The notes under the pieces are model-generated. The model was not told where the DNA came from. It ran no database searches and saw only the letters and a program-made list of their open reading frames with translations. Positions 1 through 64,000 of a stretch of DNA of 64,000 nt are shown here, piece by piece. The DNA comes from an uncultured Planctomycetales bacterium. GTDB taxonomy: Bacteria; Omnitrophota; Gorgyraeia; Zapsychrales; Fredricksoniimonadaceae. Location of the stretch: positions 2,745 through 66,744 of the forward strand of contig CAZOXU010000008.1 in the NCBI GenBank assembly GCA_964583975.1, read 5' to 3'. How positions within the stretch are numbered: position 1 is the stretch's first letter; each line of letters starts with the position of its first letter. The position numbers and the translations under genes are program-made.

Positions 1-261
1 ACCGACGATGAGATTTTGCAAGCGTATCGTTTTTTGGCTGAAACAACAGGCGTATTTGTCGAACCAGCTTCAGCAGCTTCCGTGGCTGGTGTGATTAAGT
101 TAAATAAAGCAGGTTTCTTTAAAGATAATAAGGGTAGTCGGCTTGTTTGTACAGTGACTGGCCATGGTTTAAAAGATCCTAAAACAGCGATGAAAGATTT
201 GCCTGAGCCTGTAGTGGTTAAAGCAGATCGTAAAGCAATACTTTCATTGATTGGTCTTTGA
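1..261 (+). CDS. thrC: Threonine synthase, C-terminal fragment (5' end lies outside the window)
   Basis: The ORF is open from position 1 in frame 1. Its C-terminal sequence ...GVFVEPASAASVAGVIKL...CTVTGHGLKDP is typical of PLP-dependent ThrC C-termini. Threonine-pathway genes follow downstream. Confidence 0.65.
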   Translation, partial: TDDEILQAYRFLAETTGVFVEPASAASVAGVIKLNKAGFFKDNKGSRLVCTVTGHGLKDPKTAMKDLPEPVVVKADRKAILSLIGL

Positions 262-889
262 TATGCGTGTGCTAATTACCTGCGGACCAACCTGGGTAGC
301 GGTGGATGATGTTCGCATCATCTCTAATCAATCAACAGGTGAAATAGGGCACTTAATTGCTCAAGCATGTCTTGATCAAGGTTTGGCTGTGACTTTAATA
401 GAAGGACCAGTGACGCATCAATGGTTTCATAAAAAAGCCAAGGTGATTAAGTATCGATATTTTGATGAGCTTAAGGATATTTTAGATGTTCAGTTAAAGA
501 AAAGATTTGATATTGTTATTCACGCAGCTGCTGTGTCGGATTTCAAAATGGCCAAGGTCTTGAAGGGTAAGTTTTCATCAAGCAAATCTCTAACCTTAAA
601 GCTATCTCCGACTGTAAAACTAATTGATCAGATCAAAATTAAAGCTCCTGATGTTTTTCTAGTGGGTTTTAAATTAGAGCCAGGGATGAAAACAAAGAAT
701 GCAGTTGCCGAATCCCAAAGTTTATTTAAGAAAGCTCAGTGTGATTTGGTAGTAGCCAATAGTGTTGATCGGGGATATCAGGGATTTGTGGTGAGTCCAC
801 AGCAGAAGATTTTAGTAAAGACGAGTAATAAGAAAAAATTAGCCGAAGAATTAATCAAATGTGTAGGGGCGGGGTTTCCCCGCCCGTAA
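251..889 (+). CDS. coaB: Phosphopantothenate--cysteine ligase (standalone CoaB domain)
   Basis: Motif VLITCGPT...VRIISNQSTGEIG matches the CoaB ITAGPT...VRFISNxSSGKMG signature. There is no CoaC flavoprotein domain. The last ~8 codons and the stop lie inside a GC-rich palindromic repeat. Confidence 0.7.
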   Translation: MVFDMRVLITCGPTWVAVDDVRIISNQSTGEIGHLIAQACLDQGLAVTLIEGPVTHQWFHKKAKVIKYRYFDELKDILDVQLKKRFDIVIHAAAVSDFKMAKVLKGKFSSSKSLTLKLSPTVKLIDQIKIKAPDVFLVGFKLEPGMKTKNAVAESQSLFKKAQCDLVVANSVDRGYQGFVVSPQQKILVKTSNKKKLAEELIKCVGAGFPRP

Positions 890-915
890 AGGGTCGGGTA
901 ACCCGACCCATACGG
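863..915. repeat. Two adjacent GC-rich palindromic (REP-like) units, family B, overlapping the coaB 3' end
   Basis: gtaggggcggggtttccccgcccg taa agggtcgggtaacccgacccatacgg. Confidence 0.65.
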
Positions 916-923
916 ATATATTT

Positions 924-2120
924 ATGAAGTTTATCGTGTTAGTTCCAGATGGTGCGGCTGATGAGCCAGTGGCCCAATTAGGTGGTAAGACTCCTTTGGA
1001 GGCAGCCAAGACCCCCAACATGGATTATTTGGCTTCTCAAGGAATCTCAGGTTTGGTGAAAACTATTCCTGATGGTATGTCTCCGGGTTCGGATGTAGGG
1101 AATTTGGCCTTGATGGGGTATGATCCTAATGTCAATTTTTCTGGTCGGGCACCACTAGAAGCTGCCAGCATGGGCATCCAACTTAGGAATGATGAAATTG
1201 CTTTTCGTTGTAATTTGATCACCGAGAAGAATGGCGTCATGGATGACTATAGTGCTGGCCATATTCCTTCTGATGAAGCTAAGGAATTGATTGATAATTT
1301 ACAAAGCGCCATTGATTGGCCGGATGTTCGTTTTTATCCAGGCAAAAGCTACAGGCATTTGATGGTTTTAAAAGCCATGAGCACTGATCAAATGCTTAAG
1401 GTAAAGACGGTGGCGCCTCATGATATTCTAAATCAAGCGATCAAAGAGTATCTGCCTAGCGGGGCTCATTGCGAAATACTTTTAAATTTAATGGAAAAGT
1501 CTAAAAGCATTCTTTCTGGGCAGCAAGTCAATAAGGTCAGGCTTGATTTAAATGAAAAGCCGGCTAATATGATTTGGTTATGGGGACAAGGGGCGCGGCC
1601 TAATTTGCCTCGGTTTAAAGACCAGTATGGATTGACGGGTTCCGTTATTTCAGCCGTTGATTTGGTTAATGGGATTGGAGTCTTAGCAGGTCTTGAAATT
1701 ATTTCCGTTCCCGGGGCTAATGGTTATTACGATACGAATTATAAAGGCAAGGCCCAATACGCTTTGGAATCACTGAAGAAGCATGATTTTGTCTATGTGC
1801 ATGTCGAATCACCTGATGAAGCTGGACATAATGGAGATTTTCAAGCCAAGCTTGAATGTATTGAGAAATTTGATAATTTTGTCGTTGGTACGATTAGGGA
1901 ATATTTGAAAACCAACAGTGATGTTCGTGTTTTAATTTCTCCTGATCATCCAACACCGGTAGGAAAGCGTACACATACACGAAATCCAGTTCCATTTGTG
2001 ATGTATGGAAAAGATGTTCAATCCAATGGCGCTAAGGATTATTCAGAAACAGAGGGTGCAAGGTTAGGGGTTAAGTTTAATAGCGGTAAAGATATGATTA
2101 AGCAATTTTTTAAAATGTAG
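924..2120 (+). CDS. Cofactor-independent phosphoglycerate mutase (ApgM)-family protein; candidate non-canonical homoserine kinase
   Basis: The N-terminus KFIVLVPDGAADEP and overall layout fit the archaeal-type iPGM / 'proposed homoserine kinase' family. It sits between thrC and lysC, with no canonical thrB in the cluster. Confidence 0.55.
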   Translation: MKFIVLVPDGAADEPVAQLGGKTPLEAAKTPNMDYLASQGISGLVKTIPDGMSPGSDVGNLALMGYDPNVNFSGRAPLEAASMGIQLRNDEIAFRCNLITEKNGVMDDYSAGHIPSDEAKELIDNLQSAIDWPDVRFYPGKSYRHLMVLKAMSTDQMLKVKTVAPHDILNQAIKEYLPSGAHCEILLNLMEKSKSILSGQQVNKVRLDLNEKPANMIWLWGQGARPNLPRFKDQYGLTGSVISAVDLVNGIGVLAGLEIISVPGANGYYDTNYKGKAQYALESLKKHDFVYVHVESPDEAGHNGDFQAKLECIEKFDNFVVGTIREYLKTNSDVRVLISPDHPTPVGKRTHTRNPVPFVMYGKDVQSNGAKDYSETEGARLGVKFNSGKDMIKQFFKM

Positions 2121-2149
2121 TAGGGCTGGGTAACCTAAGCCCGTACAGG
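2121..2149. repeat. GC-rich palindromic (REP-like) element, family B
   Basis: tagggctgggtaacctaagcccgtacagg. Lies between the iPGM-like gene and lysC. Confidence 0.65.
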
Positions 2150-2168
2150 TAAAGGGATTTTAAAAATT

Positions 2169-3392
2169 ATGGAAAAAGATATTATCGTTCAAAAGTTTGG
2201 TGGCTCTTCGGTAGCTAATGTGGATCGAATCAAAAATGTGGCTCAAAGAGTGGTTACTTACAAGAATAAAAATACCGATGTGGCTGTTATCGTTTCAGCC
2301 TTGGGTGACACCACTGACGAATTAGAAGCCTTGGCTTTTCAATTAAGTACGACACCGCCTGATAGAGAAATGGATATGCTTCTTTCCACAGGAGAGCAAA
2401 TTTCCTGTGCACTTTTGGCGATTGCAATTAAAGAGTTGGGCTACGATGCGATTTCATTTACCGGTCGTCAGGTTGGTATTAAGACAGATAAGACTTATAC
2501 CAAAGCTCGTATTCTCACCATTGATGGCAAGCGAGTCAAAAAAGCGTTCAAAGCAGGTAAGATTGTTATTGTAGCTGGATATCAAGGAGTGACTTCGGAT
2601 GATGAGATCACAACCCTAGGTCGAGGAGGTTCAGATTTAACAGCCGTGGCTGTAGCTAAGGCCTTGAAAGCCAAGGTTTGTGAGATTTATACCGATGTCG
2701 ATGGTATTTATACAACTGACCCGCGAATTGTTAAAGAAGCACGCAAGATTAAGAAAATTACTTTTGATGAAATGTTGGAAATGGCCTCATTGGGTGCGCA
2801 AGTTATGCAAGCACGCTCGATCGAGGTGGCTAAACGTTTTGATATTCCCTTACATGTTCGTTCAAGTTTTTCAAAGGAGGAAGGTACCATGATTGTCAAA
2901 GGATCAGAGAAGATGGAAGAGGTTTCAGTAAGAGGTATTACATGCAATAAAAGTGAAGCGAAGATCACTATTTGTAGCGTGCCTGATAAGCCAGGAATTG
3001 CAGCCACTATCTTTGGTGAAATTTCTAAGAAGGGCATTAATGTTGATACTATAGTTCAGAACGTGCCTCATGACAGGCTTTCTGATATTTCTTTTACCGT
3101 ACCTAAGGCTGATTTAAATAAAGCAATTAAAGCTGCTCAATCCATAGGTGAGAAAATTGGAGCTGGAGAAACCTTGGAGGATCGTAATATTGCTCGCGTT
3201 TCTTTAGTGGGAAGTGGTATGAGATCGCACAGTGGAATTGCAGCTAAAATGTTTAAGACATTGGCTGATGAAAAGATCAATATTGATATGATTTCTACTT
3301 CAGAGATCAGTGTCTCTTGTATTATCCAACAAGATTTGGCTGACAAAGCCGTGAAAGCTTTACATAAAACATTTAAATTGGAACAACCATAA
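2169..3392 (+). CDS. lysC: Aspartate kinase with C-terminal ACT domains
   Basis: IVQKFGGSSVAN N-terminal kinase motif. Length 407 aa. ACT-like C-terminal region. Confidence 0.85.
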   Translation: MEKDIIVQKFGGSSVANVDRIKNVAQRVVTYKNKNTDVAVIVSALGDTTDELEALAFQLSTTPPDREMDMLLSTGEQISCALLAIAIKELGYDAISFTGRQVGIKTDKTYTKARILTIDGKRVKKAFKAGKIVIVAGYQGVTSDDEITTLGRGGSDLTAVAVAKALKAKVCEIYTDVDGIYTTDPRIVKEARKIKKITFDEMLEMASLGAQVMQARSIEVAKRFDIPLHVRSSFSKEEGTMIVKGSEKMEEVSVRGITCNKSEAKITICSVPDKPGIAATIFGEISKKGINVDTIVQNVPHDRLSDISFTVPKADLNKAIKAAQSIGEKIGAGETLEDRNIARVSLVGSGMRSHSGIAAKMFKTLADEKINIDMISTSEISVSCIIQQDLADKAVKALHKTFKLEQP

Positions 3393-3400
3393 TAAACAAA

Positions 3401-3465
3401 TGTCATCCCCGAATGCTTCAATCGGGGATCTAGTGCTCTAGATTCCCGATAAAAACGTTCGGGAA
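3401..3465. repeat. Structured intergenic repeat, family A copy 1 (MITE-like, three stem-loops)
   Basis: tgtcatccccgaatgcttcaatcggggatctagtgctctagattcccgataaaaacgttcgggaa. Homologous copies at 52640-52709 and 55507-55597. Confidence 0.7.
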
Positions 3466-3482
3466 AGGCATTAAGGAATAAT

Positions 3483-5048
3483 ATGTCTAAGATAATTATC
3501 TACGATACAACCTTACGCGATGGTTCACAGACCGAAGGTGTTTCTTATACCGTTGCGGATAAAATCAAAATTACCGAGAAACTTGATGAATTAGGTATCC
3601 ATTATATCGAGGGTGGTTGGCCAGGCTCTAATCCTAAGGACAAAGAGTATTTTGAGTCGATGAAAACTCGTAAACTTAAAAACGCCAAGCTTGCTGCTTT
3701 TGGCTCCACCCGAAGGGCTGGGATCAAACCAGAAGCAGATGTTAATTTAAATGATTTGGTTGCTTCCAATACTCCGACAGTAACAATTTTTGGTAAGAGT
3801 TGGGATTTGCATGTGAAGGATGTTATCAAAACCACCTTGGATGAAAATCTCAAGATGATCAGCGATTCAGTTGCTTTTTTAAAGAAAAATAAGCGCGAAG
3901 TATTTTATGATGCTGAGCATTTCTTTGATGGTTATAAAGGCAATCCAGCCTATGCCTTAAAAACAATCTTAGCCGCCCAGGCAGCTAAGGCCGACTGTAT
4001 CATCTTGTGCGACACCAATGGTGGGACCTTACCTGAAGAAGTAACACGGATCGTCAAGGAAGTAAAAAAGAAAATCAAGGTGCAGTTAGGGATCCATACC
4101 CATAATGATCAAGATTTGGCAGTGGCTAATTCATTGGCTGCAATCAATGCTGGCTGTATCCAGGTGCAGGGAACATTTAATGGTTTAGGTGAGCGATGTG
4201 GTAATGCGGATTTGTGTACCATCGTTGCTATCTTAGATACCAAAATGAAAAAGAAGTCCATCCCTGAGAATAAAATCAAGCATTTGATGGAAGCTTCTTA
4301 TTACATTAGCGAAGTCAGCAATTACACGCTTTCGAATAATCATCCATTCGTTGGTCATTCAGCCTTTGCCCATAAGGGAGGCGTTCATATTGATGCCATG
4401 TTAAAGAACCCCAAAGCCTATGAGCATATCAAACCTGAGTTAGTGGGAAATCATAGTCGATTTTTGAATTCTGAACTAGCCGGAAAAATGCCCATCGTTC
4501 TTAAAGCCCAGAAGATGAATATATCCTTGGATAAGAATTCTCCTGAAGCTAAGGCGATCATGCAAGAGTTGCAACAAAAAGAACATCATGGTTATCAATT
4601 TGAAGGTGCTGACGCTTCATTTGAACTTTTTATGAAGCGACGTTTAAAACTCTATCAATCTTTCTTTCATTTAGATGGCTTTAAGGTTTACACTGAGAAG
4701 AAATTAGATGGTTCCGTGTTAGCAGGTGCAACCGTGCGTTTAAAGGTCAATGGTTCTGATGAACTGGCAACTGTTGAAGGTCATGGGCCTGTAGAGGTTC
4801 TTGATCGAGCCTTGCGTAGTGCTTTGCGTAAATTTTATCCTAATCTTGAGCATATGCATCTGGTGGATTATAAAGTGCGGGTCTTAGATACCAAGGATGG
4901 GACAGCGGCTCGCGTACGTGTACTGATTGAATCTCAAGATGATAGTGATTCTTGGACAACAGTCGGCGTGCATGAAAATGTCATTGAAGCTAGCTGGGAA
5001 GCCCTGGTTGATGCTATTGAATACAAATTGTTGAAAGACAAGAAATAG
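3483..5048 (+). CDS. cimA: (R)-citramalate synthase / 2-isopropylmalate synthase family
   Basis: N-terminus IYDTTLRDGSQTEGVSYTV...IEGGWPGSNPKD. 521 aa with a LeuA-type C-terminal regulatory domain, typical of CimA. Confidence 0.65.
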   Translation: MSKIIIYDTTLRDGSQTEGVSYTVADKIKITEKLDELGIHYIEGGWPGSNPKDKEYFESMKTRKLKNAKLAAFGSTRRAGIKPEADVNLNDLVASNTPTVTIFGKSWDLHVKDVIKTTLDENLKMISDSVAFLKKNKREVFYDAEHFFDGYKGNPAYALKTILAAQAAKADCIILCDTNGGTLPEEVTRIVKEVKKKIKVQLGIHTHNDQDLAVANSLAAINAGCIQVQGTFNGLGERCGNADLCTIVAILDTKMKKKSIPENKIKHLMEASYYISEVSNYTLSNNHPFVGHSAFAHKGGVHIDAMLKNPKAYEHIKPELVGNHSRFLNSELAGKMPIVLKAQKMNISLDKNSPEAKAIMQELQQKEHHGYQFEGADASFELFMKRRLKLYQSFFHLDGFKVYTEKKLDGSVLAGATVRLKVNGSDELATVEGHGPVEVLDRALRSALRKFYPNLEHMHLVDYKVRVLDTKDGTAARVRVLIESQDDSDSWTTVGVHENVIEASWEALVDAIEYKLLKDKK

Positions 5049-5056
5049 TTCCTCCC

Positions 5057-7687
5057 ATGGAATTGTCATCCAAATACAACCCTAAGGAAACCGAAGACAA
5101 GTGGCTAAAGCTATGGAAAGATAAGAATATCTTTCATGCGACTGTGTCTCAAAAGCCGCCTTTTACCATTGTTATTCCACCACCGAATGTGACGGGGATC
5201 TTGCACATGGGCCATGCGCTCAATAACACTCTGCAAGATATTCTTATTCGCTATAAACGAATGAATGGTTTCGAATCACTTTGGATGCCTGGCACAGATC
5301 ATGCCGGGATTGCCACTCAAAACGTTGTCGAGAAGCAGATTGCTAAAGAAGGCAAAAAGCGCCAGGATTTAGGGCGAGAAGAGTTTTTAAAAAGACTCTG
5401 GGCCTGGAAGCAAGAGTCTGGCGATACCATTATTCGTCAGCTTGAGAAGTTGGGGAGCTCGTGTGATTGGCCTCGTACGCGTTTTACCATGGATGAGGAA
5501 TATTCGAAGGCTGTACAAGAGACCTTTATCCATCTTTATAACAAAGGTCTGATTTATCAAGGCCAATACATCATTAATTGGTGTCCACGCTGCCAGACAG
5601 CACTCTCGGATGAAGAAGCTGAACATCAAGAGAAGAATGGTAAGATCTACCACATTCGTTATCCTTTCAAAAATAATCCCAAAGAGTCAATTGTCGTAGC
5701 TACTACTCGTCCAGAAACCATGCTGGGAGATACGGCTGTGGCTGTTAACCCTAAGGATGAACGTTATACCAAGATGATTGGTCAGACCTTGGTTCTTCCT
5801 TTGGTTAATCGTGAAATTAAAATTATTGCTGATGATTTTGTGGCGGCCGAGTTTGGGACTGGTGCGGTAAAGGTAACCCCGGCTCATGATCCTAATGATT
5901 TTGGAATGGGGCAGCGTCACAATTTACCCATGATTAATGTCATGCATCCTGATGCGCGTATTAATGAGAAGGGTGGCGCTTACGATGGATTGGATCGTTT
6001 TGAAGCTCGCAAACGTATCTTAGCAGACCTAGAGACTCAAGGTTTCTTAGTGAAGGTTGAAGATCATAAAAATTCTGTTGGGCATTGTTATCGTTGTGAC
6101 ACCATCATTGAACCCTATCTGTCCAAGCAATGGTTTGTGAAAATGAAACCATTAGCTAAGCCTGCTTTAGAGGCTGTTAAAAAAGGTGAGATCAAAATCC
6201 GACCGGAACATTGGGAGAAGGTTTATATCAATTGGATGGAAGAGATCAGAGATTGGTGTATTTCTCGTCAGATTTGGTGGGGACATCGCATTCCTGTGTG
6301 GTATGACCCTCAGGGTAATGTTTATGTGGCTCGCAACCAAGACGAAGCTCACGCTCAGGCACAAGCTAAATTAGGTAAGACAGTACCTCTGCGCCAAGAT
6401 GAAGATGTATTAGATACCTGGTTCTCTTCATGGTTATGGCCCTTTGCAACTCTTGGATGGCCTAATAAAAATAAAGATTTAGAGTTCTTTTATCCAACAA
6501 ATACTTTAATGACTGCTTCGGAGATTTTATTCTTCTGGGTGGCACGTATGATTATGGCAGGCTACGAGTTTATGGGAGACAAACCATTCTCTGATGTATT
6601 GATCCACGGAACCGTACGTGATGCTAAAGGGCGTAAGATGTCAAAATCTTTGGGGAATGCCATTGATCCGCTTGAAATTATCGAGGAATATGGGGCTGAT
6701 GCGCTTCGTTTTAGTTTGATTATTAATTCTGGGCAAGATATTTTTATTTCCAAAGAAAAATTTGAGATTGGACGAAATTTTGCCAATAAGATTTGGAATG
6801 CCTCACGTTTAGTGTTTAGTAATTGTTCTTCAACACTTGAGCGTGGCGACTATGAAACCTTGGATGTTCGAGCGCTTGATTTGCCATCACGTTGGATTAT
6901 CAGTTCTTATTATGAAACTTTAGCCAAAACATCCCAGGCTATTGAATCTTGCCGTTATTCCGAGGCAGAGAATTTAGTCCAGGATTTCTTCTGGGGTAAT
7001 TTTTGTGATTGGTACTTAGAGTTAATCAAGGCCAAGTTTGCTGATGCCAATATCCAAAAGACGGCACTTTTTATTTTAAAGAATTCTTTGAAGATGATGC
7101 ATCCATTTATTCCTTTTGTGACTGAGGAAATCTATAGCAAGATGAATACCAAGGATACCTGTCTCTCCGTAGCTACTTGGCCAACGTTAAATAAAGAATT
7201 GGTCGACTCAAAGGCTTTTGAGCAAATGCAAACAATGATCAATGTTATTGGGGCCATTAGAAATATTCGTACTCAATGGAATATTAAACCTAATGATACC
7301 GTGGACGTAACGCTTGTTCCTGAAAATAGTGACCAGCAACAATTGTTGGTGGCCAATCAGGGTGATATCCAGAGACTGGGTCGTATTAAGACATTAACGA
7401 TTGATACCAAAATTCAGAACTTAAAAGAATCAGCTAGTGAATTAGTCGGTGCATTGAAAGTTTTTATTCCTTTAGGTGGACTAGTTGACCTGGCTGGTGA
7501 GAAGAAAAAGAAATCTGCTGAAATCACCCAGAAGCAAAAAGCCCTTGAAGGTCTGCAATCACGCTTGAGCAATGAGGCTTTTGTTAGTAAAGCTCCTACC
7601 GATGTTATTGCCAAGGAGAAAGAACGTTTGGCAATCCTGCAAAAAGAAATTGCTGAATTAAATAAAGTATTATCTAATTTAAATTAA
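5057..7687 (+). CDS. valS: Valine--tRNA ligase
   Basis: HIGH-type motif PPPNVTGILHMGHA, KMSKS motif, C-terminal coiled-coil. 876 aa. Confidence 0.95.
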   Translation: MELSSKYNPKETEDKWLKLWKDKNIFHATVSQKPPFTIVIPPPNVTGILHMGHALNNTLQDILIRYKRMNGFESLWMPGTDHAGIATQNVVEKQIAKEGKKRQDLGREEFLKRLWAWKQESGDTIIRQLEKLGSSCDWPRTRFTMDEEYSKAVQETFIHLYNKGLIYQGQYIINWCPRCQTALSDEEAEHQEKNGKIYHIRYPFKNNPKESIVVATTRPETMLGDTAVAVNPKDERYTKMIGQTLVLPLVNREIKIIADDFVAAEFGTGAVKVTPAHDPNDFGMGQRHNLPMINVMHPDARINEKGGAYDGLDRFEARKRILADLETQGFLVKVEDHKNSVGHCYRCDTIIEPYLSKQWFVKMKPLAKPALEAVKKGEIKIRPEHWEKVYINWMEEIRDWCISRQIWWGHRIPVWYDPQGNVYVARNQDEAHAQAQAKLGKTVPLRQDEDVLDTWFSSWLWPFATLGWPNKNKDLEFFYPTNTLMTASEILFFWVARMIMAGYEFMGDKPFSDVLIHGTVRDAKGRKMSKSLGNAIDPLEIIEEYGADALRFSLIINSGQDIFISKEKFEIGRNFANKIWNASRLVFSNCSSTLERGDYETLDVRALDLPSRWIISSYYETLAKTSQAIESCRYSEAENLVQDFFWGNFCDWYLELIKAKFADANIQKTALFILKNSLKMMHPFIPFVTEEIYSKMNTKDTCLSVATWPTLNKELVDSKAFEQMQTMINVIGAIRNIRTQWNIKPNDTVDVTLVPENSDQQQLLVANQGDIQRLGRIKTLTIDTKIQNLKESASELVGALKVFIPLGGLVDLAGEKKKKSAEITQKQKALEGLQSRLSNEAFVSKAPTDVIAKEKERLAILQKEIAELNKVLSNLN

Positions 7688-7740
7688 TCCTCCTATAGAG
7701 TTATTGAATACAATCCAATAGCACGATATAATGTCGGCCT

Positions 7741-8580
7741 ATGCGAGAGGTGTATTTACATCAAATCGTCAAGGCTGCCTTGAAGGAAGACCTTGGCCAA
7801 GGGGACATTACAACCAATAGTCTGTGTCGAAATAATAGCCTTGTTGAGGCACGTCTTTTATTTAAATCAGCAGGCGTTGTCTGTGGTTTAGAGGTAGCCC
7901 AATACGTATTTAAGTCGATAAGTCCTAAGATTCAATTTAAAAAATTGGTTAAAGAGGGGGCTAAGGTTAAAAAGACGACTGCGGTCGCTTTTATTAAGGG
8001 GCCTGCCAAAGCTGTTCTAAGCGCCGAGCGGGTGGCAATTAATTTTCTTACTCATCTGTCAGCTATTGCTACTCAAACTCGGGCCTTTGTAGATCAGATT
8101 AAACCTTATCGCTCTAAGATTTATGATACTCGAAAAACCACTCCTTTATTACGTGAACTCGAACGTTACGCTGTTAGAGTAGGGGGTGGCTATAATCATC
8201 GATTTGATCTCTCGAGCATGGCGATGATTAAGGATAATCATCGAGCCATGTTAGGTCAGATGAGTTTAAGAGGTGCTGTTGAAACCATCAAAAGAAAAAC
8301 CCATAAACCAGTCGTTTTAGAAGTTGATACTCTTGAAGAATTTAAAGAAGCCCTTAGCAGCAAGGCTGAGATTATTTTGTTAGACAATATGACACCTGTA
8401 CAGGTACAGAAAGCTGTAGCGTTAAGAAACAAGCTTAAATCCAAGAGCCTGTTAGAAGCTTCAGGGGGTATGAATTTGAATAATGTGCATTCTTATGCCC
8501 GAAGTGGTGTTGAACGTATTTCTGTGGGCTCATTAACATCCGTCAGACAGGCGATTGATATTTCTTTAGATTTTGCATGA
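7741..8580 (+). CDS. nadC: Nicotinate-nucleotide diphosphorylase (quinolinate phosphoribosyltransferase)
   Basis: 279 aa. Motif LKEDLGQGDITT is typical of NadC. Fold consistent with QAPRTase. Confidence 0.8.
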   Translation: MREVYLHQIVKAALKEDLGQGDITTNSLCRNNSLVEARLLFKSAGVVCGLEVAQYVFKSISPKIQFKKLVKEGAKVKKTTAVAFIKGPAKAVLSAERVAINFLTHLSAIATQTRAFVDQIKPYRSKIYDTRKTTPLLRELERYAVRVGGGYNHRFDLSSMAMIKDNHRAMLGQMSLRGAVETIKRKTHKPVVLEVDTLEEFKEALSSKAEIILLDNMTPVQVQKAVALRNKLKSKSLLEASGGMNLNNVHSYARSGVERISVGSLTSVRQAIDISLDFA

Positions 8581-9251
8581 TAAAATTAATTTACATACTC
8601 ATAGCTTTGCTTTTTACAGCTCCTTTAGGTAGAGCCCAAGGAGTACCTATTGAAGGTTCCGAGTTGGGGGCTGAAGCTGTTTTTGATGATCGGGCCCTTA
8701 TCAACGGGTACACCGATAAATTTGCCGAAGAGACCAGGGATGTTTTACTAGCCATGATTGCGGATGATTCGATTGGTCCTTACAAGGTTGCTGCAGCCGT
8801 GCGTGTATTTAAACAAAAATATGGCAATGAAATTTTATCTGAAGAGAAGCCTGCGATTATCAAATTGCTTTTACGACGCCTCAATCGCTTGGATTCTCCT
8901 TTTGCCCAAGTAGAAATTTTTCACACCTTAATTGTTTTAGATAGATATCAATATTTTGAGTCCATGATGCCATCCTTAATCCGGAAATTAGATCATTACA
9001 ATGCCGTAGTCCGTGATTTGTCGTATGATAATATTTTGGAGATTATTAAAGACAATAGTCGTACCAGAGAAGCGAGAATTGTATTTAATACCTTGCGTAA
9101 GATGTTTTTCTTAACTCATAATCGTCTCAATAATATAGAAAATCCAGATACAAGATTAAGGCAGAAATTATCTATTTTGCGTTGGGCTATTAAAGTTTTA
9201 GGGACTCAGGAGTTAAAAAGGCTCCCGTCAGAAGTTATCCGTTTGCTATAG
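8577..9251 (+). CDS. Hypothetical secreted protein (signal peptide)
   Basis: N-terminal signal peptide LIALLFTAPLGRAQG. Overlaps the nadC stop by 4 nt, suggesting co-transcription. No recognisable domain. Confidence 0.45.
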   Translation: MIKLIYILIALLFTAPLGRAQGVPIEGSELGAEAVFDDRALINGYTDKFAEETRDVLLAMIADDSIGPYKVAAAVRVFKQKYGNEILSEEKPAIIKLLLRRLNRLDSPFAQVEIFHTLIVLDRYQYFESMMPSLIRKLDHYNAVVRDLSYDNILEIIKDNSRTREARIVFNTLRKMFFLTHNRLNNIENPDTRLRQKLSILRWAIKVLGTQELKRLPSEVIRLL

Positions 9252-9281
9252 GGGTCTTTTTTGTTATAATTTGGGCCGTTT

Positions 9282-10130
9282 ATGCTTCTTAATCCATTAA
9301 CATTACACACACCACAATCAACCTCAGAAGCAGCCAAGCTTTACAAAGAATTGGAAGATTCGAAAGTTTTGGCAGGAGGCACCTTTTTATTGAATAGTTT
9401 GAAACTATTAAAAACAAAAGGGACTCGAACACCCAAGAATGTATTAAGTTTGTCTAGGGTACAAGATCTTAAAGGCGTTGCTTTTGATGGCAAGACCTTA
9501 ACCATCAAAGCCATGACAACCATTACCGAGCTTTTCGAAAATCCGGTTTTAGCCGAACATTTTGAGATTATCCACAAAGTCTGTCGTAATATTTCAACAA
9601 CACCCATTCGTAATATGGCAAGTTTCGGAGGCAATTTGACCTGCCGATACACCTGGACAGAAATGCCAGTTGCTATGATTGCCTTAGATGCCCAAATGTA
9701 TTTTATGGCGCCTGATGGAAGTGTCTCAAGCATGAGCGCTGAAGATTTCTTTAAAAATAATGCCCGCAGTGAATATTTATTTACGCATGTCCAAATCGCT
9801 AAAGATGTTGCTAGTCGTTTTGTCTATCGTCGAGTACGAAAAATGTCAGATGTTGATCAACCGTTATTGTCCCTTTGCGTAAAAACTTCACTCAAGAATA
9901 AAGTATGGTCCAATACCAGGGTTGTCATTAACAGCGGTCACGCTTTTGCACAAAGAGATTACAAGCTAGAAGAGTTCTTAAATGCTAAAGCCTCGGCTGA
10001 CCAGTTAGGAAAGCTGGCTATGGAGCATCTTACAACAGACATCTATGATACGCGCAGCAATGAATACAAACAGCATATGTTTAGAATCAGTATTCAACGA
10101 GGGATCGAGGAATTATGCAAGTCCAATTAA
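9282..10130 (+). CDS. Xanthine dehydrogenase-family molybdoenzyme, FAD-binding (medium) subunit
   Basis: CoxM/XdhB-like FAD-binding region (VLAGGTFLL). It is followed by the 2Fe-2S and Mo subunits. Confidence 0.7.
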   Translation: MLLNPLTLHTPQSTSEAAKLYKELEDSKVLAGGTFLLNSLKLLKTKGTRTPKNVLSLSRVQDLKGVAFDGKTLTIKAMTTITELFENPVLAEHFEIIHKVCRNISTTPIRNMASFGGNLTCRYTWTEMPVAMIALDAQMYFMAPDGSVSSMSAEDFFKNNARSEYLFTHVQIAKDVASRFVYRRVRKMSDVDQPLLSLCVKTSLKNKVWSNTRVVINSGHAFAQRDYKLEEFLNAKASADQLGKLAMEHLTTDIYDTRSNEYKQHMFRISIQRGIEELCKSN

Positions 10131-10585
10131 CGATCAATAACAAGCCTACGACACTCACCGTTAAGGGGAATGAAACCCTTTTGGAAGTCTTGAGAGATCA
10201 GTTAGGCATGACGGGAACCAAGACTGCTTGCCAGGAAACAGAGTGTGGCACGTGTGCTGTGATTATTAACGAAAAGGCTGTATTGTCATGTATTTCGTTG
10301 GTGGCTAATTTAGAAGGTGCGAATGTTAGAACTATTGAAGGCTTAGCTGATGGGGATACTTTACATCCTGTACAAAAGGCTTTTATCGAGCATGGCTCAG
10401 CACAATGTGGTTTTTGTATTCCTGGATTTATTATGTCTTCCACAGCCCTTTTAGAAAAGAACCCTAATCCAACACAAACTGAAATTGAATATGCCTTAGA
10501 TGGTAATATCTGCCGCTGCGCTGGTTATCCAAAGATCTTTGAAGCAATTCGCCAAGCGGGTAAAGAAATGGCTAAGGACAAATAA
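10115..10585 (+). CDS. Xanthine dehydrogenase-family molybdoenzyme, [2Fe-2S] small subunit
   Basis: Cys motifs CQETECGTCAV, CGFCIPGFIM and CRCAGY. Confidence 0.85.
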   Translation: MQVQLTINNKPTTLTVKGNETLLEVLRDQLGMTGTKTACQETECGTCAVIINEKAVLSCISLVANLEGANVRTIEGLADGDTLHPVQKAFIEHGSAQCGFCIPGFIMSSTALLEKNPNPTQTEIEYALDGNICRCAGYPKIFEAIRQAGKEMAKDK

Positions 10586-12929
10586 TATGGCGCTGACTAC
10601 CAAATCCAAATATGCCGACCAATATGTAGACCCTGTTGGTAAAAGTGTGCCTCGACTTGAAGGAAGAGGAGCGGTGACTGGCCAATTGAAATATGCTTTT
10701 GATATTTCTTTTCCTAATATGCTTGTTGGTAAGATGCTTCGCTCACCCCATGCTCACGCTCGGATTATAAGTATTGATACTTCCAAGGCTGAAGCTTTGC
10801 CCGGAGTCAAGGCGATTGTCACTGCCAAAGATACTTATCAAATTAAATTTGGTTCTAATGAGTATTTCTTTCCACACACGGTTGATCAGATGGCCTTAGA
10901 GTCTGATAAGGTCAGATACATTGGCGACGAACTTGCGGCTGTGGCTGCCGTTGATGAAGAGACTGCTGATCAGGCCCTCAAACTTATTGAAGTTAAATAT
11001 GAAATCCTCCCAGGTGTATTTGATATGGAAGAAGCAATCAAGCCTGGCGCGCCACAAATTCATGAAGCGATGAATAATATTGCTTTGATCCTGCCTGTTA
11101 ATTTTGGTAATCCAGAACGATTAATGAAGGAAGCTGATTATGTGCGTGAAGATAAGTTTTGGTGCCCCGTGGCACATCCATCACCCATGGAACCACATGT
11201 CTGCGTTGGCCAGTGGGAAACCTTTACAGATAAAGTAACGATTTGGTCTTCTTCCCAAGCACCATTTAAATTGCGCGAAGCTTTAGCTAAGACCTTGAAG
11301 ATGGATCTTAATAATGTGCGTGTGATCAAGATGCCAACCGGTGGTGGATTTGGTGGGAAATTAGAAATGTTGCCTATGGATTTCTCAGCTTGTCTTTTAT
11401 CAAAGAAGGCTGGTGGTGCACCTGTAAAGATTTGTTTAACTCGCGAAGAAGAATTTACAACCACTCGTCGTAAGCATGGCATGATTTATAAAGTTAAGAC
11501 TGGTGTTAAAAAAGATGGAACCATTTTAGCGATGACAGGGGAAGTGTTGGCTGATGGCGGTGCCTATTGTAGTTATGGTCCAACGGTTTTAGCGGCTGCG
11601 ATGATGCGTATTTTTATGGTGTATAAGATTCAGCATTTTAAGATGAGCGGCTATCGCATTTATACCAATAATCCTATCAGTGGAGCTATGAGAGGCTTTG
11701 GCGGTGTGCAATCTGGCTTTGCTATCGAGTCACATATGGATTTGATTGCTGAAGCTTTAGGAATGGATCCTGTTGAATTTCGTCTGAAAAATATTACGAC
11801 CGCTAACATGGTGACGGTTAATCAAATGGTGTTGACTACCAACGGTCTGCGTGAATGCATTGAAAAAGCTTATGAGGCATCCAACTGGAAAGCCAAGCGT
11901 GGCAAACAAAAACATATCTGTCGAGGCATTGGAATTGGTATTGCGGCTGATGTTATGGGTTCAAAGATGTATAAATCCCACGAATCAGCTGGCGCTATCG
12001 TGAAGGTTGAAGAAGATGGCTCAGTTTATTTATTTACAGGTGCTGCGGATACTGGGCAAGGATCTAATACGGCGCTTTCACAAATCGCTGCTCACGAATT
12101 GGGAGTCAGTTTTTCACGTATTAAATGTAAGGCTGGTGATACCGAAATTACGCCATTTGATACAGGTTCATTTGCCTCTAGAGTCACCTTTATTTCTGGA
12201 AACGCAGCCTTGCTGGGAGCTCGTGATGCCAAGATCCAGATTTTAGAAATTGTTGCCAAGGAGTACAATTTAAAGATTGAAGATATAGATATCCGGGCGG
12301 AACAGGTGATTTATAAGAAAGATGGCAAGAAATTGATTACTTTTGATAAAGCCCTGGAGCTTTGCTATTCGTTTAATTACGGTAAGCAGATTATCGGCCG
12401 AGGCAGCTATAATCCTAAAACAACCCCTATTGATTTTCGTAATGGGGCAGGAAACGTTTCAGGTTCTTATGGTTTTGAAGCGCAGATTGCTGAGGTAGAA
12501 GTTAACAAGGACACGGGGGAAGTTAAATTATTAGAGCTTTGGGATGCCCATGATATTGGGAAGGCGATTAATCCTCAGTCTGTGGAAGCGCAGATCGAAG
12601 GTTCGTTGGCTATGGGGATTGGTTATACGTTTTATGAAGATCTTAAATTTAAGAATGGCCGCGTTCTTAATGCCAATTTTGCTGGTTACAGAGTGCCTCG
12701 ATCGATTGGAATCCCAAAAATGAATACGATTTTGGTTGAAACTAATGACCCTGAAGGTCCTTTTGGAGCCAAGGGAATGGGAGAGGCTTCGTTGTTGCCA
12801 ACATCCGCAGCCATTGCCAATGCTGTGGAAGATGCCATAGGGGTCCGTATCAAGGAACTTCCCATTACGCCAGATAAAATTATCAAAGCCTTAAGGGATA
12901 AAGATCGAGAAAAAAACTTGTCAGTTTAA
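10586..12929 (+). CDS. Xanthine dehydrogenase-family molybdoenzyme, molybdopterin-binding large subunit
   Basis: About 780 aa of aldehyde oxidase / xanthine dehydrogenase a/b hammerhead plus Mo-binding domains. The ATG at 10586, directly after the small-subunit stop, is preferred over the track's overlapping 10500 start. Confidence 0.8.
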
Positions 12930-12952
12930 ACGTGAAGGATATAATCAAAACT

Positions 12953-13324
12953 ATGAAAAAGATATTTTTATTACCCATCGTAGCTGCAATACTCACTGGT
13001 TGTACGATTTATCAAATTGATTCTAAAGACACCACGGATAATTTCCACACACCTAAAACTGCCATTGAGCAAGTTCAGTATTTGGAAAAAGTCGATCAAC
13101 CTTTTGAACAAATCGGCGAAGTTTCCGTCACGACTGAACGTCGTCAATCTGTAGAGGATGTGATCCCTAAATTAAAGCAGGAAGCTGCTATTTTAGGGGG
13201 AGATGCTATTACAGATGTCCAAAGCGATGCCACAGGTGTTTGGAAGAAAGTTAGACCTAAGAAGCTTTTAGGCAACGCCTACGTTCGTTCCACCTACACT
13301 GCCAAAGTTATTGTATTTAAATAA
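12953..13324 (+). CDS. Small lipoprotein, unknown function
   Basis: MKKIFLLPIVAAILTGC carries a lipobox. The start could alternatively be the GTG at 12932. Confidence 0.45.
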   Translation: MKKIFLLPIVAAILTGCTIYQIDSKDTTDNFHTPKTAIEQVQYLEKVDQPFEQIGEVSVTTERRQSVEDVIPKLKQEAAILGGDAITDVQSDATGVWKKVRPKKLLGNAYVRSTYTAKVIVFK

Positions 13325-13347
13325 GATTTAAAATTTTTTAACAGGCA

Positions 13348-13944
13348 CTAATTAATTTTATTAATGGTGCCTGTTATTATTTTATTCAACTCTTCTTCGG
13401 TGTTGAAAGTTTGTATTACGCCTGGGTCGGTTGTTTCGAAGTTTTGTATGTGTTGCCCGCGCATAAAATCATTCATTCCTTGATGAACGTCCAATGCCAG
13501 AATTGTTTCCTTAAGAACGCTATTAAATATAGGTGGATGACCGCGTCTTCCTTTGAAGATAGGAATTAAGATGGGGGGTTTATTTTGTACAAAAGTTTCG
13601 ATCAACTCATCGATGGTTTTGGTTAAAATAAAAGGGCAATCTACCGGCAAGAGCATAAATCCCTCCGAGTCAGCCTTGACGATGCTAATTCCTTTTTGAA
13701 ACGAAGATGTTTGGCCAAATTTGTAATCTTTATTGTGGACAACAGAGACTCGGCTGTGGTTAAATACATGAGGTTTGATGAGTTCTTCGTGAGCGCCAGT
13801 AACAATAATAATCTCTGAAACTCGACTCTCAACCAGTCGTTCTTGAATAAGTTCGATAGCTTTTTTTTGTTGGATTTGGGCCAAAGCTTTGGGCGAACCA
13901 AAGCGTTGACTTTCTCCAGCTGTTAATAAAACACATGAAATCAT
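13348..13944 (-). CDS. mocA: Molybdenum cofactor nucleotidyltransferase (MocA/MobA-like)
   Basis: N-terminal LLTAGESQRFGSPKAL NTP-transferase motif. Adjacent to the XDH-family enzyme, which typically needs the MCD cofactor. Confidence 0.65.
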   Translation of the reverse strand: MISCVLLTAGESQRFGSPKALAQIQQKKAIELIQERLVESRVSEIIIVTGAHEELIKPHVFNHSRVSVVHNKDYKFGQTSSFQKGISIVKADSEGFMLLPVDCPFILTKTIDELIETFVQNKPPILIPIFKGRRGHPPIFNSVLKETILALDVHQGMNDFMRGQHIQNFETTDPGVIQTFNTEEELNKIITGTINKIN

Positions 13945-13974
13945 GCTTTTAATTATAAGCCAAAGAGTTGATTT

Positions 13975-14379
13975 ATGATTTTCTTTTTTATTTTAGTGAT
14001 TCTTTTATTAGCCGCCTATGTATTAATCTCTTTGTTTGCTCCTGAAACCCTTCCGTGGTATCGACCACATTTAATTTTAGAAAGACCAGAACCTTCAGCG
14101 CCAGCGCCTTCTGTGGTTACTCGTCAACCTTATATCATGGAAGGTTTGGCTGAACCTGATGGTGATTTTCGTCTTTCTTTGGAAGAAAATGTAGCTAGGC
14201 TGGAAGCGATTCTTCATGAGAAAAACAGGACCATTGAGAAGTTACAAAGAGAATTAACCGCTGAGAAATCTCATCGAGGAGAATTTGAAAAAGTTAAAGC
14301 TATTATGGACCAAGAGATACAAAATTTAAAATCAAAGAACAAAGAACTTAAAACAAAGACAGGAGAAAGAAATGGGTAA
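13975..14379 (+). CDS. Hypothetical membrane-anchored coiled-coil protein
   Basis: N-terminal TM helix, Pro/Ala linker, then coiled-coil heptads. First gene of a run of four overlapping ORFs. Confidence 0.35.
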   Translation: MIFFFILVILLLAAYVLISLFAPETLPWYRPHLILERPEPSAPAPSVVTRQPYIMEGLAEPDGDFRLSLEENVARLEAILHEKNRTIEKLQRELTAEKSHRGEFEKVKAIMDQEIQNLKSKNKELKTKTGERNG

Positions 14380-14926
14380 GATTTTATCAATCATGGCTTT
14401 TTTATTTTTGACCATACCAGGAATCAGTAGCGCACAAGAAAAGGAGAATGCAGTGAAAGACACTACCGTTGTTTTAGAAACTAATCAGGGAAACGTTGAA
14501 ATTAAGTTATTTCCAGAAATTGCCCCTAAGACTTGCGAGAATTTCGTAGGACTTGTCAAAAAGGGATATTATAACGGCCTCATTTTTCATCGTACGATTA
14601 AGAATTTTATGATCCAAGGTGGAGATCCAACAGGTTCTGGTCGTGGTGGCGAAAGCCTTTGGGGTGGAAAATTTGAAGATGAGTTTAGTGATAAAATTCA
14701 ATTTGATCGTAAAGGTCTTTTAGCCATGGCTAATGCTGGTCCTAATACCAATGGTAGTCAATTTTTTATTACCACCGTACCAACTCCGTGGTTGAATAAT
14801 CATCATACTATTTTTGGTGAAGTCGTCAGTGGGTATGAAGCTGTATCAAAAATAGAAAACACTCAAACCGCTCCTGGAGATCGTCCAGTTAATGAGCAAA
14901 AGATCATCAAAGCATATGTAAAATGA
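14372..14926 (+). CDS. ppiB: Peptidyl-prolyl cis-trans isomerase, cyclophilin type, secreted
   Basis: Signal peptide plus cyclophilin motifs FHRTIKNFMIQGGDP, GGESLWG and NTNGSQFFIT. Confidence 0.9.
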   Translation: MGKILSIMAFLFLTIPGISSAQEKENAVKDTTVVLETNQGNVEIKLFPEIAPKTCENFVGLVKKGYYNGLIFHRTIKNFMIQGGDPTGSGRGGESLWGGKFEDEFSDKIQFDRKGLLAMANAGPNTNGSQFFITTVPTPWLNNHHTIFGEVVSGYEAVSKIENTQTAPGDRPVNEQKIIKAYVK

Positions 14927-15720
14927 TAGATGAGTTGTTAAATAAGGCTTTACAAGCAACCCAAAGGGGAGAGCGTTACGCCTTTGCCACTATTGTGGAA
15001 GCTACATTAAAAGGTACTCCTCGCAAAGCTGGCGCCAAGATGTTGGTATTTGAAGATGGTTCTTCTTGGGGCACGATTGGTGGTGGACGCAATGAAAAAG
15101 CAGCCATCGCTGAATGTTTAAAAGCTATCTCTTCACATAAGCCTACAACGGTCACTTATAACTATTTTGGTCGTGAAGGTGAATCGGTGTGTGGCGGACA
15201 AATGAAGGTTTTTATTGAACCTTTTACGCCAGCTATTGATTTTATTATTTGTGGTGCAGGTCATATTGCTTTGCCCTTATCTGCCACAGGCAAGATGTTA
15301 GGTTACAAAGTGACCATTATCGATAGTCGTAAAGCCTTTGCGAACAAACAACGATTTCCTCATGTCGATCGAATTATTGTAGGGGATTATGCTAAGAGCT
15401 TGTCTAAGATAAGCATTCATAGCAATACCTATATTGCTATTGTGACTCACGGTAATGAACATGATTTTGAATGCCTTAAATCTGTGATCAAATCGCAGGC
15501 TGGTTATATAGGTGTCATTTCGAGTAAGCCTAAGAAGGTGAAATTCTTTGGCCGATTAAAAAAGCTAGGCATTGAGCAGAAATATTTAAATAGAATCAGC
15601 ATACCTATGGGATTGGATATTGGCGCGCAAACACCTCAGGAAATTGCTATTTCCATTTCAGCGCAGATTGTTCAACTTAAAGAACAAGAATATATAGGAA
15701 CAGATAAATTCTTAGAATAA
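14923..15720 (+). CDS. xdhC: XdhC/CoxI-family molybdoenzyme maturation factor
   Basis: XdhC N-terminal region (FATIVEATLKGTPRKAGAKMLV) and a Rossmann-like C-terminal half. Overlaps ppiB by 4 nt. Confidence 0.7.
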   Translation: MIDELLNKALQATQRGERYAFATIVEATLKGTPRKAGAKMLVFEDGSSWGTIGGGRNEKAAIAECLKAISSHKPTTVTYNYFGREGESVCGGQMKVFIEPFTPAIDFIICGAGHIALPLSATGKMLGYKVTIIDSRKAFANKQRFPHVDRIIVGDYAKSLSKISIHSNTYIAIVTHGNEHDFECLKSVIKSQAGYIGVISSKPKKVKFFGRLKKLGIEQKYLNRISIPMGLDIGAQTPQEIAISISAQIVQLKEQEYIGTDKFLE

Positions 15721-15723
15721 GGA

Positions 15724-16137
15724 GTGACTATGAATAAAGAAGAAGCCATCGATATAGTTCGTGATGCTGGGTTTGGTTTTTTAGCAACTGTGGAAGGAAA
15801 TAAGCCCCATGTTCGTCCCATGATGCCTTATTTATCTGATGATGGAGAGCTATTATTGGCATTGCTTGGACGTTCTAGAACAATCGCTCATATTAAGGCT
15901 AATTCTAATGTGGAAGTGTGTTTTGTTGACCGTAAGATGTGGTATGCCAGAGTCACAGGTACAGCTCAAATAACCAGTGACCTTTCTAAGAAACAAGTTG
16001 TCTTTGAAAATGTCCCTATGCTTCGCCAGTATTTTGCTGGACCTGAAGATCCTAATTTTCATCTAGCGGTGATTGAAATCAAGGCTGTAGAAGCCATGAC
16101 CCCGCATAGCCGTAATCCAGAGACGATTAGCTTATAA
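15724..16137 (+). CDS. Pyridoxamine 5'-phosphate oxidase-like FMN-binding protein (general stress protein 26 family)
   Basis: 137 aa. Pattern GFLATVEGNKPHVRPM is typical of the PNPOx-like split-barrel fold. Confidence 0.5.
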   Translation: MTMNKEEAIDIVRDAGFGFLATVEGNKPHVRPMMPYLSDDGELLLALLGRSRTIAHIKANSNVEVCFVDRKMWYARVTGTAQITSDLSKKQVVFENVPMLRQYFAGPEDPNFHLAVIEIKAVEAMTPHSRNPETISL

Positions 16138-16138
16138 G

Positions 16139-17515
16139 TTAATGGCTTTGTTTGAATTCTGCAACGAGGGCTTGGACCGTCTGCTTGGCGTCTCCAAAAA
16201 TCATTCTCGTATTTTCATAATAGAATAATTCGTTTTCAATACCAGCAAAACCGGTGGCCATTGATCGTTTTAAAACGAAAACGGTCTTGGCTTTATCGGC
16301 ATTAATGATGGGCATGCCGTAGATAGGACTTGATTTGTCATGACGCGAGGCAGGGTTAACAACGTCATTAGCGCCGATGATGATGGCAACATCAGTATTT
16401 TCTAAAAGCGGATTAATCGCATCCATTTCCATCAGTTGGTCATAAGAAATATTAGCTTCAGCTAAAAGTACGTTCATATGTCCTGGCATACGACCAGCCA
16501 CAGGGTGGATGGCGTATTTCACATCGCAACCATTTTTCTCTAATAATTCACCAAGTTCACGTACAGCGTGTTGAGCTTGGGCAACAGCTAAACCATAGCC
16601 TGGGATCACAACAACAGATTTCGCATTTTCTAAGATCAAGAAGGCGTCTTCTACAGAAACAGACTTGGCTTCTTTTTTCTCGCCAGAAGCTTGTTTCTTA
16701 ACGACATTACCAAAAGCTCCAAAAAGAACGTTGGTAATCGATCGATTCATAGCCTTGCACATGATGATACTTAAGATAATTCCGTTAGCACCCACGATCG
16801 CTCCCACCACAATGAGAAGAGTATTGTGAATAACGAAACCAGTGGTGCAAGCTACAACGCCAGAGTAGCTGTTGAGTACAGAGATAACCACAGGCATATC
16901 TGCACCGCCGATGGGGATGACTAGGAAGATACCAAATAAGAGCGATAAAACCAAGATTCCTAAAAATATATTATATTGGGTAGGATCCATGATAAATAAA
17001 ACACCCAAGACGAGAATAGCTGCAATGATGCCGGTGTTTACAAATTTTTGCCCTGAGAACAATATGGGTTTTCCAGGAAGTTTCTCGCTGAGCTTTCCCC
17101 AGGCAATGGCGCTTCCGGTGAAGGTAAGGCCGCCAATCACAATCGATAAATAAAGAGTAATGGCATTGGTTAAATCAGTGGCGCCGTGGACGTGATACGC
17201 TGTCCAATCGACAAAGACGCTTGCCAAGGCACCGCAGCCGTGTAAGAGAGCAATCATTTCTGGCATCTGGGTCATGGCGGCTTTAAAAGCAACCAGAGCT
17301 CCAAAACCAGCGCCGATTGCAACGCCAATTAAAATCCACTGAAAGCTGATGATGTGACCGCTAGCAAGTGTAGCGACAATAGCTAAGAACATGCCCAGAG
17401 CTGAAAGAATATTTCCTTTGCGGGCAGTTACAGGAGAGCCTAAGAATTTTAGACCAAAAGCAAATAAAATGGAGCTGATGATATAAATGAGATTGGCAAT
17501 GATTTCAAGATTCAT
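16139..17515 (-). CDS. pntB: NAD(P) transhydrogenase subunit beta
   Basis: Multi-TM N-terminal half and a C-terminal NADP(H)-binding dIII domain (GYGLAVAQAQH...GANDVVNP). Confidence 0.9.
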   Translation of the reverse strand: MNLEIIANLIYIISSILFAFGLKFLGSPVTARKGNILSALGMFLAIVATLASGHIISFQWILIGVAIGAGFGALVAFKAAMTQMPEMIALLHGCGALASVFVDWTAYHVHGATDLTNAITLYLSIVIGGLTFTGSAIAWGKLSEKLPGKPILFSGQKFVNTGIIAAILVLGVLFIMDPTQYNIFLGILVLSLLFGIFLVIPIGGADMPVVISVLNSYSGVVACTTGFVIHNTLLIVVGAIVGANGIILSIIMCKAMNRSITNVLFGAFGNVVKKQASGEKKEAKSVSVEDAFLILENAKSVVVIPGYGLAVAQAQHAVRELGELLEKNGCDVKYAIHPVAGRMPGHMNVLLAEANISYDQLMEMDAINPLLENTDVAIIIGANDVVNPASRHDKSSPIYGMPIINADKAKTVFVLKRSMATGFAGIENELFYYENTRMIFGDAKQTVQALVAEFKQSH

Positions 17516-17802
17516 TTGGTCGTATCCTTTTTCTTAAACATTTTAAGCATGCGTTCGGTCACTAAATAACCACCAACCACGTTAAAGGTAGCGAGAGCTA
17601 CAGCAGAGGTTCCAAGGATAATCGTTAAGGTGCTGGTAGCTTCTGCGCCAGCAGCCACTAAAGCACCTACAATGATGATTCCGCAAATGGCGTTGGCCTC
17701 TGACATCAAAGGTGTGTGTAATAAGGGAGGAACGCGTGAAATTAAGGCGAATCCAAGAAAGATGGATAAGACGAGAATGAATAACAGGTAAATCAATTCC
17801 AT
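17512..17802 (-). CDS. pntAB: NAD(P) transhydrogenase subunit alpha, membrane part
   Basis: 96-aa three-TM protein between pntA(dI) and pntB. The split-alpha arrangement is typical. Confidence 0.8.
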   Translation of the reverse strand: MELIYLLFILVLSIFLGFALISRVPPLLHTPLMSEANAICGIIIVGALVAAGAEATSTLTIILGTSAVALATFNVVGGYLVTERMLKMFKKKDTTK

Positions 17803-17814
17803 AATATGTCTCCT

Positions 17815-17877
17815 GTAGGGGCAACCCCCTGTGGTTGCCCTTTACGATTAAGGCAGGCACGGGGGCCTGCCCCTACG
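17815..17877. repeat. GC-rich palindromic (REP-like) element, family B
   Basis: gtaggggcaaccccct...ggcaggcacgggggcctgcccctac. The outer arms GTAGGGGCA / TGCCCCTAC pair perfectly. Confidence 0.65.
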
Positions 17878-19005
17878 TTATATTTTTTTAACCATCTCAT
17901 TAACCACAGCGCCTGCGTGTGTGACCAGTGCACCTTTGATAATGTCATCTTCAATATTTAATTTGAAAGCCTTGATGTCTTTGTCCCAATATTCTTCGAT
18001 TAAGTTATGCAGATTGGCAGAATACATTTGTGAGGCATTGACTGCAACCTTGCCAGGTAAATTACCCAGACCGATAATACGAACACCGTTGGCGGTCGTG
18101 ATTTCTTCGTTAGCTTTAGAACCTTCGACGTTACCGCCAGATTCGACAGCCATATCAACGATGATGCTTCCGGCTTTCATTTGGGCCACCATATCTTTAG
18201 AGAGAACTACAGGAGCTTTACGGCCAAAAAGTTGGGCCGTTGTAATTACCACATCAGACTGGGCGCAGACCTTGGCCATGCCATCACGTTGTTTTTGAAT
18301 TTGTTCTGGAGTGAGGGCCTTGGCATATCCTTGAGCGGTTTGTCCGGTTTCTCCTAAATCGATCTCAACAAATTTAGCCCCTAGAGACTGTACTTGTTCT
18401 TTAACCACTGGACGAGTGTCGAAAGCTTCAACTCGAGCTCCCAAACGTTTAGCCGTTGCGATCGCTTGAAGACCAGCCACACCAGCACCGATGATAAAGA
18501 CGCGGGCAGGCTGAATGGTCCCAGCAGGAGTCATCATTAAAGGAAATATTTTAGGTAATCGCTCAGCAGCCAAGATCACCATCACATACCCAGCCAGGTT
18601 AGCCTGAGAGCTTAAGGCATCCATTTTTTGAGCACGTGTGCTGCGAGGAATCATTTCCATAGAGATGGCGCTGATATTATTTTTTGCTAATTCTTCAACC
18701 AGAGTTTTTTCATTAAAGGGATCTAAGAAGCTGATATGAATAGAGCCTTTTTTAAGTTGAGACACTTCTTCTATAGGTGGCTTGCGTAAACGCAAAATAA
18801 TGTCGGCATTTTTGAGGATATTGGCGCGTGAGTCAATGGTAGCGCCAGCTTTTTGATAGTCGCTGTCAGATGCGGCTGAGTCTAGGCCAAGGCCAGATTC
18901 AACAGAAATTTGGGCACCTTTTTTAACAAGGCGATCAACTGAAGAGGGAATAAGCGCACATCTTGTTTCGCCAGGATGCGTTTCTTTAAGAACACCTATG
19001 ATCAT
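17878..19005 (-). CDS. pntA: NAD(P) transhydrogenase subunit alpha (dI, alanine dehydrogenase-like)
   Basis: Start MIIGVLKETHPGETR with a GAGGA RBS is preferred over the track's TTG at 19017. The NAD-binding motif GAGVAGLQA is present. Confidence 0.9.
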   Translation of the reverse strand: MIIGVLKETHPGETRCALIPSSVDRLVKKGAQISVESGLGLDSAASDSDYQKAGATIDSRANILKNADIILRLRKPPIEEVSQLKKGSIHISFLDPFNEKTLVEELAKNNISAISMEMIPRSTRAQKMDALSSQANLAGYVMVILAAERLPKIFPLMMTPAGTIQPARVFIIGAGVAGLQAIATAKRLGARVEAFDTRPVVKEQVQSLGAKFVEIDLGETGQTAQGYAKALTPEQIQKQRDGMAKVCAQSDVVITTAQLFGRKAPVVLSKDMVAQMKAGSIIVDMAVESGGNVEGSKANEEITTANGVRIIGLGNLPGKVAVNASQMYSANLHNLIEEYWDKDIKAFKLNIEDDIIKGALVTHAGAVVNEMVKKI

Positions 19006-19020
19006 AATTTTCCTCAATGA

Positions 19021-19041
19021 GTTCCGAAATATGTTCGGAAC
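19021..19041 (-). promoter_or_regulatory. Perfect 8-5-8 inverted repeat GTTCCGAA-N5-TTCGGAAC in the pntA 5' leader
   Basis: It lies about 16 nt upstream of the pntA start codon. A second imperfect hairpin, gatcccgagcg...cgagggatc, follows. Confidence 0.35.
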
Positions 19042-19186
19042 GAATTGATCCCGAGCGCTACAAGCGAGGGATCTGGATTGATTTTATTTCGACAAAACTT
19101 TGTTCATAATCTAACAAAATATCTTAATAGTCAAGAATCAATTCTTATTTGCTATTTATTTATTTTTTTGATATTGTTGAACTCTT

Positions 19187-20305
19187 ATGAATCAAAATTT
19201 TTACGATACTTTAGCGCAGCAAAGCTTGGCCGGCCAAGAACTATCAGATTCTATTTGTCAACAAATCCTTGGGGATAGCCAGGTAGAGCTTCTGCCGCTA
19301 GTTAATGCGGCATTTAGCGTGCGCCAGCATTATTGGCAAAAACAGGTGATTATTCACATCATCAATAATGCCCAAAATGGTCATTGCCCCGAAGATTGTC
19401 ATTATTGCGCCCAAGCTAAAACTTCCAAAGCCGATATCGAAGAATATGGTTTAAAATCTGATGATGAAATGTATGAAGAGGCCCGGGCTGCCTATGCAAA
19501 AGGGGCTTACCGTTATTGCATGGTTTATGCCGGCCGTGGCGCTTCTGAGCAAAGAATTGAACGTTTATCACGCCTAATTCGTCGCATTAAATCCAATTTT
19601 CCTAATTACGAAATTTGTGTCTCAACAGGTCTGGTCACTGCTCCAGGAGCGGTGGAATTAAAGAAGGCTGGGCTTGATCGGTTAAACCATAATCTAAATA
19701 CTTCCGAGAGTCACTATTCTAATATATGTACAACACATACCTACGCTGATCGATTAAGTACTTTATTAGCTGCCCGGGCTGCTGGAATCAAACTTTGTTC
19801 AGGGATGATTGCAGGGATGGGTGAGCAAAATCGAGATATTATTGAAGTAGCTAAGCGTCTTAGAACTCTTAAGTCAGAATCTATCCCAGTTAACTTCTTA
19901 ATTCCTATTGAAGGTACCCAACTGCCGCCATCAGAGACTTTAAATCCAGAATTTTGTTTAAGAATTTTATGTTTGTTTCGATTTTTAAATCCCCAGGCTG
20001 AAATTCGAGTGGGGGCTGGTCGAGAAATGCATTTGCGTGGGCTTGAGGTCTTATCTTTGTATCCTGCTAACTCACTATTCTTACAAGGATATTTGAATGC
20101 TAAAGGTTCTACCAATAGCAAAACTCTACGCATGATCAAAGATGCTGGTTTTGAAATAAAATCTGATGAAAATTTAGATGAACTTTTAGCTTGTGGTGTT
20201 GAAGGTGATTCTTCTTTAAGCGTTGATCCTGTTCAAGTTATGATGAAGGACATCAAAGATTTGCGCCCTGCTTTATCTACAAGCAAGCCTGTATTGAAAT
20301 CTTAA
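19187..20305 (+). CDS. bioB: Biotin synthase-like radical SAM enzyme
   Basis: Radical-SAM motif CPEDCHYC after an N-terminal region that matches BioB. 372 aa, with a C-terminal extension of about 25 aa. Confidence 0.65.
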   Translation: MNQNFYDTLAQQSLAGQELSDSICQQILGDSQVELLPLVNAAFSVRQHYWQKQVIIHIINNAQNGHCPEDCHYCAQAKTSKADIEEYGLKSDDEMYEEARAAYAKGAYRYCMVYAGRGASEQRIERLSRLIRRIKSNFPNYEICVSTGLVTAPGAVELKKAGLDRLNHNLNTSESHYSNICTTHTYADRLSTLLAARAAGIKLCSGMIAGMGEQNRDIIEVAKRLRTLKSESIPVNFLIPIEGTQLPPSETLNPEFCLRILCLFRFLNPQAEIRVGAGREMHLRGLEVLSLYPANSLFLQGYLNAKGSTNSKTLRMIKDAGFEIKSDENLDELLACGVEGDSSLSVDPVQVMMKDIKDLRPALSTSKPVLKS

Positions 20306-20394
20306 ATTTCATTTGTAAAAGCTCCCAGTAGTGTCTATAGTAAATCTTACCAATTTATTTTAACCTTATATTCTTATAATCAGAAGGAACTCAT

Positions 20395-22203
20395 ATGGCT
20401 GTTGAAAAGAAATCAGTTACGAGATTTGAACTATTAATGGATGCTGGTTTTGGGGCCCAAAAAGCAGGGGATATTCTCCTAAGTGCTTTTGTGGCTATGG
20501 GTAAATATGTTTATGTAGAACCCATGATTCCCGCTGAAATTTCTCCACCAGCCAGAAGCAAGGCTGCCTTATCAGGAATTATCATCCGTTTGGCTGATTT
20601 TAACGTGACCAATATTGGTAATGATACCGATTTAATTATTGCCTCTCATGAAGTTGTTCTCGATCGTCGTTTGGAAGATAAAGAATATAACAGCAAATGC
20701 GTCATTTTATTAGATATGGGAGATCAAGAAAGCAACCCTGATTCTTATGAAATGGTGCTTAAAAGGTGTACTCAAGAAGGTTTAAGCGTTATTCCTTTTC
20801 ATACCGATGAGGTTTCCAAAACCGTAATTAAAGAGTTGGGTGGTAAAGGACAGAACCTTTATTACTTGGGTATGCTTAGCTACATCTACAACATGGATGA
20901 GGAAATTGTTAAAGAACAAATCAAAAAGACATTTGGTAAGAAATTGAAACCCGAGATTATGGAGAAGAATTTAACCCTCTGTCATCAAGGTTATCAATTA
21001 GCCAAAGAAAAAGTATTTTTTAGAATTGATATTGAGAGTACCTCTAAAGAAGGTGATAAGATCCTGATTGATGGGAACACTTCTTTAAGTATGGGCGTTA
21101 TTGATGCTGGATTCAAACTATTCTCAGGATATCCTATTACGCCAGCTTCTTCGATTATGCACACATTAGCTAAGGAATTGCCTTCTTATGGAGGGATGGT
21201 GCATCAAGCCGAAGATGAAATTGCAGCCATTGGTACAGCTGTTGGTGCCTATTATGGCGGTGTTCCATCCTTAACGTGTACTTCAGGCCCAGGGCTTTCA
21301 TTGAAACAAGAATTTATTGGTTATGCTCAGTCTGCAGAAATCCCATTGGTTGTCATTGACGTGCAACGTTCTGGTCCTTCGACCGGTATGCCTACAAAGA
21401 CAGAACAATCTGATTTGCCGTCAGTCATTTTTGGAAGTCATGGAGATTATACTAAGATCGTTATTGGGGTAAGCAGCGTCATCGATTGCTTCTATGCACC
21501 ACACATTGCTCGCTACTTAACTGAGAAATTGCACGTGCCTGTGTTTATTATGAGCGATTTCCAGACAGCCAATAGTTATAAAGTTATCTCCAAGTTTAAA
21601 GTTTTACAAATGAATACCATTGATGATATTCCTGATTTTGTATTCGAGCGTTTCCATATGAATCGTTTGCCTAAAGAAATTCAAATGGTTCGCGATCTTC
21701 AATCTGTTCCTGGTACAGAAGGTGGAATGCGTCGAGTCACAGGGTTAAATACAGATAAACAAGGAAAGGTTAGTTATTCTTCCGTCACCAACCAGCGGGC
21801 CCATCAAATTAGAAATGAAAAAATACATCATGTGGCTCGCGCCTTGACCGTTCCTGAAATGTTTGGTCAAGACTCTGGCGATGTTCTTTTAGTAGGTTGG
21901 GGTTCCACTCGAGGGGCTATTGAAGAAGCTGTGGCCATTTGTGGCAAGGAAGGTCTTAAGGTTTCAGGGTTAAATCTTCGCATTGTTCATCCATTACCCT
22001 TGATGCTCAAGGATGTATTTGCAAAGTTCAAAAAGATTGTCACGGTCGAGGTTGCTTATGGCGATGATTTAAAACCATCTCCATTAGCACTTTTGTTGCG
22101 TGCTCAAACCCTGGTAGATGTCAAGCCGTTGTTATCCGAGGCCACAGGACGTCCTGTTCGGCCTAGAATTATTTTGAATAAGGTCAAGGAGGTAATTAAA
22201 TGA
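20395..22203 (+). CDS. korA: 2-oxoacid:ferredoxin oxidoreductase, alpha subunit (fused alpha/gamma type)
   Basis: 602 aa, typical of the two-subunit OFOR family. Immediately followed by a TPP-binding beta subunit. Confidence 0.75.
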   Translation: MAVEKKSVTRFELLMDAGFGAQKAGDILLSAFVAMGKYVYVEPMIPAEISPPARSKAALSGIIIRLADFNVTNIGNDTDLIIASHEVVLDRRLEDKEYNSKCVILLDMGDQESNPDSYEMVLKRCTQEGLSVIPFHTDEVSKTVIKELGGKGQNLYYLGMLSYIYNMDEEIVKEQIKKTFGKKLKPEIMEKNLTLCHQGYQLAKEKVFFRIDIESTSKEGDKILIDGNTSLSMGVIDAGFKLFSGYPITPASSIMHTLAKELPSYGGMVHQAEDEIAAIGTAVGAYYGGVPSLTCTSGPGLSLKQEFIGYAQSAEIPLVVIDVQRSGPSTGMPTKTEQSDLPSVIFGSHGDYTKIVIGVSSVIDCFYAPHIARYLTEKLHVPVFIMSDFQTANSYKVISKFKVLQMNTIDDIPDFVFERFHMNRLPKEIQMVRDLQSVPGTEGGMRRVTGLNTDKQGKVSYSSVTNQRAHQIRNEKIHHVARALTVPEMFGQDSGDVLLVGWGSTRGAIEEAVAICGKEGLKVSGLNLRIVHPLPLMLKDVFAKFKKIVTVEVAYGDDLKPSPLALLLRAQTLVDVKPLLSEATGRPVRPRIILNKVKEVIK

Positions 22204-23114
22204 GTACTCAAACTGTAGAGCCAAAAACTCCTATTACAATTAAAGATTTGCAAACCGAAAATCCTCGTTGGTGTGCAGGGTGCGGGGACTTTGGTATTAT
22301 CATGGGTTTAAAGCGTTTTATTGTTGAGCGTCAATTGGCCCCTGCTCACACCATGAATGTTTCTGGAATCGGATGTTCTGGTCGTGCACCGAATTATTTT
22401 AATACCTATGGTGTGCACTCTATTCACGGTCGTGCAGTTACTGTAGCCACTGGTTTAGCGTTAGCTCGACCTGATTTGAATTTGTTCGTCCATTCGGGTG
22501 ACGGCGATTCTTTAAGTATCGGTGGAAATCATTTGATGCACGCCATCAATAAAAACTTTAAGTGCGTCTATATGATGTATGATAACGAAATTTATGCGTT
22601 AACCAAAAATCAGACATCGCCGACTACGCGTAAGGACCATATGACTAATACGCAGCCACAAGGAAGTTTTTTAAGTCCCATGAATCCTTTAAGTATTGCG
22701 ATTGGTTTGGGAGCTTCTTTTGTAGCTTCAACAGCTGACTGGATTCCAGATCATTTGACCAACACTTTAAAGACAGCCTTTGATCATCCGGGATTTGCCT
22801 TTGTGCATATTTCGCAAAGATGTCCACATTTTGATCCCGGTAATTTCGATCATAAAACTTCGACATGGTTTTCGTTTTTAAAACATGCCAATGGTATTGA
22901 TCCTGATCGACGTTTGGCAGATAAAACTGAAGTTCTTGAACATGATCCATCAGATATTGGCAAAGCTTTCCAATACGCAGCTGCAGAGCGTCGTTATTTT
23001 GGTTTGTTTTATCAAAATAAAAATAAGCCACGCTATGATACTATCTTGCATAACTTAGTGAAGAACGCAACACCCAAGGATAGATCAAAGATTCTAGACA
23101 AATTTAACGTCTAA
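22200..23114 (+). CDS. korB: 2-oxoacid:ferredoxin oxidoreductase, beta subunit (TPP-binding)
   Basis: Motif CAGCGDFGI and TPP-binding region GDGDSLSIGGNH. Overlaps korA by 4 nt. Confidence 0.8.
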   Translation: MSTQTVEPKTPITIKDLQTENPRWCAGCGDFGIIMGLKRFIVERQLAPAHTMNVSGIGCSGRAPNYFNTYGVHSIHGRAVTVATGLALARPDLNLFVHSGDGDSLSIGGNHLMHAINKNFKCVYMMYDNEIYALTKNQTSPTTRKDHMTNTQPQGSFLSPMNPLSIAIGLGASFVASTADWIPDHLTNTLKTAFDHPGFAFVHISQRCPHFDPGNFDHKTSTWFSFLKHANGIDPDRRLADKTEVLEHDPSDIGKAFQYAAAERRYFGLFYQNKNKPRYDTILHNLVKNATPKDRSKILDKFNV

Positions 23115-23121
23115 TTACCTT

Positions 23122-24051
23122 ATGGAAAATGTCATCATCATTGGTTCGGGCCCAGCAGGGCACACCGCTGCCATTTATGCCGCCCGAGCCAATCTAAAAC
23201 CTCTTATGTTTGAAGGCCAGTTTGCTGCAGGTGTTGCTGCTGGTGGCCAATTGACCACAACTACGGAAGTTGAAAATTTTCCAGGATATACAAGCATTTC
23301 CGGGCCAGAGTTGATGGTCAAAATGCGAGAACAGGCCGAGCATTGTGGAACTCGAATTTTGACGGAAACCGTCGATAGCGTAGACCTCTCTAAGAAGCCT
23401 TTTAAAATTGTTGCGGCCAACCAAACGTATGAAGCCAAGACCTTGATTATTGCTACAGGAGCCACTGCTAAACGTATGGATCTTCCAGGTGAAGATCGGC
23501 TTTGGCAAAAAGGAATTTCAGCCTGTGCTGTGTGCGATGGAGCCTTGCCATTTTTCAGAAATAAAGTCTTGGTTGTGGTAGGTGGAGGTGATTCAGCGGT
23601 TGAAGAGGCAACGTATCTAACCAAGTTTGCTTCCAAGGTGTTGATGTTGGTTCGCCGCGATGTGCTTCGAGCTTCCCAGGTGATGCAGGATCGAGCCAAG
23701 AATAATCCTAAGATTGAAATCATGTTCCATACCGTACCCTTAGAAGTGTTAGGGGAGAAATCCGTAACAGGTTTGAAGGTCAAGAATTTGTCTACGAACG
23801 TTGAGTCCAAGCTTGAAGTGGGTGGTTTGTTTTATGCCATTGGTCATGTTCCCAACACGGCTTTCTTAAATGGTCAAATAGAATTAGATGAGACGGGTTA
23901 TATCAAAACTAAACTTGGTACTACCCAAACTAGCGTACCAGGGGTCTTTGCTGCAGGCGACGTTCAAGATAAGGTGTATCGTCAAGCCATTACATCAGCA
24001 GGTACAGGTTGCATGGCTGCTTTAGACGCTGAACGCTATTTGGCGCATTGA
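23122..24051 (+). CDS. trxB: Thioredoxin reductase
   Basis: FAD motif IIGSGPAGHTAA, redox-active SACAVCDG, NADPH motif GGGDSAVEEA. Confidence 0.9.
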   Translation: MENVIIIGSGPAGHTAAIYAARANLKPLMFEGQFAAGVAAGGQLTTTTEVENFPGYTSISGPELMVKMREQAEHCGTRILTETVDSVDLSKKPFKIVAANQTYEAKTLIIATGATAKRMDLPGEDRLWQKGISACAVCDGALPFFRNKVLVVVGGGDSAVEEATYLTKFASKVLMLVRRDVLRASQVMQDRAKNNPKIEIMFHTVPLEVLGEKSVTGLKVKNLSTNVESKLEVGGLFYAIGHVPNTAFLNGQIELDETGYIKTKLGTTQTSVPGVFAAGDVQDKVYRQAITSAGTGCMAALDAERYLAH

Positions 24052-24135
24052 AATTTATGGATATTGTATTGCGATCGTAAATCCTTTCCGTTAATATAAA
24101 TTTAATATTTATACTATTCGACCAAATTTTTCCTC

Positions 24136-24627
24136 ATGAAGATTAATTTTTCTAACAAAACTTTATCAGCGTATTTAAATCAACTTTCTAGTAAAGAATC
24201 TGTGCCTGGTGGCGGATCAGCAGCAGGCTTAACAGCAGCCCTGGGTGTAGGGCTGGTGTCGATGGTGGCTAATTATTCCATTGGTCGCAAAACTAATACC
24301 CCTGCCAGTGATAAGAAATTTAAAACTATTCTTCAACAAAGTGAGTCGATCCGCAAGCGCCTATTGGAATTAACCAGTTTAGACTCGGAGGCTTATTTAG
24401 AGCTTTGTGCGGCTCGATCGTTGGATAAGAAAGCCCAGAAGCGAGCTTCAAAAAGAGCTCGCAGTGTTCCTTTAGAGATTTGTAAGCTTTCGTACAAAGC
24501 ATTGAGTTTAACGCCTTTTTTAGTGTCCCATGGTAATCCCTATTTAATGTCGGATGTTCAAGTGGCAATTGAACTTCTCGAGGCAGGCTTTAATGGGGCC
24601 ATGGTTATGGTGAGGATTAATTCATGA
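24136..24627 (+). CDS. fchA: Methenyltetrahydrofolate cyclohydrolase / formiminotetrahydrofolate cyclodeaminase-domain protein
   Basis: Motif SVPGGGSAAGLTAALGVGLVSMVANYSIGRK is characteristic of the FTCD C-terminal / FchA family. Confidence 0.6.
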   Translation: MKINFSNKTLSAYLNQLSSKESVPGGGSAAGLTAALGVGLVSMVANYSIGRKTNTPASDKKFKTILQQSESIRKRLLELTSLDSEAYLELCAARSLDKKAQKRASKRARSVPLEICKLSYKALSLTPFLVSHGNPYLMSDVQVAIELLEAGFNGAMVMVRINS

Positions 24628-25487
24628 GTGCACAAATATTAGATGGAAAAGTTTTGGCCGCTCAGATTAAGGAACAATTATATTCAACCTTGGAAGATTA
24701 TCGAAAACAAAACAAGGTTGTTTCTATTGTCAGTATTACAGTGGGGCAGGATCCTAGCGCTTTTTCCTATCTTAAATCCCAAAAGAAGATAGCTCAGGAA
24801 TTAGGTATTGAATACAAACACGAAGAATTTTCTAAAACTACGTCTTATGAAGAGACGCTCGAGGTTTTAGCTTTTCTTAAACAGCTTAATAATGATCCAG
24901 CTGTGCATGGGGTGATTGTGAATAAACCATTACCTAGCGATATGGATTATTCCGTCCTGGTTAATCATTTAAACCCAGCTAAAGACATTGAAGGTTTGGG
25001 CGATACTAATTTAGGCCGTCTTCTCATAGGTAAGAATAATGCGCTTGTTCCTTGTACTGCAGCTGCAGCAGTGGCTTTATTAAAATCCTCCAATGTAAAT
25101 TTGCAAGGCAAAGAAGCTGTGATTATTGGTCGTAGTGAGATTGTGGGTAAGCCTGCTGCTTTGCTTTTACTGAAAGAAAATATGACTGTTACCGTCTGCC
25201 ATTCCAAGACGCAAAACATTGAAGAACATGTTCAAAAAGCGGATGTGGTTGTAGCTGCTATTGGACAGAAACGATTTGTGCAAGGATCATGGCTTAAAAA
25301 AGGGGCCATTGTCATTGATGTAGGTATCAATGATGAAAATGGAAAAATTGTAGGAGATGTGGATTTCGAATCTTGTAAGGACAAAGCTTCATTTATTTCA
25401 CCTGTGCCAGGCGGTGTGGGTCCTGTGACGGCGGTGATGTTAATGAGAAATGCGCTAGAAGCTTTTAAGCGTGCGGGAGGTTTTTAA
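24624..25487 (+). CDS. folD: Bifunctional methylene-THF dehydrogenase / methenyl-THF cyclohydrolase
   Basis: Start ILDGKVLAAQIKEQL, motif GRSEIVGKPAALLL, C-terminus PVPGGVGPVTAVMLM. Confidence 0.9.
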   Translation: MSAQILDGKVLAAQIKEQLYSTLEDYRKQNKVVSIVSITVGQDPSAFSYLKSQKKIAQELGIEYKHEEFSKTTSYEETLEVLAFLKQLNNDPAVHGVIVNKPLPSDMDYSVLVNHLNPAKDIEGLGDTNLGRLLIGKNNALVPCTAAAAVALLKSSNVNLQGKEAVIIGRSEIVGKPAALLLLKENMTVTVCHSKTQNIEEHVQKADVVVAAIGQKRFVQGSWLKKGAIVIDVGINDENGKIVGDVDFESCKDKASFISPVPGGVGPVTAVMLMRNALEAFKRAGGF

Positions 25488-25496
25488 GAAAAATTT

Positions 25497-26537
25497 ATGA
25501 GTAAAATTCTTATTGCTGGCAATTCTTTGGCTGTCGTGGAGGCTATTGAACAAATTCGTCAAAATGATGGGCAGTCTGAAATTAGTTTGTTGTGTACTGA
25601 AAGTTTCTTGCCTTATGATCGTTTTCTTCTTCCGTCCTTGGTTGCCGGAGAAATTAAAGAGTCCCAACTGTCTCCCATGCAGAAAGATTTTTTTGCCCGT
25701 CATCGTGTGGAAGTGATTGCTAATGAAATCGTATCACGCGTTAGTTTGAAACGTAAACACGTGACTACTCAAAATAAAAGACAGATCGATTATGACCAAT
25801 TGATGGTTTCTGATTTAGGAAGTCTTATGAATTTTTCCATCAAAGGCCATCAAAAAAAAGGTGTTTTTGATTGTGCCTTATTATCATCCACCAAGGATCT
25901 TATTAAATTCTTGCCTTTTGTTGATACTGTTTTTGTAGTAGTGACCAATATTCAGGGTTTTAATATGGCCTGCGCACTTAATGTTCTGGGAAAGGAAGTT
26001 GTAATTGTTTCTGAGCAGCAGAGCCTTTTATCCAATATCTTTGATGATGAAACAGGAGCTTTGCTTAAACAAATTGTGGAAGGCAAAGGGTTAAGGGTCA
26101 TAACCAATTGTATGATTGAAGAGATTCTAGGGGATAGTGAACTGAAAGCTGTTAAATTATCTTCGGGTAAGGTGGTTGCAACCCAAATGGTTGTTTTAGA
26201 TTCCATGTCTTTAGATCTGCGGTTGTTGGAGGCTGAAGAAGGTTATCAAAGAATAGAAGATAGATTCTTTTCTTTCGAGAATAATCTTAAGCCGTGGAGA
26301 TTTGGTTTTAATGTGTTAAATGGATTTTGTATGGGTTTCACCAAATTACCTGAGAATGGGCGTGAGTATTTAAAATTTGACGGTCCTCAAAACGTTTATA
26401 AGAAAATCTTTGTTCAAGGTGAGTCAGTTGTGGGGGCTGTATTGTTTAATGCCCCTTCTCATGAAGAGAAACTCTCTAAATTAATCAAGGAACAAACTTC
26501 TGTGACGGGTCAAGAAGAAGCGCTAATAGGAGATTAG
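25497..26537 (+). CDS. Pyridine nucleotide-disulfide oxidoreductase-like protein with degenerate dinucleotide-binding motifs (possible pseudo-enzyme)
   Basis: The two-Rossmann layout resembles NADH-dependent FAD reductases. The GxGxxG positions read IAGNSLA and VVVTNIQGFNMA instead. Confidence 0.35.
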   Translation: MSKILIAGNSLAVVEAIEQIRQNDGQSEISLLCTESFLPYDRFLLPSLVAGEIKESQLSPMQKDFFARHRVEVIANEIVSRVSLKRKHVTTQNKRQIDYDQLMVSDLGSLMNFSIKGHQKKGVFDCALLSSTKDLIKFLPFVDTVFVVVTNIQGFNMACALNVLGKEVVIVSEQQSLLSNIFDDETGALLKQIVEGKGLRVITNCMIEEILGDSELKAVKLSSGKVVATQMVVLDSMSLDLRLLEAEEGYQRIEDRFFSFENNLKPWRFGFNVLNGFCMGFTKLPENGREYLKFDGPQNVYKKIFVQGESVVGAVLFNAPSHEEKLSKLIKEQTSVTGQEEALIGD

Positions 26538-26539
26538 AG

Positions 26540-27313
26540 ATGAAAAAAATCCCAGTTATTTTTTTGTCTTTAGTGTGCTTGCTAAATATTGCATGGGTCT
26601 CAAAACCGTCTAAAGATCAGGAGCTCATGCGCAAAGGTTATCAGGATTGGCAATCTGGTGACTTAACAGCAGCCATGCATGACTATGAAAGTGTTTTGGC
26701 GCTCAAGCCTAGGAATATTGATGCTTTAAATTTTTTAGGAGTGATCTATGAAGAGCTGGGTTTATCTCAAAAAGCTGAAGAGAAGTATTTAACAGCTCTT
26801 AAACTTAATTCCAATTTCTTACCTGTGTATCTTAATTTAGGCCTTTTGTATTGGAATCAGGGAGATATTGAGAAGGCTACTTACTACTTGCAAAAAAGAA
26901 TCGATAAAGGAAACACTAAAGATCCTTGGACTTTAAAAGCTAAAAAAGCTCTAGAAGCCATCCAGGTTAAACAAAAATCCGATGAATTAAAAAAGAGTTT
27001 GGACCAAACTGATCCGCAGCGTCAAGTTCCAAACCCAGCTCGCTTAAATGAGGTAGATCAGGCTTTAGATAGCATCAAATTAGAGACAAATACTATCGTG
27101 GCTAAGCCTGAGGAGCCAGCGCCTAATAAAGAAGAAGAGCTAGCCCAAGCAGCTTTCACTCAAGGACAGCAATTGGCTGTCCAACAAAAATATCAAGAAG
27201 CTATTCGAGCTTATGATAGAGCTTTGAAATTTACTCCAGGTGTTCCTTCAATTCTTAAAGCTAGAATGGATGCATTTTCCTTATGGAAACAACAAGCCAT
27301 CAATGAGCAATAG
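26540..27313 (+). CDS. Secreted TPR-repeat protein
   Basis: Signal peptide, then several TPR-like repeats (ALNFLGVIYEELGLSQKAEEKYLTALKLN...). Confidence 0.55.
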   Translation: MKKIPVIFLSLVCLLNIAWVSKPSKDQELMRKGYQDWQSGDLTAAMHDYESVLALKPRNIDALNFLGVIYEELGLSQKAEEKYLTALKLNSNFLPVYLNLGLLYWNQGDIEKATYYLQKRIDKGNTKDPWTLKAKKALEAIQVKQKSDELKKSLDQTDPQRQVPNPARLNEVDQALDSIKLETNTIVAKPEEPAPNKEEELAQAAFTQGQQLAVQQKYQEAIRAYDRALKFTPGVPSILKARMDAFSLWKQQAINEQ

Positions 27314-27319
27314 GTTTTA

Positions 27320-29683
27320 ATGTCCGATACAAAAGTTTTCTTATTAGATGCGCATGGGATATGTTACCGTGCCTTTTATGCCGTTAAAGCCCTTGTTAAT
27401 TCTAAGGGCAAGCCCACCAATGCCGTATTCGGTTTTTGTAATATTTTAAGAAAATTAATCAAAGATTTTCAGCCCACCTATATGGCTGCTTGTTTTGATG
27501 TGGGTAAGGTGACGCTCAGACAGGAAAAGTATGCAGATTATAAAGTTCAGCGTCAGTCCATGCCTGAAGACTTGAGAAGTCAAATTCCAATTATCTACGA
27601 AGTTTTAAAAGCCTACGGCATTCCTATCTATGAGAAGGAAGGATACGAGGCTGATGATGTAATGGCCACCATTGCTCATCAATTGAGTGATCGAAAAGCA
27701 GAAGTTGTGATTGTCAGTGACGATAAAGATTTAAGCCAATTAATGAGTGATCGTGTCCATGTATACAGCGCTCGCCAGGAGAAAATATTAACGGATAAGG
27801 ATATTGAGGAAAAATTTGGAGTGCCATCGTCAAAAATAGTGGACTTTCTTTCCTTAGCAGGAGATTCTTCAGATAATATCCCTGGAGTTGATGGGGTTGG
27901 TCAGGTTTCGGCAGTAAAATTACTAAGTAGGTACGATTCACTCAAAGATATTTATAAGCATATTGATGAAATTGCTCCTGCTAAGCTACAGGAAAAATTA
28001 AGGGTAGGAAAATCACAGGCTGAGTTGAGTCATGAATTAGCTACCGTTGATAAAAATCTTCCTATTAAAATCAACTTAGAAGATCTAAAGATCAAAAATT
28101 CAGATACTAAGCAGCTGCTGGCAATCTTTACAGAATTAGAGTTTCGTAAATTTGCTCAAGAACTGAATTCAGACTCTAGCTTAGTGCAATCAGCGTCCAA
28201 AGCCCCATCCGAGATGCTTGATCCTATTAGATATTTGAAGCTGAAGGAAGCCTCGCAAGAAGTGGCGGTTGTCTATGATCTAAAAGATTTATGTAGAAAA
28301 CAACAGTGCCCTAAGGAAGACAAGATTTTTGATTTATTTTTGGCTCAATATTTATTGGCAGGAGGGGTCAATCGAGGAGAGTTTCTCAAGCCTGGTACGG
28401 AAGGCGAAGTTATTGATCTTTATAAGGATTTTAAGAAACAGATTCATGAGCAACAGTTGGATAATTTGTTTTACGATGTGGAAATACCGTTGTCACGAGT
28501 GCTTTTTGAAATGGAGAGCAATGGGGTGCAGTTGGATTTAAAAGTTTTAAAGAAATTATCCGAAGAGTGTTCAAAGAAAATGCAAGCCCTCCAAGAGACT
28601 CTTCACAAGGAAGCGGGCGGGGAGTTTAATCTTAATTCTCCTAAACAATTAAGTGAGATCCTTTTCGAACGTCTCAAACTTCCTGTGATTAAGAAAACCA
28701 AGACCGGCTTTTCAACCGATGAAGAAGTTTTGACCAAACTTGCTGACAAGCATCCGATTCCAGCTTTAATTTTAGAACATCGTCAATTAGCTAAATTAAA
28801 ATCAACCTATCTGGATGCATTGCCAGAGCTAGTTGATGCCCAAAGCAGGGTCCATGCTTCTTTTAATCAAACAGGCGCTGAAACCGGACGTTTGAGTTCA
28901 AACAATCCAAATTTACAAAATATTCCTATACGAACAGAGCTAGGTAAACAAATCCGTCGAGCTTTTGTAGCATATGAAAAAGGACATCGTTTATTATCCG
29001 CTGATTATTCGCAAATCGAATTGCGCCTCTTGGCCCATTACTGTGAAGATCCAAATTTAGTTAAGGCTTTTAAATCCGATGGAGATATTCACCGCTATAC
29101 AGCATCTTTGATGTTCGATGTTAAAGAAAACAAGGTCGATGATACGATGCGTTATGCCGCTAAGCGCATTAATTTCGGTATTATTTATGGGATGAGTTCG
29201 TTTGGTTTAGCGAAGGATTTGAATGTATCTATGTCTCAGTCTCAGGATTTTATTGATCGATATTTCTTACGTTATCCTAAGGTCCGGGAATATATGGATC
29301 ATTGCATTGAACAGGCTAAGAATGATGGTTTTGTAGAAACCCTATTTCATCGCCGCAGGTATTTGCCAGATATTAAGAGTGCTAATTTGGGCTTAAGGCA
29401 ATTTGCCCAACGCCAGGCGATCAATGCACCATTACAAGGAACAGCCGCTGATCTTATTAAGATTGCAATGGTGAGAATCGCTGATGCCATTAAGGCCAAG
29501 AAATTATCTTCTGTAATGATTATGACTGTTCATGACGAACTGGTGTTTGATATTCTTGAAAAAGAACAAGAATCAATGAAGGATTTGGTTCAGCATCATA
29601 TGGAACATGTGATGAAATTATCAGTGCCTTTAAAGGCAGATTTGAAGATTGGTAATAATTGGTTAGAAATGGATAAAATTTAA
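27320..29683 (+). CDS. polA: DNA polymerase I (5'-3' exonuclease plus polymerase; short form without an intact 3'-5' proofreading domain)
   Basis: N-terminal FEN domain, and family-A polymerase motifs DYSQIELR and a motif-B-like region. The 787-aa length is too short for a full E. coli-like 3'-5' exonuclease domain. Confidence 0.9.
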   Translation: MSDTKVFLLDAHGICYRAFYAVKALVNSKGKPTNAVFGFCNILRKLIKDFQPTYMAACFDVGKVTLRQEKYADYKVQRQSMPEDLRSQIPIIYEVLKAYGIPIYEKEGYEADDVMATIAHQLSDRKAEVVIVSDDKDLSQLMSDRVHVYSARQEKILTDKDIEEKFGVPSSKIVDFLSLAGDSSDNIPGVDGVGQVSAVKLLSRYDSLKDIYKHIDEIAPAKLQEKLRVGKSQAELSHELATVDKNLPIKINLEDLKIKNSDTKQLLAIFTELEFRKFAQELNSDSSLVQSASKAPSEMLDPIRYLKLKEASQEVAVVYDLKDLCRKQQCPKEDKIFDLFLAQYLLAGGVNRGEFLKPGTEGEVIDLYKDFKKQIHEQQLDNLFYDVEIPLSRVLFEMESNGVQLDLKVLKKLSEECSKKMQALQETLHKEAGGEFNLNSPKQLSEILFERLKLPVIKKTKTGFSTDEEVLTKLADKHPIPALILEHRQLAKLKSTYLDALPELVDAQSRVHASFNQTGAETGRLSSNNPNLQNIPIRTELGKQIRRAFVAYEKGHRLLSADYSQIELRLLAHYCEDPNLVKAFKSDGDIHRYTASLMFDVKENKVDDTMRYAAKRINFGIIYGMSSFGLAKDLNVSMSQSQDFIDRYFLRYPKVREYMDHCIEQAKNDGFVETLFHRRRYLPDIKSANLGLRQFAQRQAINAPLQGTAADLIKIAMVRIADAIKAKKLSSVMIMTVHDELVFDILEKEQESMKDLVQHHMEHVMKLSVPLKADLKIGNNWLEMDKI

Positions 29684-29703
29684 GGAAGGTCAGGGGCTCA
29701 TTT

Positions 29704-31092
29704 ATGAGAATAGCATTTTGTGCATCAGAAGTAGTTCCTTTTGCCAAGACAGGGGGGTTGGCCGATGTTTGCGGATCGTTGCCTCCGGCCTTGGAACAAT
29801 TAGGTCATGAAATTGTTATTATTACGCCTCGTTATGGTTCAGCAGGCGGCCCAGCATCTTCTCCGGTGGTTAGAATAGGACAGAACGTTAAGGTTTATTT
29901 TGTTGAACATAAACATTATTTTGGTCGCGATGGTCTATATGGCGACATCAACGGTGATTATCGGGATAATTTAGAGCGGTTCTCTTATCTGTGCCACCAT
30001 ACACTTAAAATTTTAAAAGATGTCGGTTTTAAGCCTGATATTGTGCATTGTCATGATTGGCATACCGCTTTGCTTCCAGCTTTATTGAAGACAAAATATG
30101 ATAAAGATCCCTTTTATAAAAAAACCCGAAGCGTTTTAACCATTCATAATCTGGCTTATCAGGGGGTTTTCCCTCGCGAACAATATTCGATTTTAGGGGT
30201 GGATGGCAATTTGTTTAATACGCAGGGATTTGAATTTTACCATCAAGTCAATGTATTAAAAGGTGGTATTAATTTTTCGGATGCTATTACAACTGTTTCG
30301 CCGTGTTATTCCAAGGAAATGCAAACACCCGAATTTGGTTGTTCTTTGGATGGTGTTCTAAGAAACCATTCCGGAGATATATATGGCATTTTAAATGGCT
30401 TGGATTATGAAGCTTGGAAACCTCAGGAGGATCCTTTTTTATTTGTCCCTTTTACGGCAGGCGATTGGGACAACAAGTTGCGTAATAAAGCTTTTTTACA
30501 AGAATCATTAGGTTTAAATGTTGATCCCAAGCGTCCTTTATTTGGTTTTGTGGCCCGGCTTTGCCATCAAAAGGGTGTTGATCTAATACTTCAGGCCATA
30601 CCAGAGATCATTAAAATGGGCGGGCAGCTTGCTTTGACAGGCATTGGAGAGAGAAAATACCACCGTCAATTAGAAGAATGCGCCAAAGAGCATCCTAAAA
30701 ATGTTGGAATTTATCTTAAGTTTGAAGAAAGAATTGCCCATCAGATTTATGCTGGCTCAGATTTCTTTTTAATGCCTTCTGTGTATGAGCCTTGTGGTTT
30801 AGGTCAAATGATTGCCTTACGTTACGGAAGCATTCCTATTGTTTACAAAACAGGTGGTTTAGCTGATACCATTTCTTTATATGATCCGATCCACCATACA
30901 GGTAATGGCTTTTTATTTACCGAGTATACCAAACCTGCTTTTGTGAAAGCTGTTGCCGAGGCAGTCAAAGTCTATGCCGATCATAAACAAATGGAGTTTT
31001 TGGTGTCCCACGGTATGCGTCATCGTTTTACATGGGAGAAATCAGCCAAAGAATACGTGAGAGTATACGAAAAATGTCTATCGTTGGATTAA
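29704..31092 (+). CDS. glgA: Glycogen synthase (ADP-glucose type)
   Basis: MRIAFCASEVVPFAKTGGLADV N-terminal motif. 462 aa. Confidence 0.9.
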   Translation: MRIAFCASEVVPFAKTGGLADVCGSLPPALEQLGHEIVIITPRYGSAGGPASSPVVRIGQNVKVYFVEHKHYFGRDGLYGDINGDYRDNLERFSYLCHHTLKILKDVGFKPDIVHCHDWHTALLPALLKTKYDKDPFYKKTRSVLTIHNLAYQGVFPREQYSILGVDGNLFNTQGFEFYHQVNVLKGGINFSDAITTVSPCYSKEMQTPEFGCSLDGVLRNHSGDIYGILNGLDYEAWKPQEDPFLFVPFTAGDWDNKLRNKAFLQESLGLNVDPKRPLFGFVARLCHQKGVDLILQAIPEIIKMGGQLALTGIGERKYHRQLEECAKEHPKNVGIYLKFEERIAHQIYAGSDFFLMPSVYEPCGLGQMIALRYGSIPIVYKTGGLADTISLYDPIHHTGNGFLFTEYTKPAFVKAVAEAVKVYADHKQMEFLVSHGMRHRFTWEKSAKEYVRVYEKCLSLD

Positions 31093-31664
31093 CAGGTAGC
31101 TTTGGTTCGGGTAAATCTACTGTAGCCGCTCTTTTTAAGGCCCACGGAGCTAAGATCATTGATGCTGATGCGATTACGCGCTCTATTTTGGAGAAAAATA
31201 CAAATTGTATAAAAAAAGTGGTAAAAGTATTTGGTCATGCTATACTTCTGGCAAATAAGATTAACCGGATTGCTCTAGCCAAAATTGTTTTCCAAGATCC
31301 GCGTGAATTAAAGAAACTCACCGATATCCTTTATCCAATTGGCTTAAAAGAAGTAAAAAAGCAAATTACAAAATATAAACATGCAAAACTGATTGTCTTG
31401 GACGTTCCATTATTGTACGAATCTGGCTGGAATAAGCTAACAGATGTAAACATAGTTGTACGGTCAAATCGCAAATTACAAATCAAACGACTAATTAAAA
31501 GAACAAAGCTTACCAAGTCCGATATCCTCAAAAGAATTAGATGTCAAATGCCAATCAAGCAAAAAATACAACAAGCAGATATTGTTATTGATAATAGGGG
31601 TTCATTAACCCACACACGCGCCCAGGTTGCTGCGGTTGTGGATAGATTGAATAAAAGAACATAA
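31074..31664 (+). CDS. coaE: Dephospho-CoA kinase
   Basis: P-loop GLTGSFGSGKST at the N-terminus. Start MSIVGLTG at 31074 overlaps the glgA 3' end by 19 nt. Confidence 0.85.
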   Translation: MSIVGLTGSFGSGKSTVAALFKAHGAKIIDADAITRSILEKNTNCIKKVVKVFGHAILLANKINRIALAKIVFQDPRELKKLTDILYPIGLKEVKKQITKYKHAKLIVLDVPLLYESGWNKLTDVNIVVRSNRKLQIKRLIKRTKLTKSDILKRIRCQMPIKQKIQQADIVIDNRGSLTHTRAQVAAVVDRLNKRT

Positions 31665-31694
31665 AGTTAGTAGTACCTAAAAGGAGAGAAATGC

Positions 31695-33044
31695 ATGAGT
31701 AGGTCCGAAACGAAACAAGACAAAGAAGAAAAACTAGATAAAGAAAATGGTAATGGCAATGGTGATTATAAACCTGCTAACCCAGGAGGCAAAGCCGTTA
31801 ATATTGAAGATCTCAAAGAAATGAAGATGGCTGAATTAACCAAGTTGGCCAAAGATTTGGATGTGCAGGGAGCCAGCAGTTTAAAGAAGCAAGATTTGAT
31901 CTTTAAGATCCTTCAAGCCCAAGCTGAAAAAGAAGGTTTGATGTTTGGCCAAGGCACCTTAGAAATCTTGTCTGAAGGTTTTGGATTCCTACGTTCTGCT
32001 AATTACAATTATCTTCCATGTCCGGATGATATTTATATTTCTCCCTCTCAAATACGTCGTTTTGATCTAAAAACTGGTGACACTGTTTCCGGCCAGATTC
32101 GTCCTCCAAAGGAAGGTGAAAAGTATTTTGCCCTTCTAAAGGTTGAGGCTGTTAACTTTGAAAATCCAGAGAAATGCAAAGACAAAATCTTTTTCGATAA
32201 TTTGACCCCACTTTATCCTAAAGAACGTCTGAATTTAGAAACCACCCAACAAGAAGTTTCCACTCGTATTATTAATCTTTTGACCCCTATCGGAAAAGGT
32301 CAAAGAGCTTTAATCGTTGCTCCACCTTATAGTGGTAAAACGGTTATTTTACAAAAAGTCGCTAACGCGATTGTTCAAAACCATCCTGAAGTTATCCTCA
32401 TCGTGCTTTTAATTGATGAGCGTCCTGAAGAAGTTACCGATATGCAAAGAAGTGTAAAGGGAGAAGTTATTGCCTCTACATTTGACGAGCCAGCCGAACG
32501 TCACGTTCAAATTGCTGAAATCGTTATTGAAAAAGCCAAGCGTTTGGTCGAACACAAGCGTGATGTGGTGATTTTGCTTGATTCGATTACACGTTTAGCT
32601 CGTGCTTACAATACGGTAGTACCTCACTCAGGAAAGATTCTCTCTGGTGGTGTGGATTCCAATGCCTTACATAAGCCCAAGCGCTTCTTTGGAGCAGCCC
32701 GTAATATTGAAGAGGGTGGTTCCTTGACCATTATTGCGACCTCTCTGGTAGATACCGGAAGCCGTATGGATGAAGTTATTTTCGAAGAATTTAAGGGTAC
32801 CGGTAATATGGAATTGCAGTTGGATCGTAATTTATTCCAACGCCGTATTTACCCAGCGATTGATCTTAAGCGCTCCAATACCCGCCATGAAGAGTTATTG
32901 GTGGCTGAAGGTGATTTACAGCGCGCCTGGCTCTTGCGAAAGGCCTTTAATGACCTTAACGCAGCAGAAGCGATGGAGCTTTTGATTGATAAAATCTCCA
33001 AATTTAAGAGCAACAGCGAGTTCCTACAGAACATGAACAAATAG
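31695..33044 (+). CDS. rho: Transcription termination factor Rho
   Basis: N-terminal domain [11 protein letters not shown] fold, RecA-like ATPase with P-loop APPYSGKT. About 30-aa Lys/Glu/Gly-rich N-terminal extension. Confidence 0.95.
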
Positions 33045-33066
33045 GGCTTAAGGCCATAAAGTATCC

Positions 33067-33095
33067 TTGCCAAATATGAAGAAATAGGGTAATAT
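33067..33095 (+). promoter_or_regulatory. Candidate sigma-70 promoter for rpmE: TTGCCA-N17-TAATAT
   Basis: Hexamers 33067-33072 and 33090-33095 with a 17-nt spacer. Followed by a short hairpin, ccgcctaaggcgg, in the leader. Confidence 0.35.
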
Positions 33096-33162
33096 ATCGC
33101 CCTTTCCGCCTAAGGCGGATCAGCTATTGGCTGAAAAATTTTTAAACGGAGGTAGGAAAGAA

Positions 33163-33366
33163 ATGAAAGCAGAGATTCATCCAACATACGAAGAAACCAC
33201 CATCACATGCGCCTGCGGTAACGTAGTTCATACGCGTGCAACAAAGAAGAATATCCGCGTGGAAATTTGTTCCCAGTGCCATCCATTCTTCACAGGATCC
33301 AAGAAATTAGTGGATACTGCTGGTCGCATCGAGCGTTTCAACAAACGTTATGCTAAAGGAAAATGA
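33163..33366 (+). CDS. rpmE: 50S ribosomal protein L31 (zinc-binding type)
   Basis: Start MKAEIHPTY, with CxC...CxxC zinc ligands. RBS GGAGG. Confidence 0.9.
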
Positions 33367-34438
33367 TCAGGCCAAATTAGTTAAGGCCGAAGAGCGTTTT
33401 CATGAGCTCGAGAAGCTTCTGGCTGATGAGTCTGTTGTCTCTAATCAAGGACAATACGGCAAATTGGCTAAGGAGTTCTCTGAGCTTACGTCGCTCATTG
33501 AGCTTTATCGTTCATACCAAAAAGCAGTCGTTCAGGTCAACGAGCTGCAAGAAATCATTAAAGGCAAGGGCGATGCTGATTTTAAAGAATTAGCCCAATC
33601 CGAACTTATTGACCTCGAACCCAAACTCCAAGATTACACCCAACAATTAACTGACTATTTAGACCCATCTAAGAACGAGCCGGATAAGAATTTAATCATT
33701 GAAATCCGAGCCGGTACAGGTGGTTTAGAGGCCTCTTTGTTTGCCGGAGATTTATATCGCATGTATACCAAATATGCTGACCTTAAGGGTTGGAATTTGG
33801 AATTAATGGAATACTCTGATACAGAAGCAGGAGGGATCAAGGAAGTTGTTTTTTCTTTAGGTGGTAAGCAATGTTCCAAGCGTCTAAAGTGGGAAAGTGG
33901 AATTCATCGCGTCCAGCGCGTGCCTAGTACTGAAGCTTCAGGCCGTATTCATACTTCAGCGGTCACAGTGGCCGTTATGTTTGAACCAGAAGAAATTGAG
34001 TTGGAGATCCAACAAAAGGACCTTAAGATTGACGTTTACCGTTCCTCAGGTCCTGGTGGGCAAAGTGTTAACACTACCGATTCAGCTGTCCGAATTACAC
34101 ACGGTCCTACAGGAACTGTGGTTGTCTGCCAAGATGAACGCTCCCAATTAAAGAATCGGGCCAAGGCCATGCGTATTTTGCGAGCTAGAATCCTTGATAA
34201 AATGCATCAAGATGCTTTTGCTAAAGAAGCAGCGCTTCGTAAATCCCAGGTTGGCTCGGGAGACCGTAGTGAGAAAATCCGTACCTATAATTTCCCTGAT
34301 CGCCGTGTTACGGACCATCGTATTGGTTTTACCAGTCATCGGCTTGAAGCTATTTTAAATGGCGATATGGATGAATTGACCGATGCGCTTATGGTGGCTG
34401 AACGAGAAGCTAAGGAGCAGGCACAGATCCAACAATGA
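33350..34438 (+). CDS. prfA: Peptide chain release factor 1
   Basis: GGQ motif ([19 protein letters not shown]) and an RF-1-type domain 2. Confidence 0.9.
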
Positions 34439-35196
34439 GTGAAGATGAATTAATTCTGACCCATATTTTTAAGTGTTCCCGCAGTTCGTATTACCTTCAA
34501 AAACCACAATTAAGCCAACAACAGCAAGCAGAGTTTCAATCGATCAAATTACGCCGTAGCCAAGGTGAGCCGCTGCAGTATATTTTAGGCAGTTGTGATT
34601 TTATGGGTTTGGAGTTGAAGGTAGATGCAAGAGTGCTTGTGCCTCGACCTGAGACTGAAGTTTTAGTCGATCTGGCGCTGAAGAAGTTTAAAGGAACAGC
34701 AATTTTGGATATAGGCACTGGTTCGGGAAATATTGCCATTGCATTAGCCAAACATTTACCGCAGGCTAAGATTATAACCGTGGATATATCCAAGGATGCG
34801 CAGAGTCTGGCTCGGGAGAATGCAATAAACCATAAAGTGCAAGGACAGATTGAGTTTGTCGGTTGTGATATAGCCACATATAAAACACAGCAGAAATTTG
34901 ATTTAGTGATTTCTAATCCGCCCTACATTCCAAAAGCACGAATGGCCCAATTGCCTATTGATGTTCAAAAAGAACCATTGTTAGCGCTTGATGGAGGCCT
35001 CGATGGTTTGGATTTTTATCGTACTATTATAAAGATGATTCCGGGCTTGATAAGAGCAGGGGGTTGCCTTATGATGGAGTTTGGCGACGGACAAGCATTA
35101 GCTATCCGAGAGCTTATTTCTAAATCACAGTTATTTCCCAATATTACAATCCATCAGGACTTAGCTGGAAAAGATCGTATTATTTGTGCGCCATAA
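34435..35196 (+). CDS. prmC: Release factor glutamine N5-methyltransferase
   Basis: SAM motif LDIGTGSGNIA and NPPY motif. Overlaps the prfA stop. Confidence 0.85.
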   Translation: MSEDELILTHIFKCSRSSYYLQKPQLSQQQQAEFQSIKLRRSQGEPLQYILGSCDFMGLELKVDARVLVPRPETEVLVDLALKKFKGTAILDIGTGSGNIAIALAKHLPQAKIITVDISKDAQSLARENAINHKVQGQIEFVGCDIATYKTQQKFDLVISNPPYIPKARMAQLPIDVQKEPLLALDGGLDGLDFYRTIIKMIPGLIRAGGCLMMEFGDGQALAIRELISKSQLFPNITIHQDLAGKDRIICAP

Positions 35197-35255
35197 AAAA
35201 GCCCCGCTTGGCCTATAGGGCCAAAGCAGCGGGGTCCTAAAAGGAGAGAGTTTTC

Positions 35256-36515
35256 ATGGAGAAATTTGTTATTGAAGGTGGTCGGCCTTTAAAAGGAAAA
35301 ATCAGAGTCAGTGGTTCTAAAAATGCCACCTTACCTATATTAGCTGCGACGCTGTTGACTGACGGGGTTTGCGAAATTCGTAATGTGCCTAAACTGCGTG
35401 ATACCTGGACCATGTGCCGACTGCTTAGATCTTTAGGTAAGACCGTTGAAATTAGTGGTAATAAGGTCAAGATTTCCGGGGCAGCCAACACCCACATTGC
35501 CGATTACAAGCTGGTTTCTACCATGCGCGGTTCATTTTGCGTTTTGGGTCCTTTGTTAGCCAAGCTTGGTAAAGCTAAGGTTTCAATGCCAGGCGGATGC
35601 GTTATTGGGGTTCGACCGGTTGATTTGCATATGAAAGGGATTCTTGCTTTAGGGGCCAAGGCTGATTTTGAAGGCGGGGATGTGATTGCCTGCGCACCTA
35701 AACTTAAAGGGGCTCACATGTATCTGGGAGGTATTTTTGGTTCTTCTGTTTTAGCAACTGCTAATGTGATGATGGCCGCTGTATTGGCTTATGGTGAGAC
35801 GATTATTGAATGCGCTGCTTGCGAACCTGAAATGGAAGAATTAGGAAATTTCTTATCCTTAATGGGCGCTAAGATTTCTGGTCACGGAACACCAAGAATT
35901 GTGATCAATGGAGTTAGAAAGCTCAATGGAGCTAATTATCGCATTGGTTCAGATAGAATCGAGGCAGGAACCTTTATGATCATGGCTGCTGCTGCCAAGA
36001 GTGACATTTTAGTCGAAGATGTTCAGTATTCACAATTATTAGCTTTGGTAGATAAATTACAGAGTATTGGTGTGGAAGTTAAAAAAGATGGTAATGATAT
36101 TCGTATTCGCTGCAAGAAGACTTTAAAACCTGCGAATGTAGCGACCCATCCGCATCCAGGATTTCCAACTGATTTGCAGGCGCAATATATGACCTTAATG
36201 GCTCTCACACCAGGGGTAAGTATTGTGACCGATCGAGTTTTTCCTGATCGTTTTATGCATATTGCCGAGCTTAATCGTATGGGGGCTCAAATCCGTCGTG
36301 ATTCAGGCAGTGCGATCATTGAAGGGGTTAAACAATTATATGGAGCGCCAGTTATGGCTTCAGACTTGCGTGCCTCAGCAGCCCTTGTGATTGCAGGATT
36401 AGTGGCCAAAGGTAAGACAGAAATCCATCGTATTTACCATCTTGATCGCGGATATGAAGAATTGGATCAGAAATTAGTTCAATTAGGTGCTAAGGTTTTT
36501 CGAGAAAAGGAATAA
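35256..36515 (+). CDS. murA: UDP-N-acetylglucosamine 1-carboxyvinyltransferase
   Basis: Start RVSGSKNATLPILAA, and active-site region with Cys (CVIGVRPVDLH). Confidence 0.95.
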   Translation: MEKFVIEGGRPLKGKIRVSGSKNATLPILAATLLTDGVCEIRNVPKLRDTWTMCRLLRSLGKTVEISGNKVKISGAANTHIADYKLVSTMRGSFCVLGPLLAKLGKAKVSMPGGCVIGVRPVDLHMKGILALGAKADFEGGDVIACAPKLKGAHMYLGGIFGSSVLATANVMMAAVLAYGETIIECAACEPEMEELGNFLSLMGAKISGHGTPRIVINGVRKLNGANYRIGSDRIEAGTFMIMAAAAKSDILVEDVQYSQLLALVDKLQSIGVEVKKDGNDIRIRCKKTLKPANVATHPHPGFPTDLQAQYMTLMALTPGVSIVTDRVFPDRFMHIAELNRMGAQIRRDSGSAIIEGVKQLYGAPVMASDLRASAALVIAGLVAKGKTEIHRIYHLDRGYEELDQKLVQLGAKVFREKE

Positions 36516-36516
36516 T

Positions 36517-36604
36517 GTAGGGGCGGGGTTACCCCGCCCTCCACAGGGCTGGGCGACCCAGCCCGTACGGGCGAGCCCGCCTGCCGGCAGGGTTGCCTCG
36601 TCCT
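36517..36604. repeat. Three tandem GC-rich palindromic (REP-like) units, family B
   Basis: gtaggggcggggttaccccgccc / agggctgggcgacccagcccgtac / gggcgagcccgcctgccggcaggg. Between murA and trpG. Confidence 0.7.
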
Positions 36605-36617
36605 TTATAAGGCATAT

Positions 36618-37184
36618 ATGATTTTAATGATTGATAACTACGATTCATTCACCTACAACCTTGTCCAATATTTTGGAGAGCTCAAGGCTGATATCAAGGT
36701 GTATCGTAATGATGCTTTGACCTTGGCAGATATTCGTCGCCTGAAGCCTAAGAAGATTGTTATATCTCCTGGGCCAGGCCGCCCTGAAGATGCAGGTGTT
36801 TCTGTGGAAGTTATAAAGAAGCTGGCAGGCGAGATTCCTATTTTTGGTGTTTGCCTAGGTCATCAGGGAATTGGTTATGCCTATGGGGCCAAAATTATCA
36901 ATGCCAAAAGATTGATGCATGGTAAGACATCCAAGATTGAACACAATAACAAGGATTTATTTAAAGGTTTGTCTAATCCTTTTGAAGCAACCCGGTATCA
37001 TTCCTTAGTCATTGATCGTAAAACTCTGCCCAGTTGTCTGGAAGTCACAGCGTGGAGCAGCGATGATAATGAAATTATGGGCGTACGACATAAAACCTTG
37101 CCTATCTGGGGTGTTCAATTTCATCCTGAATCTATATTGACGATCGAAGGAAAGAAGATCCTCAGCAATTTTCTTAAAATTTAA
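36618..37184 (+). CDS. trpG: Anthranilate synthase component II / glutamine amidotransferase (TrpG or PabA)
   Basis: Class-I GATase with the catalytic triad Cys-His-Glu (GVCLGHQ...FHPES). Immediately upstream of trpD. Confidence 0.8.
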
Positions 37185-38197
37185 TGCGAAACTATATTGA
37201 TAAAATTAATAGCCGACAGAATTTGAACCATGATGAAATTACTGTCGTCATGGAATTGATCATGTCAGGTCATACATCACAGGAAGATATTAGTGATTTC
37301 TTGTTAGCTTTAAATGCGAAGGGACCGACCGTTGAAGAAATTACCGCCTGCGCTTTGATGATGCGACGTTTCGTTGTTCCAATTAAAACCCGACACAAGA
37401 TTGTTTTAGATACATGCGGAACAGGCGGGGATCACCGAGGCACCTTCAACATTTCAACCACCGCTGCTTTTGTGATTGCCTCGTGTGGGGTCGCTGTGGC
37501 CAAACACGGCAACCGTTCGGTATCGAGCCAGTGTGGCTCGGCTGATGTCCTTGAAGCGTTGGGGGTGAATGTAGATTTAGATCAACAGAGAGTCAGTGCC
37601 TGCCTCGATCATGTTGGTATTGCATTCTTATTTGCTCAAACACTTCATCCAGCTATGAAAAATGTAGCTCCTGTACGCAAATCACTGGGTGTAAAAACCA
37701 TTTTTAATGTCCTAGGGCCCTTGACCAACCCTGCCTCGGCGACCCATCAAATTGTGGGGGTGTATTCGAGGGATTTGGTTGAACCTATTGCGCATGTCTT
37801 AAAGCATTTAGGGATTAAACGAGCCTTGGTGGTGCATGGCAATGATGGTTTAGATGAAATTACCACGACTGATAAAACCTTTATTGCTGAATTTAATGGT
37901 CAGGAAGTTGTCTCTTATGATATCGATGTCCAAGAATTGGGTATTAAGCGAGCCAGTCCGGAGGATTTAAAGGGTGGGGATAAGATTCAGAATGCTGAAA
38001 TTATTGAAGGAATTTTAGGTGGCCAAAAGGGAGCTAAGCGCGATATTGTCTTGGTTAATTCAGCTTACGGGCTTTATACCGCTGGTGCGGTAGATAGTCT
38101 TAATCTAGGTATTCAGATGGCTGAGCATGCGATTGATTCAGGTCGTGCTTTAAGTAAGTTAAATGAATTAAAGGAGTCAACCAATCGTGTCTGGTGA
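37184..38197 (+). CDS. trpD: Anthranilate phosphoribosyltransferase
   Basis: Motifs DTCGTGGD and NVLGPLTNPA. Confidence 0.9.
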   Translation: MRNYIDKINSRQNLNHDEITVVMELIMSGHTSQEDISDFLLALNAKGPTVEEITACALMMRRFVVPIKTRHKIVLDTCGTGGDHRGTFNISTTAAFVIASCGVAVAKHGNRSVSSQCGSADVLEALGVNVDLDQQRVSACLDHVGIAFLFAQTLHPAMKNVAPVRKSLGVKTIFNVLGPLTNPASATHQIVGVYSRDLVEPIAHVLKHLGIKRALVVHGNDGLDEITTTDKTFIAEFNGQEVVSYDIDVQELGIKRASPEDLKGGDKIQNAEIIEGILGGQKGAKRDIVLVNSAYGLYTAGAVDSLNLGIQMAEHAIDSGRALSKLNELKESTNRVW

Positions 38198-38969
38198 TTT
38201 TTTAAAAACCATCCGTGATTATAAGCTTGAGTTAATCGAATCAAAAAAAGCTTATTATGAAAATTTAAAGAAGAACATGCGGCGTGCAACCTATAGTCGC
38301 TATGAAGTGTTCAAAAGAGCAATCGCCCGGCCAGGACAGATTAACTTAATTGCAGAAATTAAAAAAGCTTCGCCATCTGCAGGTCTTATTCGTGAAGATT
38401 TTGATATTGCCAAGATAGCTAAAGTCTATGTCGAGAATAAGGCGGCGGCTATTTCCGTGCTGACTGAAGATAAATATTTTTTAGGAAGATTTGCCTATTT
38501 AGAAAAGGTCAGTGATGAGTTTCGCCTGCCCACGCTCATGAAGGATTTTATCATCCATGAGTTTCAGATTTTTGAGGGAGCATTTTATGGAGCTTCAGCG
38601 ATTTTATTGATTGTCGATATGCTCGAAGACTCGCAGATGAAGGACTTAATGGACGTAGCGCATTCGTTAGGGATGGATTGCTTGGTTGAAGCTCATAATG
38701 AAAAGGAAGTCGAGCGGGCCTTAGATGTTGATGCCGAGATTATTGGGATTAATAACCGTGATTTACGGACATTGGAAGTCAATGTGGATAATTGTCTGCG
38801 AATGATGAAAGAGATTCCTCAGGGAAAGATTATGGTAGCTGAGAGTGGTTTGAAAACACGTGAAGATATTCAACGAGTGCGTCAGGCTGGGGCCCATGCG
38901 GTTTTGATTGGGGAAACCTTTATGCGATCAGCGGATATTGGAGCAAAAATGAAGGAGATCATGGCATGA
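38187..38969 (+). CDS. trpC: Indole-3-glycerol phosphate synthase
   Basis: Motifs LIAEIKKASPSAG and GINNRDLRTLEV. Confidence 0.9.
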   Translation: MSGDFLKTIRDYKLELIESKKAYYENLKKNMRRATYSRYEVFKRAIARPGQINLIAEIKKASPSAGLIREDFDIAKIAKVYVENKAAAISVLTEDKYFLGRFAYLEKVSDEFRLPTLMKDFIIHEFQIFEGAFYGASAILLIVDMLEDSQMKDLMDVAHSLGMDCLVEAHNEKEVERALDVDAEIIGINNRDLRTLEVNVDNCLRMMKEIPQGKIMVAESGLKTREDIQRVRQAGAHAVLIGETFMRSADIGAKMKEIMA

Positions 38970-39616
38970 TAGTACGGACCAAGGTGTGCGGGATAACGAA
39001 TGAGAAGGATGCTCTCAAAGCTGCTAATCTGGGGGCCTGGGCAGTCGGGTTTATTTTTTATAAAAAAAGTCCAAGGTTTATCAGTCCCTTTAAAGCCAAG
39101 AAAATTATTGAGAAATTACCGCCTTTTGTGACGCCGGTAGGGGTATTTGTGAATCACAATGCAGGAGCTATGAAGGACATTATTAATCACTGTGGTTTAA
39201 GAGCTGTGCAATTGCATGGCGATGAGGATTGTCATACCTGCCATCGCTTACGTCGATACAATGTGAAGATCGTTAAAGCCTTTCGAGTAGGTGAAAACCT
39301 TGATGTCAAAAATATTGAATCTTATAAGGTCGATGCCTTTTTATTTGATACATTAGACAAAGACAATTACGGTGGCACAGGCAAGACCTTTGATTGGAAC
39401 TTATTAAAGGAAGTCAAATCCTTGAATGTTCCGATTATTCTTTCAGGTGGTTTAAATAGTAAAAATGTCATCGAACCAGTTACTGAACTAAGGCCATATG
39501 CCGTGGATGTAAATAGCGGAGTCGAAGAATCCCCAGGCATCAAGGATGCAGGTAAGATGAAAGAGTTTTTAGATATTGTCAGTTACATTACAGGACCTAA
39601 GGTCAGAGAATCTTAA
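38966..39616 (+). CDS. trpF: Phosphoribosylanthranilate isomerase
   Basis: Start KVCGIT...AGA, motif VQLHGDE, TIM-barrel length. Confidence 0.85.
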   Translation: MIVRTKVCGITNEKDALKAANLGAWAVGFIFYKKSPRFISPFKAKKIIEKLPPFVTPVGVFVNHNAGAMKDIINHCGLRAVQLHGDEDCHTCHRLRRYNVKIVKAFRVGENLDVKNIESYKVDAFLFDTLDKDNYGGTGKTFDWNLLKEVKSLNVPIILSGGLNSKNVIEPVTELRPYAVDVNSGVEESPGIKDAGKMKEFLDIVSYITGPKVRES

Positions 39617-39620
39617 AAGC

Positions 39621-40691
39621 ATGCGTACGCATATTCCGAAGGATGACATTTCGCTCATCATTCAATTGAGCGGTGAAGAAATTCGACAGTTTCTTTCCTC
39701 AGCTAATCCCGAAGATTTTAGAGGTGAAGCTAAGTCTGCCATCGCCCTTTATCGCAAAGACACTAATCTTTTTACAGATAAGCATCTTGTTGAGTATGGC
39801 TCGAATATTGAGCAGGCCATCAATCATCCCATGCGGATGGAAATCAGACATGTGACTGCCTATGGAGCAGCCCAGATTGTAGCCAAAGGGGTATGGGGTG
39901 CAGTTTTACGCCAAGACGTTATCCGAAAAATAAGAAAAGAATTATCTATCATTGATAAACAGATTGAAGTTCGTTTGGCAGGTACTTCCTCATTTGAGTT
40001 TAATGTTAAAGGGGTCAATAAATCCTGTTCGATTCGTTTCTTGCGTTATGCTTGGCCAGAAGTTTTAGATCAAATGAATTATTTAGCGGGTCCGCATATT
40101 GATAGCCGTAAGACCAACACCATTATTGTGGCTGATGGGGACGGCACTATTTATGATGGACCTAAAGCAGGTCATGCTCTTCCAACCATGGCCAAAAGTC
40201 CTGCCCGTGATGCCTTGATTGCCTGGCTCGAGGCAGGAGGTGTTTTCATGCTCAATTCTGGTAATGAATTAGAGCGCAATGTGTTTCGCCTCAAAGATGG
40301 CATTCCAGCACATTTATTTAATCGCATTCTTGTCTCAGGAAATGGCGGCGCTGATCTGGTTTGCTTCGATGCTAATCAAAAGCCAGTGTGGGTTAAAGGT
40401 TTTAATGATTTGGCCTTAAATAAATTGGAAGCCAAGCACGTCTTGGACATTGTCTATATTGGCGATGATGGCTCAGAAGATGGTAATGATTGGGCTGCCT
40501 TTAAAGAGGTGGGAGTCGAACGCTCGGTTTTGGTTTCCCGGGATTTTAAACGTAATTATGATACGGGCTTAAGGACTGGCTATGTAGGTCATCTGGTCCG
40601 AGGCACACAAAGATATCTTGAAATCGCCACCCTCAAAGCCAAAAATAACCGTCGTGGCAAGGCCTTCCTTTCAGCTTGGGCAGTTGCTTAA
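39621..40691 (+). CDS. Hypothetical two-domain protein; C-terminal half HAD-like
   Basis: The start at 39621, just after the trpF stop, is preferred over the track's 39576. Possible HAD motif I (IIVADGDGTIYDG) and motif IV-like (YIGDDGSEDGND). It occupies the position where trpB/A would normally sit. Confidence 0.35.
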   Translation: MRTHIPKDDISLIIQLSGEEIRQFLSSANPEDFRGEAKSAIALYRKDTNLFTDKHLVEYGSNIEQAINHPMRMEIRHVTAYGAAQIVAKGVWGAVLRQDVIRKIRKELSIIDKQIEVRLAGTSSFEFNVKGVNKSCSIRFLRYAWPEVLDQMNYLAGPHIDSRKTNTIIVADGDGTIYDGPKAGHALPTMAKSPARDALIAWLEAGGVFMLNSGNELERNVFRLKDGIPAHLFNRILVSGNGGADLVCFDANQKPVWVKGFNDLALNKLEAKHVLDIVYIGDDGSEDGNDWAAFKEVGVERSVLVSRDFKRNYDTGLRTGYVGHLVRGTQRYLEIATLKAKNNRRGKAFLSAWAVA

Positions 40692-40763
40692 ATTTGCTCC
40701 TTGAACTTTCCCGATATATAATTTACTTGCTTTGAAAATCGTTATTTTAAGAAAGATTAACTT

Positions 40764-41123
40764 ATGAATGTAGCAGTGATTGGAGCTTCGGATAAACCAG
40801 AACGTTATTCTTATCAGGCCGTCAAACTTTTGGCTGAGAAAGGTCATCAGGTTTATCCTGTGCACCAGAGAATTAAGACCATTGAAGGACTGCCAGTCTT
40901 GGCTTCCATTAAAGATATTCCAGAAGCTCTAGACACCGTGACCTTATACGTGGCGGCTGATATTTCTAATGGGTTAACTGAAGATATTCTCCGTAGTAAT
41001 CCTAAGCGAATTATTTTTAATCCTGGTGCAGAAAATCCCGAGCTAGCCAAAAAAGCTCAAGCTAAAGGAATTAAGACTCTGGAAGCTTGTACCTTGGTCA
41101 TGTTGCGTACAGGGCAATTTTGA
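40764..41123 (+). CDS. CoA-binding domain protein (YccU/YneT-like)
   Basis: NVAVIGASDKPERYSYQAVKLL Rossmann-like CoA-binding fold. 119 aa. Confidence 0.65.
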   Translation: MNVAVIGASDKPERYSYQAVKLLAEKGHQVYPVHQRIKTIEGLPVLASIKDIPEALDTVTLYVAADISNGLTEDILRSNPKRIIFNPGAENPELAKKAQAKGIKTLEACTLVMLRTGQF

Positions 41124-41127
41124 AACT

Positions 41128-41697
41128 ATGAAATCATCCACTAAAATACAGAATGATGGGGCCACAGGGGTTATTACTCACCATGTACGTAATGGGCAAG
41201 AAGCTAATTACGAACAGTGGCTCGCTAAAATTGTTCCTTTATGTGAAGCTTCTGTTGGTCATTTAGATGCGCAGATCATTCGTCCAATCCCTGGATTAAC
41301 TTCAACATTTACAGTCCTCTTACGTTTTGATACCCATGGCAATTTGCTTAAGTGGTTGAATTCACCTATCCGAAAACAGCTAATAGAAGAGGTGAGCCCA
41401 CTTTTAGAGAAGGAAGACAAGTTTTACACCAAAAGTGGTTTGGATTTCTTATTTGCTCCACAAGGTGGCAGTGTAAAAGTTCCAACCCGATGGAAGCAGT
41501 TTTTGGTGACCTGGATGGCCATTTATCCAGTTTCATTATTTTCTCAGTCAGTTTTTATTCCTGCTATGAAGACTATAGGATTTCCAGAGGATCGTTATTT
41601 AAGAACTTTTATACTTTCAGGAATTATTGTATATTTGATGGTCTATGTGATTATGCCTAGATTCACAAAGTTATTGCAACAATGGTTATATCAATAG
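41128..41697 (+). CDS. Hypothetical protein with C-terminal membrane segments
   Basis: A soluble N-terminal domain of about 110 aa, followed by two or three hydrophobic helices. No confident family. Confidence 0.35.
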   Translation: MKSSTKIQNDGATGVITHHVRNGQEANYEQWLAKIVPLCEASVGHLDAQIIRPIPGLTSTFTVLLRFDTHGNLLKWLNSPIRKQLIEEVSPLLEKEDKFYTKSGLDFLFAPQGGSVKVPTRWKQFLVTWMAIYPVSLFSQSVFIPAMKTIGFPEDRYLRTFILSGIIVYLMVYVIMPRFTKLLQQWLYQ

Positions 41698-41710
41698 AAA
41701 GGTTAGTCCT

Positions 41711-42154
41711 ATGTCAAATACCATTCGTCTTCATCGCGTTTTAAAGACGACCCCAGAGAAACTTTACAAAGCCTTTCTTGATCCCGATGCCATGGTCAAA
41801 TGGCTGCCGCCTGATGGATTTACTTGTAAGGTCCATCATATGGATGTTAAGGTTGGGGGCACCTATAGAATGTCTTTTACTAATTTTACCAATGGTCAAA
41901 GTCATTCTTTCGGGGGAAAATATCTTGAATTAATACCTAATCAACGCCTGCGTTATACTGATAAATTTGAAGATCCTAGCTTGCCCGGAGAAATGATCAC
42001 TACCGTTGAATTGAAAAAAGTGATCTGCGGCACAGAACTTAATGTTGTGCAAGAAGGCATCCCTGCGGCAATTCCATCTGAAATGTGTTATTTAGGTTGG
42101 CAAGAATCATTGATTCTTTTGGCCAAACTTGTCGAGCCAGATATCAAAGGATAG
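41711..42154 (+). CDS. SRPBCC-superfamily protein (AHSA1 / activator of Hsp90 ATPase-like)
   Basis: Pattern RVLKTTPEKLYKAFLDPDAMVKWLPPDGF...GGTYRMSF is typical of the AHSA1/SRPBCC fold. Confidence 0.65.
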   Translation: MSNTIRLHRVLKTTPEKLYKAFLDPDAMVKWLPPDGFTCKVHHMDVKVGGTYRMSFTNFTNGQSHSFGGKYLELIPNQRLRYTDKFEDPSLPGEMITTVELKKVICGTELNVVQEGIPAAIPSEMCYLGWQESLILLAKLVEPDIKG

Positions 42155-42156
42155 TC

Positions 42157-42642
42157 ATGAGTAATCGTGTTTCATTAATTACAGTGAGAGATTCTTCAAT
42201 CCATAGCAGAGGTGTTTTTGCTGATGCGGATATTGCCAAAGGCACAAGAATCATTGAATATGTTGGTGAGCGGATCACTAAGAAAGAAGCTGGTCGAAGA
42301 GTTGATGCATCGATCGACTCTCATCGTAAAGACCAAACCGATGGGGCTGTTTATATCTTTGAGCTCAATAAAAGGTATGACATTGATGGCAATGTTCCTT
42401 ATAACCATGCGCGTCATATCAACCATTCGTGTGACCCTAATGCAGAAACTGAAATTATCCGAGGCAAAATTTGGATTATTGCCATTAAAGATATCAAAAA
42501 AGGTGACGAAATTACCTACAACTATGGTTATGACTGGGATGATGATTATGACCAGCATCCATGTCGCTGTGGCACTTCTCGATGTGTTGGGTTTATTTTA
42601 GGTGAAGCGCATTGGCCAAATTTGCAAAACCTACCAAAGTAA
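42157..42642 (+). CDS. SET-domain protein (putative protein lysine methyltransferase)
   Basis: SET core NHSCDPNAE...ITYNYG plus a post-SET Cys cluster CRCGTSRC. The start at 42157 is preferred over the track's upstream start. 161 aa. Confidence 0.7.
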   Translation: MSNRVSLITVRDSSIHSRGVFADADIAKGTRIIEYVGERITKKEAGRRVDASIDSHRKDQTDGAVYIFELNKRYDIDGNVPYNHARHINHSCDPNAETEIIRGKIWIIAIKDIKKGDEITYNYGYDWDDDYDQHPCRCGTSRCVGFILGEAHWPNLQNLPK

Positions 42643-42743
42643 TTTTCCTTCCTTAGTTTTATTAATTTATTTTTCATCTTTGCTTCATTTCATTTTTCGT
42701 ATATTGGAATCAATAATAACAATCCAATATAAGGAGAATATCA

Positions 42744-43294
42744 TGCAATCAAAAAATACACTGAACAATCTCGAAGATGTATATATTCATGAATTAAGAG
42801 ATCTCTATAGTGCAGAGAAGCAGATCACCCAAGCTTTGCCAAAATTAGCCAAAGCAGTTTCTTCAGAAGAACTAAAAAATGGTTTCCAAGAACACTTAGA
42901 GCAAACTCGTGGTCAGATTCAAAGATTAGAGAAAATATTCAAACGTTTAGGTAAATCCCCTACAGGAGAAAAATGTAAAGGGATGGAAGGTTTATTAGAA
43001 GAAGGAAGTGATTTTATTGAAAAAAAGGCAGGTCCTGATGTGTTAGATGCTGGAATCATCGTGGGCGCTCAAAAGGTGGAACATTATGAAATTGCAGGCT
43101 ACGGAAGTGTTTGTACCTTTGCCGAATTGCTGGGTTATGAAGAAGATTTGGAGCTCTTAAAAGAAACATTAAATGAAGAAAAAGAGACCGATGAAAAATT
43201 AACCCAAATGGCAGGGCAAATCAATGAGCAAGCTCAATCCGAAGATCAGTTTGAGGATGAATATGAAGAATCACCTGCTAAAAGTAAAAGATAA
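42744..43294 (+). CDS. Ferritin-like YciE/YciF (DUF892) family stress protein with acidic C-terminal tail
   Basis: Pattern LEDVYIHELRDLYSAEKQITQALPKLAKAV is typical of DUF892. RBS AAGGAG. The start at 42744 is preferred over the track's 42602. Confidence 0.55.
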
Positions 43295-43318
43295 TAAAAC
43301 TCAAACAAGGAGGTCTAT

Positions 43319-43510
43319 ATGAATAGAGGGACTGCTGTGGCTCTTTTAGTTGTAGGAATTGTTTTATTAATTTTTGGTTTCAATGCATATCATTCAGCTA
43401 GTTCAGGAGTTTCTGAAATTGTAACTGGCGCACCAACCAGTAAAGCTATTTGGCTTTTGATTGGTGGCTTTGCTGCTGCGCTTATTGGTGGCCTTAGATT
43501 AGCACGCTAA
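43319..43510 (+). CDS. Small two-TM membrane protein (DUF3185-like)
   Basis: 63 aa with two hydrophobic helices. Often genomically linked to yciE/yciF-like genes. Confidence 0.45.
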   Translation: MNRGTAVALLVVGIVLLIFGFNAYHSASSGVSEIVTGAPTSKAIWLLIGGFAAALIGGLRLAR

Positions 43511-43614
43511 TCTTGAATAGGAAGACAAATAGTTGTTAGGAGGATTTGGCAAGCTTTCTGATTCATGGTACTATTTTTTGCTTTGATTATTCTTAGCAGA
43601 ACGAATGGAGTATT

Positions 43615-44211
43615 GTGAAGAAGAAAGAATCTCAATTAGACGCTTTAAGAATGGCGATGCAAACGGCAGATTTGCCTTTGAAAAAGACAGCTCATCATCT
43701 GGTTTTTGGTGAAGGAACAGCTAATGCTAAGGTCTTTTTTATTGGAGAAGCGCCGGGAAAAAACGAAGACTTGCAGGGTCGACCTTTTATCGGTAGTGCC
43801 GGAAAGATTTTGGATCAGTTGTTAGAGAGTATTCAATTAAACCGCTCAGATGTTTATATTACGAGCATCCTCAAATACCGTCCTCCTAAGAACCGCAACC
43901 CTCAGTTGCAGGAAATCATCAAACACACACCTTTTTTGGTTGATCAAATCAGAATTATAAAGCCTCAAATATTGGTGCCGTTGGGTAATTTTGCCACTCG
44001 TTTTGTATTAAATGGATTTAAAGTCGAGAATATGCAGAGAATCCTCGGAATTTCCCGCTTGCACGGTAAGAGAGAGGATATCGCCTTTGAACGATTAAAA
44101 TTCTCAGTCATTGCGCTGTACCATCCAGCTGCTGTTCTTTACAATTCGTCTTTGCGTACAACTTTAGCGAAAGATTTTAAAGCGCTGGGCAAGTACGTTA
44201 AAACTTCTTAA
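43615..44211 (+). CDS. Uracil-DNA glycosylase superfamily protein (family 4/5-like)
   Basis: Motif GEGTANAKVFFIGEAPGKNEDLQGRPFIGSAGKIL matches the family-4 UDG GEAPG...F.G.AG signature. Confidence 0.75.
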   Translation: MKKKESQLDALRMAMQTADLPLKKTAHHLVFGEGTANAKVFFIGEAPGKNEDLQGRPFIGSAGKILDQLLESIQLNRSDVYITSILKYRPPKNRNPQLQEIIKHTPFLVDQIRIIKPQILVPLGNFATRFVLNGFKVENMQRILGISRLHGKREDIAFERLKFSVIALYHPAAVLYNSSLRTTLAKDFKALGKYVKTS

Positions 44212-44527
44212 ATATAAAAAATACCGCAAGGACAAGGAAGAAGAAGCCAACTAAGTAATTCCATTTGAGGGGTTCTTTTAGATAAACCACTGAAAAAACG
44301 GCAAAGACGACCAAGGTAATGACTTCTTGGATGGTTTTGAGCTGCGCTGCATTATATTGGCCATGCCCCCAACGATTAGCAGGTACTTGAAAGCAGTATT
44401 CAAAAAAGGCAATTAGCCAGCTAATGACAATAACGATCCATAAGGGAGAGTTTTTATAACGCAAATGCCCGTACCAGGCAATGGTCATAAATATATTGGA
44501 TATGATTAACAGAATGATCGTAGTCAT
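44198..44527 (-). CDS. Small DMT-superfamily membrane protein (DUF486-like)
   Basis: 109 aa with four TM segments and an N-terminal TIAWYGHL motif. Confidence 0.5.
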   Translation of the reverse strand: MTTIILLIISNIFMTIAWYGHLRYKNSPLWIVIVISWLIAFFEYCFQVPANRWGHGQYNAAQLKTIQEVITLVVFAVFSVVYLKEPLKWNYLVGFFFLVLAVFFIFKKF

Positions 44528-44647
44528 AAAATCCCTTATTTAAGTTCAATTCTAGCAAAAATTCCTGAGCTCGCCATTCAATAGACTTCTTTTTAATTTT
44601 CAGTTATACTTCCTCATCTTAAAATTAGATAACTTCGTAGCATTTAG

Positions 44648-44836
44648 ATGGAGAGATTTATGAAGAAATATGGTTTTTCGTTCTCATGGAAGCGCGCTAT
44701 TGGGCTTTCAGGTCTTAAGAACAAGATTTCAAGGAAGATAGGCGTTCCATTAACTCAAAGCGGCCGAGAACGTAAGGTAGGGCATCTGATTGTTAAATTC
44801 ATTGGGGAACTTTTGAGCGGCGCGTTTAAGAAGTAG
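44648..44836 (+). CDS. Small basic protein, DUF4236-like
   Basis: YGFSFSWKRAIGLSGLKNKISRKIGVPLTQSG resembles the MGFRFRKS.K.G...N.SKSG pattern of DUF4236. Weak. Confidence 0.3.
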   Translation: MERFMKKYGFSFSWKRAIGLSGLKNKISRKIGVPLTQSGRERKVGHLIVKFIGELLSGAFKK

Positions 44837-44892
44837 GAAGATTCATTGTATTAAATGTTAAAAATAGAATAACCTGTTTTAATGGAGGACCT

Positions 44893-45282
44893 ATGAAGTT
44901 GAATGGCAATTTAAATCAGCATAGCTTAAGTAAGCATGAACTAGAGAGAATTCTTTTGTTATTGAACAAAAATCTCGAGGTTTTTAAGTATCTTGTTTTA
45001 AAAAATGCAAATTCAAAAGAAAACAATAGGATTCAGTATCTACAGGCAGAAGAAAAAGCCAATGAAACTATAGAAGAATGGGTGAGTAATCAAGAAATAA
45101 AGATAAAGAAATCTCGTCGGACATTGGTTGATATTGTTGAACAGTGGGTCGAAAATGAAGTGCAAAGAGATATGTTGCGTTCCTTGGATGCTAAATATGC
45201 GCACACCGAAGTTTCTACCAAGAATTTAAGAGAGTTGGGAGTCAAGCTTATCGCCTTTGCAGATCAATTAGAGGGAAGGTAA
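44893..45282 (+). CDS. Hypothetical protein
   Basis: 129-aa ORF with an RBS (GGAGGA). No recognisable motifs. Confidence 0.35.
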   Translation: MKLNGNLNQHSLSKHELERILLLLNKNLEVFKYLVLKNANSKENNRIQYLQAEEKANETIEEWVSNQEIKIKKSRRTLVDIVEQWVENEVQRDMLRSLDAKYAHTEVSTKNLRELGVKLIAFADQLEGR

Positions 45283-45301
45283 AACAGAACAGGAAAAGAG
45301 T

Positions 45302-45829
45302 ATGCTTAAAAAAATCTTTATTGGCTTAGTGGGCATTATTTTAATTTTATTCGTTATTATTACTGCTCGACCAGATCATTTTCAAGTCAGCCGTTCTGCT
45401 AGCATTAAGGCAAGCGCCGAGGCAGTGTTCGCACATGTTAATAATTTTCATCAATGGGAAGCCTGGTCACCCTGGGTCAAAATTGATCCTCAAGCAAAGA
45501 CTATCTATCGAGGTCCCGAGCAAGGTGCCGGGGCAGCCTTTTTCTGGGATGGTAACCAAAATGTCGGCACAGGCAGTATGACCATCATTGAAAGTCGGCC
45601 TTCCGAATATATTAAAATTCTTCTTAATTTTGAGAAACCTTTTGCAGGCAAGAATGATGTGGAATTTACCTTTAAGCCTCAAGGAGATGTGACCTTGGTG
45701 ACCTGGAGCATGTCTGGAAAGAATGATTTTATGGGTAAGGCCATGTCATTAATTTTTAATTGCGACAAGATGATTGGCGATCAATATGACAAAGGCTTAG
45801 CACAGTTAAAAGCAGTGGTTGAAAAATAA
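45302..45829 (+). CDS. Membrane-anchored SRPBCC (polyketide cyclase/dehydrase-like) protein
   Basis: N-terminal TM helix, then an SRPBCC-like domain (SRSASIKASAEAVFAHVNNFHQWEAWSPW). Confidence 0.5.
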   Translation: MLKKIFIGLVGIILILFVIITARPDHFQVSRSASIKASAEAVFAHVNNFHQWEAWSPWVKIDPQAKTIYRGPEQGAGAAFFWDGNQNVGTGSMTIIESRPSEYIKILLNFEKPFAGKNDVEFTFKPQGDVTLVTWSMSGKNDFMGKAMSLIFNCDKMIGDQYDKGLAQLKAVVEK

Positions 45830-45841
45830 GAGGAATAAAGC

Positions 45842-46102
45842 GTGGCTTTAAAAGTAAGTACGATTGGGAGCATAATTTTACCTTTAGTATATGTGGTTTC
45901 TTTAATCGTTTTTAGAGATCCAGACTTTTTAATATTTATTCTTGGTCCATTAGGTTTTGTTGTTTGGATTGTTCAGCATGTCGGATTTCTTATAGGCAGC
46001 TGGCCCGGGGCAGTAATAGCTACAATGGTGTTTCTTGCTTTAGTTGGCTATTTATTTGGGCGATTTTTAGAGTGGGTCATTAATAAGATACGGCGGAATT
46101 AG
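45842..46102 (+). CDS. Small membrane protein, unknown
   Basis: 86 aa, with three hydrophobic helices. Confidence 0.35.
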   Translation: MALKVSTIGSIILPLVYVVSLIVFRDPDFLIFILGPLGFVVWIVQHVGFLIGSWPGAVIATMVFLALVGYLFGRFLEWVINKIRRN

Positions 46103-46112
46103 GAGTAACAAT

Positions 46113-46289
46113 ATGCCTATTATCAGAAAAGGCGGCGGGCTTTCAGGAAAGATTTGTGATGTGTGTGGGCAGTGGAAAATGCTGGTCGATTTCCCTTTGG
46201 ATCCAAAATCAAAGAAGTTCAAAGGATTTAGACTGCCAACATGTCAGAAATGTTTAAATTTATCAAAGGCACAGCAAAGGCGAAAATAA
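46113..46289 (+). CDS. Small zinc-ribbon-like protein (58 aa), not in the ORF track
   Basis: MPIIRKGGGLSGKICDVCGQWKMLVDFPLDPKSKKFKGFRLPTCQKCLNLSKAQQRRK. Has CxxC...CxxC, a GGAG RBS 7 nt upstream, and fits in the intergenic gap. Confidence 0.4.
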   Translation: MPIIRKGGGLSGKICDVCGQWKMLVDFPLDPKSKKFKGFRLPTCQKCLNLSKAQQRRK

Positions 46290-46305
46290 TTGGAAAGGGG
46301 CAAGT

Positions 46306-46686
46306 ATGATTGGATATGTGACGCTTGGAACGAATAATAAGAAAAAAGCAGAAGCATTTTACGATGAGCTTTTTAAAGAAATAGGTGCCGGGCGATTTAT
46401 GGAAACCGAACAATTTACAGCGTATGCAACGTCACCTGATAAGCCAGGCATTGGGATCACCATTCCTTTTGATGGGAAACCAGCGACCGTTGGTAATGGT
46501 ACCATGGTTGCTCTGTCGGTCGATAGTCCTGAGAAAGTTAATTCGTTTTATAACAAGGCTATTTCTTTAGGCGCCAAAGATGAAGGTAAGCCAGGTCCTC
46601 GTGGGGACAGCGGTTTTTATGCTGCTTATTTTCGTGATTTAGATGGGAATAAATTGAATGTATTTTGTTTTGTGAGTAAGAAATAA
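46306..46686 (+). CDS. VOC / glyoxalase-family protein
   Basis: 126 aa. MIGYVTLGTNNKKKAEAFYDELF is typical of the YecM/glyoxalase-like VOC fold. Confidence 0.65.
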   Translation: MIGYVTLGTNNKKKAEAFYDELFKEIGAGRFMETEQFTAYATSPDKPGIGITIPFDGKPATVGNGTMVALSVDSPEKVNSFYNKAISLGAKDEGKPGPRGDSGFYAAYFRDLDGNKLNVFCFVSKK

Positions 46687-46687
46687 T

Positions 46688-47041
46688 ATGAATGATAACA
46701 AGAGAACGGTTCAACAGTACATGGAAGGTTTTAATGAGCTAGATCACAAGAAGATCTTAGACTGCTTAACCGATGATGTTATCTGGGAGCTTCCGGGCGT
46801 GTTTCATTTAGTTGGCAAAGAAGCTTTTGACAAAGAAATAGAAAATGATGCGTTTACAGGTAAGCCGGTGATTAAGGTGAGTCGTATGGTTGAAGAGAAT
46901 GATGTCGTGGTAGCCGAAGGCACAGTTAAAACACAAAAGAAAACTGGTGAAGTCCTCAATCTCGGGTTTTGTGATGTGTTTGTAATGAGAAAAACTAAAA
47001 TCCAGAAGCTTATTTCGTATTTGATGGAAGTAAAGAAGTAG
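46688..47041 (+). CDS. SnoaL-like / NTF2-like (ketosteroid isomerase-like) protein
   Basis: 117 aa. Pattern TVQQYMEGFNELDHKKILDCLTDDVIWE is typical. Confidence 0.55.
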   Translation: MNDNKRTVQQYMEGFNELDHKKILDCLTDDVIWELPGVFHLVGKEAFDKEIENDAFTGKPVIKVSRMVEENDVVVAEGTVKTQKKTGEVLNLGFCDVFVMRKTKIQKLISYLMEVKK

Positions 47042-47120
47042 GGGCAAAACTGATTAATTAGGTGTCTGTATACCAGCAGGCGTGCCCCTGGAGTTAAATT
47101 TAATCTTAAAGGAGAATACA

Positions 47121-47546
47121 ATGGAAAAGAAAGCAACAGCAGTTTGGCTCGGATCATTAAAAGATGGTAAAGGAATTATTTCAACTGAAAGTGGAGCATT
47201 ATCAAAGGCGCCATATGGTTTTAACACCCGTTTTGAAGGTGTGGCTGGGACTAATCCTGAAGAGCTTATCGGTGCGGCCCATGCTGGATGTTTTTCAATG
47301 GCGCTGTCTGCACAATTATCAAATGCAGGTTTGACTGCCGAAAGAATTGATACGCAAGCAACAGTATCTTTTGAGAAATTAGAACCAGGTTGGACCATTA
47401 CTGGTGTTCATTTGGATGTCAGCGCTGAAGTTCCTGGAGTAGACGCTGCTAAATTTGAAGAAATTGCCAATAACGCTAAAACTGGCTGTCCTATCTCACG
47501 AGTTTTGAATACCAAGATCACAATGACGGCAAAGTTGTTGGAATAA
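47121..47546 (+). CDS. osmC: OsmC/Ohr-family peroxiredoxin-like protein
   Basis: Motif AAHAGCFSMALSAQL (first conserved Cys) and a second Cys in KTGCPISRVL. RBS AAGGAG supports the 47121 start over the track's 47082. Confidence 0.8.
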   Translation: MEKKATAVWLGSLKDGKGIISTESGALSKAPYGFNTRFEGVAGTNPEELIGAAHAGCFSMALSAQLSNAGLTAERIDTQATVSFEKLEPGWTITGVHLDVSAEVPGVDAAKFEEIANNAKTGCPISRVLNTKITMTAKLLE

Positions 47547-47568
47547 GACCTCAAAGAAAGGAAAGTGT

Positions 47569-47682
47569 ATGCGTTATATTCTCGTATTAGTTGCTGTGGT
47601 AGGGTTGATTTCTGGGTGTTGCGGTATGAAAAAGCACTGCCCTGTAGGCTGTACCAAACCTTGCTGTGCTGCACAGAAATAA
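47569..47682 (+). CDS. 37-aa cysteine-rich lipopeptide precursor (signal peptide plus lipobox, mature part with 7 Cys), not in the ORF track
   Basis: MRYILVLVAVVGLISGCCGMKKHCPVGCTKPCCAAQK. RBS AAGGAAAG 7 nt upstream, and an intrinsic terminator immediately downstream. Confidence 0.5.
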   Translation: MRYILVLVAVVGLISGCCGMKKHCPVGCTKPCCAAQK

Positions 47683-47696
47683 GTAAAGCAAATAGG

Positions 47697-47731
47697 AAGG
47701 GGACTGTCCCCTTTTGGGGACTGTCCCTTTC
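47697..47731 (+). terminator. Rho-independent terminator with a duplicated stem (ggggactgtcccc-tttt-ggggactgtccc-ttt)
   Basis: A GC stem-loop followed by a T-run, present in two tandem copies directly after the lipopeptide ORF. Confidence 0.6.
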
Positions 47732-47824
47732 GATTGCTTTCGATTGGTGTAAAGGGCTAGGTAGAAGCGTTCTATATTTCTTACAGGCTATTGACGTGAA
47801 AGAAATAAGGAAAGTGTGTAGATA

Positions 47825-48655
47825 ATGATTATATTTGATAATTTAATTCTTTGGATCGTTCCTCTTGTTATTCTTTTTTATTTTATTTGTTTCTTAATAT
47901 TCATCTGCCCAAGTCTTCGAAAAAAGATAAAAGGGTGCCTTCCTCCCACATGTTTAGCCAAATTTGACAGTGGAGCTTTTCAAGAATCTGTAAGAACGTT
48001 TCTTCCACCAGCATTCTTTACTTTATTAATTGCTTATGCGGTATTTGGTAAAGTAAATTATATTGAAGAAAAGCTTAAGATTGATCTTTTAGCAGAACCA
48101 TGTGTTAATTCTTTGGATAGGGGTAATGGAAAACAATATTGTCTAGATTTTGCAAAGTTAATTTCTGTCCATAAAGATAATTTTTATTTAAATAAATATA
48201 TGATTGTTCAAGTTGAGAAAATTTATGCCAAGGTTTATAAAATGGGCTCAGAAACTCCAATTTATAGAGGAAATCACAAAGATACGAATGGAAATGACAT
48301 TTTAATTAGAGAAGAGGTTAACAATCTTAATTTGAGCAATATTTATGATCATTTAGGGCATTCTTTTTGGCGAAGTAGAATGGCTGCTTGTTATTTGTTG
48401 TCTGGAATTAATAATGATTTGATTAATAAACCCTTATCAGAAATTAAATGGAAAGATATATTGGGAAAATTAGTAAACTTAATAAAAGATAAAAATGAAG
48501 AGTTTGAGGTTAGGTTAATGGCTCAAATGACTTACGCGAGGTTAACTAACTTGGGAGTCCATCTTACTGAAGATGTCTTTGGGTTTGATTGGTTGGTGAA
48601 AGATTGGGACAAGAATTCAGATATAATTATAAAAAGATTGGAAAAGGAGAAATAG
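47825..48655 (+). CDS. Hypothetical membrane-anchored protein encoded by a markedly AT-rich gene
   Basis: 276 aa with an N-terminal TM helix. Codon composition is visibly more A/T-rich than its neighbours. No recognisable domain. Confidence 0.45.
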   Translation: MIIFDNLILWIVPLVILFYFICFLIFICPSLRKKIKGCLPPTCLAKFDSGAFQESVRTFLPPAFFTLLIAYAVFGKVNYIEEKLKIDLLAEPCVNSLDRGNGKQYCLDFAKLISVHKDNFYLNKYMIVQVEKIYAKVYKMGSETPIYRGNHKDTNGNDILIREEVNNLNLSNIYDHLGHSFWRSRMAACYLLSGINNDLINKPLSEIKWKDILGKLVNLIKDKNEEFEVRLMAQMTYARLTNLGVHLTEDVFGFDWLVKDWDKNSDIIIKRLEKEK

Positions 48656-48705
48656 GGTAATATTCTAGATTTTTTTAGAAAGAAATAATGAATAAAATAT
48701 TTCTT

Positions 48706-48757
48706 GAAACCTACGGCTGGCCCTTACAGATTCCTTTGGAATCTAAGCGTAGGGGTT
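48706..48757. repeat. Hairpin repeat, family C copy 1
   Basis: gaaacctacggctggcccttacagattcctttggaatctaagcgtaggggt. CCTACG pairs with CGTAGG, and the inner arm is AGATTCC / GGAATCT. Confidence 0.6.
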
Positions 48758-48764
48758 ATAGCAA

Positions 48765-49037
48765 TTGATGGATAGACATGGTAAATTTTATGTATATATT
48801 ATCGAAGACAAAAATGGGACATATTACACTGGTTACACTCAAGATGTTCAGAAACGATTAGAGTTACATCAAAAAGGTCAGGGGGCTAAGTATTTGAGAG
48901 GTAAAATGCCATTGAAGTTGGTATATGTTAAGGAATACCGATATTATAAATTAGCACTGCATGCGGAATTAAAAATTAAAAGCTATACACGAGAGAGAAA
49001 AGAAGAGCTAGTGAGAATATATGAAAATAGTAAATAA
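48765..49037 (+). CDS. GIY-YIG nuclease-family protein (short UPF0213/YhbQ-like)
   Basis: Motif KFYVYIIEDKNGTYYTGYTQDVQKRLELH is the GIY...YIG signature. 90 aa. Confidence 0.75.
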   Translation: MMDRHGKFYVYIIEDKNGTYYTGYTQDVQKRLELHQKGQGAKYLRGKMPLKLVYVKEYRYYKLALHAELKIKSYTRERKEELVRIYENSK

Positions 49038-49040
49038 TCA

Positions 49041-49095
49041 GAAACCTACGGCTGCCCCCACAGATTTGCTGAAAGCAAATCTAAGCGTGGGGGCA
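49041..49095. repeat. Hairpin repeat, family C copy 2
   Basis: gaaacctacggctgcccccacagatttgctgaaagcaaatctaagcgtgggggc. Same flanks as copy 1, with compensatory changes in the stems. Confidence 0.6.
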
Positions 49096-49098
49096 CCC

Positions 49099-50424
49099 AT
49101 GCTTATGTTTCCAGAAAAACCGAAGGTTTTCCTGGAAACATATGGGTGTGCCATGAATGAGTACGACTCCGAACTCATTCGTTCGATTCTCAAGAAAGAG
49201 AACTTTGAGTTCGTGCCCCGCGAGAAAGAGGCAGACATTGTCATGCTCAACACCTGCGCCATTCGTGAGCATGCGCACAGGAAGATCTACGGCCGTGTGC
49301 ATCAGCTGCGCCATGATCGAAAGGGCAAGCCCATCATGATTGGTTTGCTTGGCTGCATGGTGACCAACCTACGCCAGGAACTCCTAGAAGATCGGTCGCT
49401 TAAGATCGACTTCATTGCCGGGCCAGACTCGTATAAGCGTCTGCCGGATTTGATCCGCGAGGCGACTGATGATGGCGCCAAAGGTTATGATGCTACTTTA
49501 AGCGAGTTTGAAACCTATTCTGATATTACCCCGAGCCGTAAAGAAGGCATCAATGCCTGGATCGCCATCATGCGCGGCTGCAACAATTTCTGCACCTTCT
49601 GTGTGGTGCCTTACACCCGTGGCCGCGAACGTAGCCGGGATCCAAAGAATATAGTTGAGGAAGTCGAGCGGCTCGCTGCCGAGGGCTTCAAGCAGGTGAC
49701 CTTGCTGGGGCAGAACGTGAATTCCTACCGCTATGAAGACTATGATTTTGCTTATCTGATGGAAGAAGTTGCTAAGGTCAAGGGCATTGAGCGCATTCGT
49801 TTCACCTCACCGCATCCTAAGGACTATCCCGATCGATTCTTAGATGTCATGGCCAGTAACCCCAAGGTCTGCAAAAGCATTCATATCCCGCTGCAGGCTG
49901 GCAATAACAGGGTGCTTGGGCTTATGGATCGCTCGTACACTAAGGAGGAGTTTTTGGCTCTCGCCGATAAGATGAAAAAACGAATCCCAGGCGTGACCCT
50001 GACAACCGATATTATCGTAGGCTTTCCCACCGAAACCGATGAAGAGTTTGAAGATACCCTTGATGTGGTCCAGAAAGTCCAGTTTGACGTGGCTTTTACC
50101 TTTAAATACTCCGAGCGTAAAGGTACCATTGCCGCTAAGAAATACCCTGATGATGTCTCTGAGGAAACCAAGACCCAGCGTATTATGCGTTTAATTGAGA
50201 TCCAGCGAGCCATCACCTTGAAGAACAATCAGGGCTATATCGGCCGAGTTTGCGATATCTTGATTGAGCCAGCCTTGGGTGAGAATGCTCAAAACAATGT
50301 GGTTGGGCGTACCGATGGCAACCACCTGGTCATTCTGCCACAAGGACCCTATAAAATAGGCGACACCATCAAGGCGCGCATCACGGACGCCACCCCGCAT
50401 GTACTTAAAGCCATCCCAGTATAA
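49099..50424 (+). CDS. miaB: tRNA methylthiotransferase (MiaB/RimO family; radical SAM plus TRAM)
   Basis: N-terminal FLETYGCAMNEYDSE, radical-SAM motif CNNFCTFCVVP, C-terminal TRAM domain. The 49099 start is preferred because 49021-49098 is occupied by the repeat. The gene is visibly GC-richer than the rest of the window. Confidence 0.85.
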   Translation: MLMFPEKPKVFLETYGCAMNEYDSELIRSILKKENFEFVPREKEADIVMLNTCAIREHAHRKIYGRVHQLRHDRKGKPIMIGLLGCMVTNLRQELLEDRSLKIDFIAGPDSYKRLPDLIREATDDGAKGYDATLSEFETYSDITPSRKEGINAWIAIMRGCNNFCTFCVVPYTRGRERSRDPKNIVEEVERLAAEGFKQVTLLGQNVNSYRYEDYDFAYLMEEVAKVKGIERIRFTSPHPKDYPDRFLDVMASNPKVCKSIHIPLQAGNNRVLGLMDRSYTKEEFLALADKMKKRIPGVTLTTDIIVGFPTETDEEFEDTLDVVQKVQFDVAFTFKYSERKGTIAAKKYPDDVSEETKTQRIMRLIEIQRAITLKNNQGYIGRVCDILIEPALGENAQNNVVGRTDGNHLVILPQGPYKIGDTIKARITDATPHVLKAIPV

Positions 50425-50550
50425 AATACTTGTAACTTTTCTCCTCTTTGTGCGTTTAAAGGATAGAGAGAGATGAAGACCTGATTTACCTGTCCCTGCC
50501 AGCGCTGGTAGGGACAGGCGGCCAGTAACAAAGTAACGTGGAATTTAGGT

Positions 50551-51120
50551 ATGAATGACGAAGAACTCATAGTGAAGTTCTACCAAGACGACAAGGAGGC
50601 GCTCGACATGCTGTTTAAGCGTCATAAGGAAGGACTGTTCAATTTTGCTCTGCGGCTAACAGTCAATCGCGCTGATGCCGAAGATGCAGTTAGCCATTCC
50701 TTTATGACTGTCTGTGAGCGCAAATATCAGCCTGTGGCTGGGGCTAGTTTTAAGACCTGGCTTTATACGGTGGCTCGCAATTCCTGTCTTTCTAAATTTC
50801 GTCATCAGAATAAATTCTTTTCCTTATGGTCATCGAAAGATACCGAAGAAACCCAGCCGATTGATGTTGCCGACACCAAGCAATCAGCAAGTGACCATTT
50901 AAATCAGCAAGAATTATCAGCTATTGTCCAAAAAGCAGTACACCGATTGCCGGTAGAGCAAAAAGAAGCTTTATTGTTAAGAGAATATCATGGTTTTAGT
51001 TATGAAGAAATCGCCCAGGTCCTTGATTGTTCATTAGAAAAGGTTAAGGTGCTGATATTCCGTGCGCGTAATCAACTTAAAACTCTGCTTCCACCTGTGG
51101 TGCTAGAGGAGGGAAGGTAA
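50551..51120 (+). CDS. ECF-subfamily RNA polymerase sigma factor
   Basis: Sigma-70 region 2 (FNFALRLTVNRADAEDAVSHSF...TWLYTVARN) and region 4 (EYHGFSYEEIAQVL). Confidence 0.85.
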   Translation: MNDEELIVKFYQDDKEALDMLFKRHKEGLFNFALRLTVNRADAEDAVSHSFMTVCERKYQPVAGASFKTWLYTVARNSCLSKFRHQNKFFSLWSSKDTEETQPIDVADTKQSASDHLNQQELSAIVQKAVHRLPVEQKEALLLREYHGFSYEEIAQVLDCSLEKVKVLIFRARNQLKTLLPPVVLEEGR

Positions 51121-51121
51121 T

Positions 51122-52522
51122 ATGACCCACGAAAATATTAAAATCCTCATTTCTGCTTACCTCGATGGTGAAACAACACCATCTGAGAAAATACAAGTCG
51201 AAGAACATTTATCCTCCTGTGCCGAATGCCAGAAGGAGTATCAAACGTATAAGGCCATGTCTAACTCTCTCTCGAAATGGTCTAATGAACGTCTCTCTCC
51301 GGATGAAGAAATCAAGATTCATAACCACCTTCAACGAAGGAGAGAACCTATGTTTACAAAACGTAACCTCATGGCATTAGGAACAACCTTGGCATTAACC
51401 ATTATGATTGGAAGTGTAGTGCAGCAGTACACGTCAAAGAGTTATTTTGTTGGCAGAAAAGATGCATCGACAGCAGCAACTGTAGCTCGGAGTAGTTTGA
51501 TATCGACTAAGGAATATGAACCTTATTATAAAAGCGAAACGCTTGCACTTAAAGGAGAAGCTAGTACATATGCTCCTGCTATGGCTAAGGCGCAGGTATT
51601 TGACGCTGTACAGCCAGAAAGCGCATCTAATCAAGCTATGGATGCTGTCCAAAGAAAAAATATGGCCAAAGTACAAGCTCTATTTTTGAATGCGGCTCGA
51701 CAACAAAATAGGGGTGCAGCAGCAGTTGCTTTGAAATCCGCTAATAATTATTATCAAGGTAATGGAGCTGGAACTAGCTATGCAGGAGGGGTTGCTGCTT
51801 ATTATGATGTCGATGAACAAGATCGTAAAAAGATTCAAAGGGCAGGTTTGAGCCTGCAAGTTGAAAATGCCTTTAAAACAAAGTCTCAACTAACAGAATT
51901 AATGACGCAATTGAATGCCATTATCGTGAGTTCCCAATTTAATCGATCTCCTGATGGACCAGGGTATGGTGTGATGGTCTGTAAGGTGTATCCCAAAGAC
52001 TTAGAACCAGCCTTGCAGCAGATTAGAAAGTTGGGCGAGGTAGAAAATGAAAATCAAAGTTTAATGGATGTCACTGATCAGTATGCTGATGCTCACAAGA
52101 ACATGGCTCAATACCGATCTGATAAAGAACGTTTGGAAAAGTCCTTAAATAATTTTAAGCTCTTTAATCCAACAACAGATGCTGAAAAACAAAATATCCA
52201 ACAGCAAATTGAGCATACTCAAGAGCAGCTTAAAGCGCTCGAGCGTGTGATTCATTTTTACCAAGAACAAACCCAGATGAGTTTGGTGACGATTGATTAT
52301 CATGATAATTATAAAACAGTCGTTAAAGATAAAGAGGTCACTGTACAATGGAAAGAGAGACTAGCTGACAAATGGAAAACAACCGTTGATGCTTCAGTCG
52401 ATGTGTTTACTAATATTTTGTTTTCTAGCCTCGTATTGCTTTCTTATGTGGCTCCCATATTAATTTGGGTGATTGTTTTTATTATCTTGTTTTCGATTGT
52501 CCGGTTGTTTTTTAGAAAATAA
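51122..52522 (+). CDS. Putative anti-sigma factor (zinc-finger type N-terminus, TM helix, large coiled-coil extracytoplasmic domain, C-terminal TM)
   Basis: HLSSCAECQKEY matches the HxxxCxxC anti-sigma zinc motif. Starts 2 nt after the ECF sigma stop. TM segments at about 85-105 and at the C-terminus. Confidence 0.5.
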   Translation: MTHENIKILISAYLDGETTPSEKIQVEEHLSSCAECQKEYQTYKAMSNSLSKWSNERLSPDEEIKIHNHLQRRREPMFTKRNLMALGTTLALTIMIGSVVQQYTSKSYFVGRKDASTAATVARSSLISTKEYEPYYKSETLALKGEASTYAPAMAKAQVFDAVQPESASNQAMDAVQRKNMAKVQALFLNAARQQNRGAAAVALKSANNYYQGNGAGTSYAGGVAAYYDVDEQDRKKIQRAGLSLQVENAFKTKSQLTELMTQLNAIIVSSQFNRSPDGPGYGVMVCKVYPKDLEPALQQIRKLGEVENENQSLMDVTDQYADAHKNMAQYRSDKERLEKSLNNFKLFNPTTDAEKQNIQQQIEHTQEQLKALERVIHFYQEQTQMSLVTIDYHDNYKTVVKDKEVTVQWKERLADKWKTTVDASVDVFTNILFSSLVLLSYVAPILIWVIVFIILFSIVRLFFRK

Positions 52523-52639
52523 GATGTTCTTCTCTAAATTAGGGCTTTGCCTTTAAGGTAAGGCCCTAATTTATTCTTCTGTCATCCTTCCGCTTGCTAA
52601 AATTATTAATGTAAGATATATTATCGGTTTATAATTACT

Positions 52640-52709
52640 TGTCGTCCCCGAATGTTTTAGTCGGGGACCCAGTACACTAGATTCCCGATTAAAGCATTCG
52701 GGAATGACA
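52640..52709. repeat. Structured intergenic repeat, family A copy 2
   Basis: tgtcgtccccgaatgttttagtcggggacccagtacactagattcccgattaaagcattcgggaatgaca. Terminal inverted repeats TGTCrTCCCCGAATG / CATTCGGGAATGACA. Confidence 0.7.
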
Positions 52710-52719
52710 GATTCGGAAT

Positions 52720-53751
52720 ATGCTAAAAACAGCGATCACACCACAACAACTTTTCGAAAAGCTCAAGGACATTAAACTTGGGGGGCAGGTCTGTGTGTAT
52801 TCCTTAAAGAAATGCGAGGAATTGGTACCCTTGATTAATGAAATTAATGAGCTCAAAGAAGAGAAGAATGCCGTTATCCTGGCACATTCCTACATTTCTC
52901 CCGAAATCATCTACGGAGTCAGTGACTTTGTGGGTGATTCTTATAAACTTTCCAAAGATGCTATCAATACCACGGCCAAGACCATTGTCTTTGTGGCGGT
53001 GCGTTTCATGGGTGAGACCGCTAAGATCCTTAATCCTCAAAAAGAAGTTTTGATTCCAGCACCATTAGACGGCTGCACCTTGGCTGACTCGATCAATGCC
53101 GCTCAAGTCCGCGAGCTGCGAAAGCAATATCCTGGTTATAGCTTTGTTTGCTACATTAATACCACGGCTGAGGTTAAGGCTGAGTGCGATGTGTGTGTTA
53201 CCTCAGCTAATGTGTATACCGTGGTTGAAAATTTCCCCAATGACAAAATATATTTCCTGCCTGATAAGTTTATGGGTGAAAACCTGCGCAATGAAATGAA
53301 GCGTAAAGGTATCAAAAAAGATATCCAATATTTCAGCGGCACCTGCTACGTGCATGAAGAATACAATATTGAAGATATCCTCAAAGTCCGTTTGGAATAT
53401 CCTAATGCTAAGATTGTCAGCCATCCAGAGTGCAACTCGGTAGTGGTTGGTAATTCTGATTTTGTCGGAAGCACCGAGCAGATGTTAGATTTTATGCGCA
53501 AAGACAAGGGCCAAGAGTTTTTGATGCTCACCGAGTGCGGGCTATCGAGTCGCTTGCAGGTGGAATTTCCTGAGAAAAAGTTGGTAGGAAGCTGCACCAT
53601 GTGCAAATATATGAAATCTAATTCATTGCAACAGATCCTTCGCGTTCTAAAATCGCCTACTGATAAAGATCGCGTGGTCTTTAGTGAAGATATTCGCTTA
53701 CGTGCCCTCAAAACCATCGAGGCCATGTTTAAGTATAATGTAACTAAATAA
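52720..53751 (+). CDS. nadA: Quinolinate synthase
   Basis: 343 aa. Motifs ILAHSY and FVGDS, and conserved Cys residues for the 4Fe-4S cluster in the C-terminal half. Confidence 0.8.
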   Translation: MLKTAITPQQLFEKLKDIKLGGQVCVYSLKKCEELVPLINEINELKEEKNAVILAHSYISPEIIYGVSDFVGDSYKLSKDAINTTAKTIVFVAVRFMGETAKILNPQKEVLIPAPLDGCTLADSINAAQVRELRKQYPGYSFVCYINTTAEVKAECDVCVTSANVYTVVENFPNDKIYFLPDKFMGENLRNEMKRKGIKKDIQYFSGTCYVHEEYNIEDILKVRLEYPNAKIVSHPECNSVVVGNSDFVGSTEQMLDFMRKDKGQEFLMLTECGLSSRLQVEFPEKKLVGSCTMCKYMKSNSLQQILRVLKSPTDKDRVVFSEDIRLRALKTIEAMFKYNVTK

Positions 53752-53774
53752 ACTAGTGCCAGGCACTATTTTCT

Positions 53775-54875
53775 ATGAGTCAACAATTCGTCGAAACTCA
53801 ATTCTTTACCTTTAATGAGCTGACGCTTAAAAGCGGTATCAAGCTCGGCCCCATTACGCTTGCTTACGAAACCTACGGTAAGCTTAATGCAGATAAGTCC
53901 AATGCCATTCTTGTCTTCCACGCTTTAACCGGAGATGCTAATGCCGCAGGTCTGCATAAGGATGCTAAGACTCCAGGCTGGTGGGACCCCATGATTGGCA
54001 GCGGCCGTGCGTTTGATACGGATCGTTACTTTGTTATCTGTGCTAATGTGATTGGCGGCTGTAAAGGGTCGACCGGCCCTTCATCGATTAATCCTGCGAC
54101 CGGCAAACCCTATGGCATGAGCTTTCCTGTAATCACTATTGAAGACATGGTCAAATCTCAGAAACAATTGATTGATCATTTAGGCATTAAGAAGCTTTTG
54201 TGTGCCACGGGCGGCTCGATGGGTGGCTTAATGGCCCTCGAATGGGCTGTGCGTTATCCTGACACCCTAGATTCCGCGATATTGATTGCAGCCAACTATA
54301 AACATACAGCCCAGCAGATCGCCTTACACGAAGTCGCGAGGCAGGCCATTATGTCCGATCCCAATTGGAATAAGGGTGATTACTACGGCAAGGAATTACC
54401 AGCTCAGGGAATGGCTGTGTCGCGGATGATTGGACATATCACCTACATGAGCGAGAAGTCCATGGAGGAAAAATTTGGTCGCAAGCTGCAAGGCAAGGAG
54501 AGAGTGGGGTATGATTTCTCCCACGACTTTGAGGTTGAAAGTTATCTTCGCTATAGAGGCGCCAGCTTTGTGCAAAGATTTGATGCCAATAGCTACCTGT
54601 ATCTTTCCAAGGCCCTGGATTATTTTGACCTAAGTGAAGACCAAGATCTTTTAAAAGTGTTTAAGAAAATTAAATCCAAGATTTTGATTATTACCTTTAC
54701 CTCAGACTGGTTGTATCCATCGTATCAGAGCAAGGACATGGTTAAGGCGATGAAGGCTAATGATGTGGATGTGTCTTTTGTTGAAATCACTACTAATTAT
54801 GGGCATGATTCGTTTTTGGTTGAGATTGATGGGCAATCGAAATTAGTAAGTCATTTTTTAAATAATGTGAAGTAA
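53775..54875 (+). CDS. metX: Homoserine O-acetyltransferase
   Basis: Alpha/beta hydrolase with start LVFHALTGDA and nucleophile motif GGSMGG. 366 aa. Confidence 0.9.
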   Translation: MSQQFVETQFFTFNELTLKSGIKLGPITLAYETYGKLNADKSNAILVFHALTGDANAAGLHKDAKTPGWWDPMIGSGRAFDTDRYFVICANVIGGCKGSTGPSSINPATGKPYGMSFPVITIEDMVKSQKQLIDHLGIKKLLCATGGSMGGLMALEWAVRYPDTLDSAILIAANYKHTAQQIALHEVARQAIMSDPNWNKGDYYGKELPAQGMAVSRMIGHITYMSEKSMEEKFGRKLQGKERVGYDFSHDFEVESYLRYRGASFVQRFDANSYLYLSKALDYFDLSEDQDLLKVFKKIKSKILIITFTSDWLYPSYQSKDMVKAMKANDVDVSFVEITTNYGHDSFLVEIDGQSKLVSHFLNNVK

Positions 54876-54908
54876 GGGCTGGGTTACCCAGCCCGTACAC
54901 ATACGGGC
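54876..54908. repeat. GC-rich palindromic (REP-like) element, family B
   Basis: gggctgggttacccagcccgtacacatacgggc. Lies between metX and metW. Confidence 0.7.
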
Positions 54909-54916
54909 AAGAAATC

Positions 54917-55504
54917 ATGGATAATATCCGTAACGACCACAAATATATCTTAGAAATGATCAAACCCAATAGCTCAGTGTTGGATCTAGGCTGTGGAGAT
55001 GGGACCTTGCTGTGGTATTTAAAGACCCGGAAGAATTGCCGCGTCACAGGTATTGAAATCGATGAGAAGCAAATTTATCGATGCGTGGAACGAGGCGTGA
55101 CGGTTTCGCATGGGGATGTTGATTCTGGACTTCGTGATTATTCAGATCAGCGTTTTGATTATGTGATTCTTAATGAAAGTTTGCAGGAGATTTTGCATCC
55201 TGAGAAAGTGATTTTAGAAGCGCTTCGTGTAGGCAAGCAGGTTATTGTGGGCATTCCTAATTTTTGTAATATCACAGCCCGTTTTCAGATTTTCTTTTTA
55301 GGCAAGGTGCCTGTCACCAAAGGATTGCCTTACACGTGGTATAACACACCTAACCTACGTTTTTTAAGTATTAAAGATTTTCGAGAATTTTGTCGAGCCC
55401 GCCACATCACCATTGAGCGTGAACGCTCAATCGGATCAGTTAATGAAGTCTTCATTTTACGTAATCTTTTGGCTAATGTAGCGATTTTTTTAATCCGTAA
55501 ATAA
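54917..55504 (+). CDS. metW: Methionine biosynthesis protein MetW
   Basis: SAM-MTase-like motif VLDLGCGDGTLL. About 195 aa, immediately downstream of metX. Confidence 0.85.
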   Translation: MDNIRNDHKYILEMIKPNSSVLDLGCGDGTLLWYLKTRKNCRVTGIEIDEKQIYRCVERGVTVSHGDVDSGLRDYSDQRFDYVILNESLQEILHPEKVILEALRVGKQVIVGIPNFCNITARFQIFFLGKVPVTKGLPYTWYNTPNLRFLSIKDFREFCRARHITIERERSIGSVNEVFILRNLLANVAIFLIRK

Positions 55505-55506
55505 AA

Positions 55507-55597
55507 TGTCATCCCCGAACGTTTTAACCTGTCTGCCGACAGGCAGGTCGGGGATCCAGTGAACTAGATGCCCGATAAATACATTCGGGCAAGACAA
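55507..55597. repeat. Structured intergenic repeat, family A copy 3, carrying an internal palindromic insertion
   Basis: tgtcatccccgaacgttttaa[cctgtctgccgacaggcagg]tcggggatccagtgaactagatgcccgataaatacattcgggcaagaca. Confidence 0.7.
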
Positions 55598-55602
55598 TTA
55601 TT

Positions 55603-55830
55603 TTAGGATTTAATCTTGGTATGGCTGCCATCACAAAAAGGTTTTTTGTTACTAGCTTTGCAACCGCACCAGGCTATCTTTTTGTCTTCTTCAATGTAGG
55701 TCAAGACAGGGCGGATGGTAGTTGACCCATGGCTTCCATCACAAAACGGCTGTTTTTTAGATAATCCACAGGCGCACCAGGCGTAATTACCAGCTTTCAT
55801 ATCCAATACATAGGGGGTATTTTGAGACAT
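55603..55830 (-). CDS. CDGSH iron-sulfur domain protein (two CDGSH motifs)
   Basis: WCACGLSKKQPFCDGSHG and WCGCKASNKKPFCDGSHT. Confidence 0.8.
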   Translation of the reverse strand: MSQNTPYVLDMKAGNYAWCACGLSKKQPFCDGSHGSTTIRPVLTYIEEDKKIAWCGCKASNKKPFCDGSHTKIKS

Positions 55831-55847
55831 GATATTTCCTTTCTTGG

Positions 55848-55873
55848 TAGGGGCTGGGGGACTTAAGCCCGTA
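55848..55873. repeat. GC-rich palindromic (REP-like) element, family B
   Basis: taggggctgggggacttaagcccgtac. Confidence 0.55.
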
Positions 55874-55948
55874 CTAAACTAATTTTTGGATAGTATAACA
55901 TACGATTTAGTGATTGCATTTATCTGATGAATCTTTAAAATAGGGGCC

Positions 55949-57142
55949 ATGAAGAAGTATGAATTTGTGATTATTGGCTCAGGAATTATCGGTTTGACCA
56001 TTGCTCATGCTCTAAAATCCCGCCGATCCACTGCCCGAATCCTTATTATAGATAAAGAACCTCAAGAAGCAGCTCATGCCTCGGGCCGTAACAGCGGTGT
56101 TTTGCACGCAGGCTTTTACTATACGGCTGATAGCCTTAAGGCGAAGTTTACCGTAGGTGGGAGTCGTACCATGAAGAATTATGTGCGCTCCAAGGGGTTA
56201 AAGATCAATGAATGCGGCAAGCTGGTTGTGGCACAGAATGAATATGAACTAGGCCAATTGCAAGAATTGTTGCGTCGGGGCAAAAGAAATGGCTCGAATG
56301 TCAGCTTGATTGATGAATCCCAGGCACGCGAATTAGAACCGAATGTCAAAACTTTTAAACAAGCGTTGTATTCGCCAGATACGGCTAGCGTTGATCCAAA
56401 GGAAGTCTGCCGTTCGCTCAAAGAAGATCTTATGGCTTTAGGTGTTGAATATGTTTACGATGCTAAGTATGTGGGGCATGAGGGGATGGTAGTTAAAACA
56501 ACGGCAGGCGAATTTGAAACAGATAAGGTGATTAATTGCGGCGGGCTTTATGCTGATAAGATTGCCTGGGATTTTGGGTTTGGTAAGAAATATACCATGA
56601 TTCCTTTTAAAGGTTTATATTTGAAATATACTAAGAACAAGACTGATATTCGTATGAACATCTATCCAGTGCCGAATTTAAAGAACCCTTTTTTGGGAGT
56701 TCATTATACAAAGACTGTAGATGGAGACATTAAGATTGGTCCAACGGCTATTCCAGCTTTTTGGCGCGAGAATTATGATTTGTTTCATCGGTTTAATTTT
56801 CTAGAGATGTCGGAAGTCTTGTTTTACGAGTTTAAATTATTCTTAGAAAATGCCTTTGGATTTAGACAGTTGGCCTTTGAAGAAATGCAAAAATATAATA
56901 AAGACTATTTTATTTCTTTAGCTCAAGCCATGGTTCAGGACATTGATCCAAAGGGTTTTACCATGTGGACCAAGCCGGGCATTCGGGCCCAGCTTTTGGA
57001 TAAGCAAAGATTGTCGTTGGTGCAGGACTTTGTTGTGGAAGGCGATGCTAAAAGCGTGCATGTGTTAAATGCCGTATCGCCGGCTTTTACGTGTTCATTT
57101 GTGTTTTCTCAATATGTTGTTGATACCTATGTGTTGAATTAG
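55949..57142 (+). CDS. lhgO: L-2-hydroxyglutarate oxidase / FAD-dependent oxidoreductase
   Basis: FAD motif FVIIGSGIIGLTIAHAL. About 397 aa, DAO family. Confidence 0.7.
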   Translation: MKKYEFVIIGSGIIGLTIAHALKSRRSTARILIIDKEPQEAAHASGRNSGVLHAGFYYTADSLKAKFTVGGSRTMKNYVRSKGLKINECGKLVVAQNEYELGQLQELLRRGKRNGSNVSLIDESQARELEPNVKTFKQALYSPDTASVDPKEVCRSLKEDLMALGVEYVYDAKYVGHEGMVVKTTAGEFETDKVINCGGLYADKIAWDFGFGKKYTMIPFKGLYLKYTKNKTDIRMNIYPVPNLKNPFLGVHYTKTVDGDIKIGPTAIPAFWRENYDLFHRFNFLEMSEVLFYEFKLFLENAFGFRQLAFEEMQKYNKDYFISLAQAMVQDIDPKGFTMWTKPGIRAQLLDKQRLSLVQDFVVEGDAKSVHVLNAVSPAFTCSFVFSQYVVDTYVLN

Positions 57143-57148
57143 AAACCT

Positions 57149-58174
57149 ATGCCTCTAATTCTTGAAACTATTACACTAATTATTATTTTCTCCTTCATCT
57201 GTTCGATGACAGAAGCTGCGATTCTTAGTATTCCTATTTTACGTGTTAGGGTCATGGTCGAACAAAGGCGTGCTGGGGCTAGGGACCTTTTGTACGTCAA
57301 AGATAATATTGCTTTAGCCATTGCTTCTCTGGTCATCATCAATAATAGCGTTAACATTATGGGTTCGATGTTTATTGGACAATTAGTGTCGTCACGTTTT
57401 GGCGATCATTGGCTGGGATTGGCTTCAGGAATGGTGACGTTTTTAATTATCCTTTTGGGTGAAGTCATTCCTAAGGCGATCGGAGAGAGATTCAAGGTTC
57501 CTATTTCATTAATGGTAGCTAAGGTTGTCAGGATCTTAACCGAAGCTTTAAGGCCATTTGTGATGGGAGCCGCCTCGATGCTTAAAATTTGGAATCCTGA
57601 TCCTAAATCGTCCAGGGTCACGGAAGAAGAAATCAAAATGATGATTCAAATTGGGCGCGAGGCAGGGACGGTTGAAACCGATGAGGCAGAATTATGTGAC
57701 CGGGTTTTTCGTCTCAAAGATATTAAAGCTTTCAATGTCATGAAACCATTAAAAGAAGCCTATATGTTGCCCTCAGGGCAAACCATTGCCGAACTTAAAG
57801 AGAAGATAGTATCTTCGCCGTATAATCGTATTGTTATCTATGACAAAAATCCTACGCAAATCGTTGGAATCGTCCAGCACCGGGTATTATTGCGTGAGAT
57901 CGCTAAAGACAATCATAATACAGTCATCGACCAATGGATGCTTAAACCTATTTTTGTTAATCAAATGATGAAATTAGATGCTTTGATGGAGAAATTCCAA
58001 ACTTTTCACCAACATTTATTTATTGTTAAAGATAACTTTGGAAAGAGTATTGGTCTTGTGACCATGGAAGATGTGATAGAAGAGCTGTTTGGTGAGATTT
58101 ATGATGAAAAAGATATGCGGTTTAGGCAAATTATGAAAGAAAACCAACTCAAAAATGAGCAAAATGGAATATGA
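57149..58174 (+). CDS. CNNM/CorC-family transporter (DUF21 plus CBS pair plus CorC_HlyC domain)
   Basis: N-terminal multi-TM DUF21 region, then CBS domains, then a C-terminal transporter-associated domain (EDVIEELFGEIYDE). Confidence 0.8.
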   Translation: MPLILETITLIIIFSFICSMTEAAILSIPILRVRVMVEQRRAGARDLLYVKDNIALAIASLVIINNSVNIMGSMFIGQLVSSRFGDHWLGLASGMVTFLIILLGEVIPKAIGERFKVPISLMVAKVVRILTEALRPFVMGAASMLKIWNPDPKSSRVTEEEIKMMIQIGREAGTVETDEAELCDRVFRLKDIKAFNVMKPLKEAYMLPSGQTIAELKEKIVSSPYNRIVIYDKNPTQIVGIVQHRVLLREIAKDNHNTVIDQWMLKPIFVNQMMKLDALMEKFQTFHQHLFIVKDNFGKSIGLVTMEDVIEELFGEIYDEKDMRFRQIMKENQLKNEQNGI

Positions 58175-58716
58175 TTCAGAAGTTTTTATTTTTTAGTGTG
58201 GTTGTCTTCTTATTAAGTTCATGTGCTCATAGCCCTGTTGCTAAGAAGGAGCTTCAAGAGAACGTGGCAGCCATTACAGGCAGTGTCACAGACCAAGCCT
58301 TGCTTACTGAGGGAGGAGACTTAGCGCTCACGCCTTTTAAAGCTGGTCCTCGAGCTGAAGATAACGAAGAGCTTGATCATCTTTCGATGATGGTTCTTAA
58401 AGGCATCAAAGAAACTTTAGATCGTCAAAACACATCGTTACATATTATTGACTCAGAAGAGGCTAAGCCTCAAATTGTTCTTGAAGGGTATTTTGAAGAG
58501 TATTCCAAGACTGGTCGTGCCGCTCGCATGATGATGCACAAGAATAAATCATCGCTCGTTGCTGAAGGAAATCTCTGGTTAGTTTCAACAGGTAAACGTC
58601 TTTTAACTTTTTCTATAAAGAAGAAATTTAACCCTAAGAAAGAAAAGCCAAGCAATGTGGCTTATGCCATGGGCTGTGAAATAGGAACATTCATAGCTTC
58701 TAATTCTAAGGAATAG
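58171..58716 (+). CDS. Lipoprotein, unknown function
   Basis: Signal peptide with lipobox LLSSC. Confidence 0.45.
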   Translation: MIQKFLFFSVVVFLLSSCAHSPVAKKELQENVAAITGSVTDQALLTEGGDLALTPFKAGPRAEDNEELDHLSMMVLKGIKETLDRQNTSLHIIDSEEAKPQIVLEGYFEEYSKTGRAARMMMHKNKSSLVAEGNLWLVSTGKRLLTFSIKKKFNPKKEKPSNVAYAMGCEIGTFIASNSKE

Positions 58717-58718
58717 TC

Positions 58719-59690
58719 ATGATCGTTGTTACAGGAGCTGCGGGATTTATTGGAAGTTGTTTGGTGGCCAAGCTCAATGAGCTTGGAATCACTGATTTGA
58801 TTGTGGTTGACCATTATGACGACGACAATGACCCTAAAAAGAAGAATTTAGCGGGTAAGAAATATGTTCGCTATTTTGATAAGGCAGAATATTTAAAGCT
58901 GCTTCGCCGCGATGCTTTTGATTATGATGTTTCGTGTATTTTTCATATGGGGGCTTGCTCTTCAACCACCTTGCAGGATGCGGATTATTTTGAGAAGAAC
59001 AATTATGAATACTCCTGCCAGGTTGCCAACTGGGCGCTTAAATATAATGTTCATTTGATTTATGCTTCTTCAGCTGCCACCTATGGCGATGGAGAGATTG
59101 GTTATAGTGATGATGAAGCACTCATCCCCAAACTCAAACCACTTAATCTCTACGGTCTTTCAAAACAAAAATTTGATGTGTGGGTTTTAGAGAATAAATA
59201 TCAAACCAAGATGGTGGGGCTAAAGTTTTTTAATGTGTTTGGACCTAATGAATACCATAAAGATGATATGCGTTCGGTTGTAGCTAAGGCCTATGATGGG
59301 GTGGTGAGCGAAGGGGTCATGCGATTGTTTAAATCTTATAATCCCGCTTATAAAGATGGTGAGCAAAAAAGAGATTTTATTTATGTGAAGGATGTGGTTG
59401 ATGTTATGATTTTTTTGATGCAAAATCCTAAGATCAATGGCATCTTTAATCTTGGCACAGGTCGTGCTTGTACATGGAATGAACTGGCCAATGCCTTATT
59501 TAAGGCTGTTGGGAAGAAACCTAATATTGAATACATTGCCATGCCTGAGATTTTAAAGCCTCGTTATCAATATTTTACGCAAGCAACAATGAATAAATTA
59601 CGTGCAGCCGGATACACAAAGGCATTTACAAGTTTAGAGCAGTCGATCGCAGATTATTGTCAGTATCTTAAGGGTCGAACAAACCTTTAA
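58719..59690 (+). CDS. hldD: ADP-L-glycero-D-manno-heptose 6-epimerase
   Basis: Start IVVTGAAGFIGS, SDR extended-family fold with YxxxK-type catalytic region. 323 aa. Confidence 0.8.
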   Translation: MIVVTGAAGFIGSCLVAKLNELGITDLIVVDHYDDDNDPKKKNLAGKKYVRYFDKAEYLKLLRRDAFDYDVSCIFHMGACSSTTLQDADYFEKNNYEYSCQVANWALKYNVHLIYASSAATYGDGEIGYSDDEALIPKLKPLNLYGLSKQKFDVWVLENKYQTKMVGLKFFNVFGPNEYHKDDMRSVVAKAYDGVVSEGVMRLFKSYNPAYKDGEQKRDFIYVKDVVDVMIFLMQNPKINGIFNLGTGRACTWNELANALFKAVGKKPNIEYIAMPEILKPRYQYFTQATMNKLRAAGYTKAFTSLEQSIADYCQYLKGRTNL

Positions 59691-59706
59691 CCTGAGGATA
59701 AGAGTT

Positions 59707-60819
59707 ATGATGTTATTTATGGTGCTAGGCGGCGTTTTTTTGTTAGCTGTTTTCGTGATTGGTTTTTTATTTTATTTGCTTAGTAAAGAATCTAATCAAA
59801 AGAAAGATGACGCAGTAGCTATCACGGATCTTAATGAATTAAAAAAATCTTTGATCCCTCCGGAAGCGACAAAAATAGCAGATCCTTTAGAAGTGCCTGT
59901 GGGCGTTGTAGCTCCTACGCAAGATAAACAACAATTTCCTGATTTGTCGGCAGAGTTTATGGCCAAAGAAGAGGTTTATCAAAAAAAGGTCGCTGAGTTA
60001 GAAGGCGAGCTTCAATCCATTGCATCCAAAGCCCAAGATCAATCCAAAGAAGCTTTGGCTACCATTGATCAATTAAAGCAGGAGAACGAACAATTAAAAA
60101 GTGAACGTAATGCCAAGGAAATGGCAGCACAAGCCAATTTAATTCAAGCTCAACAAACGATCGAAAGTATGCAAGAGCAGCAGGCGGATTTACAAGCTCG
60201 TCTTGATAACAGTCAAGCTGAGGTTGGAAAACTTCAAGATGAAATGCTAGCTATCAAGAATCAAGTGGCTCAACAGATTGTTCAAGGCAAGTCTGAGTCA
60301 GAGCAGTTAGCTGTTGAAAATGAGGGGCTAAAACGTTCGATTGACGCGGCTATTGCTGAAGCAGCTAAGAATTTTCAGGATGAAATCAATTCTTTAAAAG
60401 AAGAAAACCAAGCGCTTAAGAATGTCGGTCAGGAAATGACGATCGCCAATCAGAAATTAAAAGAATTCAACGGGCAATTGACCGAAAAAGCTGAGACTTT
60501 GCAATGGGAGTTGACCAAGGCCAGAGCCCAAACTACAAGTCTAGAACGCGCCTGCGAGAATTATAAGAATCAATTGCAGGAATTCATGGACCGCAGTGCT
60601 TCGAACGAAGAAAATAATACTAAGTTAAGTGAAGTCAAATCCAGCCTAGAGACAGAGTTGGAAGATCTTAGGAATAAAAATGAAGAGTTGGCTTCGCGAG
60701 AACAATTTCTTAAATTTGAATTAGAAAAGAACCGTGAGCATATTGTGGCGCTTGAACGTGAATGTGCCAATTTAAAAGCAGATATCAGTATTAAATCAGA
60801 TCCATCTTCACAGGGGTAA
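59707..60819 (+). CDS. Membrane-anchored long coiled-coil protein
   Basis: N-terminal TM helix, then about 300 aa of Gln/Glu/Lys-rich heptad repeats. Confidence 0.4.
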   Translation: MMLFMVLGGVFLLAVFVIGFLFYLLSKESNQKKDDAVAITDLNELKKSLIPPEATKIADPLEVPVGVVAPTQDKQQFPDLSAEFMAKEEVYQKKVAELEGELQSIASKAQDQSKEALATIDQLKQENEQLKSERNAKEMAAQANLIQAQQTIESMQEQQADLQARLDNSQAEVGKLQDEMLAIKNQVAQQIVQGKSESEQLAVENEGLKRSIDAAIAEAAKNFQDEINSLKEENQALKNVGQEMTIANQKLKEFNGQLTEKAETLQWELTKARAQTTSLERACENYKNQLQEFMDRSASNEENNTKLSEVKSSLETELEDLRNKNEELASREQFLKFELEKNREHIVALERECANLKADISIKSDPSSQG

Positions 60820-60823
60820 AGGT

Positions 60824-61300
60824 ATGTCAATATTTCCAAAATTAGTTGTGCTTGTTTTAGTTGTAGGATTAGCTGGATGTGGAACAGTCCAAGAATTTTC
60901 GAAAACCCTTTGGGGTTCATCCACCAGGGTATTGGAAGAAGCGCGTAGCAATGCGATCACTAAGACCTATGACCAAGATTATTGGAAATGTATTCGAGCT
61001 TCAATTGAGTTTTTAGAAAAGAAGAAGTACGTTATTTTCAAACGTGATGAAATCCGTGGCTATCTGGTTGTCATGGGAATACCAGGTTCGGTTGATACGA
61101 CCGAAGTTGGCGTATTCTTTGTTGAGCTCAACGACCATCAGACACGTATTGAACTGTCTTCGCTAAGTACTAATGCTAAAAGACTTTTGTCTAAACCATT
61201 GTTTCATGGTTTAGATATTGCTTTTGGATTAGTGCCACCCGATCCAGAACCGGTAGAGATGCCCAAAGAGGGGGATAAAGCTGAAGAAGCTAAATCATGA
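60824..61300 (+). CDS. Lipoprotein, unknown function
   Basis: Lipobox LAGC. Confidence 0.45.
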   Translation: MSIFPKLVVLVLVVGLAGCGTVQEFSKTLWGSSTRVLEEARSNAITKTYDQDYWKCIRASIEFLEKKKYVIFKRDEIRGYLVVMGIPGSVDTTEVGVFFVELNDHQTRIELSSLSTNAKRLLSKPLFHGLDIAFGLVPPDPEPVEMPKEGDKAEEAKS

Positions 61301-61806
61301 TCGAGAATGAATTTTTATTTCTAGGATTACTTGTTGAAGGTCCCAAGCATGGCTATGAGATCAAGCGTCAAATCCAGCAAGAAATAGTGCCAGCTATTGG
61401 CCTTAAAATTAAATCGATCTATTATCCACTACAAAAAATGCAAGAAGTGGGATTGGTTGAGATGGAGGTGGGGCGTGAAGGTCGCTTTCCTCAGAAACAA
61501 ATCTATCGTATAACTCCCAAGGGTAAAAAAAGATTTGAAGATTTAATCAGTAAAAGTTTTATTGATGTGGAACGGCCTTATTTCCAAGTTGATCTTTCTT
61601 TGTATTTTCTTCCTTTAGTTGACCAATCGGTCGCTAAAAAACGTCTAAAAACGCGTTTGGCTATATTAAGACAGATACGTAAAGATCTTGTTGGTCTGCA
61701 GAAAAATTCTTCCCAAACTAAGCCCCTGATGCTTATTTTATCTCATGATCTTGATCTTGTTGAAGCTGAAATAACCTCGATCTCCAAGGTTATTGATCAA
61801 CTTTAA
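61297..61806 (+). CDS. PadR-family transcriptional regulator
   Basis: Winged-helix motif LLVEGPKHGYEIKRQI...YYPLQKMQEVGLV. Confidence 0.7.
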   Translation: MIENEFLFLGLLVEGPKHGYEIKRQIQQEIVPAIGLKIKSIYYPLQKMQEVGLVEMEVGREGRFPQKQIYRITPKGKKRFEDLISKSFIDVERPYFQVDLSLYFLPLVDQSVAKKRLKTRLAILRQIRKDLVGLQKNSSQTKPLMLILSHDLDLVEAEITSISKVIDQL

Positions 61807-61809
61807 TTT

Positions 61810-63198
61810 ATGAATATCTTCTCTTCAAAGTATTCTTTTAAGTTCGGTTTTCTCATCATAATTCTTTATTGGATTTACTTAATTTTCTCCACAACTCCTC
61901 AAGTGGTTTTTGATGCTGTAGGCTATCTAGAGAGTGGCCAGATTTTATATACAAAAGGATGGAGCGGTTTTTTTGCATCGGGGCCGCATCGAGAGCCATT
62001 GTTTCCTATGATCATTTCTTGGTCTTTAGGATTGCAACAATTAACTGCTTTGCCATATCATATTTTTTGTAAGATCATTTTATTGTTTTTTTACGCTCTA
62101 ACGATTGCTGGAGTTTATCAACTGATGATGCTGATGGGGGCTCAACGAAGGACAGCCCTGTGGGCTTGTATTTATCTTGGAATTTCACCCGCTCTTTTAA
62201 ATTCAAATCTTTGGTTATGGTCCGAGGCGGCTAGCTACCCTTGGGTTATTGGGATTGTTTTGTTATCAATCAAACTTTGGCAATCTATTAACGAATGTCA
62301 TCCGACTCCCAAGGTCATGAGGTGTGCGTTTTTTACAGCGGTGGCATTTTTCTTGTTAACCATGGTTAAGTCGATGGCTGCTATCATTTTTGTGATTTAC
62401 ATCTTGCCTTTTATCGCTATGGGAATTCATTGTGCTTTAAAAAGAGATGCACAGCGTTTAGTGCGAATTTTCTTAGGCCTTTTGATGATGGGGGGAGTTT
62501 ATTTTATAGCGATCGACCAATATAAAAATTTGAATTATAGATATAACGGTCATTATGCCATTACGTTTCAGAATCCTGGTGTGTTGTTTGGTAATACAGC
62601 CAGACGCTTAGTGCCTTTAACTCAAGATAGAGTTTTGCAGGCTGTTTTGTTTGTTCCTCGTCTGGGATTTTGTCAGGAGTTTTATAGGGGAGAATGTTTT
62701 TTTTGGGGCATGGAATATTCTGATGAAATTACCAAGAACACTGCTCAAAAGATGCAGGAGCTGGGATTAAATTCTGAAGAGAGAAAAGCATTTTTTATGT
62801 CTGAGTCGCTACGTTTAATCCAAAAGCATCCGATCCAGGAGTTTTTCATGACATCTTTGGAGGCTAGCAAAATGTTTTTCTGGGAAACCAAATTATTCTT
62901 TGTTAACTATCCAAAGTGGTTAGACCAATTGCATTGTACGCCCTTGATCGTTGTAGGTTTAAGTTTCACTTGGGCTTTATTGAGCATTTTTGGTCTAATT
63001 CTTGGAATGAAGCAGGGGTGGAGGCTTCGTGAAGTAACCCATGGGGTCGCCTTTTTTTCAACTTCATATTTTATTGTATGTTTTATGGCTTGTTATTCTT
63101 TGTTTTTTGTTGATCTGCGCTATGCCTTATCCATCGCCCCTTTGTTTGTGGCTCTAGCTTTTTGTGCCTTAGAGCGTCTTTTTCGTGTTTCCAGGTAA
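61810..63198 (+). CDS. Polytopic integral membrane protein (GT-C/ArnT-like or polymerase-like), unknown
   Basis: About 12 predicted TM helices. No confident family assignment. Confidence 0.4.
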   Translation: MNIFSSKYSFKFGFLIIILYWIYLIFSTTPQVVFDAVGYLESGQILYTKGWSGFFASGPHREPLFPMIISWSLGLQQLTALPYHIFCKIILLFFYALTIAGVYQLMMLMGAQRRTALWACIYLGISPALLNSNLWLWSEAASYPWVIGIVLLSIKLWQSINECHPTPKVMRCAFFTAVAFFLLTMVKSMAAIIFVIYILPFIAMGIHCALKRDAQRLVRIFLGLLMMGGVYFIAIDQYKNLNYRYNGHYAITFQNPGVLFGNTARRLVPLTQDRVLQAVLFVPRLGFCQEFYRGECFFWGMEYSDEITKNTAQKMQELGLNSEERKAFFMSESLRLIQKHPIQEFFMTSLEASKMFFWETKLFFVNYPKWLDQLHCTPLIVVGLSFTWALLSIFGLILGMKQGWRLREVTHGVAFFSTSYFIVCFMACYSLFFVDLRYALSIAPLFVALAFCALERLFRVSR

Positions 63199-63282
63199 GT
63201 AATTCTAAGAACCTTTGCTTGACTTATTTTGGTTCTATAATAAAATCTCAGTAATAAAATTTTACTACTTTTAAGCTTTCCT

Positions 63283-64000
63283 ATGGATATATACTTAAAT
63301 TTACAACAATCTGCTCGCCAATTTGAATCGAAACCCGCTGTAATCTTTAAAGATCAGACAATCGCCTTTTCTGAGCTTAAGTCCCGGGTTTTTAGCCTGG
63401 CGCACGGTTTATCAGGGCTTGCAGTCAAGAAATCCACCAAAATTGGGTTGTTTTTGCCTAACTCTCCAGAATATATATATAGCTACCTGGCATCATTTTG
63501 CCTAGGGGCAACGGTCGTACCTTTAGATTTTATGCTCAAAAATGATGAGCTTATTTCTTGCCTGGCTCATGCCGAGGCAGAGATTTTGATTGCAGCTTCA
63601 AGGCATGAAATTGATTTGGAGTTTATCAAAAAGAATGTGCCTTCACTAAAGACAGTGATCGTTTTGGGAGAGACCCAGGCTGTGGCTTGGCAATTGCCAT
63701 TTAATCTTTTAATGATGGGTGAAGGCTTCTCACCAGTGAAGGTTAGCCCGACTGATCCATGCATGATTATGTACACCTCAGGGACAACCGGAAAGCCTAA
63801 GGGGATTTTACTGAACTACCACCATCTCGATGGTTCTCCTCAAGCCATGAAACATTTTGTCGATCTGACAGATAAAGATATCAAACTTTGCGCCATTCCT
63901 TTAAGCCATATCGGCGGATTTATTTATATTCAAAATTGTATTTTATTTGGTATTACCTTAGTGCTTATGGATCGATTCCATCCATTAGAATTTCTTAAAA
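63283..64000 (+). CDS. AMP-dependent synthetase/ligase (acyl-CoA synthetase), 5' partial at window end
   Basis: AMP-binding motif IMYTSGTTGKPKG at about residue 165. Runs off the window end. Confidence 0.8.
   Translation, partial: MDIYLNLQQSARQFESKPAVIFKDQTIAFSELKSRVFSLAHGLSGLAVKKSTKIGLFLPNSPEYIYSYLASFCLGATVVPLDFMLKNDELISCLAHAEAEILIAASRHEIDLEFIKKNVPSLKTVIVLGETQAVAWQLPFNLLMMGEGFSPVKVSPTDPCMIMYTSGTTGKPKGILLNYHHLDGSPQAMKHFVDLTDKDIKLCAIPLSHIGGFIYIQNCILFGITLVLMDRFHPLEFLK

Follow-up and report, generated by a model that had tools for sequence, protein, structure and literature searches.

A 37-codon gene downstream of osmC in Omnitrophota: a predicted lipid-anchored cysteine-rich peptide with a candidate metal-binding module

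A window of Omnitrophota DNA (the whole stretch of 64,000 nucleotides that was analysed, and to which all positions refer) contains a 37-codon open reading frame for a cysteine-rich peptide. That this ORF is a genuine gene is, in our judgement, practically certain. Its product may well be a periplasm-facing, lipid-anchored, metallothionein-like metal binder that represents a new family, and we put the probability of this reading at roughly 60%. The cysteines in question belong to a short module, CxxxCTKPCC, for which the balance is about even on a wider proposal: The module would be an unrecognised, self-contained extracytoplasmic metal-binding unit. Lipoproteins of Omnitrophota, Planctomycetota, Bacteroidota and other uncultured lineages would carry it in one to four tandem copies, either by itself or in front of YHS, HMBD or HMA domains, and its minimal form would be the 37-aa peptide of Omnitrophota, with one module and a lipid anchor, as a 'periplasmic metallothionein' unlike the cytosolic ones of bacteria.

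The gene had been proposed in a first-pass annotation of the window, which took it to be real, unannotated and outside the standard protein families, and these points have held. Among 1.84 billion cluster representatives, nine proteins matched the 37-aa query in phmmer at E<=1e-3, and the top hit is again 37 aa long and 78% identical (E 7.1e-13); the profile built from these matches (A1) retrieved 38 proteins from a collection of 5.8 billion sequences. Conservation in relatives, which the annotation had proposed to look for, is thus evident. The short homologs (37-70 aa) come from metagenomes and from Candidatus Omnitrophota MAGs, the homolog P0003 being annotated from the latter, and a metagenome scan with the family profile yielded six loci. 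Throughout the 12 short members, M1, R2, G16, C17, C18, K21, C24, C28, K30, P31, C32 and C33 are invariant. Pfam (E<=1) and NCBIfam searches with the peptide gave no family match, and no PDB chain matched the family profile at E<=10. The gene caller left the ORF uncalled on the identical Logan contig L081, a contig found via a MiaB look-up; the exact peptide sequence has no record in the public gene-call collection, and the exact look-up of the OsmC sequence there was likewise empty.

The peptide frame is also marked by selection. Equal synonymous and nonsynonymous rates had been named beforehand as an argument against the gene, and the rates turned out to be far apart: By the Nei-Gojobori method, the comparisons of the window with the loci L087, L082 and L085 gave pS values of 0.83, 0.95 and 0.74 and pN values of 0.11, 0.25 and 0.23, respectively, and over all pairs of these four loci with DNA pS was 0.74-0.95, which is saturated, and pN 0.11-0.30. 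Since pN lies far below pS, the peptide frame is under strong purifying selection, and this excludes the overlapping ORFs of 86 aa (plus strand) and 88 aa (minus strand) as the coding frame. The former, which the annotation had pointed out in another frame, is indeed present in the ORF list (47565..47825). Moreover, all four loci carry their own Shine-Dalgarno sequence; in L087, L082 and L085 it reads AAAGGAG, GAGAGGAG or AAAAGGAG and lies 5-8 nt before the ATG.

The ribosome-binding site and the signal peptide with the lipobox LISG|C that had been claimed for the ORF are both found in the window (Table 1), whereas the claim of seven cysteines has to be corrected: The translated product, MRYILVLVAVVGLISGCCGMKKHCPVGCTKPCCAAQK, has six, at positions 17, 18, 24, 28, 32 and 33. 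The ATG is the earliest start past an in-frame stop. The 11-mer AAGGAAAGTGT of the Shine-Dalgarno region reappears 5' of the next gene (47807-47817).

Table 1. Features of the peptide locus and its upstream neighbour in the window
Feature	Position	Strand	Remarks
osmC, OsmC-family peroxiredoxin, 141 aa	47121..47546	+	TIGR03562, E 6.8e-59, 197.8 bits against a cutoff of 85.8; PF02566
Shine-Dalgarno-like AAGGAAAG	47558..47565	+	GGA core 6 nt 5' of the peptide ATG
Lipopeptide precursor CDS, 37 codons and stop	47569..47682	+	ATG 47569 to TAA 47682; translation, homologs, purifying selection
Predicted SPII signal peptide, residues 1-16	47569..47616	+	n-region M-R; h-region YILVLVAVVGL; lipobox I-S-G before C17
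Predicted mature lipopeptide CCGMKKHCPVGCTKPCCAAQK, 21 residues	47617..47679	+	C17 is the predicted acylation site; 5 further Cys
Conserved module C24-P-V-G-C28-T-K-P-C32-C33-A34	47638..47670	+	Invariant alignment columns
Hairpin, two copies of the palindromic unit GGGGACTGTCCC(C)	47696..47731	+	16-nt arms 47696-47711 and 47716-47731, 4-nt loop
Direct 10-nt repeat CTTTCGATTG, two copies	47727..47746	+	U-rich tail after the hairpin

Judged from its sequence, the product is very probably a Sec/SPII lipoprotein precursor. A lipobox rule in the style of PROSITE PS51257 (a basic residue within positions 1-7, an uncharged hydrophobic core, [LVI][ASTVI][GAS]C, and the Cys at 15-35) recognises the peptide through R2, the hydrophobic core and I-S-G-C17. 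It likewise recognises all of the 12 short members, in which the lipobox is invariably followed by a second cysteine (xGC|C). By the same rule, three further ORFs of the window have clear lipoboxes, and the organism thus uses the SPII lipoprotein pathway. Once C17 is lipidated, five thiols are left in a mature peptide that is 29% Cys, basic and free of F, W and Y, and that contains two CC and two Cx3C motifs (C24-C28 and C28-C32). AlphaFold, run with the family alignment of 12 sequences, predicts the signal-peptide helix only and leaves the mature part without a confident fold (mean pLDDT 63.5). This predicted lack of an apo-fold is in line with a peptide that takes up a structure only when a ligand is bound, although taken by itself it carries no information.

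The core of the module, C-x-x-[GD]-C-T-K-P-C-C-A, extends beyond the short peptide family. It is present in about 50 other, mostly lipobox-bearing, proteins, and a lipoprotein signal usually precedes its one to four tandem copies. Altogether, the 62 retrieved proteins contain 105 strict instances, with the consensus C-[PG]-[PA]-[DG]-C-T-K-P-C-C-A; at least 40 of the 62 obey the lipobox rule in its strict form, and the others mostly have [AGS]C after a hydrophobic segment. Several of these proteins combine the module with domains or tracts of other kinds: (i) A C-terminal YHS domain (PF04945) is found in P0030, P0162, P0165, P0166, P0171 (Planctomycetota), P0176 and the ORF at 4-468 of L097. 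(ii) This L097 ORF also has an HMBD domain (PF19335, E 4.6e-13). (iii) An L096 ORF carries an HMA domain (PF00403, E 1.6e-12) of the CopZ/MerP type with the motif MTCEGC. (iv) His-rich tracts accompany the module in P0024, P0031, P0170 and the ORF at 481-825 of L097, a locus in which two module-lipoprotein genes stand in tandem. The order in the fusion proteins is an N-terminal lipobox, one to three modules, and then YHS, HMBD plus YHS, or HMA. The fusions are borne by multi-module proteins of more distant relationship (profile matches at E 1e-4 to 1e-13) and not by the 37-aa peptide itself. The window peptide shares the module with them and carries none of the YHS, HMBD and HMA domains, and the module lies outside the Pfam models of these domains; apart from the partner domains, no Pfam or NCBIfam model matched the multi-module proteins. 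CTKPCC and its variant strings are absent from about 8 million papers searched in full text, and searches of the literature found neither a YHS-domain lipoprotein linked to copper nor a description of a lipobox metallothionein. The architectures suggest that the module serves as an accessory metal-capture unit in the YHS, HMBD and HMA proteins.

The neighbourhoods of the homologs are heterogeneous and do not form a metal-resistance operon. In the case of P0003, a homolog from the same phylum, a response regulator and a kinase are encoded 175 nt downstream. Their best NCBIfam matches are TIGR01387 (cztR_silR_copR; 265 bits against a cutoff of 279) and TIGR01386 (cztS_silS_copS; 262 bits against 292.6), so heavy-metal two-component families rank top for both proteins, yet slightly under the curated cutoffs. 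P0012, a protein with three modules, has a Cu/Zn superoxide dismutase gene 65 nt downstream. The other neighbours are GFA-domain proteins (P0001 and P0010), TerC (P0004), enolase/DivIC and a tRNA (P0006), and AraC/nitroreductase (P0015). A metal-binding function had already been suggested by the first-pass annotation, and the fusions with YHS, HMBD, HMA and His-rich tracts together with the CopRS/CusRS-like neighbour of P0003 back this suggestion. As to the metal, Cu(I) is our favoured guess, to which the YHS and HMBD domains, the CopRS-like regulators and SodC point alike; Hg, Cd, Zn or As(III) would suit the vicinal CC pairs and the HMA partner just as well, and the sequence cannot decide between them.

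The upstream neighbour in the window was correctly recognised as an OsmC-family gene, and its stop codon does lie 22 nt before the peptide ATG. OsmC shows both catalytic cysteine contexts (AHAGCFSM and KTGCPISR) and has no signal peptide in its translation. The osmC gene is probably the upstream operon partner of the peptide gene. The two genes are part of a series of small genes for stress response and detoxification at 41.1-48.7 kb that comprises two SRPBCC/AHSA1 genes, DUF892, UDG, glyoxalase, SnoaL and OsmC. The orthologous loci were reached via MiaB (49021-50424), which is nearest to proteins of Candidatus Omnitrophica/Omnitrophota, the best of them 93% identical (GCA_044225175.1). The genes downstream of miaB (nadA, a hydrolase and a methyltransferase) are syntenic in the window, in L088 (the 93% relative) and in L089 (the 77% relative). 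Upstream of miaB, each of the three genomes has a different set of genes: glyoxalase, SnoaL, osmC, the peptide gene, a 276-aa unknown ORF and GIY-YIG in the window; OmdA, SnoaL, DUF1428, a 66-aa ORF and a ParE-like gene in L088; and START, RRM and DUF1761 in L089. Both osmC and the peptide gene are absent from this locus in L088 and L089. Thus, the two genes belong to a variable accessory stretch, and synteny of the peptide gene with osmC, which the annotation had proposed to test in relatives, is not conserved. As osmC is missing there too, the absence of the ORF does not count against the gene in the way that the annotation had foreseen for loci with conserved flanks.

Downstream of the peptide gene stands a strong hairpin whose 16-nt arms are 88% complementary; the 81-nt stretch that contains it folds with a dG of -36.4 kcal/mol (z -5.5 against shuffles). 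The unit GGGGACTGTCCC(C) is unique to this site within the window. The site had been read as a tandem duplicate of an intrinsic terminator: The unit is indeed present twice, but the two copies pair with each other into one long hairpin, and the U-tract that follows is weak. On the plus strand, the tail after the hairpin (UUUCGAUUGCUUUCGAUUGG; GATTGCTTTCGATTGG) stays below the T-run criterion for intrinsic terminators (at least 5 T in 8), and the terminator scan reports a site on the minus strand only. The structure is therefore best called terminator-like rather than canonical. An Rfam search of 46000-49200 gave no match, the hairpin included. In L082, the peptide gene is followed by a textbook terminator.

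Taken together, we propose the following model. The peptide gene would be transcribed up to the strong hairpin, probably behind osmC and at the end of a small operon of stress genes. The precursor would be exported via Sec, diacylglyceryl-modified at Cys17 and cut by signal peptidase II, and the 21-residue peptide would stay tethered to the membrane on its periplasmic side. There, a thiophilic metal could be held by the five thiols, i. e. C18 and those of the C-x3-C-x3-CC module, in a thiolate site or cluster. The peptide would buffer metal in the envelope or hand it on; in other words, it would be a lipid-anchored, single-module, metallothionein-like molecule. It must be kept in mind that in the oxidising periplasm the cysteines might form disulfides rather than bind metal.

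This caution leads to the alternative that the peptide is a structural envelope lipopeptide like the chlamydial OmcA, with thiols that would form intermolecular disulfides and rigidify the envelope and would bind no metal. Omnitrophota are commonly placed within or near the PVC superphylum, which includes the Chlamydiae; the second cysteine directly behind the lipobox (GC|C), the high cysteine density and the odd number of thiols, five, of which one would be left for an intermolecular bond, all go well with this idea. Nevertheless, we consider it improbable: A purely structural role leaves the fusions of the module to YHS, HMBD, HMA and His-rich tracts unexplained, there is no OmcB-like partner gene nearby, and the peptide matches neither Pfam Chlam_OMP3 nor any other family at E<=1. 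Even less can be said for a peptide that serves OsmC as a thiol oxidant buffer or redox partner, the cysteines scavenging peroxides or recycling the enzyme. The first-pass annotation had in part suggested a functional link of this kind, and the common strand, the short gap without a terminator in between, the surrounding 7-kb stretch rich in stress and detoxification genes and the one relative that adjoins SodC would all suit it. However, the exported peptide and OsmC, which lacks a signal peptide, are in different compartments, and a direct thiol-redox partnership is therefore unlikely. Moreover, osmC occurs in none of the six homolog neighbourhoods and a CTKPCC ORF in none of 80 osmC loci within about 4 kb, these loci being a negative control drawn from OsmC relatives of 58-68% identity in diverse, unrelated phyla (Acidobacteriota, Pseudomonas and others) and unsuited to questions of orthologous synteny; and L088, the closest relative genome by its MiaB, lacks both genes at the locus. 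The link is thus unsupported: The adjacency of osmC is incidental, and the peptide is probably not a partner of OsmC.

The ORF might also be a cis-acting leader of the CutF/CruR/CopL type, in which a nascent exported peptide with a cysteine motif would sense periplasmic metal co-translationally and control the downstream gene. The peptide resembles the CutF-like proteins in its small size, Sec export and CxxxC motif (PMC9973294), a downstream gene is close in some homologs (GFA at 20-66 nt, SodC at 65 nt), and in the window a strong hairpin follows the ORF. We regard such a leader as quite unlikely, since the end of the peptide (...PCCAAQK) offers no proline-rich stalling motif and there is no match to DUF2946, and since the lipobox is invariant whereas most CutF-like proteins have SPI signals (PMC9973294). 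In addition, the window and L082 show a terminator-like hairpin and then a gap of 140-175 nt, and the downstream genes are mostly outside metal homeostasis, the one in the window being an unrelated ORF of 276 aa. Finally, a short and Cys-rich product with a radical-SAM gene 1.3 kb downstream could call to mind the precursor of a RiPP or bacteriocin (e. g. SCIFF-like) with enzymatically modified cysteines. This explanation and that of a chance ORF are together very unlikely. The radical-SAM gene encodes a canonical MiaB (UPF0004, Radical_SAM and TRAM, 93% identical to orthologs), and for this reason the idea was dropped; in the homolog loci the radical-SAM gene is unlinked to the peptide gene, nor does a conserved lipobox make a RiPP leader. 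A chance ORF is ruled out by homology at E 7e-13 along with the low pN.

If a lipid-anchored, metallothionein-like metal binder is indeed what the gene encodes, an easily synthesised 11-residue metal-binding module would join the repertoire of bacterial metal homeostasis, and a lipid anchor could place metallothionein-like buffering at the periplasmic face of the membrane. For a conserved micro-protein of the Omnitrophota, a phylum with few cultured representatives, this would also be the first clue to a function. Genes of fewer than 40 codons are systematically missed even when they are under strong selection, as the uncalled ORF on L081 exemplifies. The practical value lies in annotation by an HMM of the module and possibly in the design of metal-capture peptides; no concept is overturned.

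Tiny SPII lipoproteins are known from other bacteria. The chlamydial OmcA and the enterobacterial entericidins, whose mature forms have about 20-27 aa, are like the peptide in this respect and have no sequence similarity to it. OmcA is also Cys-rich, with a Cys directly after the lipidated Cys; it differs by its structural disulfide role and has no known association with metal-binding domains. Entericidins have no cysteines beyond the anchor. The CutF-like (DUF2946) leaders are likewise small, Sec-exported and equipped with CxxxC (PMC9973294). They are defined by a signal peptide, CxxxC, a C-terminal proline-rich motif and a position directly upstream of a metal-homeostasis gene (PMC9973294), whereas the peptide has a lipobox in place of the SPI site and no Pro-rich C-terminus, and its gene is the last of the putative operon, before the hairpin. 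With NosL, chaperones of the PCuAC/SenC type and Csp1, the peptide in its proposed role would share the extracytoplasmic handling of thiophilic metals, and in NosL, too, the anchor is attached at a lipobox Cys (PMC7558416). But NosL and other lipoprotein copper chaperones consist of folded domains, and Csp1 is a Tat-exported four-helix-bundle copper store (PMC7558416); NosL and PCuAC/SenC have 15-20 kDa, and the 21-residue peptide has no sequence or fold similarity to any of them.

The closest likeness in kind is to the metallothioneins (the bacterial SmtA/BmtA family and the mycobacterial MymT among them), which buffer metals and take part in the defence against oxidative stress (PMC7558416). 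The peptide has the features of the class, i. e. a low mass, 15-30% Cys, motifs of the CC/CxC/CxxC type and few or no aromatics: It shares with SmtA/BmtA and MymT the tiny size, about 30% Cys, CC and CxnC motifs, the lack of aromatics and the absence of a predicted stable apo-fold. The likeness is one of class: None of the Pfam metallothionein families (Metallothio*, SmtA/BmtA PF02069) matches the peptide at E<=1, and a local match to human MT2A (PVGC[T/A]K, 5 of 6 residues, pairwise E 0.019) was rejected as homology to the mammalian protein (CPVGCAK) because it spans only six residues. While the known bacterial metallothioneins are cytosolic (PMC7558416), the window peptide has an SPII signal, a predicted lipid anchor and a single four-Cys module with one extra Cys. 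Thus, the concept of metal buffering by Cys-rich peptides is known; the sequence family, the module and the topology are new for a metallothionein-like peptide.

Upstream of miaB lies a hotspot for variable accessory genes: the accessory content of this interval differs in each of the three related Omnitrophota genomes compared, i. e. the window, the closest relative (locus L088) and a more distant one (L089), and the small genes found there are, genome by genome, of the stress, toxin-antitoxin or GIY-YIG types. Downstream, synteny is kept in all three (miaB, nadA, a hydrolase and a methyltransferase). The sigma/anti-sigma pair that follows miaB is also present in L089; in L088, a prepilin-type N-methyl protein is found in its place.

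Features and their positions (in the window unless a locus is named)
Feature	Position	Remarks
Variable interval 5' of miaB	~46300-49020; L088 6100-8000; L089 6000-8000	three-genome comparison
58-aa ORF	46113-46289 (+)	MPIIRKGGGLSGKICDVCGQWKMLVDFPLDPKSKKFKGFRLPTCQKCLNLSKAQQRRK; CxxC...CxxC, zinc-ribbon-like
276-aa ORF	47825-48655	next after the lipopeptide gene; hydrophobic segments at N-terminus
ECF sigma factor and zf-HC2 anti-sigma factor with DUF4349	50551-52522	immediately downstream of miaB
Membrane H+-pyrophosphatase-like protein with C-terminal extension	L094 and L095, 1709-4699	marine metagenome contigs
Two neighbouring lipoprotein genes	L097 4-468 and 481-825	CTKPCC modules in both

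The 58-aa ORF probably represents a second conserved, unannotated gene for a small Cys4 protein. It shares 83% amino acid identity with L088 6114-6290, a stretch without a gene call, and a Pfam search with it gave no match. Around the lipopeptide gene, the 11-mer AAGGAAAGTGT occurs in two identical copies, one directly 5' of the start codon (47558-47568) and the other (47807-47817) before the start region of the 276-aa ORF, for which a family search returned no match.

The CTKPCC module, the cysteine motif of the lipopeptide, recurs in other protein settings. In the neighbouring lipoproteins of L097, one protein carries the metal-binding domains HMBD and YHS and the other a His-rich tract and a CCGxxPxxCC motif, and taken together the two genes look like a small metal-binding lipoprotein cluster. 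The C-terminal extension of the H+-pyrophosphatase-like protein comprises CCPPGCTKPCCA, additional Cys-rich stretches and an OmpA-like domain; the module is thus placed in an architecture that is unusual for it.

Follow-up and report, generated by a model that had tools for sequence, protein, structure and literature searches.

A GIY-YIG nuclease gene with bulged hairpins upstream of miaB in an Omnitrophota genome looks like a selfish element re-encoding the start of the gene it invaded

The 64,000-nt stretch of Omnitrophota DNA analyzed here (the window) contains a small GIY-YIG nuclease gene placed between a very AT-rich ORF and a GC-rich miaB, with hairpin repeats on either side of the nuclease gene. 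Have these parts been assembled by foreign DNA entering a hot spot, by the evolution of a regulated operon, or by a mobile element?

Base composition and the origin of miaB

Windowed GC and GC3 bear out the compositional mosaic that a sequence-only reading of this DNA had claimed. Over 500-nt windows, GC content drops to its minimum of 27.4% at 48001–48500 and peaks at 49–51% at 49001–50000, the window mean being about 40%. Among 64 non-overlapping ORFs, GC3 is lowest in the AT-rich ORF (0.243, z −2.1) and by far highest in miaB (0.585, z +3.9), with a value of 0.278 for the GIY-YIG ORF. The AT-rich ORF (47825–48655, plus strand; 276 aa) is the upstream neighbor of the cassette described below and lies outside it. 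Pfam and NCBIfam profile searches returned no match, and its sole match among 5.8 billion proteins was itself; on these searches we class it as an ORFan. Relatives have other genes in its place upstream of miaB.

The ORF at 49099–50424 carries UPF0004, Radical_SAM and TRAM domains (Pfam) and scores 465.7 bits against the MiaB equivalog TIGR01574 (cut-off 355.3). Its synteny with nadA (52720–53751) and metX (53775–54875) is kept, and miaB, nadA and metX agree on their nearest relatives, namely lineage L025 (77, 82 and 86% amino acid identity), followed by L026–L028. In most relatives miaB is GC-richer than its flanks, whether the cassette is present or absent. The earlier suggestion that a foreign, GC-rich miaB had been spliced in is thus contradicted by congruent affinities and conserved synteny, and by these sequence relationships miaB is native to the genome.

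An insertion hot spot or integron-like site, at which the AT-rich ORF and the GC-rich miaB would have been spliced between attC-like hairpins, would accommodate the two genes as the compositional extremes of the window, the variability of the region upstream of miaB among relatives, and the ORFan status of the AT-rich ORF. Like integron attC sites, the hairpins next to the small ORF here are imperfect, contain extrahelical bases and vary in the loop. However, the agreement of miaB with nadA and metX, a congruence that the sequence-only reading itself had set against a foreign origin, already refutes this explanation for miaB, whose higher GC relative to its flanks is clade-wide and independent of the cassette. 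The gene enclosed by the hairpins is that of the nuclease; neither the AT-rich gene nor miaB is bracketed by them. The attC likeness that had been raised also fails on the absence of an integrase (Pfam, 20 neighboring ORFs, 10 kb either side), of R′/R″ core sites (GTTRRRY/RYYYAAC) and of a cassette array in the sequence. We hold the hot spot to be highly improbable.

Nuclease gene, hairpins and repeated miaB starts

The nuclease gene (48768–49037, plus strand) encodes 89 aa if it starts at ATG 48768 and 90 aa if it starts at TTG 48765, and its match to PF01541 (E 3e-16, 59.9 bits, cut-off 22.6) confirms the 90-aa GIY-YIG ORF noted previously. The nearest solved structures are 1ZG2 (E 1.6e-17) and 1YWL (E 1.6e-10), both UPF0213; 1ywl is labelled Slx-1, and Dunin-Horkawicz et al. 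put UPF0213 proteins into the Slx-1 cluster (PMC1564403). By these matches the protein belongs to UPF0213, as an Slx1-like minimal catalytic domain. Domain and structure searches revealed no DNA-binding module as in I-TevI or I-BmoI, the 89 aa comprising the catalytic domain only. Across 10 homologues YVYI, YYTG, (K/E)R and AE are invariant and the catalytic Tyr-Tyr-Arg-Glu positions are conserved, as judged by eye from the alignment; in total 288 homologues were found, the closest ones labelled Omnitrophota. Between lineages, dN of 0.12–0.33 with saturated dS indicates purifying selection on the gene. UPF0213 proteins are present in very many bacteria, and two NMR structures exist. To our knowledge, the family has no assigned role and none of its members a known nuclease activity or cleavage site; our literature search found no paper tying UPF0213 to miaB or to mobile DNA.

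The nuclease ORF had been described as flanked by two repeat copies of 52–55 nt. These are real, but each is a composite of a 14-nt coding fossil and a hairpin of 35 or 39 nt. The 14-mer, GAAACCTACGGCTG, occurs exactly twice in the window (48706, 49041) and is coding sequence, not part of a hairpin; its codons spell E-T-Y-G-C, the MiaB start, and in a genome scan it matched genuine miaB starts in other phyla. The peptide ETYG occurs four times in six frames against 0.4 expected, three of these at 48706, 49041 and 49135. We read the two upstream copies of GAAACCTACGGCTG as fossil miaB 5′ ends. Fossil 1 (48688–48719, plus strand; ATG AAT AAA ATA TTT CTT GAA ACC TAC GGC TG, MNKIFLETYG(C)) breaks off after the TG of the Cys codon and has a homologous fossil in L025. 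Its ATG opens a 26-codon ORF (48688–48768, plus strand) that runs through the first hairpin to a TGA overlapping the nuclease ATG (TGATG), an arrangement that suggests translational coupling of the two. Fossil 2 (49041–49054) follows a conserved ATG within the 3′ end of the nuclease gene (49021–49054 together, plus strand) and likewise breaks off after TG. The ORF from this ATG (49021–50424) is open and in frame with miaB, and in L014 miaB begins at the same ATG without hairpins (MKIANKVFLETYGC).

The hairpins share one plan, in which the outer stem measures 7 bp, the inner stem reads AGRTTT.../...AAAYCT and the bulge is ANRC (4 nt); AATCTAAGCGTRGGGG occurs exactly twice in the window (48740, 49078). 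Hairpin H_A1, of a short sub-type (48721–48755, plus strand), has outer stem CCCTTAC/GTAGGGG, inner stem AGATTCC/GGAATCT, loop TTT and 3′ bulge AAGC at 48745–48748. It folds at −22.1 kcal/mol (z −3.0; 0/200 shuffles equal) and scores 45.4 bits on the plus and 13.1 on the minus strand with the covariance model R1, of which it is a training sequence. H_A2, of a long sub-type (49055–49093, plus strand), has outer stem CCCCCAC/GTGGGGG, inner stem AGATTTGCT/AGCAAATCT, loop GAA and 3′ bulge AAGC at 49083–49086, and folds at −31.6 kcal/mol (z −6.1; 0/200 shuffles equal; R1 51.8 bits on plus, 24.1 on minus). Both copies thus fold as had been claimed, the first nearly rather than perfectly (one T.G pair). 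The two sub-types each have counterparts in other genomes; the pair is no recent local duplication.

A third hairpin, H_B (49094–49148, minus strand; CACCCAT ATGTTTCCAGGAAAACC TTC GGTTTTTCTGGAAACAT AAGC ATGGGTG), was missed previously and found here as inverted repeat I2. It belongs to the same family in inverted orientation (R1 47.3 bits on minus, 17.4 on plus) and adjoins H_A2 without spacer; jointly the two fold at −56.8 kcal/mol (z −7.7). On the plus strand, 49125–49148 are the working miaB codons K-V-F-L-E-T-Y-G-(C), and 49094–49121 are the antisense of this coding arm, holding ATG 49099 and ATG 49105. Across eight lineages, pairing holds in 180/184 cells of the H_B arms, and covariation is seen at 8 of 23 positions, five of them third codon positions. 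For the family as a whole, pairing extends to 97.1% of cells, with changes on both sides in 12 of 14 pairs, a result that 0/500 shuffles reach and slid controls approach to at most 52.5% pairing; the compensatory changes previously taken as a sign of selection for structure are thereby substantiated. R1 finds three copies in the window, all at this locus. Over 518 kb of related loci, every match with E < 0.01, including four sequences outside the training set, lies at the insertion junctions described below. Searches of the locus against Rfam gave no match at the gathering threshold nor at E ≤ 10. We propose that the hairpins derive, as one bulged-palindrome family, from an inverted duplication of miaB 5′ coding DNA.

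MiaB homology starts at the Lys codon 49123 (miaB proper, 49123–50424, plus strand), the TIGR01574 match begins at residue 9 of the 49099 ORF, and the insertion junction TG| falls at 49148, within the codon of the first conserved Cys. The start at 49099 favored by the sequence-only reading is doubtful, as ATG 49099 and ATG 49105 both lie within the −57 kcal/mol double hairpin; the only Shine-Dalgarno-like sequence ahead of ATG 49099 is a G-run in the 3′ arm of H_A2. The ORF from the conserved ATG within the nuclease 3′ end (49021 here) is open through the hairpins in 11/11 lineages and either is fused in frame with miaB or ends on the miaB start (ATGA, TAATG, TAAGATG). The locus explains how gene callers arrive at a false or doubtful MiaB N-terminal extension, and how coding fossils posing as short repeats can mislead repeat analysis.

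These features also fit a conserved GIY-YIG–miaB operon with a structured mRNA leader and nothing mobile today, in which the hairpins would be cis-regulatory RNA hiding the Shine-Dalgarno sequence and start codon, so that miaB needs upstream ribosomes. Both ATGs and the G-run lie inside the −56.8 kcal/mol structure, upstream ORFs stop exactly on the miaB start in L007, L022, L046, L106 and L025, the arms covary at synonymous sites, and the same 17-nt gene overlap recurs in the Omnitrophota-like L014 and the Desantisbacteria L109. Moreover, the antisense arm could instead base-pair with a sense copy lying upstream, an alternative fold of the kind obtained for L007. The presence of the same asymmetric hairpin in both orientations and the lack of a matching Rfam family speak against a leader, as do comparisons between lineages.

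Nested insertions inferred from related lineages

The comparative set comprised 12 lineages (Omnitrophota-like, Desantisbacteria) with this GIY-YIG subfamily at 60–80% amino acid identity. The nuclease gene and bulged hairpins occur together in 11/12 of them, compared with 1/73 GIY-free miaB loci having such hairpins (Fisher p 7e-12), and in 8/12 the gene is directly followed by miaB or a different methylthiotransferase (MTTase) gene, the outer neighbors being unrelated. This tight association is one line of evidence for the small mobile GIY-YIG cassette with structured ends that had been put forward as one possibility. A second is presence and absence at orthologous loci: L007 and L026, with nucleotide identities of 88% in a DUF1761 gene and 89.6% in miaB, differ by a cassette of roughly 450 nt. 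Third, fossil miaB starts precede the nuclease gene in L010, L105 and L017 as well. Fourth, the cassettes of L017, L019 and L106 lie apart from any miaB body but have kept their miaB-derived arms, which in L017 and L106 end at TG|, the right ends finishing ...TATGGGTG|. In L017 the nuclease ORF sits within the loop of one hairpin, between perfect 14 + 7 bp arms. A 1.4-kb stretch of L109 harbors four hairpin copies, including one placed in frame within the MTTase ORF.

A leader leaves unaccounted for the ATG-bearing fossil starts that precede the nuclease gene, the cassette-free orthologue, the cassettes at SIR2 or other loci with miaB-derived arms, and the hairpin inside the L109 ORF. As a full explanation we therefore consider it unlikely; a leader function is compatible with mobility and can be the present-day role of the hairpins. 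Conversely, the covariation could reflect RNA-level selection or arm-to-arm gene conversion instead of a role in mobility, losses could account for part of the presence/absence pattern, and the three strictly local hairpins in the window are unlike typical dispersed mobile palindromes. Pairwise identities of the nuclease and MiaB correlate weakly positively, in an underpowered comparison (rho 0.23, p 0.23), and the two may have been inherited together.

We favor, as the probable history of the locus, nested and site-specific insertions of a GIY-YIG/double-hairpin element that replaced the 5′ end of the native miaB. For both, the site would have been the same, directly behind the TG of the E-T-Y-G-C Cys codon, and independent lineages share this insertion point: all 10 plus-orientation copies in the junction table start right after T(A/T)YGGNTG, at the nucleotide where the working miaB goes on with CCAGATGAA. 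Insertion 1, consisting of H_A1, the nuclease gene and a replacement miaB start overlapping the nuclease gene 3′ end, would have stranded the original start (48688–48719) as fossil 1. Insertion 2, a 94-nt ORF-less double hairpin (49055–49148; H_A2 on plus, H_B on minus), would then have gone into that replacement start at the identical site, leaving fossil 2 (49041–49054) stranded. The last 24 nt of insertion 2 would re-encode K-V-F-L-E-T-Y-G, leaving MiaB intact, and downstream expression would be kept by translation passing through the hairpins from upstream starts, with the nuclease served by the fossil ATG and miaB by ATG 49021. Synonymous sites are saturated between lineages; the insertion events would be old. 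Both the activity of the nuclease and the manner of movement we infer from sequence: the enzyme might cut at the site or close to it, either in miaB alleles that lack the cassette or in hairpin DNA, whereupon repair or transposition would copy the cassette in, and the ORF-less double hairpin might be a non-autonomous derivative mobilized in trans. The working miaB junction shows no recoding compared with empty alleles, which leaves the escape of a cassette allele from re-cutting unexplained. The bare catalytic domain also counts against this reading, as it offers no DNA-binding part to supply I-TevI-like specificity, and so does the lack of any known UPF0213 nuclease activity.

The junctions also invite comparison with a single-strand 'peel-and-paste' transposon of IS200/IS605-like build, with the GIY-YIG nuclease as catalyst, subterminal direct hairpins flanking the ORF, insertion 3′ of the octamer TAYGGNTG without target duplication, and a right end closing with the same octamer. 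The ORF has H_A1 before it and H_A2 after it, each in plus orientation. The left junction is exact in the 10 tabulated copies, and apart from the coding fossil the table shows no duplicated flanking sequence. The L017 and L106 right ends, together with the ORF-less derivatives (49055–49148 in the window, L025 and L041), would fit as well. Yet there is no HUH/Y1 transposase within 10 kb either side, we know of no GIY-YIG transposase, the Omnitrophota-like copies are restricted to one locus, and the extra L109 copies have no octamer before them. We accord this explanation only a slim chance.

Together with its relatives, the locus offers a testable hypothesis for at least one UPF0213 subfamily, that of a selfish nuclease with a defined DNA site and hairpin, and suggests a role for this large nuclease family. 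If true, a mobile element of bacterial chromosomes spares an important gene without splicing, by means of a replacement gene end and translation through the element. We also advance, tentatively and as one joint claim that we think may well prove wrong, that UPF0213/Slx1-like mini-nucleases include the mobilizing enzymes of an undescribed hairpin-ended class. Its members would combine a structure-specific GIY-YIG nuclease with bulged double hairpins imitating the 5′ coding sequence of the target gene; they would insert at one nucleotide of an essential-cysteine codon, with the N-terminus re-encoded and translated through so that the host gene survives; and ORF-less double hairpins (such as 49055–49148) would be their non-autonomous partners, a GIY-YIG counterpart of REPIN/RAYT.

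Comparison with known mobile elements

A group I intron with a GIY-YIG gene was rejected, as Rfam gave no match (E ≤ 10) and the flanks measure only 35–55 nt. IS200/IS605 elements resemble the locus in having subterminal direct hairpins, in inserting 3′ of a short fixed motif and in leaving no target-site duplication. They have TnpA, though, whereas no TnpA (Y1 HUH) was found within 10 kb either side and the locus has a single genomic target, so that identity is rejected. REP/REPIN sequences with their RAYT share short imperfect palindromes with a conserved bulge, inverted adjacent pairs like H_A2|H_B, and palindromes that flank and co-occur with a single-copy nuclease-type gene. Identity is again rejected: RAYT is an HUH/Y1 enzyme, whereas the flanked gene here is GIY-YIG, with no Y1_Tnp within 10 kb either side. 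REPs are dispersed, unlike the window copies (three in 64 kb, at one locus; in L109, four in 1.4 kb), and here one hairpin arm is functional coding sequence.

Rickettsia palindromic elements are in-frame selfish palindromes tolerated inside reading frames. As with them, ORFs here stay open through the palindromes (11/11 lineages; one in the L109 MTTase); their sequence is unrelated, and the inserts seen here are tied to a specific nuclease gene and target codon. Free-standing homing-endonuclease genes that bring along a copy of the invaded gene's end include Allomyces atp6/orf360 and the T4 seg/mob genes. The double-hairpin elements known from fungal mitochondria, among them those of Allomyces (Paquin et al. 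2000, cited in PMC3787672), likewise consist of two abutting hairpins, a small mobile unit near endonuclease ORFs, but are organellar, unrelated in sequence and not known to re-encode a host gene terminus.

Free-standing homing-endonuclease genes resemble the locus in placing a nuclease ORF beside a highly conserved coding site. PMC3787672 refers to gene hybrids mediated by endonucleases, and the mobile endonuclease ORFs of Glomus mtDNA are a further case. In such hybrids the insert supplies the functional gene end, the native end becomes a fossil, and close relatives differ in presence or absence. The window has the same arrangement, its miaB-start copies (48688–48719, 49041–49054 and 49125–49148) forming a functional terminus and fossils separated by the nuclease ORF, as in L010, L105, L017 and L025. 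Whereas homing gene hybrids replace the 3′ end and I-TevI-type enzymes have a DNA-binding module, the cassette in the window would replace a 5′ end on a bacterial chromosome, with a bare 89-aa UPF0213/Slx1-like domain and with bulged double hairpins and read-through translation as parts of its design.

Gene starts and base composition at the miaB locus

The small ORF (48765/48768–49037) encodes a GIY-YIG domain protein (PF01541, E 3e-16) of UPF0213 type (PDB 1ZG2, 1YWL), a minimal Slx1-like nuclease (PMC1564403) in which no DNA-binding domain was found. It is under purifying selection (dN 0.12–0.33, dS saturated). The large ORF downstream was identified as MiaB (TIGR01574, 465.7 bits vs. a cut-off of 355.3), with homology starting at 49123.

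GAAACCTACGGCTG and AATCTAAGCGTRGGGG occur exactly twice each in the 64 kb. Scanning one genome per species for the shared 14-mer combined with TAAGCGT revealed no further hairpin copies; the matches corresponded to the first miaB codons in unrelated phyla (GAA ACC TAC GGC TGC CAA ATG AAT, i.e. E T Y G C Q M N). By this comparison, the 14-mer reads as miaB coding sequence, not hairpin. A full gene start (48688–48719; ATG AAT AAA ATA TTT CTT GAA ACC TAC GGC TG, M N K I F L E T Y G) precedes its first copy, and the working miaB carries a recoded GAA ACA TAT GGG TGT at 49135. The ETYG peptide is found four times in the six-frame translation (0.4 expected), three of these at 48706, 49041 and 49135, and we therefore distinguish a single live 5′ end of miaB from two dead copies ("fossils"), both broken after the TG of a Cys codon. 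We regard this Cys as the first ligand of the Fe–S cluster at the N-terminus of methylthiotransferases (MTTases). We rejected the idea that an intron, an intein or translational bypass connects fossil 1 with miaB, as the ORF of the fossil ends after 26 codons, in-frame starts are available to miaB itself and the gap spans ~430 nt. A second junction type, ...TAYGGNTG|GC and not ...TG|CCCC, which turns Cys into Trp (YGW), was noted at 48706 in the window and in three related loci (L044:2929, L105:2973, L106:3394; L numbers denote the Omnitrophota-like or Desantisbacteria loci compared here), and hints at either two insertion variants or a shared repair scar.

As claimed in the sequence-only reading, base composition shifts abruptly at this locus: in 500-nt windows, GC content reaches its minimum of 27.4% at 48001–48500 and its maximum of 49–51% at 49001–50000 (window mean ~40%), and among 64 non-overlapping ORFs, the AT-rich ORF at 47825–48655 has the lowest GC3 (0.243, z −2.1) and miaB by far the highest (0.585, z +3.9). 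The foreign origin that this reading had considered for miaB is rejected in view of the ranking of its relatives, which is the same as for its syntenic partners nadA and metX, the retained synteny with both, and a miaB GC above that of the flanks in most relatives, whether the cassette (nuclease gene plus hairpins) is present or absent. After miaB, GC3 in the window is highest in nadA and metX themselves (0.48 and 0.50). An integron-like hotspot loaded with foreign DNA thus fails its own tests, with the affinities of miaB matching those of nadA and metX and no integrase or transposase gene within 10 kb on either side, and we consider it extremely improbable. Rather, the contrast is one of a core gene vs. 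accessory genes, taken to an extreme in the present genome. As for the AT-rich ORF, it is an ORFan outside the cassette, and the region upstream of miaB varies between genomes.

A second variable spot lies between miaB and nadA, where the window harbors an ECF sigma factor and a zf-HC2/DUF4349 anti-sigma pair (50551–52522); nadA directly follows miaB in most relatives, and the sigma gene recurs only in L029, L035 and L050. The 189-aa sigma factor sequence matches an identical 5.2-kb Logan contig. Across the window (1–64000), 59 of 64 long ORFs occupy the plus strand and cumulative GC skew climbs almost monotonically, so the window, with its strongly co-oriented genes, probably falls within one replichore.

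A family of asymmetric hairpins

Both hairpins flanking the nuclease gene (48721–48755 and 49055–49093), proposed from the sequence by eye, proved genuine, folding far below shuffles (z −3.0 and z −6.1). The locus holds a third hairpin of the same family, an inverted repeat over the miaB start (49104–49142, extending to 49094–49148), which on the minus strand has the architecture of the two plus-orientation hairpins: a 7-nt outer arm, an inner arm A(G/T)RTTT...AAAYNT, a 4-nt bulge (AAGC in all three) and a second outer arm. It adjoins the second hairpin directly, with no spacer, and the resulting 94-nt double hairpin has a joint fold of −56.8 kcal/mol (z −7.7). The unbulged arm of the third hairpin is antisense to working codons of miaB, K-V-F-L-E-T-Y-G-(C), and pairing of the miaB arm is kept through synonymous changes (180/184 cells paired; 8 of 23 positions covary, 5 at third codon positions).

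In an alignment of 17 hairpins from nine lineages (10 in plus and seven in minus orientation), 97.1% of cells were paired and 12 of 14 pairs changed on both sides. This pairing level was matched by 0 of 500 shuffles, and sliding the partner by 1–3 columns left at most 52.5% paired. The covariance model derived from the alignment recovered only the three copies in the window (next match, 17 bits) and separated the right from the wrong strand in each (51.8 vs. 24.1, 47.3 vs. 17.4 and 45.4 vs. 13.1 bits). The sequence-only reading of a covarying two-copy repeat hence holds insofar as structure is kept by covariation. The nuclease-flanking hairpins represent two sub-types (short AGATTCC and long AGATTTG/AGTTTT), each with counterparts in other genomes (L007 carries both); the two must thus have diverged long ago and did not drift apart, with compensation, once a single hairpin had been duplicated locally.

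Neither the window nor 48600–49200 had an Rfam match at E ≤ 10, and no tRNA or tmRNA genes were found in the window. A mimic of the tRNA-Phe anticodon arm (loop GAA) was discarded since the sister hairpin has a UUU loop and loops vary freely, a K-turn since inspection revealed no G.A pairs beside the bulge, and intrinsic terminators since the hairpins have no trailing T-run. Elsewhere, the palindrome GGGGACTGTCCC(C) occurs twice in tandem, 17 nt apart, after a 37-aa lipoprotein-like ORF (47699–47730; the only two matches in the window); its loop being too tight for a hairpin, it resembles the binding site of a dimeric protein or a piece of a terminator. A 30-nt near-perfect palindrome without T-run between miaB and the sigma factor gene (50489–50518; CCTGTCCCTGCCAGC/GCTGGTAGGGACAGG) shares its GGGACAG/CTGTCCC core with these.

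Presence, absence and relocation of the cassette in related loci

The closest homologues of the nuclease (60–80% identity) bear Omnitrophota labels where the source names them. In 8 of 12 lineages, the nuclease gene sits immediately upstream of miaB or another MTTase gene, with unrelated outer neighbors. When 518 kb of related loci were searched with the hairpin model, all matches with E < 0.01 fell at these junctions, including four non-training sequences; L106 and L109 also score. A hairpin accompanies the nuclease gene in 11 of 12 lineages vs. 1 of 73 nuclease-free miaB loci (p 7e-12), showing, as far as sequence comparison can, that the hairpin family is confined to a single GIY-YIG subfamily and occurs together with it.

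All 10 plus-orientation hairpins tabulated by junction begin right after T(A/T)YGGNTG, at the nucleotide where the working miaB continues with CCAGATGAA. Fossil miaB starts also precede the nuclease gene in L010 (..LETFGC*), L105 (MKKVFLENYGW) and L017 (KIFIETYG). The junctions document repeated insertion at one nucleotide of miaB, leaving fossil 5′ ends. L007 and L026, orthologous loci from the same sample (nucleotide identity 88% in the upstream DUF1761 gene and 89.6% in miaB), differ by a ~450-nt cassette. In L025, the window's closest relative by MiaB, NadA and MetX, a fossil homologous to that of the window (MNKIYLEFYV) is followed by a single hairpin and the nuclease gene is absent, as would be expected from recombination between two directly repeated hairpins. 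At three loci (L017, L019, L106), the cassette is found apart from any miaB body but has kept miaB-derived arms, which end at TG| in L017 and L106. The L017 nuclease ORF forms part of a hairpin loop, framed by perfect arms of 14 + 7 bp. Comparison of these loci thus demonstrates both presence or absence of the cassette at orthologous sites and its relocation with miaB-derived ends. In L014, the nuclease gene is joined straight to miaB without hairpins and the miaB start is an ATG inside the nuclease 3′ end, the very position of fossil 2 in the window.

The Desantisbacteria locus L109 contains four hairpins within 1.4 kb, among them one in frame inside an MTTase ORF, between its UPF0004 and radical-SAM domains (2804–2841), one at the MTTase 3′ end (3530–3563), where the ORF stops inside the hairpin and no TRAM domain was detected, and one just before a flp pilin gene (3611–3645); judged by these positions, the hairpin behaves as a dispersed element there. 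At L019:3949–5132, the cassette runs in frame into the start of a gene of the SIR2 family, not miaB, with the AATACGGCTG fossil kept, which suggests that the element may capture other gene starts. In L041 (173–1895), a second MTTase (448 aa, N-terminus ..FYTLGC..) shares its 3′ end with the GIY-YIG gene by overlap, and the miaB 1.1 kb downstream has hairpins in frame. In L022, a Y1 transposase gene of IS200/RAYT type (PF01797; 2653–3309) precedes the cassette by ~700 nt, which may be coincidence.

A cassette-free miaB sub-clade (L027, L029, L032, L034, L036, L072) carries a copy of CCGATGAAYGARTAYGA in the leader, 100–150 nt upstream of the ETYGC codons and, in L072, adjoined by an antisense copy. 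It corresponds to miaB codons (C)QMNEYD starting exactly at the TG|CC junction, and its mini-ORF (MNEYDF*) may be another fossil of 5′-end turnover; alternatively, it may encode a leader peptide with many Tyr and Phe codons, the codons that MiaB-modified tRNAs decode. Viral contigs contained nothing similar by DNA pattern or protein, and BLAST of 48689–49160 returned no match in plasmid and phage collections.

Open reading frames through the insert, proposed mechanism and known systems

An ORF from a conserved ATG in the last nuclease codons (49021 in the window) is open across fossil and hairpins in 11 of 11 lineages. In the window, L010, L014, L039 and L109, it continues in frame into the downstream gene, in L019 into SIR2, and in L017 into a miaB-derived fragment followed by a stop; in four others, it ends on the downstream start codon (ATGA in L007 and L106, TAATG in L022, TAAGATG in L046). 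L025 has the same arrangement from the fossil ATG (TTGA), and in the window the stop of the 26-codon ORF from fossil 1 overlaps the nuclease start (TGATG). The loci compared thereby show that the reading frame is continuous across the hairpins. The sequence-only reading had put the probable miaB start at 49099, which remains a candidate, yet the double hairpin encloses this codon, the alternative 49105 and the sole G-run resembling a Shine-Dalgarno sequence; 49099 is therefore not accepted as the established start, and entry from 49021 is at least as likely.

That the hairpins are purely a structured mRNA leader would explain both the structures and the coupling, but leaves the fossils, the empty orthologue, the relocated cassettes and the two orientations unaccounted for, and we deem it unlikely. 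We place the origin of this asymmetric hairpin at the DNA level, given that it is derived from coding DNA and is found in either orientation. The geometry would suit a single-strand mechanism like that of IS200/IS605, although its enzyme is lacking, with no Y1 transposase gene near the window cassette, making this explanation less probable still.

We instead propose that cuts made by the nuclease in empty miaB alleles, or in hairpin DNA, set the insertions off, and that repair copies the cassette in, with the miaB body and the short fossil serving as homology arms. The 94-nt double hairpin would be a non-autonomous derivative, and the hairpins may now also couple translation. Recoding of the working ETYGC site as a source of immunity to the nuclease was considered and dismissed, as cassette-bearing and empty alleles showed no consistent difference. 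The insertion events are old; this, the missing DNA-binding domain, a target site not recoded as immune and an underpowered test for horizontal movement, based on co-divergence of GIY-YIG and MiaB, weaken this proposal. That the locus represents a new class of element with hairpin ends, moved by nucleases of the GIY-YIG type, is a tentative reading, possible rather than probable.

Our literature search found no paper tying UPF0213 or GIY-YIG proteins to miaB or such elements. The nearest known kind is the free-standing homing-endonuclease gene that makes "gene hybrids" with a copy of the invaded gene's end. Examples include those of Allomyces and T4. Hybrids made by endonuclease genes have been reported for fungal mitochondria (PMC3787672). 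Whereas the 3′ end is replaced in these hybrids, in the window it is the 5′ end, and on a bacterial chromosome; the window further differs in its minimal Slx1-like nuclease, its REPIN-like double hairpins and the translation running through the insert.
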